A stretch of 63,998 nt of DNA, filler included, from Reclinomonas americana ATCC 50394 (taxonomy: Eukaryota), in assembly GCA_048213135.1 (NCBI GenBank). It is 9 parts of 9 records of this genome, joined end to end, with 100 filler letters (N's around TTAATTAATTAA, not from the genome) between each part and the next. Parts side by side here need not be neighbours in the genome. Positions count along the whole stretch, not along the records: positions 1 to 14,635 come from AFZH01022222.1; 8 more parts are not named here. One strand, written 5' to 3'. The notes below the pieces were generated by a model that saw only the letters and a program-made list of their open reading frames with translations, was not told where the DNA came from and did no database searches. Position 1 is the first letter of the stretch. The number at the start of each line of letters is the position of its first letter. A program made the translations under genes and the position numbers. Positions 1 to 63,998 of the stretch are shown in pieces.

Positions 1-1
1 C

Positions 2-855
2 GTGTGTTCGTGTAAGAACCGGACAAGCTGCCAATCCGACGGCACTTGCAGCCAGTGCACATGTGCGCATGGAGGCACGTGCACTCATGATGGCTCGTGT
101 GCATGTGTTGATCCGTGGAGCGGTGTCGACTGCAACACGTGCACTTGTGCCAATGGAGGCACCTGCAACGACGACCACTCGTGCACCTGCCGCGGCAACT
201 GGGGCGATGTCGACTGCAGTGTGTGCTTGTGCAAGAATGGTGGCACCTGTGAAGGCACGACCGGCGTGTGCAGTTGTACCGGATACTGGAGTGGACCAGT
301 GTGTGCCGACTGTACGTGCCCCATGGGGCAGACTTGCAATTCGGACGGCTCTTGCGCTCCCTACAGTGGTCCCAGCTCCGTCGGTAAGCAGCTACAGAGA
401 AGGTCGCTCTTTGAAGCACACCTTGAGCTCATTATTGTTGAACAGTGGTTGGCGTTCTCGGTGGCGGAGCTGGCGCGCTCACTGTCTTCCTTCTTGCAGC
501 AGTTGTGATATGCCTTTGTCGATATTGGAGTTGTTGTCGGCGGCCAATGTCATGGTGGGATCAGATGCGGCATGATGGCGGCAACCGAGCTGGGGATGCA
601 GAACTGGCCGAAGTCCGTCGCGATCGCGATCGGCGAGGTCCTGCTGCAGCTCCACCTGCTCAAGAAGAACGCGGACAAACACCATTCGTTGTGCGCAACA
701 AGAATGGTGAACTGGTGCAACCGGATCGCGATCTCGACCAAAATCAACCTGCTCGTGCGGCCGCACCACGGGTCAATGCTGGTCAACGACTCCCAGCACC
801 AGCAGTCGAGGCGGTTCGAGTTGAAGCAGCTCATGTTGTTATCACTCGGTCGTAA
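2..855 (+). CDS. EGF-like repeat single-pass membrane protein (5' truncated)
   Basis: Tandem EGF-type repeats (CAHGGTCTHDGSCACVDPWSGVDC; CANGGTC...; CKNGGTC...). An intron at ~384-446 (gtaagc...aacag) joins them to a TM segment VGVLGGGAGALTVFLLAAVVICLC, a juxtamembrane Cys cluster (RYWSCC) and a cytoplasmic tail; stop at 855. Confidence 0.85.
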
Positions 856-1035
856 CTTGGCTGCAAGAGTGTTTCTGTCTGTTCAGTATCCCAACACCTT
901 CCTCGTTCATTTCCTTTGCGTGTTGGATCGTATGATGTCTCTCCTGATCCCTCTTTTCACACTGTCGAATAAAGCAGTCAGTCATTCACCACGCAAGACG
1001 GACCAACATTTATTGACAGTGACCACTTGCTGCAT

Positions 1036-3072
1036 TCAAGACGGAAGTAGCTGGTAGAAGCACAGCACTGGGTGCGCCTCCAGCAACGGTCCAGCTTCGT
1101 ACACTTGGTCGTCGTCGAACTCGAGAGCCTTCCCGTTCCACGGCTGTCAACAGACAGACACACAAAGTGAGCAACAAAACCACAAGACCACACACACTGC
1201 TGACTGCAAACAGCGCACTTTTACGTGCGCAATGTAATGTCCCGCCTCCGTGGAGGCTCCGAAATGATAAATAGTGGCCCTCAGGTCATACACCACAGGA
1301 TTGGTGGGAGCGTCGTCACGCGGCAATCGCAGAGTCTGCGACGGTTTTATGGCATCGATCGGTCCGTTCTTTCCGCGGCTTCTGCCGCGTCGCATCGTCA
1401 TGGCCGTCTCGGAGTCGGCCGACGCCACACGCAGCAGCAGCACCTGCGGAAACAGGGAGATGCAGTCGCGCTCCAAACTGTCGCTCTAAACGAACCACAA
1501 CGGCGCACGGGTGAGTTATTCGGCTCACGAATCGAGTGGACAACAAACCGACAGCACTCAACTCTGGCGTCCGGTCCCTGCTGGCGGAACACTGGGCATT
1601 GCGGGTTGCGGCACTTGATGCCACCCTTCAGTTCGCGATGGCGCCACAGTGTTGCCAGGTCCTTTTCGAGGAGACCATCTCCGTTGACGGTGAGTTCGAG
1701 GAACGCATTTGCCTCCTGTCGCCGGTGCCCGCATTCCTTGCACTCGGTGATTGTGGTCAGCTGGCCTTGGAAGAGATGGCGAAGAGCTGCGATACAAGAG
1801 TCAGTGAATCAATATCGAAAGGATGGGGAGATGGCGGGCAGCTGAAGACGCAACGCTCCATCTGCGGCATCATGTGCTCCGTGAAAAACGACTGCACATG
1901 CGAAAGACGTGAGATGTCTGCTCGTCAACACCCATCCACACGACACGACACCAACGCAACGCCTGGATCCTCTTGCATCCCGGTGTGCTGGTATCCAATG
2001 GCGCGGAACAAGGTTCTCTGCAACGTTGGCGGTCAGATGCATGCGTTGCTGCGGCACTTAGAAACCGAACAACAAACACACCATCATATCGCCGCGACGG
2101 ACGGTGGGCCTGAAACCAGGCACATTGTGTACGTCGAGAAGGAAGAACAGCTGATACATCACGTCGAGACTGGGCGTCTTCTGCAGCTGCTCGTCTGCAT
2201 ACATCGCGAACAAATCGGAACGCACGTCGTACGTGAAGCGCAAGCACTCCATCAACGAATTGAGGAAGCACGTGTTGCCTGCGTTGCCCAGACGCACAAA
2301 GTGAGACCACGTCACAGCTGCCACATGAAAATGAGCGAGCACACGAACCGATGTTGGGAATGCCCACGGGACCACGATCGGCCATGGTCTCGTCGATAGT
2401 CGCTGGATGCACCGGACAATCCGGCTCCAGCACAATGAAGCTGCTGGGATACGGCTGCAGTGGCTGCCCCATCCGCTCCCGCTTCTTCCGCGCCACTTGC
2501 CGCTCAATGTCGTCCTGTGGTGTCCCCTGTTCCTGTTGAATGGCCAGCGCCTGCTGCTGCTGCTGCTGAATGGCCAGCGCCTGTTGCTGCTGCGCCTCTT
2601 GCCGCTGCCGCTCACGCTCCGCCGCCTCCTGCTCCGCCAACAGCATCGCCTGTCGCTCCACCTTGTGCGCCGTCAACTCGGGCGTGGGCGGAGGCTCATC
2701 CACAGCTTGCCCTTGCCACTCTTGTTGCTGCTGTTGCTGCTGTTTTCGTCTTTTTCTCTCCTGCAGTTCCTCCTCTCGCCCCGCTGGTGCCGGCGGCAAA
2801 GGCGCCGGAGGCAACGGGCCGACCGGCAGTCGAGATGACTGGCGCGCAGACTGACGCGGTGACTGGCGTTGCGGCGGCTGCTGCTCCTCCATGTGCGAGT
2901 GCAGTGACGGAATCGCACTTGGCTGCCATGGAACCGCAGGTGGAGGATCAGTGGGAGAACGTGCAGGCGGCTGCTGGTGTGGCATGCGTCGCATGCCGTC
3001 ATTGACCGGTGCCGGAACATGCGCGTTATGCTTACTTCCCGTGTCGCCGGGTTTGCTACAGAGGGAGCCCAT
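1036..3072 (-). CDS. USP-family deubiquitinase (peptidase C19) with N-myristoylation motif and Q/P-rich N-terminus
   Basis: Spliced product has a Cys box GIPNI|GNTCFLNSLMECL, QEDP box, finger Cys pairs CKEC and CRNPQC, His box YDLRATIYHFGASTEAGHYIAHVK and FDD. N-terminus MGSLCS. Confidence 0.88.
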
Positions 3073-3214
3073 TGTTGTGTGCGTGTGTGTGAATGTGTAT
3101 TGAGAGCCAGCGGACGGGAATGGAACACAGAATGCATATGACAGGACATCTTCGTGTGCATTTTTGATTTTTCCGCACACAACACTTGAGAGGAACCGAA
3201 CCCACTTTGAGAAC

Positions 3215-6200
3215 ATGGACACGCAAAAGCAGCAGGTGAGTGTGAACTGCGCGTCACGAGTGCGAGCGAGATCGCGCTGAGAAAAGTGTGCGTGCTGTGC
3301 AGGAACTGTCGCGCATGCTCGCGGCCATGGGCCACGAAGCCGTCGAGCGCCTTCGCCGTGCCTCGGTGCTCATCACTGGCCTCAGTGGACTTGGTGCAGA
3401 GATTGGTCAGTCTCCCTCTCCCTCTGTCTTTGCATCACAGAGCGTCTCTCACCCCAATGCGAAATCAGCCAAGAACCTCGTCTTGTCAGGCATCCAGTCA
3501 CTGACACTGCATGACGATCAGGCGACCACATGGAACGATCTCTCGTCGCAGGTACACTCGCTCTTTCCCCTCTGCCTGCTGCTGTCCACTGCACGTCGAC
3601 GTGCTGAGTGTTGTCCGCCTGTAGTTCTTCTTGGGTCCGGACGATGTGGGCCAGAACCGCGCCGAGCGCAGCTACGCAGGTGTGGCCGAGCTCAACCCCG
3701 ACGTGTCGGTGCGTGTCAACACGGAGGGCGCGCTGCCGAGTGACGAGCTGTTGCGGTCGCATGCGGTTGTCGTGGTGGTCGACAAGCCGGCGCGCTCGCT
3801 GCTGAGTCGCGTGGAGCGCACGTGTCGCGAGGCCGGCACGCACCTGGTGTGGGCCGAGAGCCGAGGCCCCTTTGGTGGCGTGTTTTGTGACTTTGGACCG
3901 GCGTTTGTGTGCTCTGATGTCGACGGGAAGAGCTGCCAGCCCATGAGCATTCTCACCATTGTTGCGCACATGCATTTTCTCCGTCTCATCACGCAAAAAG
4001 TCTCTTTCTCTGACACTGTTGATGCAGACCGATCATGGTGAGGTGGTGGTGCACGACAGCACTCCGGCGGACAACGTGTACCGCGGCTCGCTGGTGCGCT
4101 TTGTGTGTGTGTGTGTATGGTCCTCCGTCTTTCGCGTTCGTGTCCGTGCTAAGTGGTGGCGTCCGGACAGGTGGCCTTCTCCGAGGTCGTCGGTTGTGAG
4201 GGCATCAATGACAGGCAGCTGCGCGTGGAGGAGGTCCACGGCAACACCATCATGGTGGGCAAGCTGGCGGATCATGGCATCACTGGCGAGTACGCCAGCG
4301 GCGGCTTGGTGCGACGCATCAAGGAGCCGAAGACCATGGCCTTCGTTGCGTCATTGCAGAATGCACCCTTTCGCCATCATACATTCACTCACATACCCTC
4401 GCACCGCACCAGAAACCGCTGAGCGAGTCGATTGTGTCGCCCGACTTCAACGTGGAGACTGGCGAGCTGAAGGATCACCTGCGACGCGGCGTGCACCTCG
4501 GTTTCCAGGCCATTCACGAGTTCGAGGCAGAGGTCGGCGGCCTTCCTCGCTCGGCTTCCGTCGTTGCGTTTTGCTGTACACGCCTATCTGTTTGTGCGCC
4601 ACGGCTCACCTTTTGCGCACCCCCAGGAGGATTCTGAGCGCGTCATTGCCATTGCGCGCCGCTTGGCCGGTGAGGCGGCGCCGCTCGATCGCGACGAAGT
4701 GGACGTGGTGCGCACGCTGTCGTTCTTTGCCCGTGGCAATCTCAACAGCATGGTCAGCGTCGCCGTTCTTCTTCCTACCCCCTCGTTGTGTGCTGACCTT
4801 TCTCTCCTCCCCATCACAACAGGCGTGCGCTCTCGGTGGTTTCGTCGCGCAGGAGGTTGTCAAGGCCGTCTCCGGCAAGCTGCAGCCGTTGAAGCAGTGG
4901 ATGTACCTCGACGTGTGCGAGATCCTTCCGTACGACGCCCCGCTGCCGAGTGCCGAGTACGAGCCTGTTGCGTCGCAGTTGACATCCTACTGCGCATTCC
5001 ACTCGCTCACCTCCACCCCCTCCTCCTTTCTTTCTCCCGCAGCGCAACAACCGCTACGACGGACAAGTTGCGGTCATTGGGCACACGCTGCAAGACGAGC
5101 TGATGAACAAGAAGATCTTTGTGGTTGGTGCCGGCGCACTCGGCTGCGAGTACCTCAAGAACCTGGCTCTCATGGGCTGCGGCTGCGGTCCCGACGGCCT
5201 CGTCACAGTGCGTACACCTATGCACCACATGCATTTTTTCTGATTCACTCACTCGCTCGCTGAGCAGGTGACTGACATGGACGCCATTGAGACGTCGAAC
5301 CTGAATCGCCAGTTCCTCTTCCGCCGCCACCACGTTGGAGTTCGTCCCTTGTGCCCCCCATTCACGTGTACCGCCGCCCATGTTGCTGATCTGCCTCTCC
5401 CCTCCGTGCAGCAAATGAAGTCCAAGGTGGCCGGTGAGAGCGTCAAGCGCATCAACGCCGACTTCCACGTCCGTTCGTTGGAGAACCGCGTCAACGACAC
5501 CACCGACGCCACCTTCTCCGAGGAGTTCTGGCTCTCACAGAACCTGGTGCTCACCGCCGTCGACAGCTTCGAGGCGCGTCGTTCTATCGAGAAGCACTGT
5601 GTGGCCGCGGGCATTCCGTTCTTCGATTCGGGCACTCTGGGTGTGGAGGCTCACTGCCAGGTTTGTACATGTGTAGTGCTCTGCATTCGCACGCTCTAAC
5701 GACATCAATACTCTCTGCAGCCCATTATCCCCCGCCTGACAGTGCTCTTCACTGCCCATCGCGACTCGCCCGACCGCAAGGAGATTCCAGTGTGCACGAA
5801 GAAGTACTTCCCGTACCAGCCGGAGCACACGATTCAGGTCTGTTAATTATTGATTTTTGGTGGTGATGCCACTCTACTCATCCTCTTCTGCTCTCTCGGA
5901 TCTGCAGTGGGCACTCGACGAGTTCGCCAATCACTTCACCCTCATTCCGCAACGCGCCAACGCATACATAACCGACGGCGCCATGTTCGAGGAGAAGTTC
6001 AAGGGCATGGAGCGTGGCACGGTGCGTTGAGAATCAAAAATAATAATCGTCTGCCTGTGTCACTTGGCTGACCCGCGTGCACCTGGGGACACAGATGGTT
6101 CGCCAGCTGCACTCGTTCCTGGTGGCCGACCATGCGAGCACTTTCGAGGACTGCGTCGTGTGGGCACGCAAGCTGTTCGACGAGTACTACCTGCGTTCAG

Positions 6201-7576
6201 TGCGTGTGCTGCTGCAGACGTACCCGCCGGGGTGCCTCGACAAGCACGAGCAGCCGTTCTGGAGCGGCACCCGCCGTTTGCCGCAGGAGATCGCCTTTGA
6301 TCCGTCTGACCCCGTGCATGCCGATTTCGTTGTCGCCGCCTCCATCCTGCGCGCGCAGACCATGGTCATTGACGATTCGCTGATCCCTCGCCTGCCGCTC
6401 GCCGCCCTTCGTGAGCATGTCATCTCCATTGCCACGGCGCGTGAGAGTGCAGCTGGTGCATCGGCCGCCGAGGAGGAGGCTCTCGCTGCCTCGATTGCCT
6501 CCGCTCTGGAGGCAGAGGCGGCCGACGAGCATGCCAGCAAGGCCGGCACGGTGTCGGCGACACGCACCCAGGGCCCGCAGCGCTCGGCTGCCGCTCGCCT
6601 TCCAGAGCTGCCGTCGTCGGAGGAGCTGCACGGGCGAGTGGTACCACCTCGCAGCATCACGTTCGAGAAGGACGAGGTCGGCAACTGGCACGTGGAGTTT
6701 ATTCAGACGGCCAGCAACCTGCGATCGCGTTGCTACCGGTAAGTATGCCTCCCTTTGTTGCGACTTTGCTGTCGTTTACAATGTGCTCATGTACTCGGTC
6801 TCTCCGCACAGTCTGCGTGAGGTGGACCGACTGGAGGCACAAGTCACTGCTGGTCGCATTGTGCCGGCGCTCGTGACCACCACCGCCTTCGTCACTGGTC
6901 TCTCAGGGTTCGAAGTGCTGAAAGTTGAGTGTTGTGCGATTCACTTTGATCGTGTTGCATGAGAACTAAAAATGTGTGTGAATGCACAGTACCTGCAAGG
7001 CAAGGGTGTGGAGTGCTACATGTCCTCGTTTATCAACCTCAGTGTTCCGCAAGTGCTCGTCATGTTTGCCGACGCCTGTGGCACGGTGAGCGCGCAACTG
7101 ACCTGCCTCAATGACACCGTAAATTGCATGCTTATTCGTGTTTTCGCAGTACGATTTCGCCGGTCAAGAGTACACGGCGTGGGACTCGATCCGTGTGGAC
7201 GCTGAGGCGGCGGCGACTGTGGGCTCCTTTGTCGATCATCTGGAGCGCACATACGGAGTGATTGTCGGCTCTGTGGCCGGTGCCGACAACACGTTGTGGT
7301 ACATGGACATGTGGAAGGGCGACAAGTTGGCGACGGGTCGTGCCAAGACGTTGCGTAGGCTTGATGGTGACGATGGGTCGTCTATGATGTGCTGATGATC
7401 TCTTCGGAAAAAAATGCAGATTTGCCGAGTTGCAGGGCGCCAGTTCGTCGTCGGCAGCTCCGCAAAAGTGGCTGCAGCTGCACGTGTCGGTCGACCGCGG
7501 AGAGACCATGTACTCGACGCAGCCGGTGCCTGGCGAGACCGTGCGCATGCCGGCAGTCTTTGTCGCACTGTCTTGA
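3215..7576 (+). CDS. Ubiquitin/UBL-activating enzyme E1, UBA1/UBA6/UBA7 family, diverged
   Basis: Multi-exon: [76 protein letters not shown]; catalytic [24 protein letters not shown] (Cys codon 5793-5795); [27 protein letters not shown]-terminal UFD-like region. Confidence 0.93.
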
Positions 7577-7697
7577 TCAATCACACACACGCACACACGC
7601 ACACGCACGTCTTCAACTTTGAAGCAATAATACAAGAGCGGGAGTTTGTTCGCTGCATCAAACAATTTTGCCACTTATATTTTTCTCGTCTCGCCAT

Positions 7698-10076
7698 TCA
7701 ATCTGCTATCTGCTGCCGGTCTGCGACGGGACATGGCGTCAAGAAGATGCCACACCTGTCGATCGGGCAACAAGAGCGTGTCAGAAGTCAACAGGTGGAA
7801 CGGTGCTCGACACAAGGCTACGCAACGGCCAGTCGCCACCTCGTGGCTTCACTTGCAAACAACGGAAACAGAACTCAGTGCCACACTGTTGCGCGCGGAG
7901 AGAGTGAGAAGGCACTTTTCGTAGTGTAGCACAGGGTGAATACGTACCCCTGCTCGCGTGCATCGCACATGCTTGCAGGCCTCGGCGTGCTCTGCACAGC
8001 GCCCGAAACCGTGAGCGACAGAGGAGCAGAAGCACGAGTTACACATACAGACAACGCACCGACGAGGGTATGACATCTGGGGCACGCGCGAATCGCCGGC
8101 ACGGTACCAGGCAAGCCGCTGATTGTCTTGGTGCCGCATGTTCGTAGCACGACGCTTACACCCGACGAATCGCAGTCTGCATTGCCACACCAGCGTCCGT
8201 CGGCACCCGATCGCCACGACCTCTCACAGCGCAAACAAAATCTACGCGTGCGCGCACACGCACACACACAATCGTCGTGAATACCACAGCCTGATGACAT
8301 TGCCACACTGCAGAGAGAGAGATAGAGAGACGCAACTCGGTACTGCACAGGCCACAAGTGATGCGCCGCAGGTTCGGATCTTCAGGCATGATGGAGGCTT
8401 GGCACTGCCGGCACACACACAAAGCACTGGTAAGAAGAATAGATGCAGACTGACTGGCAATCACTGGGCGAGTGCGACAAACCCGGCTGTTCGGGCACGT
8501 CTTGGCCTTGCCGGTGAGGAATTGTCGATTCAGCAAGTCAAAGTACTGGTGCGACAACTCCTCGAATCGCGCCTCGCTGGCGGCACTGGTGACCACGTCC
8601 AGCGGAACGACTGCCGGTGCACGAGTGAGTGGATGAAATCAGTTCACGCGCACGAGAGGAGGAAGCGCAACTGGCTTTGCATCCACCGCGACAGCAAGCC
8701 AGTGGCCGAGTCGAGTCCTCTCGAATGAGAAGCTGCAATTGTGCACGCATGCACTCGGCGTGCACGCCGTGCGAGCATGGCAGCCGGTACACAGTGCCCT
8801 CGTTACCCGTGCAGTACTCGCACGTGCATCCGCCAGTCGTCTCCAGCCGCACATTGCTGCGCATGGTCGGCATGGGTCCGCCGCCGCTACCACTTGCCGC
8901 AGCCGCTGCTGTTGCGCCGGCCGGCACCTCTGCCGCTCTTGCCAAGCGACGCATGGTGGGAGGGGCCATTGACATGTCCTCCAGCTGGAGACATCTGCGC
9001 ACGGGGGGATAGTGAGCAAAAGACGGCGAACATGCAGAGGATGTGGAGGCGGCGGAGGAGTCGCAACTCCAGCGGCATCCACTGTCCGCGATTGGCGAAT
9101 GGCGCAAGGTCGGGGCACTCGTCGGGCACGAAGGCGTCGGATTGAAGATCGCGATCAAAGGTAACATAGCTGCAGAGCGAATTAGCATCACTTAAAGACA
9201 CACTCGTGCACGGCATGCACTCACCATGGTGGTGGGTACGCCTCGCCTCGCAGATCTGGCGGCGGCAAGTAGTCGACGTGTTGCAGCACTCCGCGATCTG
9301 TGCCCCAAGAGCGCGTCAGATGAACACGTAGCGTTCACAAACAGTGTGCTCACGTGCGCCACTCACCGCCAACTCGCACGGTCCCGTGTGGCCGAATGAC
9401 ATTCACACGCTCGCCGACACGAGTACGCAGCTGCTCGCAGTACTCGTCCAGAGCGGCGGCATCAATGACTGGCTCTGCGGCACGCTTTATCAGCTCATCT
9501 GGTACCACCACCACCACCACAGCGACAAGACATGCAACTCCACCTTCGGGAACGACTGCAGCCGAGCCCGACGCCGCTCCAACAGCACCGCCACCAGGCA
9601 CGGCAGGTACCGCTGCCGGTTGGGCTCCGACCACGACTCGGATATCACTGCGACACAAGAAAGGTCAGTTGACTCTACATACAAGAGCGCACGACGAGCG
9701 ACGCACGAGTCATTGACCCAGAAGCCGCTCTCTGCGCGACAGCCGGCCAAAGCAGCGCGCATCGGCATGGCGCTGTCGGATTGCAAATCGGTGCGTTCCC
9801 AGCTCACATAACTGCATGAAAAAATGAGAGTGAGCCACACGCGCACACGCCAGAAAGCGCAAGGCAGGAGAATATGCACTCACCATGTCGGTGGGTACTC
9901 GTCGTGCTCCCACAGCGTTCCCTTGTCTGTCGATTTCGCCAGCAAATAAATAAATTCATCGTCGCAACCACGCTGCTGCGATGCACAACTCACCGCCAAC
10001 ATTGACGGGCCCCACGGCACGGATGCACTCGACCCGTGTGCCAATGTTGATTTGGCCGGCGCCACCTCCGCCACCG

Positions 10077-10109
<33 letters not shown>

Positions 10110-10853
10110 ATGGCACCACCACCAACACCACCACCCAGTCGGCGCAGCAAGGCCAGTGCCTCATCCCGCCGCTGGTGCCGAATGATGCGTAGATCGCTGC
10201 GACACACACTCAGCAACAGCATGCTACACAATAGACAAAGAGACGCGCCACACTCAACCGGGGGAACACCCAGTAGCCGTGGCTGCGTGGACACCCCGCA
10301 TCCACCGCCTCACGCGGCACGAGGCCGCTCGTCCACCGCAAGTTTCGATCCCACGACACATAGCTGCACACCAGTCAACAACAACCCTGTGCCGCGCACG
10401 CTCACGCAGCAAAAAACGCAACAAGCCGCCACGCTCATGACTGACAATGAACGTTCCCTTGTCTGCATGCCACACACTCATCAGTGACAAGCATAGTGGG
10501 GCGGGAGACCCTCCCCACACAGCACACCTCCTTGTCGCACAGCAGCATCCTGCATGCGTATGCACTCGACCCTGTCAAACATCTCAATCGACTCCTCCAC
10601 AAATCCGCCATACGCGTCACGGTCGCCTCCAAAGTCCGCCAGCGTGAGGATCTCGTCCTCCTGATCATCCACTTGCGGCGCCTCCTCGTCTCCATGCCGC
10701 TGATGCTCTTCCTCACCTCCTCCTCCTCCACGAAGTTGCTGTTGTTGCTCTTGCTCATGCTCTGTGTGTGTGTGTTCGGTCAGGGATGCATCACTGTGTG
10801 GCAGGGACAACACGCGATGCGTAACGAATGAGGCTGCCCAGCAGCAGCAGCAT
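7698..10853 (-). CDS. RBR (RING1-IBR-RING2) E3 ligase with three N-terminal CPH-like (SH3-type) repeats; start uncertain
   Basis: RING1 CEYC...LPCSHGVHAEC...CCRGGC; IBR CPN-QC...CGLC...FCLRC; RING2 RACPRCHTLVEHAEACKHVRC...EFCFRCL; C-terminus PCPVADRQQIAD*. Three repeats of the form RV(E/N)(C/V)IR...GD(K/R)G...YV(S/T)(W/F)(D/E)R...G(Y/F/Q)W lie at ~9050-10650. Confidence 0.85.
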
Positions 10854-11364
10854 GGCAAGATCCTTTTGTATGTTCCACACGCACACGCACACACGCGCAC
10901 ATGACGTTGTCAGATGAAGAGTGCAGTGACTGCGGAGAAACTCTGTACGCAACTTGCGCGTTCATCTTCTCGTTGTCTGCGGGTATGCGTTTCACACACA
11001 GAAAGAGAGACACGCCCACAGAGGCACACACAGCAGCGCGCGTGTCTGTCTGAGTTTTGAGCGCCGGACGACAGAGTGTGTGTGTGAAGTTGCGGACGGA
11101 GCTCGCGCGCTGACTGGACGTGTTCCATTTGTTGCTGCAACTGCAGTGTGAGTGCCGTGTTTTGTGTGCGTGGTGTCTCTATCTGTGCGTGCGTGTGTAT
11201 GCGCTCTGCTGTCTGTGCCTGTGTGGCTTGCGTGTGCATGAGAGTGTGCCACGTATGTGTGTTAGTGTCCGCCTGCCTCCTATTCTCACTTTTCTCTCTC
11301 TCGCATTCGCATTTTCCACAGGCGTGCTGTGTGTGTGTGTGTGCGTGTGGGGAGAAAGTCACAA

Positions 11365-23385: not shown

Positions 23386-25155
23386 ATGGCGCTGAGCTTT
23401 GGAGATGCCGCCGGCCGCGACGCGTATGCCACCCTGCGCACCAACCCTTCACCCATCAACTATGTGGTGTACAAGGTGAGAGATCATGTGTTTTTTCCGC
23501 ATGCACATGCGTTCGCGTGTGTGTGTGCATTGATTGATGGATGTGTCCATGTTAATAGTTCCATCCGCAACAAGCTGGTTCTTTGATGGTGGCGGCCTCG
23601 GGTTACACTGACATTCACTCGCTGTTTTCGCACGTGGCGTCGCTGTTGGAGCCCACTGAGGTGCGTGTGTGTTACGAAGTAAGCTCACTCACACTCCACT
23701 CACTCTCTCACTGTGCGCAGATTATGCTGGCGGCTGTGCGTGTGGAGATGGTCAGCGACTCGGGAACACAGTCCAAGATTGTGCTCATTGTTGCGTGTGT
23801 GAGAGAGTGTGTGTATGTGTGTGAGTGATTGATTGATTGTGTGGCACAGACGCATGTGGGTGAGGGTGTGAGCCCGCTGAAACGCGGACGAGTCATGGCG
23901 TACAAGTCCGATGTGCCGAAAGTGTTTGAGGTACTGTGTGTGCGCTCTCTTGTCGCCCATACATGCTCCTGAAAACCCGCGTCGACAGGGTATCAATGTG
24001 GAGGTGCATTTGGCCGATGGTGATCGCCTCAACGAGGCCGATGTGCTGAAGAAGGTGGAGACTGCCATGGGCGGTGTTGGTCGTGCCAGTCTGGCGTCTG
24101 GCAGCCGCGCGCCAGCAGCAGCTGCTGCTGCGTCTGCTGCTTCGGCATCTGCTGCCCCAGCACCGGCTCCAGTGGCTGCGCCTGCCCCAGCTCCCGCTCC
24201 TGCTCCAGTGGCTGCTCCGGCGCCAGCACCGGCTCCAGTGGCTGCGCCTGCCCCTGCTCCTGCCCCGGCTCCAGTGGCTGCTCCGGCGCCAGCACCGGCT
24301 CCAGTGGCTGCGCCTGCTCCTGCTCCTGCCCCAGTGGCCGCGCCGGCTCCTGCGGCTCCTGCCCCTGCCCCAGCCGCAGCCCCTGTCGCCGCCGCCGCCG
24401 CCGCACCAGCTGCCCGTGCCGCACCAGCCCGCAAGGTGGAACTCAAGCAGAACCGATGGCTNNNNNNNNNNNNNNNNNNNNNNNNNNNNNNNNNNNNNNN
24501 NNNNNTTAATTAATTAANNNNNNNNNNNNNNNNNNNNNNNNNNNNNNNNNNNNNNNNNNNNGCTGGAGAATCTGGTGGACGAGTCGGCGCCGGTGGAGCT
24601 CACCGACACCAACCTGCGTCACGCGGTGGCCCTGGTGAACTGCTCGAATTCCACAGTGCGCGTCCATGGCAAGGTCAACAGTGTGTCGTTGGAGCGCTGC
24701 AATCGCGTGGCTGTTGTGGTCGACAATGTGGTGTCCGGCTTCAACGTCAACGGCAGCAACGCCGTGCAGTTGCAGGTCCTCGGCAAGTGTCCGTCCATGC
24801 AGATTGATAGCACGGACGGTTGCCAGGTGTACCTCTCCAAGGACACCCTCGACATTGAGATTGTGGTTGCGTATTTGTTCTCCACGAAATGAGCTGTTGT
24901 ATCCCACACACTTACAACTCACTCCACACGATTGCCTGCACGCAGCACGCGACCTCCAGCGACCTGAATGTCAACATTCCGAGTGCCGACGGTGGCGATC
25001 TCATCGAGTTGCCAATCCCTTGCCAGTTCACGGTACGCGTGCACGTGCTCCTCTCCGCCGCGTTGCAGACAGCATCTCATTTTTTAATTCGCGACACACA
25101 GCACCGTCTCCAAGCCGGCAACAAGTTGTTCACGGCGCCGAACAGTCACGTTTGA
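23386..25155 (+). CDS. ADF-H (coactosin-like) domain + Pro/Ala linker + CAP C-terminal CARP domain fusion
   Basis: N-terminus RDAYATLR...INYVVY...SKIVLITHVGEGVSPLKRGRV...RLNEADVLKKVETAMGG; (APAPAPVA)n linker; KVELKQNRW[gap]ENL...VHGKVNSVSLERC...QVLGKCPSMQIDSTDGCQVYLSKD...SSDLNV...DLIELPIPCQF. Confidence 0.85.
24150..24430 (+). repeat. Coding tandem repeat (APAPAPVA-type, ~24-30 nt units)
   Basis: Repeated gctccagtggctgc[gt]cc units. Confidence 0.9.
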
Positions 25156-25314
25156 TGGAAGAATCTCCGCCGTTTTAGTGCCTGTCACCCCTCCTCATCA
25201 GTATGGTGAAATTCATTCGTTATCACACACACACACACATGCACACAATTCATTACGCTCCACCAAGATGAGAAAAAAAGAGAAGGACAGATCGCGGATT
25301 CACACATGGTGCTA

Positions 25315-27321
25315 CTAACCACCGCCAGGCGGTGTCTCCGTCGTCAGCAGCGCCTGAAGCAGCACGCGCTGCGGCGCCGTGAGACCCTCCACAAACGCCT
25401 TCAACTCCTCTTCTGTGTACGACGAGCTGACTCGTGGTGGTGCGGGTGGTTGTGGTGGAGAGGCGGAGGCCGTTGCGGTTGTTGTGGTGGCGGCAAGTGA
25501 AGATGAAGACGACTGCCGTGCACGTTTCCGCGCTGGCGACACAGAAGACGCCGCCGCCGCGGTGGAGGCCCGTGTGTTTCGCTTTGGTTGCCGCCGAGTG
25601 CGGTCGACACGCATCGGCTTGGCGGCGGAGCCGTCGCTGCCCAGCGCATCCTCCTCGTCATCGTCCTCCGCATTGTCCTCATCATCGTCTAGCAACTCCT
25701 CTGCGTCCTCATCGTCGTCATCGTCATCGTCGTCGTCGTCGTCGTCGGAATCGTGGCTGTACCGCCGCCGACCACCACGCGAGCGCTTTCCAGTCACCTG
25801 CCGGCCCCGGCGTGGTGACTTCCTGGTGCCATTCGCTGCTCGGCGCTTGGGGGTCACCGAACCCTTGCTGGCATCAGCGGATGTTGTGGTCGTCGTCGTT
25901 GTGCCAGCGGCGGCAGCAGCGGCAGCAGCGGCGGCGGCCGACGCACCAGTAGAAGACTTGGCGCCGACCGACACTGGGTGAGCGGCGACAGCAGGCGGAC
26001 TCGGCGATCGATTGACGGGCTTCTTGGCGCGGCACTGGAACGGGCTCGATTGCAGCACCATCAGCGGCGTGCCCGACGGCATGGACAGGACCTCCACGCG
26101 GAAACACAATGCTCGACGACCATTCTGTGTGCGGAAAAAACAACAAATGAGTGTGTGTCGTGTGCGTGATCGTGAAAAGAGTGATGGCGTACCAAGTAGG
26201 ACGTGGTCAGCAGATTGACGCGCGCCGTGGCAGACAAGCCACCCGAGTCGGCGCGCTTCTCAAACTGCACCGTCAGCTCGCCAAAGAGCGTCTGGTACTG
26301 CTGCTTCGGATTGTTGTTGACTGCCGCCTCGCCGTCTTCGGTGACCAGCGACACCCGGGCCGACAGCGACTCGCCCTCCGACGGCACCAGCTGCTCCAGC
26401 TCCAACCGAATGTCCCAAAAGTAACCCTACACGCGCGCGCGCGTGATGAGACCACGCTGCAGCAGCGACAATGTGAGACAACACACGCACACATACCTTG
26501 GTGTACAACACATCGGGAACCACCGCCGACCAGCCCGGCTTCTTCGCGGCCTTGAACGACACCGTGTACGAGAACGCCGTGCTCGGCGGCAGAAAGTTTT
26601 GCAGCAGCGTCCACGAACACGGGCGACTGACTGTCACTGCACCCGGCACAGCAGACGTGGCCGTCGTCGCCACCGCGCCGTTGCCACCAGCAGCAGCGAC
26701 GGTAGCGACGGTGGTCGCGGTGGTTGCGGTGGTGGTGGTCGTCGTCGTGGTGGTGGTGCTGAGAATGCGCGCCGCTTCCATCGCCTCCATTGCATCGCTG
26801 TCTTGCGGTCGCGGTGCCTCTGCCACGATCATTGATGATGGCGGTGGTGGCGGTGGTGGTGGTGGAGGGGGAGGAGGTGGAGGCGGAGGTGGTGGTGGTG
26901 GTGGGAGCAAGTCTGTCGGCGGTGGCGACACACGAGCTGGGCGTGGACTGAGTGACTTGGGCGACTTGTCACGCGGCACCTGCACAATGGCCGACGTGGC
27001 TCGCACGGCGGGTGGTGTCTCCGGCGGCTGCGACATTGACTCGCTGTTCGGAGCAGCAGCGGCGGCGGCGGCAGAGGCCGGCTGCGCAATCACAGTCGTC
27101 GAAGTCGACTCTTGCGATGACTCAAACAAATTCGTCGCCTGCGGGAACATCGATGCGGGTGGTGTGAACAGCAGGCCGGGCGATTGCGAGGCCATGCCGC
27201 CATCGCCACCAAGCAGGGCCGAATGAATGGCGGAGGTGGGAATGTCACTGAGAACGCCGGGCGTGGTGACCAATCCGGGTGTTGCACCGGGAGTGGTGCC
27301 ACCGTTGCCGAAGAATGACAT
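25315..27321 (-). CDS. Putative transcription factor: low-complexity P/S/T N-terminus, central beta-rich domain, basic NLS-like and acidic tracts
   Basis: Central spliced domain DVLYTK|GYFWDIRLEL...ARVSLVTEDG...ARVNLLTTSYL...FRVEV...LQSSPFQCRAKKP; then KRR/RRGR basic patches and poly-D/E. Confidence 0.5.
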
Positions 27322-27697
27322 GCCCTGAGTTGCGCGCGTGAGTGAGAGCGTGTGGGGGAGCAGAGGAGAGTGAGCAGGAGAGAGACGCAACCGAGCCCGA
27401 GCGGAAGAAGTTATCCATGTCGACCAGTCAAAGTCGACTCACTGCGTTTTCTGCACACACGCGCGCGCAAACACACCGTGCATCGCTGTCAGTCACACGG
27501 CACATACACACACACGCGCGCGCACGCACACAGTCAACGCACCTGCGCTCACGAGCCAAATCGGCGAGATCGATGTCGACTCTCGGGAAATTTCACGCAT
27601 AGAAGTTAACTTGAGCTTGGCATTCGGCTTCTTTGCGCTGCATTCTACACTCTGTGCGCCGCGGAAGACGGGAACTGGCGCGATCACCTGTGCTGCC

Positions 27698-30600
27698 ATG
27701 TCGCTCTTGAGCGATTTGCTGCCGACTGGATTCGCGTTGGATCGCACCAGCGGTCGCATTGTCGTGCTCTCCGACACCGCCATCACGGGTGCGGCTGGGC
27801 ACGGCATCAGAGCAGCAGAGAAGGTATCGCTGGTGTTGCTGGCCGCGCACGCCTTTCCGTTGCGTCATCATTGAATGATGCTTGCTTGCAGCGACTGGCA
27901 GAGTTGATTGCGCGACTCGGGCTCCCGCCGACAGCTGTCGAGCGGCGACGCTTTGCACGGCGAGTGGTGCGCTGGTTGCGATGCTGGTGGCTGGCCATGC
28001 CACCACCACGAGCAGTCATTGCTGCTGCGGCTGCTGCTGCTGGATCAGCAGGTGTTGATGATGCACTGAGAGACGCATTGTTGGTGCGCGTGGTGATGCA
28101 GATGAAGAGGAGCAGCAGCACTGGTGTGCCGCTGCTGCATGAACAAGTGCGATTGTTGTTGTCGCTGTTGACGTCGTCGCCGCCGTCATCCTTGTTGGCT
28201 GGTTGGCGCATGCTGCTGGCAGTGAGTGGCACCGGTGAGGACATGCTGTCGAGTGCGACTCAATGGCTGCGACGACGGTGTGCGTTGTGTGAGTTGCCGG
28301 GGGATCCCACACTGCTCATGCGATGGCTGTGGGAGCAGTGCCAGCGGGGTGTGCCACCGACACGAGTCACCGGTGGCGTGTGGCGCGCGTTGCAGGTGAT
28401 GGCTCGTGCACTCGCACGATCGTCGGTGTGTGAACAGTGGAGATGGTCCGAGGTGCCGCTGCGGGGGGCCACGGCTGCTGAGCACGTGGATCGGTTGCTT
28501 CGTGCGGTGTTTCGCGATGGTGATGAACATGGAGAGGGGTCGTCGTCGTCGATGCTGCTGCTGCTGGTGTTTGGGACGCGCATTCTGTGGCCTCTGATGC
28601 GGCTGCTGGCCAGTCATGCGGGCATTCCCTCACGACAGGTGGCGGCGTTGCAGGTGGTGGCCGACATGTGGCAGTCGTGTCGCGTGGTGTATCCGCAGAG
28701 TTGCGTGCCGACGCAGTGGTTCTGTGTGAGAGTCGTGTCGCTGTGCATTCATCGTTGAGTGTGAAAGCAGAGCACGCGGCGATGGATGCGAAGAGTACGT
28801 TGTATCACAGACTACGAGGTGCGACACTCAGACCTCTGCGACATGGAATGGCACGCAGTCTGCTGCCGCTGTACACGTTCATGTCGCTCGTCAATCAGTT
28901 GGCGCAATGTGTGCTCTCATCGGCGGAGGTAAGTGGCGACGATGAGCGGCGCGCATGGTCAGCTCTGTGTGTGCACTGCTGGACGTGGTGTCCGGTGGCG
29001 TGCACGATGGCCCTTGAAGCCGTCGCGCCTCGTTTGCTGTGTCGAGCCTTGGTGCTGTTGAGGTATGCGCGTGATGTCGCTGTTGTGGGAGATGCTCACT
29101 CATTGACCTGGCAGGGAGCGCAAGGTGCCTCCCGCCGTGATCGCACCCATGGTGCAAATCACTCAGTGGTCGCTGGCAGTGACCCTCGCCGCCGACCAAG
29201 TTGCTGGCCAAGGTGCGTCTGTCTGATGGCTTGCTCTGGTGAGGCGTGAGGCGCTCGCTCATGCTTGTCACAGCAGGTGCACCTGCGCCACTGCTCGACG
29301 ACTATGTGCGCGTTCTGCAAACTGTGCTGGAGCTCGCTACTGAATTGTCGATTGCCATTCTGACACCGCTGTGCTCGTGAGTTATCGTGTTGGTATATAT
29401 GGTTCCCGTCACTTCCTCACTGTTCGCTCACTGCAGGTGTGGTCTGTTGGAGGCGTTGATGCCGGCCGTGGAGGACCAGTGCAAGATGGATGCTAGCGGT
29501 GCGCACTTCACATTTGTTGTCGGCTTGGTGCCGCCTCGCAACTCACCTACTGCCTCCGCATGCCACCCAGGTCCACGACCGCAGCTGACTGTTCTTCAAG
29601 AGTTGTATTCGCGCGCACTGCTGCTGCTCGCAACACACTTCACTCCCGTGCCCACTGCACTGTCGCATCCACGAGTGCGTGACCATCTGCTGCACGTCGT
29701 GCTGCCCGAATTGCTGCTGCCGGAGGGAGAGCAAGCCGGCAGTGTGATGACGGCAGAACCGTCGCTCCGCGAATGTGCACTCGTGCTGACTCGGATGCAC
29801 TGTGACGCCGCGCACCATGTTGCGTTCGCATGCATGCATGTGTGAATGATCTGGGGGCTGGAACTGAAACGGCTTCTCACAGCGGGCGCTGTTGTCGCGA
29901 ATGCGTGACGTTGGTGGTGACGAGGAGAGTCTTGCCGTCGTGGCATCTTCCGTATCGGTGCATCTCGTGGCGCTGTTGATGCACCACGAGGCAGGTTGGG
30001 ATGCGCACTCTTCTTCTGTGACGTGTGTCTGTACATTTATCTCATCATCGTGCGGCAGATTTGGTTCGCGAGGTGTTGCTCGTCGACTCGTTCTGGACTT
30101 CATGCGCCGCACTTGTGCACACAACAAACCTCCTCGGTACAATTGCAGCGCCTGGTGTGTGTGGACGTCGCTGTGTGTACGAATGCCTTTGCCGCGTCGT
30201 GACGCCGTGCACGCAGATGTGTTTCTGCAGTGTGTGGCGTGCGCCGGTGTTGCCTGCATCACGTGTCAGCTGCCGTCGACGACGCCCTGGTTGCCTGCCG
30301 CAATGCAAAGCATGGCCGTACAGACAGTCGCCTTTCTGCGCTCCCCGACTTCACGATCACTGCTCTGGTCTCTGTCGTCCACAACTCCTGCGCTGCGCAA
30401 TCCATCGGCTGGATCGAGTTCACTCAGCAGTTCGTCGTCGCCTTTGCTTCTCCACACTGCCTTGTGTACAGAATGATTCACATTCGCCCGTGCACAGGTC
30501 ACGAAGCTCTCCTGCACAACCTGCGAAACGCCCTGCTGCTTTGTGTATCACCAGGAGTTGTCAGCGAGGCCATCGTGGCAGTGGCGGAGCTCTGCAAGTT

Positions 30601-32791
30601 CTACGCTACACAGGGGTCTGTCTGTTTTGTTATTGCGTGAGCTCACCACACGTCTCTCCTCATGAGCTTGTCGTCGCAGCATGTTGGTCGGCGCCTCATT
30701 TGCCGCCGGCGGCGGGGCCACCGTGGCACTGCGAGGCCTAGCCAGACTCTTCCGCTGTATGTCTGGCGATGTGGTGGCCGAGGCGGTGGCACGGGGAGGA
30801 CTGGCCCCGCTGCTGGCACTCCACCATCAGCCACCACCGCTGCTGTCACGTCCGCCGGTAGCCGCTGCGTTGCAGGTGAGCAGTCCAATCTCTCTCCCAC
30901 TCTCCCCCTTCGCGGCCCTAATCGTCACCGTGCAGGAGGCCATGGACGCGCTGCATGCCGTGCTGGCGACCGCACCACACGCTGCTCTGCTGCATGTGGT
31001 GCGCGAACTGACGGCCGAGGTTGCTGTGCGTCGTGAGGGCCGCATTCCGCTGTCCACCACACCTCTGCTGGCGGTGCTGGCCATGTTGGCCACCGTGAAT
31101 TCAACCGACACGAATAGTCACGATCTGTTGTGGTCGGAACTGGCCAGCGATTCGGCGGCCACGGCACTGCTCACGCTCGTCAATCTTGCCGTCACCCAGC
31201 GTTGCATTGGCGTCGGTGCGCTCTTCTACAATTCCTATCCGCGATATCGGTTTCGATGCTGACCCCGTGCAGACACGCTCTCCCGCACTCTCTCACTGCT
31301 GGACAAGGTGTGCACGGCGGCACCGCTGGAGCGAGCGTGCATTGGCACAACTCACTACTTGCACTTGGTACTCCTGCCGACAGTTGCCACATTCATGTCG
31401 TCCGTGTCGACTCTTCGTGCGGTGTTGCCCGCGTTGCAGCATGTTGTCACGCACGCATGCAGTCGGCGCCTGTTATCGGCCACCGACTGCGGCACCGTGG
31501 CGCGTCTGTGTGCCTCGGTATGCCTGCAGAAATCGATGCGTGGCCACCACGCTCTGCCGTTGCTGGCACCCGTGTACGCCTGCCTGGAGGCGATCTCCAC
31601 CAGCAGCACTCTCGCACAGCGGGTGTCGCGCACGGTGCGTCTAATTGTGAGCGCGCATCAACATGTCACCATCGTCATTTACTATCATCGCATGCAGGTG
31701 GAGACCGAGTCTGCAAAGGTCAAGGAAGCACTCGAAACTACTGGCGTCGAGCAAGACGAGACCGAGACGACAATCTGTGTCGGCGACGAGGAGGATGGAG
31801 AAGAACAAGTGGAGTTTCTCGCCGCGGCGCTGCAGTGTTCCACTGGTGACTCGCGACCTCACCTGCTGGCGCTGCTGTCGGCAGTAGCACCACGTCAGTG
31901 GCACACGCCTGCCATTCGTGGTGCATGTCAGCGCACCATTGCGCTGCTCTTCTCCATGCCCCGCTTCATGCAGCTGGTGTGCTGTCAGCACCTACAACCT
32001 ACGGTGACAGCGGCCACATCGCGCGGTCTGCTGCCGGAGATGTTTGCGGTGCTGTGGCGCCACGTGCTCTTTGTTGCCGCGTGCTCGCTGCCGGCCAGCT
32101 ATTCGTTCACGTTGATCGTGGATGGCGTTGCCGTCAGTCTCCGAGAGCAGTGGAGAGCCGTGTACGATGTCGGTCTGTGGTGTTTCTTTAACTGGTGTGC
32201 CTATCAGCATCTGTGGCTGACTGCACCCGCTGCAGAACAATCCGTGGAGCGCGATCGTCAGCTAGTCTTTGCGTGTGTGGTGGTGCTGCCGTGGATGCTG
32301 CGCTGCATGCACTACTGCAGTGCGTGGACAGTGTTCATGCGCAGCAGCAGTGAAGTGTGTCTGCAGTGTCGACACCGAGTGTGCTCGACCAGTGAGGTCA
32401 GTTGTTCTCTTGTCGTCTGCCGACGTTGGCGACTGTGTGCCTGATGGTGTCGTCTGTTGATGCACATAGTTTGTCGGCGCAGTTCGAGAATGCTTGCAGC
32501 TATTTGTGCGCATCCTGTGTGCTACTCTCGACACGGAGCTGGACGAGAAGAGTTGCGTGCCGACTTGACATCCTTTGTTCAAGCGCGCACTGACAAGTGG
32601 AAATAGCGCGCAACACTGTGCATCAAAGCTTGCGACTGTGTGTGCAAGAAGCTATGGCGCTCATCGACTCCGCTCCGCATCGACTCGACAGCAAGACCCT
32701 GTTTGTGGACATTCTGGCTGCGCATGCCGCAGGTCGCGCGTTTGTACGAGACATTCTGTCGTCGGCAGGTTCCAGCCAGCAACCACCTTGA
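27698..32791 (+). CDS. Large multi-exon hypothetical protein, Leu/Ala-rich, probably helical/ARM-like (could be more than one gene)
   Basis: Chain of GT-AG-bounded exons in consistent orientation from MSLLSDLLPTG to ...SSQQPP*; ARM-like VARGGLAPLLAL segment; family not recognised. Confidence 0.5.
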
Positions 32792-32870
32792 AAAATGAGA
32801 TGTCGCTTCCACGATTGCAACATTCTTTTTTTCGTCCCATTCATTTCTGCCGACAAAAGCGCTCCTCCGC

Positions 32871-38271
<5,401 letters not shown>

Positions 38272-38335
38272 TTGCACAACAAAGAACAAACGAAGACAAA
38301 GCGAGCATGATAAAAGTCACTCTCTTTGCTTGCAC

Positions 38336-40503
38336 ATGTTGCGCCGAGCGTTCTCCTCTGTGCTGAGCAGCCGCGCGCTGCGAGGAGGCATGTGGTCGCC
38401 TGTGAGCAGCAGCAGCAGCAGTCACAGTGGCAAGTTTGTTGTGTGCAGTGCAGGGCATGCCATGTCGTCGCGTGTGTTCTCCTCCTCGTCGTCGTCTTTG
38501 GCGGTTGGAGAGCAGGAGGAGGAGGAGCAAGGGGAGTTGATGGAGCTGTGGGCGCCGAACACGGCGTTGAATGAGATTGCGGATAATGAGGGCGCGAGGA
38601 TGCAGGTGAGTGGGTGTGGAGAAGGGAGGGAGAGAGGGAGTGGAGGGAGGGAGAGAGGGAGAGAGAGAGAGAGAGAGAGAGAGCGTGAGAGAGAGAGAGA
38701 GAGGAGGAGGAGGGGGAAGTACGTCGTTCGTGCATGCGTTGTGCAGATGCGTTGATGAGTGTTGAAGATTGACCTGAGAGAAAGATACACGCTCCCACAC
38801 GCACACACACACACACACTGAGAGAGAGGGTGTGTGCGAAGACGCACGTGCATGCTTTACAGAGTTGAATGCAGATGCGCTGATGAACATTAAGATTTGA
38901 CATTGAGTTGACCTTGAGAGGCACAGACTCGCACACACACACATACTGAGAGAGAGTGTATGTGAAGACGCACGTGCATGCTTTGCAGAGGTTACTGCAG
39001 ATGCGCTGATGAGCATTCAAAAGTTGACGTAGAGAGGCGAAGACTCGCGCACACACTGAGAGAGAGAGAGAGAGAGCGATGGTGTGGGAAGACGCACGTG
39101 CATCCGTCATAGAGATGCATGCATGCACTGATGAGTGTGGAAGAGTTGACCTTGAGAGCACACACACACACAGCGATAGAGGGTGTGTGCGAAAACGCGG
39201 GTGCATGCTTTGCAGAGATGAATGCAGATGCGATGATGATCTTGCAAGATTGACCTTAAAGCGAAAGAGAAAGCGACCCACATGCATGCACAAACACAGC
39301 GTGAGAATGTGGGAAGACGCACGCGTATGCTTTGCAGAGGTGAATGCAGCTGCGCTTGTGTACATTGAAGAGTTGAAACCTTGAGCGAGCGAGAGAGAAA
39401 GAGACGCACACACACGCGCGCGCGCAGCAAGAGAGTGTGTGGGTGGACGCGTGCATGCGTTGCGTTGTGAGCTTGCAAGAGTTGAACTTGCGAGGCACAC
39501 ATTCACGCACACAGTGTGGGAAGACGCACGTGCAGGTGAATGCAGAGCTTGCAAGAGTTGAACTTGCGAGGCACACTCACACTCATACAGTGAAAGAGCT
39601 GATGCTTGCGCTGGCATGCACGGAGAGCGAGACAGAGGATCGCACATGCACGGATGAGCATTGAAGAGATGACAATGTGAATGTATTTGTGCTTTGAGCG
39701 ACTGCGCGTGAGAGAGAGGCTTTATGTGCATCCACTCTTCTATTCATGCGCTCACCGCCTTTCCCCTGTGGCATAGGCCCGGCGTGTTGGTCGTGGCATT
39801 GGCTCCGGCCGTGGCAAGACCTCTGGCCGCGGTCATTTGGGTCAAAAGGCGCGACGCGGTACCGGCAAGCCGCGCCCTGGCTTTGAAGGTCATTCCCTCC
39901 TCCCTCCGCTCACTTGCCCCACCCACTCTCCTCACTCTTTCCTCTCCGCATAGGTGGTCAAACACAGGGCTGGAAGCACCGCGACGGCAAGGAGCGCGGC
40001 TTCTTCAACCCGCACACCCTCGACTATGCGATCATCAATGTGTCGCAGTTGCAGGTGTTCGCCTCGCAAGGTCGGCTGCCGACGGATGGCTCGCTGATCA
40101 CCATGCGACACCTGTACGAGGTGGGTCTCGTCTCACGATTGCGGTATCCGGGCATCAAGTTGTTGGGCGATGTTGCGTTCGGCTGCGAGAGAGCTGCCCT
40201 CCCCCTGTTCCCTCTCTCAGACTTGCACACACACAGGGTGCGGATCTGCTGAAGGCTCCGCTGAAACTGGAAGTCAGTCGTGCGACACCGTCGGCGGTGG
40301 CGGCGATTGAGGCGGCTGGTGGGCAGGTGGTGCAACGACATTTCCCGGCGCAAGCAATCATCCACATGCGCCGAGCCAGGAATCCACAGGAGCTAGAGAA
40401 AGTGCGCAGTCAGACGTATCTGCCGCCACAGAACTTGCGAGACGTCTACGCCGTCGTGCAGCAGCAGTCGAATGCGCCATCGAAGGCCAATTCAGCACGC
40501 TAA
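38336..40503 (+). CDS. MRPL15: Mitochondrial ribosomal protein uL15m
   Basis: Presequence-like [85 protein letters not shown]. Confidence 0.9.
38720..39670. repeat. Degenerate tandem repeats filling the ~1.17 kb uL15m intron
   Basis: Recurrent gaagacgcacgtgcatgcttt.cagag.tgaatgcagatgcgctgatga...gttgaccttgagag units. Confidence 0.8.
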
Positions 40504-40639
40504 TTCTGCTGGTTGTGGTTGTACATTTCTTCGTAGACGCCTTCTCTCTCGCCTCTTGTTTTTTTCCTTCCTCGTGCCACGCAAGTGACACAAGAGTACA
40601 TGCATGCACTGAACAGAAACAAGAAACATCATGTTGCTG

Positions 40640-40901
40640 CCGCTCACATTCTGTCGGGGAAGGTGCGCTTGCCGGATGGGTTCTCTTGCCGCCACGTTTC
40701 GCGCGTGCGGTCCACATTGTAGTGATCGAGCTTGACGGCGGTGCGCGCGGCCGGCGGCGGTGGTGGCGGTGTCCGACCGGACTCCATCATTCGGGCCGTG
40801 CNNNNNNNNNNNNNNNNNNNNNNNNNNNNNNNNNNNNNNNNNNNNTTAATTAATTAANNNNNNNNNNNNNNNNNNNNNNNNNNNNNNNNNNNNNNNNNNN
40901 N

Positions 40902-40941
<40 letters not shown>

Positions 40942-42745
40942 CAGAGAGGAGAGGAATACGCACAACGAATACTCAGGCACACAAGGAAATAGCGATAGAG
41001 GAAGCGGTGCAACAGTTGCGCAGGCACGCCAGCCATAAAACCACATACAAGCACATACGGAGAGAGGCGACAACAATAGACGAGCACACGAAGTACACAG
41101 CAACACAAGACGCCGAGAGAGGCGAGGAATCGTACAACGGTTACTCAGGCCCACACACGCACGAATAGAAGCAAGCAGATGCACACACGGAGAGCGACAG
41201 AGAGAGAAAATAAGTACTGAACACACCACCAATAGAAGCACATGCACACACAGAGAAAACAACAGAGATACAGAGAGAGAGGCGACGAATGTGCAAAATA
41301 AATACTCAGGCACACAAGGAGATAGCGAGAGAGACACCCTCGCAAACACACGCACCTGCGTCGCTCAATGGTCTTGGCCGACACCTTCTCCAGCGCCCCC
41401 TGAATGCTCTCCTGGATCGGATTGAACACTGCGTGTGTGCACGCCGAGCGGTGAGCACTCCACCACCAACTCCTCTCAGCCCACTCCTTCACCCGCAACA
41501 CACACCCTTCTCCGACCACTCGGCATACAGCTGCTCCCGCTTGACCTGCCGACTGTGCTCGTCGAGTTGCACGAATTGCTCCACCTGCTGCACAAACGAC
41601 TCCTGCTCAAACTTGAGGGTCTCCAGCAGTCGCTCGCCCTCCTCGTCTCTCCTTCGCAGCACGTCGTGAATTCGTCGCTGTGCAAGAGTCGTGAGAAGAG
41701 GGAATAGTGGAGAAGGAGGAGTGCGGGGGGGACAACGCACCTCGCGTTCCTTCTTGGCGCGATCAAACTCGCGCTGAAACTCGACCTCCTTTTGCTCCTG
41801 CTTGTGTCGGAAGTGGTCCGCTTGGATCTCCTCTGCTGTTTTGCTAAGGGTGGGGGCCTGTCGGGAGGGGAGGAGGAGGAAAGGAAGGGAGGGTGAGCGA
41901 GAGGGAAGGGAGGGAGAGAGTTGATGAGCCAGTACAACAAAAAAAGGGGGTGAGGAGGGTGAGGAGGGCAGAGCGGAAGGAGGCGAGCAGCTTACGAACT
42001 GAGAAGAGCTGCGAGAGATGAGGAAGGCCTCTTGTGTGCCAGCTTGTGTGCATTGCCCCTCACCGTGACTGCTTCTCCGAGAGAGGGAGAGAGAGAAGAG
42101 AGAAGAGACACACAAGCACAGAGACACAGAGTGGCAACTGAGAAGCACTGTGTGAAGAGTGAATGTGGTGCGTATTGCCCTTCACTGTGATGGCTTCTGT
42201 GTGTGAGTGTGTGTGAGAGAGAAGAGAGAGAGAAGAGAGAGAGAGAAGACAGAGAGAGAGAAGACAGAGAGAGAGAAGACAGAGAGAGAGAGAGAGAGAG
42301 AGAAGGAGAGACAGAGAGCATGACGCACATTCAAGCACAGAGATACAGGGACGCACTGAGAAGAACTGTATGAACAGTGAGTGTAAAGCCTCTGTGTCTA
42401 TCGCGTGCTTCTCTGTGATTGCCTCTCTGAGAGCGTGCTTGCGTGTCCGCGTGCCTCTCTCCAACTACAATCCTCCGCCCATCTCTCTCACTCTCTCTCA
42501 CTCACCGGCTCCTCCGACGACAAGTACACCTCTCCCGCAGTCACCACATCCGCAAACAGACTCGCATCGTGCACGCGAATGCGCGGAGCGGCCGCACTCG
42601 AGCCACCACCACCCGAGTCGACAGTGGCCATGCTCCCGCTCGCGCTGCTCGCTGCCGTTGACATCATCCCATGAGCTTGCCCGCCTCCGCCTCGGCCAGT
42701 ACTCCTTGTGGTGGTCGTCGCCTTGGCCGTCGCTCGCAAACTCAT
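40640..42745 (-). CDS. FAM228-like coiled-coil protein (spans gap; ends approximate)
   Basis: FVQQVEQFVQLDEHSRQVKREQLYAEWSEK|VFNPIQESI; C-terminal DHYNV...ENPSGKRTFP. Confidence 0.55.
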
Positions 42746-43541
42746 GGTGTGTCGATAAACGGACAGTGGACAATTGACGTCCGTGTCCGATATTGCCTTA
42801 GAAATCGAGCAGCAGCTTCATTGATCCAACCAGCGATGCATAATCAGCATCTTTTGAGTGAGAAGCAGAAAGTGAGAAACTGCGAAATGAGTCACGGAGA
42901 ACGTCGAACATTCGAATGCGTTTCTTCAAGAGCGCTAGCAGCTGCGCAGTGGCTCGTGACTTGAGCATCGACTTGCACAACAGCAGCTGACACTGTATGC
43001 ATGCTGCCTTATCCCCTATCGTTTCCAAAACATCAATCTCGCGGGGCAGCTGCACGCTGCGCAGTGAATTTGGAACTTCGAAATCGAACACCGCGGACAG
43101 CAGCCCAAAGCCAGGCAAACACAGCGAAGTCGGATCCGGGTCCGCGAAGCAAGCAGAGCACGAAGTGGACTCAGAATCGCTTTTCTCAACTCGCGGACGG
43201 CAAATAATTCGAACGCGACACGAATCGGGATCGAAGGCGACCAACCAGGATCCCGACCATCCTTGCCGGAATTCACATACCGCTGCTGCCCATCCTCCCT
43301 GAAACACCATCGTTATCCGACCCACCCGTAATTCGAATCCGCAGGCGCAGCATGCACCCGCAAAACCGCTTCATGCATGCAATCACGAATTCGAATTCGA
43401 ATTCTCTCTCTTCCACCACGTACACAAGGAGAAGGCCTTGCTAGTACACGACAATACACAGCTTTGACTTGCATTGAATTTCATCGATCGATCCAACGGA
43501 ACAGTTTCTGCCTAACCCACGTCGAGCGCGCGCGATACACG

Positions 43542-55878
<12,337 letters not shown>

Positions 55879-55951
55879 GAGGGGATCTTTCTCGTTTGTA
55901 TTTTTCGTACGTAAATTGTTTCTTGTATTCTCAAACCTCCTGCACGTCTAG

Positions 55952-58900
55952 TCATCGATCATCATCGAAACGCTCAGCACCTACTCGTGAACCGATGCGG
56001 AAGGTGCCGAGCGCCGGGAAAAAGCTCAAGTACCGCAACGCAACGGCGTCGTTCAGCAGCGCCTGGGCGTCTTTGTAGTCTGTGCCACGAGCACCACGGT
56101 CAGAACCAAGTTTTCTTTCAAGATGGTACGCTGCTGCGTATTCGTACCAGTGTCGGCCAGAAAGAGAGAGGCAGCGTCCACTAACGTGCGCAGCACGAGA
56201 CCATGATTGGCGTTCTGCACGGCCGCGGGAATGAGAAACGAACTCGACGGGAGGGGGGAGGAGGGGGAGAACGAGCCCCAAGAACAAACACGAAACTCCA
56301 TCACGGTCAGAGAGCACTTGCACGAGGTGAACGAGGCGCAAAAACGGGTTGCGAGCGTACTTGGAGAGGAGAGCCGCGCGCTCAGCCGCAGGCCACACAG
56401 GTTGCCTCCCCGGCATCTCGTCGCTCGGCAGCATGACGAACTGCGAATCTGTGCTGGCACCAAGATACCCAATTTCGATGGCCCTTGCAATCAACTTTTT
56501 GAAAGTCCCGAGGCCTGCACAACTTGCTCAGACCCAGCAATCGATAGAGTGTGCGTGGAGTGATGATATTGCCGTACCAGTGGAGAAGAAGAATGAGGCA
56601 CGCTTGCTAACTTCTGTGCCAAGAGCCGTCTTGGGAATAGCCTGCGCCACTTGAAGTCAGAAGAACTCAGTGCATACGTCACACGCGTGCGCTCCACTCA
56701 CTCCCTCCGGGTCGGCAAATCGGCTTGCCATAGCCACCAGCTCACTCATCACTTCGTACTCGGAAGGCATTTCTTCCACTCGACGAGTCGACGCCTCCGC
56801 CGGCGAAGAGACTGCACGTAGTGAGAGAGATGGGTGAGCGATTCTGCCTCCCACCCACGGCTTTCACACTAAAAATAAACCACAATGCACCTGCCGCGGC
56901 ATCTGTGTAAAGAGCTGTCGTCGATATGTTCGCCAGAGCGCGCATGCATGCGGCGCAACCGCAACTCGAGAGCAATTCACTCCCCAACTGTCGTCCTTTC
57001 TCGGTCAGTTGCACATGTGTGCTGAATGCGGAGCACGGCTCAAAGTACTTTTCGTACAAGGCACGAAGGAAAATCGACAAGGCGTCGTCTCCACCTGCAG
57101 TGATTGCATGCGTAAGCAACACCGTCGATATTCACAAAAACTACCTTCACACACGAACTGTTCAACAGGAATTCGTCTGCCATCTGATCGTGGACCAGTG
57201 ATTCCAACGCTTCCCACTCGACTCTCTGGCGTGAAAAATATCGCTTTCGTGAGATCTGGAGCACCGCAGCGACAGCACACACGTCGAGTTCACACACCCC
57301 TTTTGCATCTGCCAAGCGGAGGGCTTCCTTTACCAAGAGATTGACTCGGCTCGCGTTGGATTTCACCGGCGGCGCAGCGGCGGCGGCGGCGGCGGCGGTT
57401 GCTACAAAACACACGACTTGAGATAAGATCCCACACGGGTGCATCATACAAAACAACGCAACTGGTCGGTGGCGCATGCTGGACGGGTTGTTCCGGTCCC
57501 TTGACGACAGGTGCGGTGGCGGCGATGGCGGCGGTCACTGCAAACACACACGACTTGAGATGGATACAATACAAGTACATTTCTTGCTCATGCAAATAAC
57601 GCAACTGGTCGGTGACACATAGCTAGCGGGTAGTGGCGAGACGATCATCGAGTCGGCGTGCTTAGGCGGCGGCGGCGGCGCAGCGGCGGTGGCGGTGGCG
57701 GTGGCGGTGGCGGTCGCTACATATATGTACACACGACTTGAGATGCCACACCAGGGCATCTCTTGTTCACACAACAACGCAACTTGTTGGCGGTGCCTGC
57801 TGGGTGAATTGTCTCTGGAAGACTGCCCCCTGGATGACTTGCATAGAGTAAGTCTTCTTTGGCGCTTCGACGGCAGTCGCTGCATACACACGCCTTGAGA
57901 TCACGAGTGCATTTCTTACTCATTCAGATCAACGCAACTGGCCGGTGGTGCCTGCTGGGCGGGTTGTTGCGGGAGGACTTCATCCTTGACGACTGGCATC
58001 GATTCGACCTTGCTTGGCGGTGCAGTGGCAGCGGCGGTGGCGGCGGTGGTGGTCGCTGCATACACGCGACTTGAGATAGATGCCACACGAGCACATTTCT
58101 AACACAATCAACGCAACTCGTCGGCGGTGCCTGCTGCTGCTGGAAGACTTCCCGCTTGACGACTGGCATCGATTCGACCTTCCGGGGCGGCGCAGCAGCA
58201 GTGGCGGCGGCGGTCGCTGTATACGCACGCCTTGAGATCACGAGTGCATCTTGCTTATTCACGCAAACAGCGTAACTGGTCGGTGGTGCGACTTCCCGCT
58301 TGACGACAGGCATCGACTCAACTTTCCGAGGCGGCGCAGCAGCAGTAGCGGTGGCGGCGGCGGTGGTTGCTGCATGCACGCGAATTGAGATAGATGCCAA
58401 ACGAGTGCATCGCTGTGCATTTTCTACGCAACTGCTCGGCGGCGGCTGAGGTGCCTCGTGCACGGGCTGGCCCAGAAAGTCTGCCGCACTTCGCACACAG
58501 ACGTGGTTGCGAACTGAAGTGCTTTCTCGCAAGTAGCCTAGCGATATGGCCAATTCCTTCAGGTCAGCGAACTTCGTGATTCCACAGTTGTAGAAGAACG
58601 AGGAATCGTCGTGGACGGCCTGGCCAACGGCTGCGCAGTTGGCTCGCTGTTGAAGAACGCGTCTCAGTCTGTGTTGCACGAGACCGCGCACCAATCAAAA
58701 GGCGCAACGTACCCCCTCACTGTCTGCACACTGGCGCACAATTTCCACCAGGCGCCTCATTTTCTCCGTCACCGATCCTGGAAAACACGCGACCTTGTGT
58801 CAACAAGAATGACGGTGCCAGGTAGACAACAGCGCGACTGCTGCTCTCAGACCTGGCACAGACAATGGCGGCGGGTTGACAACAGCCGCAGTCGGCTTTG

Positions 58901-61900
58901 ACGCCTGCTTGGCAACAGAGGAGGAAGAAGATCCGGAACCTGAGTTGGGACCGACTGGTGGCCGAGCTGGCGGCTGTTCCGAGCTCCCAACGATCGCCTG
59001 CGCCCCGAGACGCACGTAGTTGGCGTCGCCGCATGGTTGGAGCAGGCCTAGCTCAACAGCACGCTTGCGCAATGACTTCAGATCCGGAAACTCTGTAGTT
59101 GTGTGAGCGAAACGCCGTTCGATGTGCCCATGCAGCAGCAACACAGCAAGCGTACCGTGCGTGAAGAACAGACTTTGCTGTGCGGCCACTGCAGAACCAA
59201 GCGCCGACAGATGCGCTCGCTATACACACAAAAGGGATTAAGGTGTCACGCCACAACCACTCACAACGACGACTGTACACACCCCTTGTGCGTCTGCACA
59301 CGATGTCACATACTGCACCAGCTTCGCCATCTTTTCCTCCTCAGTGTCTGGTCATTGGTGTAAGCATGACGGTGATCGCGGTAATCGAGAGCAGGGAGAG
59401 GCGCAACATGGTCGTCTGCGCTTTCCCACGGCTGGACCACTGACAGGGCGCACGCAGTTGGGATCGTCGCAGATTTCGAGATATCCGAACTCCACCGCTT
59501 TGCTGACAAGGTCGGCGAGTCGCGGCGTATCTGCAACATTAGTGCCACGATGAACATGAGAGGTGATCCCCATGACAATAACACGCGACGCGCATATGCG
59601 GGAAAAACCTGCAGTCAAAAAGAGTGACGCCTCCTTCTTGACCTCCGAACCCAAGGCCGCCATGGGCACCACCGACTGTGCCAGTTGTCACTCAGGATGC
59701 ATGTTGCTACTGTGACAGGAGCCACGGATGACGAACCTTGAACTGTCCACAAAGGTTGCGCACAATCGCCACCAGGTGGCGCATCTTTTCCGTGAGGCGA
59801 GATCCGCTAGGTTCTGCACGGGACGTGAGCTCATGAGGCTGATACACCGGTGCGTGAAAGGGACTGCCGAGCCATACCTGCCGCTGCTGGATGTGACGGT
59901 GCAGCAGCCGCACTCGCTGCAGTCTTCACGGTCGTGCGCGCTGTCGGTGTTGTCGCCGACGAAGACGATCCCGCCGCATCCATACTCAACCAGGGTCGCG
60001 CTGACATGGAACCGGACTGTTTCTCTGTTGAACTCATCGCGGCTGCTCGTGGTCCGAGTCGAATACGATGCTTATCGTGTGTCATCAGTACTCCCAGGTC
60101 ACAGGCTCGGCGGAACAATGCAGAGAAATCTTCAACGCCTGCGCACATTACGTTAGCCATCCCCGGCGCACACAATACCTTGGAAAGTGAGACTGTCAAA
60201 CCGTTGCCGAAAAACAGGTCATGCTGCGCGGCCACCGCCGAACCGAGAATGCCCATGTCGACGGACTGATACAAGGAAAACAGTGAATGATCAGCAGAGC
60301 AACGCCCCCGCGTGTCACTTGGTAATGAAAACACACGTACCGCTCGTTCTGCACCGCAAGCAGTCATAATCTGCACAAGTTTGCTCATCTTCTCCTCTTC
60401 CGTGACTGTGCGCCGGCGGAAAAATCAGCATGCCACTTGTTGACGCGACTGGTGAGTTCTCGGCGGCGACGCAACATGGCTTCCGTGGCTTGCCAAAAGC
60501 AGAACCCGTAACTGGCCGCACACAGTTCGGGTCATCACAAACCTCGAGATAGCCGAGCAACACTGCTTTGCTGATCAATTTGACGACCGTCGGTGTATCT
60601 GCATGTGCGGTGAGACCGAGAGCACATGAACCAATCACACGCCACATGAGGCACGTACCCGGTGTCAGAAACATCGCCGACTGCTTTCGTACCGTATTGC
60701 CAACCACGCCCACTTGCGTTATCTAACAGATTCACCAACAGTCAAACGTGCGCTCTCCATGTGCTTCAAGTACGCCCAGTCCGCACTTACCCCATCGCTG
60801 TAGGCGTGACTCCGCACAATTGCCACCAAGTGACGCATCTTTGACTCCATGTCTGCACTCACCGTGCCTGCGCACGGCACCCACACGATGAGTTTTCTTT
60901 TTCAGTCGGGAGTGCACGACCAAGGCGACCGCACTTGTGACTCACTTGCGACTGGCGGGGGAGGTCGTGACGGGCCGGGAGCAGCCGCCGACACTGGCTG
61001 CACACGCGGAGCCGACGACGAAGCCTTTGCCAGAGTGGTCGAGTCGGAGGCGACCCACGCGCGCGCCGAGAGTGAACCTGACTGTCGACCGGCAGTTGCC
61101 GCCCGTGGCCCGAGTCGAACGTGATTCGGACCATCCGGCTCCAGTATGCCGAGTCGATAGGCACGCCGCCTCAAGCTCATGAGATCTTGTATGTCTGCAT
61201 TGCACGGAAGTCACCACGACGTGTGCCCCCACACACACCAGAAGCGGCCACTGACCGTCGGTGAAGAACAAACTCTGCTGCATGGCCACAGCAGTGCCGA
61301 GTTTCCCATTGTCCATTCGCTGTGGCGCAGCAGAGACACAACACACGCGTGAATCACTTGCATCGCAATTTTGTGCGCATTTGCCACACGAACCCCAGTG
61401 TCGTCGGCACTCGCCGTCACCATCTGCACAATCTTGGCCATTTTTTCGTCCTCCGTAACTGCGGCGCATGTGAGGCGACGGGCGAGGACAACCCACGCAG
61501 CAGAGGACGCAACGTGGCTGCCTCGGCCGTCCGGCCGCAGCACCAGAGACGACGCGCACATTGTCTGGGTTCTCACAGACTTCGAGCAGCCCGAGCTCCA
61601 CGGCCCTGCTGATGAGCTTGGCGGTGGTTGGCGTCTCTGCCAGCGAGAGGTTAGTTGCCATCACATGAACAGAGAGTGCACGCCAACGTACCGACTGTGA
61701 GAAAGAAAGACTCCCGCTTCTTCACTGCGGTGCCCATGCTTCCGATGTTCACGAACTGCACCGCACGCATGAGTTATTCCGTGGAGACGAGAGGGGAGAG
61801 AAAGGGAACGCACCCCACGACTGCCGGCCAGCTGACGGACTGTGGCAACGAGTTGGGTCATCTTTTCGACTTCTTGCGCTCGTGGGAACGGGTTTACGGG

Positions 61901-62625
61901 TGGCGGCGACAGCAGTGCATCCCGCTGCACCGGCGGAATCGCCAAGCCTGACTCAGTCAAAAATAAAAAAACAAAGAGGCGTGAGAATCACAAAAGAGCC
62001 CGAGGAGGAGCTGTGACGCACGAGGAACAACGGCTCTTGGCACAGCTGCGGCTGCTGATGGCGGCCGCGGTGGCGCAGGTGAAGGCGGTGGTGCAGCCGC
62101 CGAGGCCAGTGCAATCGCTGCATCTTGATCGTCCAAGTCGTCGGTCGCACGCAGCGTATGAGCACGGCCGCTGATGACTGTGACCAAAAGGGCGAAGAGT
62201 GAGGTTCTTATGCTGGAGAGTCGAGGAAGAGAGACTCGCCTGTGGCAGCAGCAGCTGATGATGACGATGATGAAGATGATGTGAGACGGATCATTGAGCC
62301 AGACAACTCAACGAGGCCTCGCAGTTGTGCCTCCTGCAGCACACTTGCGGGGTCGAGGTGAGGGCCTGCATAACATGCAGCGGAATGAGTGAGACCTCCA
62401 CACACACACAAACACAAAGAGAATGCATGTCACGTACATCGACTGGCGAGAATGGTCTTGATGGCAATCACAGCGGCGTTCTGTGTGTTTGTGTTTGTGT
62501 GTGTGCACGAGATGCATTGTGAGAAGAATAAAAGCTGTTGTCGTTAGTTGCACACACGCAACTCCACTGGCACCGGAGGTTTGCTGGATGGCGCGCATCA
62601 CAATGACCATGGGGTCGCCTGCTGC
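55952..62625 (-). CDS. Protein with ~10-11 LOTUS/OST-HTH-like winged-helix repeats (5' end lost in gap)
   Basis: Repeats EKMxxLVxIV....G|..(L/M)GxAV....F(F/L)..|..L..L..(R/K)A..LGxL......VR(L/P), each split by introns at equivalent positions. Confidence 0.7.
57290..58440 (-). repeat. Tandem exon+intron repeat (~7 units) encoding T/A-rich PPxKVESMPVVK linker
   Basis: Units of GTTGCG...(A)TCTCAAG.CG.GTGT..GCAG intron followed by CGACC(G/A)CCGCCGCC... exon. Confidence 0.8.
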
Positions 62626-63050
62626 CACACACACACACACACACAAAGTGAGTGAGTGCCTGCAAGTCTGCCTGTGTGCATCTACGCCCCACCGCCATCC
62701 GCACGCGGAGTGTGCATGCTTTCGTTGTGCTCCGTCTTGATTGGCAAACTAAGGACACGGACGGACGGAGGACGANNNNNNNNNNNNNNNNNNNNNNNNN
62801 NNNNNNNNNNNNNNNNNNNTTAATTAATTAANNNNNNNNNNNNNNNNNNNNNNNNNNNNNNNNNNNNNNNNNNNNCGCGATGTTCAGAGGCCTCGTTTCG
62901 CCGGCACCAAAAAGGCGCGATCGCATCCGCGCGCAAGCGCAGCTCATACGCGCCCTACGTGTGCCCAGAAAATAGGCATACCATTACGCTGCGTAAGCAT
63001 TTTTAACCCTCTTATCGTAATTGATCGCGCAACGATCTGGGGAGAAAAAA

Positions 63051-63998
63051 GTGCCGAAATTCCAGTCTTTGGGCGCCAAGGCGGCAGGCCTGGTCGTCGC
63101 GTTGTGCGTGGCGTGCTGCGCCGTGCTTCTCGTGCTGTCGCATTTCGCACTCAGGGCCGATGCCGATCTCGACATGTCGAAGGACGCCCTGGCGGCGCGC
63201 GGTCGTGCCCAGGACGTGCTGGCCAAGATCGGCCATCGGGTCGAAACCTACGCCTCGATCTACGCGACACATCCCGAGGTCGTGGCGGCCGTGCAGAGCG
63301 GCGACAAGGCCAGGCTGCGCGAGACCTTCGTGCGTCTCTTCGGCCAGATCAAGCAGCTCGACCCCGTCATCGGCACGCTGGAAGTCACCGATGCGAAGGG
63401 CGTCGTGATCATGCGGGGCCACAACCCCAACAGCGCCGGCGACGACAAGAGCAAGGACCCGTTGGTCAGCCGCGCGATCGGAGGCCAGTCGGCCAGCGGC
63501 CTTGCGGTCTCGGCCTCGTCGGGCGAGGTGGCGACCGAATCGGTCCAGCCGATCAATCTCGGCGGGCAGCGCCTCGGCACGCTGAAACTCGGCTCGCGCT
63601 TCAGGGCCGATACCGCGGCCGAGATCAAGCGGCTGACCGGCGCCGAGGCCGTGCTGATCTACAAGGGCAAGGTCAATGCCGCGACGCTGCCCGACCTGAC
63701 GTCCTTCGCCATCCCCGACGGGGCCCTGGCGGCGGACGCCACCGCCACGATGAACCTGAGCGGGCGTGCATTCGAGGTGTCGGGCCTGTCGCTTCCCATC
63801 ACGGGCGCCGACCCGCTCACCGTCGTGACCCTGTCCGATCGCGGGCCGCGATATGCGGCTCTGGTCGCCTTCGAGCTCAGCCTCGCCGGCAAGGCGCTGC
63901 TCCTGCTGCTGGTTCTGGTGCCGCTGGTGGCGCTGATCTCGCGCCGCAGCGTCCGCTCGATCGAGCAGCTGACCGGCGTGATGAAAGCCCTGACCGCG
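63051..63998 (+). CDS. Bacterial Cache-domain membrane sensor, probable methyl-accepting chemotaxis protein (3' truncated)
   Basis: GGAGA RBS, GTG start, intronless with high GC3; TM1 AGLVVALCVACCAVLLVL; dCache-like LEVTDAKGVVIMRGHNPNSAGDD; TM2 ALLLLLVLVPLVALI; HAMP start RSIEQLTGVMKAL. Confidence 0.88.
   Translation, partial: MPKFQSLGAKAAGLVVALCVACCAVLLVLSHFALRADADLDMSKDALAARGRAQDVLAKIGHRVETYASIYATHPEVVAAVQSGDKARLRETFVRLFGQIKQLDPVIGTLEVTDAKGVVIMRGHNPNSAGDDKSKDPLVSRAIGGQSASGLAVSASSGEVATESVQPINLGGQRLGTLKLGSRFRADTAAEIKRLTGAEAVLIYKGKVNAATLPDLTSFAIPDGALAADATATMNLSGRAFEVSGLSLPITGADPLTVVTLSDRGPRYAALVAFELSLAGKALLLLLVLVPLVALISRRSVRSIEQLTGVMKALTA

Follow-up and report, generated by a model that had tools for sequence, protein, structure and literature searches.

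The gene at positions 3215-7576 (+ strand) of the window, by which we mean the whole stretch of 63,998 nucleotides analysed, encodes a UBA1-type E1 of 1042 amino acids. We favour, with slightly better than even confidence, the explanation that this E1 arose by a lineage-specific duplication of UBA1 and, no longer obliged to serve the ubiquitin system as a whole, was retuned to fewer partners; we infer paralogy, the narrowed partner set and the continued use of ubiquitin alike. Few eukaryotic enzymes are as constrained as UBA1, which must fit an invariant ubiquitin and dozens of E2s. To our knowledge, few duplicates have escaped this constraint (UBA6, UBA7 and the plastid E1), and each founded a separate pathway. 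The present gene would be another escape, and its set of substitutions at near-invariant tail-channel and Mg-site positions was seen in none of the other sequences examined. As a natural experiment, it would reveal which residues of an E1 govern the choice of modifier and of E2.

Gene model and domain architecture

The window consists of nine parts of nine records joined with 100-N fillers, positions 1 to 14,635 coming from AFZH01022222.1. It is intron-rich eukaryotic DNA with about 58% GC, and a tRNA search of its DNA found none. The E1 gene was modelled from sequence and homology as 19 exons. The exons and the main domains are:

3215-3235, 3303-3405, 3469-3551, 3625-3960, 4028-4093, 4171-4344, 4413-4562, 4627-4752, 4823-4966, 5043-5207, + strand: exons 1-10
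5268-5339, 5412-5660, 5721-5837, 5908-6021, 6095-6738, 6812-6923, 6990-7085, 7150-7349, 7420-7576, + strand: exons 11-19
3303..3332, + strand: 10-residue counterpart of LYSRQLYVLG, start of the inactive adenylation domain
3625..3960, + strand: exon 4, inactive adenylation domain (ThiF repeat 1; Pfam ThiF)
4171..4562, + strand, with intron 6 at 4345-4412: exons 6-7, FCCH and four-helix bundle (Pfam and PDB)
5043..5660, + strand: exons 10-12, active adenylation domain (Pfam ThiF on all three)
5631..5837, + strand: crossover region, 11 residues across intron 12 followed by exon 13
6095..6738, + strand: exon 15, second catalytic cysteine half-domain (SCCH; Pfam UBA_E1_SCCH, 133 bits)
7150..7576, + strand: exons 18-19, UFD, very divergent (weak Pfam match on exon 18)

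The reading frame is single and has no internal stop. It runs from the ATG at 3215 to the TGA at 7574-7576, and the limits given in the initial annotation (3215..7576) are thus the start and stop codons of the assembled model. All 18 introns are of the GT..AG type and measure 60-77 nt each. Exon 5 was ended at 4093 (donor GTGCGC); an alternative donor at 4103 (GTGTGT) would add three residues. When a fungal UBA1 (P0007) was used as the tblastn query, colinear + strand matches spanned 3270-7049. Codon bias is strong, with a GC3 of 0.79 over the coding sequence. Seven residues stand ahead of the conserved core. Upstream of the ATG at 3215, the frame closes at 3101-3103 without a further ATG, and a divergently oriented gene begins about 150 bp from the E1 start.

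Each exon was searched separately against Pfam and the PDB, at a cost in score for domains divided between exons, the UFD among them. Matches to all six E1 domains were obtained, those to FCCH and the UFD below the Pfam cut-offs, on nine of the 16 exons scanned with Pfam (2, 4 and 6-19; the other seven, all short, gave none). The chain carries two ThiF repeats, one on exons 2 and 4 and the other on exons 10, 11 and 12 (up to 54.8 bits). E1_FCCH scored 21.5 bits on a single exon of 58 aa (below the cut-off of 29.5) and E1_4HB 28.3 bits (above the cut-off of 25); the only PDB matches of these exons were UBA1-type chains. The SCCH exon includes an Ala/Glu-rich insert and a 21-residue stretch at 6662-6724. 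The UFD had been described as very divergent, and so it appears: E1_UFD reached 20.3 bits on exon 18 (below the cut-off of 25) and gave no match on exon 19, the spliced domain being scanned in pieces, and no solved E1 matched it at E<=10 in the PDB search by exon.

Catalytic residues and altered motifs

Motifs were counted in one alignment with 92 other UBA1-type E1s. As the initial annotation stated, the ATP-binding motifs GAGALG (residues 430-435, 5127-5144) and SNLNRQ (residues 466-471, 5295-5312, including its N and R) and the catalytic PVCT (residues 586-589, 5787-5798) are intact in this alignment. The catalytic cysteine is Cys588 (C in 89 of the 92 rows), and Thr589 and Lys591 after it are kept. 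The same is true of Arg11, the Arg of LSRM (R in 68/92), of the Lys of MKS (residue 483) and of the Asp of AVD (residue 531). In the crossover loop, the Asp of the R-D motif (D in 87/92) and the Gln of GN.Q (Q in 89/92) are kept. RYDGQ and FEKD..N.H.DF were also found. A 13-residue stretch of the active adenylation domain is encoded across intron 11 (5313-5423), and PVCT lies within a 15-residue stretch of exon 13 (5760-5804). For UBA6, Mg binding by Asp569 has been predicted (PMC9391358); the roles of UBA6 Thr626 and Lys628 are taken from the same source. The best reading of this E1, as far as residues can tell, is a catalytically competent enzyme of the UBA1 type.

From these conserved residues, the active adenylation domain would be expected to accommodate ATP-Mg together with a modifier tail of the ubiquitin type, ending in Gly-Gly, and to form an acyl-adenylate. 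The modifier would be moved onto Cys588 of the crossover loop/SCCH domain and from there to an E2 bound at the C-terminal UFD.

A decaying or non-catalytic relic, to which the many unique substitutions near the active site and the very weak UFD could point, is highly improbable: 19 exons without stop or frameshift, 18/18 GT-AG introns, the high GC3 and the retention of all residues on which adenylation and thioester formation are known to depend oppose it.

The motif changes listed in the initial annotation were checked by the proposed alignment to UBA1-type E1s, in the 92 rows; all are real and most occur in none of these rows. YSRQ is replaced by LSRM (M in 0/92, L in 1/92). ALDNV is replaced by AVDSF, within AVDSFEAR at 5556-5579 (S in 0/92, where N occurs in 90; F in 0/92). 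The D to E change in the 'DAR' that follows is not unusual (E in 35/92). GTKGN.QV has become GVEAHCQP (E in 0/92, where K occurs in 76; H in 3 and P in 1), and TESY has become TVLF at 5739-5750 (V in 0/92, where E occurs in 82; L in 0 and F in 1). DPP is changed to DSP and CTLK to CTKK, with the new S and K each in 0/92. The crossover loop has one additional residue that is absent from 89/92. The substitutions hit positions fixed in 74-90 of the 92 E1s. We take the YSRQ and ALDN motifs to form part of the ATP/Mg site and not to touch the modifier tail or the E2. The proposal that the changed regions contact the modifier tail and the E2 therefore does not extend to these two motifs. It holds for the crossover loop and the UFD, which according to PMC12355090 hold the ubiquitin tail and set the choice of E2, respectively. 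A search of the literature on UBA6/UBA1 phylogeny, the crossover loop and Arg72 found no description of an E1 with these motif states.

Distribution of the divergence

The E1 was compared with ten named UBA1s from fungi, a plant, animals, Heterolobosea, a jakobid and a red alga. It is 31-39% identical to them (464-617 bits), whereas these orthologs, drawn from several supergroups, are 39-61% identical among themselves (678-1259 bits). Among 282 columns conserved in >=70% of the panel, the E1 departs at 73 (26%, against a panel median of 12%), and 15 of these departures are found in no other panel sequence. By this measure it is the fourth most deviant of 85 sequences. Other long-branch E1s, P0132, P0159 and P0163, are more deviant, so the degree of divergence is not unique.

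Domains were ranked by their match to the panel consensus, with approximate domain limits. FCCH was the third lowest of 84. In the active adenylation domain, the first part was the second lowest of 84 and the last part the fifth lowest of 81. The crossover loop was the sixth lowest of 84, SCCH the seventh lowest of 84 and the UFD the sixth lowest of 80 (0.28 against a median of 0.43). The inactive adenylation half (26th of 79) and the four-helix bundle (41st of 84) were ordinary. At the level of sequence, the divergence is concentrated in FCCH, the active adenylation half, the crossover loop, SCCH and the UFD. Given the roles assigned to the crossover loop and the UFD in PMC12355090, this pattern fits retuned partner surfaces: accelerated change would be confined to the modules touching modifier or E2, the inactive half evolving at its usual pace.

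The alternative that deserves most attention is that this E1 is the only UBA1 of the organism, a general ubiquitin E1 that charges an ordinary set of E2s and has drifted in a poorly sampled lineage. We hold it to be possible but distinctly less probable than the retuned duplicate. The full architecture and catalytic set are kept, including the tail-channel Gln and the crossover-loop Asp, and PMC11354881 places the lowest UBA1 conservation in some protist phyla. Such an enzyme must, however, fit an invariant ubiquitin and dozens of E2s, yet residues fixed in 74-90/92 E1s are changed and the UFD is among the least canonical; moreover, the acceleration is domain-specific and not general. A DHX16 gene of the same window (three exons, 236 aa) bears on both sides. 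It is 79-82% identical to green-algal/plant and animal orthologs, among the 45 matches listed, and therefore evolves normally, in a lineage that is not fast overall. It is also without a close relative (best 82%, among the matches listed), and the missing E1 orthologs may accordingly reflect only sampling. If this E1 were the only one of the organism, residues regarded as 'invariant' would be dispensable for general ubiquitin activation.

Relatives and phylogenetic position

No ortholog with the motif states of this E1 was found in the sequence and metagenome searches. Of the 1142 matches at E<=0.001 that a HMMER scan found among 1.84 billion representatives, none reached E<=1e-30 and none was an ortholog. 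A word-index search with exon 15 gave 27 matches (best 33% identity, no self-match) and no close relative. A metagenome scan gave four loci (L001-L004) with 28-38% identity, none of them a close relative.

In the LG+C20 tree, the E1 fell outside every starred clade. Its end branch was 1.97 against a median of 0.89 (2.2 times), the second longest of 41 rows. The nearest row was P0087, a moderately supported pairing (ultrafast bootstrap 85, SH-aLRT 89) of two sequences with a GC-biased composition. P0087 has the AHCQP stretch in common with the E1; in other respects it is an unremarkable UBA1, with 42-48% identity to canonical members. Some of the odd motif may thus characterise the housekeeping enzyme of the lineage, which again would suit a sole UBA1. 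P0087 is not singled out by shared derived states (9, against 11 each for P0132 and P0086). FastTree had paired the E1 with P0132, a pairing that disappeared in the LG+C20 trees and that we attribute to long-branch attraction.

Comparison with known E1 enzymes

The E1 has the same six-domain architecture and catalytic residues as yeast Uba1 and human UBA1. It differs from them in its unique substitutions, in the one-residue insertion of the crossover loop and in a UFD below the Pfam cut-off. Among solved E1s, the best match was UBA1 in five of the eight exons tested, UBA6 in two and neither in one. These scores favour UBA1, as expected of a sole UBA1, and the chain is not UBA6-like along its whole length.

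UBA6 is the second ubiquitin/FAT10 E1 of vertebrates, pairs with the E2 USE1 and is also of the UBA1 type. That this E1 is a UBA6 ortholog in a distant eukaryote is improbable, although local likeness is seen in the adenylation and crossover exons. Exon 12 matched human UBA6 best (55 against 37-46 bits), as did exon 13 (29 against 23-25 bits, yeast Uba1 giving 25). Both proteins retain the Thr and Lys that follow the catalytic Cys, and FLFR.HH, which we assume to be a UBA6 state, NxEAR and a His for the Asn of GN are common to both. The row P0132, with which FastTree paired the E1, has UBA6-like motif states; the E1 tree rows include no named UBA6. Against this, the E1 left P0132 under the site-heterogeneous model, the pairing was flagged as a long-branch join, and identity between the two is 28%, the lowest of 40 rows. 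Exon 4 of the inactive domain scored 57 bits with human UBA1 and 24 with UBA6, SCCH 76-82 bits with solved UBA1 chains and 42 with UBA6, and the start of the adenylation domain 73 and 58 bits, respectively. UBA6 gave no match for FCCH or the four-helix bundle, and the E1 has RYDGQ, as UBA1 does. UBA6 keeps GTKG (GTKGH in the alignment) and TESY, both of which are changed in this E1; overall the E1 is closer to UBA1. No FAT10-like gene or active dedicated E2 was seen near it. According to PMC11354881, UBA6 is about 40% identical to UBA1.

UBA7, the E1 of ISG15, arose as a UBA1 duplicate and serves a modifier with the same LRLRGG tail, according to PMC12355090. It is a model for a duplicate that changes partner without changing tail chemistry. 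UBA7 scored below UBA1 in all five exons in which it matched, and it is described as restricted to vertebrates in PMC11354881.

The sUBA1 of complex-plastid algae and apicomplexans is a strongly diverged UBA1 derivative with a private pathway. For the present E1 to be such a plastid-directed enzyme of a complex-plastid alga, acting in symbiont ERAD-like import, is the least credible of the explanations considered. Both are divergent UBA1 derivatives, and a putative sUBA1 clade (P0017, P0022 from Thalassiosira exigua, P0026 and P0027) shows a comparable deviation, at 21-26% of the conserved columns. However, this E1 has no N-terminal signal and transit peptide; with seven residues before the core, the closed upstream frame and the divergent gene about 150 bp away leave no room for them. 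It did not join the putative sUBA1 clade, which sits with a red-algal UBA1. FCCH and the four-helix bundle are detectable in it and absent from the Pfam lists of the four clade members.

Neighbouring genes and candidate partners

Within 12 kb of the E1 gene, the window contains three RBR genes that are paralogs of one another, and a pseudo-E2 of the Cdc34-like kind:

7698..10400 (upper limit approximate), - strand: RBR-like ligase gene A with RING1, IBR and RING2 (motifs read, weak zf-RING_2 match)
11300..13400 (limits approximate), + strand: RBR-like ligase gene B (IBR match at E 0.002, motifs read)
14800..16361 (lower limit approximate), + strand: RBR-like ligase gene C (RING and IBR matches, motifs read)
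18500..19100, + strand: Cdc34-like E2-fold gene with at least three exons and an undefined 5' end (Pfam UQ_con, 20-24 bits)

Gene A is convergent with the E1 gene, its 3' end lying about 120 bp from the E1 stop. Genes A and C gave colinear tblastx matches (E 1.5e-34), and genes B and C matched at E 3.9e-12. A run of N at about 14690-14735 stands ahead of gene C. The Cdc34-like gene keeps HPN and has Val for the catalytic Cys (GRLVL): FTPAIYHPN..DGRLCISIL of yeast Cdc34 aligns with ..DGRLVLKKL. Its product thus cannot accept a thioester, and the 'clustered E2' of the initial annotation, 11 kb from the E1 gene, cannot be a thioester acceptor. No modifier gene (PF00240) was detected among 275 ORFs of >=36 aa between 7.6 and 22.5 kb (139 on the plus strand at E<=0.1, 136 on the minus strand at E<=0.05), a scan that short split exons could escape.

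The suggestion of a different modifier or E2 partner fares unequally in its two halves. Retuned surfaces fit the pattern of divergence; nothing points to a different modifier, for the crossover-loop Asp and Gln are retained and no ubiquitin-family domain was found in the 275 ORFs nearby. The modifier is probably ubiquitin or one with an Arg72-type tail. The retuned duplicate that we favour could have its partners among the products of the adjoining genes, the three RBR ligases and the Cdc34-like protein that lacks the Cys; this family expansion and dead E2 suggest candidates that can be tested. A stronger version is doubtful: that the locus encodes a private conjugation cascade, belonging to an unsampled eukaryotic lineage and made up of the clustered E1, three RBR paralogs and Cys-less Cdc34-like protein, in which the crossover loop, FCCH and UFD of the E1 have been retuned for a modifier other than ubiquitin or for a non-standard acceptor. 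The modifier could then be handed over directly to the RBR ligases, for example, with the dead E2 as an adaptor, and the locus would be a eukaryotic gene cluster resembling bacterial E1-E2-ligase operons. The clustering of the E1 and RBR genes may also be a coincidence. In the Atlas search, the dCache ORF matched only bacterial sensor clusters.

Gene model of the E1

The E1 gene was modelled from the sequence between 3000 and 7800, and exons were joined by coordinates. Two genes lie at this end of the window:

3215-7576, plus strand: ubiquitin-activating enzyme (E1) gene
1870-3100, minus strand: gene diverging from the E1

GC content is 52-62%, reading frames are fragmented and the E1 is not spanned by any long ORF of bacterial style; the window is eukaryotic. 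The model extends from the ATG at 3215 to the TGA at 7574-7576 and comprises 19 exons coding for 1042 aa without internal stop (GC3 of 0.79). All 18 introns start with GT, end with AG and measure 60-77 nt; GTTGCG is the donor in five of them. Intron lengths (3236-7419) are very uniform, the donor consensus is weak and T, G, C or A is found at +3. The end of exon 5 was provisionally placed at 4093; if the donor at 4103 were used instead, the protein would be three residues longer. Colinear matches were obtained from 3270 to 7049 by tblastn with a fungal UBA1 query, which matched no further E1-like sequence in the first 22 kb of the window.

The conserved core begins after just seven residues, the frame 5′ of the ATG closes at 3101-3103 and about 150 bp separate the E1 start from that of the divergent neighbour. 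A targeting leader on the E1 would have no space. The neighbour begins with MGSLCSK, a possible N-myristoylation/palmitoylation start, has abundant Gln and Pro runs and gave no Pfam match.

Assignment to the UBA1 type

Searches were performed per exon on unspliced translations, against Pfam for 16 exons (2, 4 and 6-19) and against the PDB for eight. E1 domains were matched on nine of them, and seven short exons had no Pfam match. ThiF was found on exons 2, 4, 10, 11 and 12, E1_FCCH on exon 6, E1_4HB on exon 7, UBA_E1_SCCH on exon 15 (133 bits) and E1_UFD on exon 18 (20.3 bits, below the 25-bit cut-off).

Matches of E1 exons to solved structures (bits)
Exon 4 (inactive adenylation): human UBA1 57, UBA7 41, UBA6 24
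Exon 6 (FCCH): only UBA1-type chains
Exon 7 (4HB): only UBA1-type chains
Exon 10 (active adenylation start): human UBA1 73, UBA7 61, UBA6 58
Exon 12 (active adenylation): UBA6 55, yeast Uba1 44-46, human UBA1 37
Exon 13 (crossover loop): UBA6 29, yeast Uba1 25
Exon 15 (SCCH): UBA1 76-82, UBA7 52-66, UBA6 42
Exon 18 (UFD): no solved E1 at E ≤ 10

The top solved match was UBA1 for 5/8 exons, UBA6 for 2/8 and neither for 1/8. By these matches the protein is classed as a UBA1-type E1. Identity as a UBA6 ortholog was rejected, UBA6 being top in just two exons versus five for UBA1.

Motif changes and catalytic residues

Motifs were compared in one alignment with 92 further UBA1-type E1s (850 aa or longer), a few of them near-duplicates. 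The catalytic set is complete: GAGALG, SNLNRQ, Lys483, Asp531, PVCT with Cys588, and Arg11. The initial annotation had described a diverged E1 with altered motifs near the adenylation site and crossover loop; the gene model and the alignment bear this out. Every motif change it listed was recovered, the majority being unique with respect to the 92 other E1s.

Motif changes in the window E1, with occurrence of residues among the 92 other E1s
YSRQ to LSRM: M 0/92, L 1/92
ALDNV to AVDSF: S 0/92 (N 90/92), F 0/92
GTKGN.QV to GVEAHCQP: E 0/92 (K 76/92), H 3/92, P 1/92
TESY to TVLF: V 0/92 (E 82/92), L 0/92, F 1/92
DPP to DSP: S 0/92
Crossover loop, one additional residue: absent from 89/92
CTLK to CTKK: K 0/92

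The D to E change in 'DAR' is not rare (E in 35/92). The NEDD8 E1 has Ser at the position of the ALDN Asn, and the UFM1 E1 has NFEAR; if these states are right, Ser and NFEAR-type states would, by analogy, be compatible with activity. The crossover loop retains the R-D Asp (D in 87/92) and the GN.Q Gln (Q in 89/92), which we take to be among the residues holding Arg72. Conserved columns (282 columns, at least 70% conserved) were scored on a non-redundant panel (n = 84). The window E1 deviates at 73 of them (26%; median 12%), which makes it the fourth most deviant of 85, and at 15 of the 73 its state occurs in no other sequence. Thr589 and Lys591 are retained; in closed-state UBA6, their equivalents bind the phosphate of AMP and the Asp of the Mg site (PMC9391358).

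Distribution of the divergence

A helicase gene was used as a rate control for the E1:

33550-37300, minus strand: DHX16/Prp2-type DEAH helicase gene

Over three exons of this gene (34232-35320, minus strand; 236 aa), identity to orthologs from animals and green algae is 79-82% in each of the 45 matches listed. Judged by this gene, the lineage as a whole is therefore not fast-evolving. Each E1 domain, with approximate limits, was then ranked by its match to the panel consensus, and the acceleration proved to be unevenly spread along the protein.

Rank of the window E1 by domain (1 = lowest match to consensus)
Inactive adenylation half: 26 of 79
Four-helix bundle region: 41 of 84
FCCH: 3 of 84
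Active adenylation domain, first part: 2 of 84
Crossover loop: 6 of 84
SCCH: 7 of 84
Adenylation domain, last part: 5 of 81
UFD: 6 of 80

A recent review (PMC12355090) describes three ubiquitin interfaces of E1, formed by FCCH, adenylation domain and crossover loop; it places ubiquitin Arg72 in an acidic crossover-loop pocket and attributes E2 choice to the UFD. Set against this interface map, the uneven divergence fits retuned partner surfaces on an unaltered catalytic engine. On balance we lean towards a lineage-specific duplicate of UBA1 that is catalytically competent and has a narrowed set of partners. A sole UBA1 that has drifted is the chief rival and is less likely.

Distance from known E1s and phylogeny

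The window E1 is 31-39% identical to ten named UBA1s (two ascomycete or chytrid fungi, two further fungi, a legume, a nematode, a mite, Willaertia, Andalucia and a red alga), versus 39-61% among those ten. Exon 15 (214 aa) was used as query in a HMMER scan of 1.84 billion representatives; 1142 relatives were obtained, none at E ≤ 1e-30. No near relative of the E1 was found in a word-index search or a metagenome scan.

In a 41-row IQ-TREE tree (LG+C20), the window E1 has the second longest end branch (1.97; median 0.89) and falls in no strongly supported clade. The nearest row is P0087, a 926-aa protein (bootstrap 85, SH-aLRT 89), which has in common with it the rare AHCQP of the GTKGN.QV motif. 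In other respects P0087 resembles an ordinary UBA1, with 42-48% identity to canonical ones. Both have GC-rich backgrounds and P0087 is unremarkable in derived states shared with the window E1, so the pairing may be taken as a lead only. A FastTree pairing with P0132, another row, was dropped: it was flagged as a long-branch join and was lost under the better model. Elsewhere in the LG+C20 tree, the clade P0017/P0026/P0172/P0077 joins the red-algal UBA1 P0181 (bootstrap 81, SH-aLRT 85), and P0022, a relative of this clade, is from the diatom Thalassiosira exigua. Such a pattern would be expected of a plastid-directed E1 derived from red algae.

Neighbouring genes and candidate partners

The following genes, with approximate limits, lie downstream of the E1:

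~7698-10400, minus strand: RBR-like gene A, directly downstream of the E1 and convergent with it
~11300-13400, plus strand: RBR-like gene B
~14800-16361, plus strand: RBR-like gene C
~18500-19100, plus strand: E2-fold gene (Pfam UQ_con, 20-24 bits)

RING1, IBR and RING2 motifs are present in all three RBR-like genes, their Pfam RING and IBR matches being weak. RING2 retains A-C-K-H-M/V-x-C with the putative catalytic Cys. Gene C matches A in colinear pieces (tblastx, E = 1.5e-34) and B at E = 3.9e-12, which shows the three to be paralogs. Runs of N, either assembly gaps or masked sequence, are found at ~14690-14735, just 5′ of gene C, and at ~19780-19880, 3′ of the E2-fold gene.

The last exon of the E2-fold gene was aligned to yeast Cdc34. 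FTPAIYHPN is identical, and DGRLVLKKL stands against DGRLCISIL in Cdc34. With Val for the catalytic Cys, this Cdc34-like gene is a pseudo-E2; its E2-like protein is excluded as a thioester acceptor for the E1 and could be a cofactor. No ubiquitin-family domain was detected among 275 ORFs (36 aa or longer, both strands, 7.6-22.5 kb), in a search through which short split exons could slip.

The suggestion that the E1 serves a different modifier or E2 partner holds in part. Its partner surfaces are likely altered, given the uneven domain divergence. No evidence was obtained for a different modifier, the crossover-loop Asp and Gln being kept and no ubiquitin-family domain being detected in the 275 ORFs, and the clustered E2 fails as acceptor. 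The E1, the three RBR ligases and the pseudo-E2 all lie within 16 kb, which hints at a possible functional link.

Other features of the window

20000-20400, plus strand: weak RSN1_TM match (CSC1/OSCA-type channel), the next gene past the E2-fold gene
38187-39743, as well as numerous stretches between genes: dense (CA)n/(CT)n microsatellites, which give long false ORFs (CVCV, SLSL, THTH)
45600-52300, plus strand: large cell-morphogenesis gene of the MOR2/PAG1 (Furry-like) kind, seen as exons, three ORFs having weak Pfam matches
63021-63995, plus strand: open frame of 325 aa running off the end, whose coding signal is the strongest of the whole window

The last frame carries a dCache_3 sensor domain (39 bits), odd for a eukaryotic gene, and every cluster nearest to it in the Atlas is bacterial.
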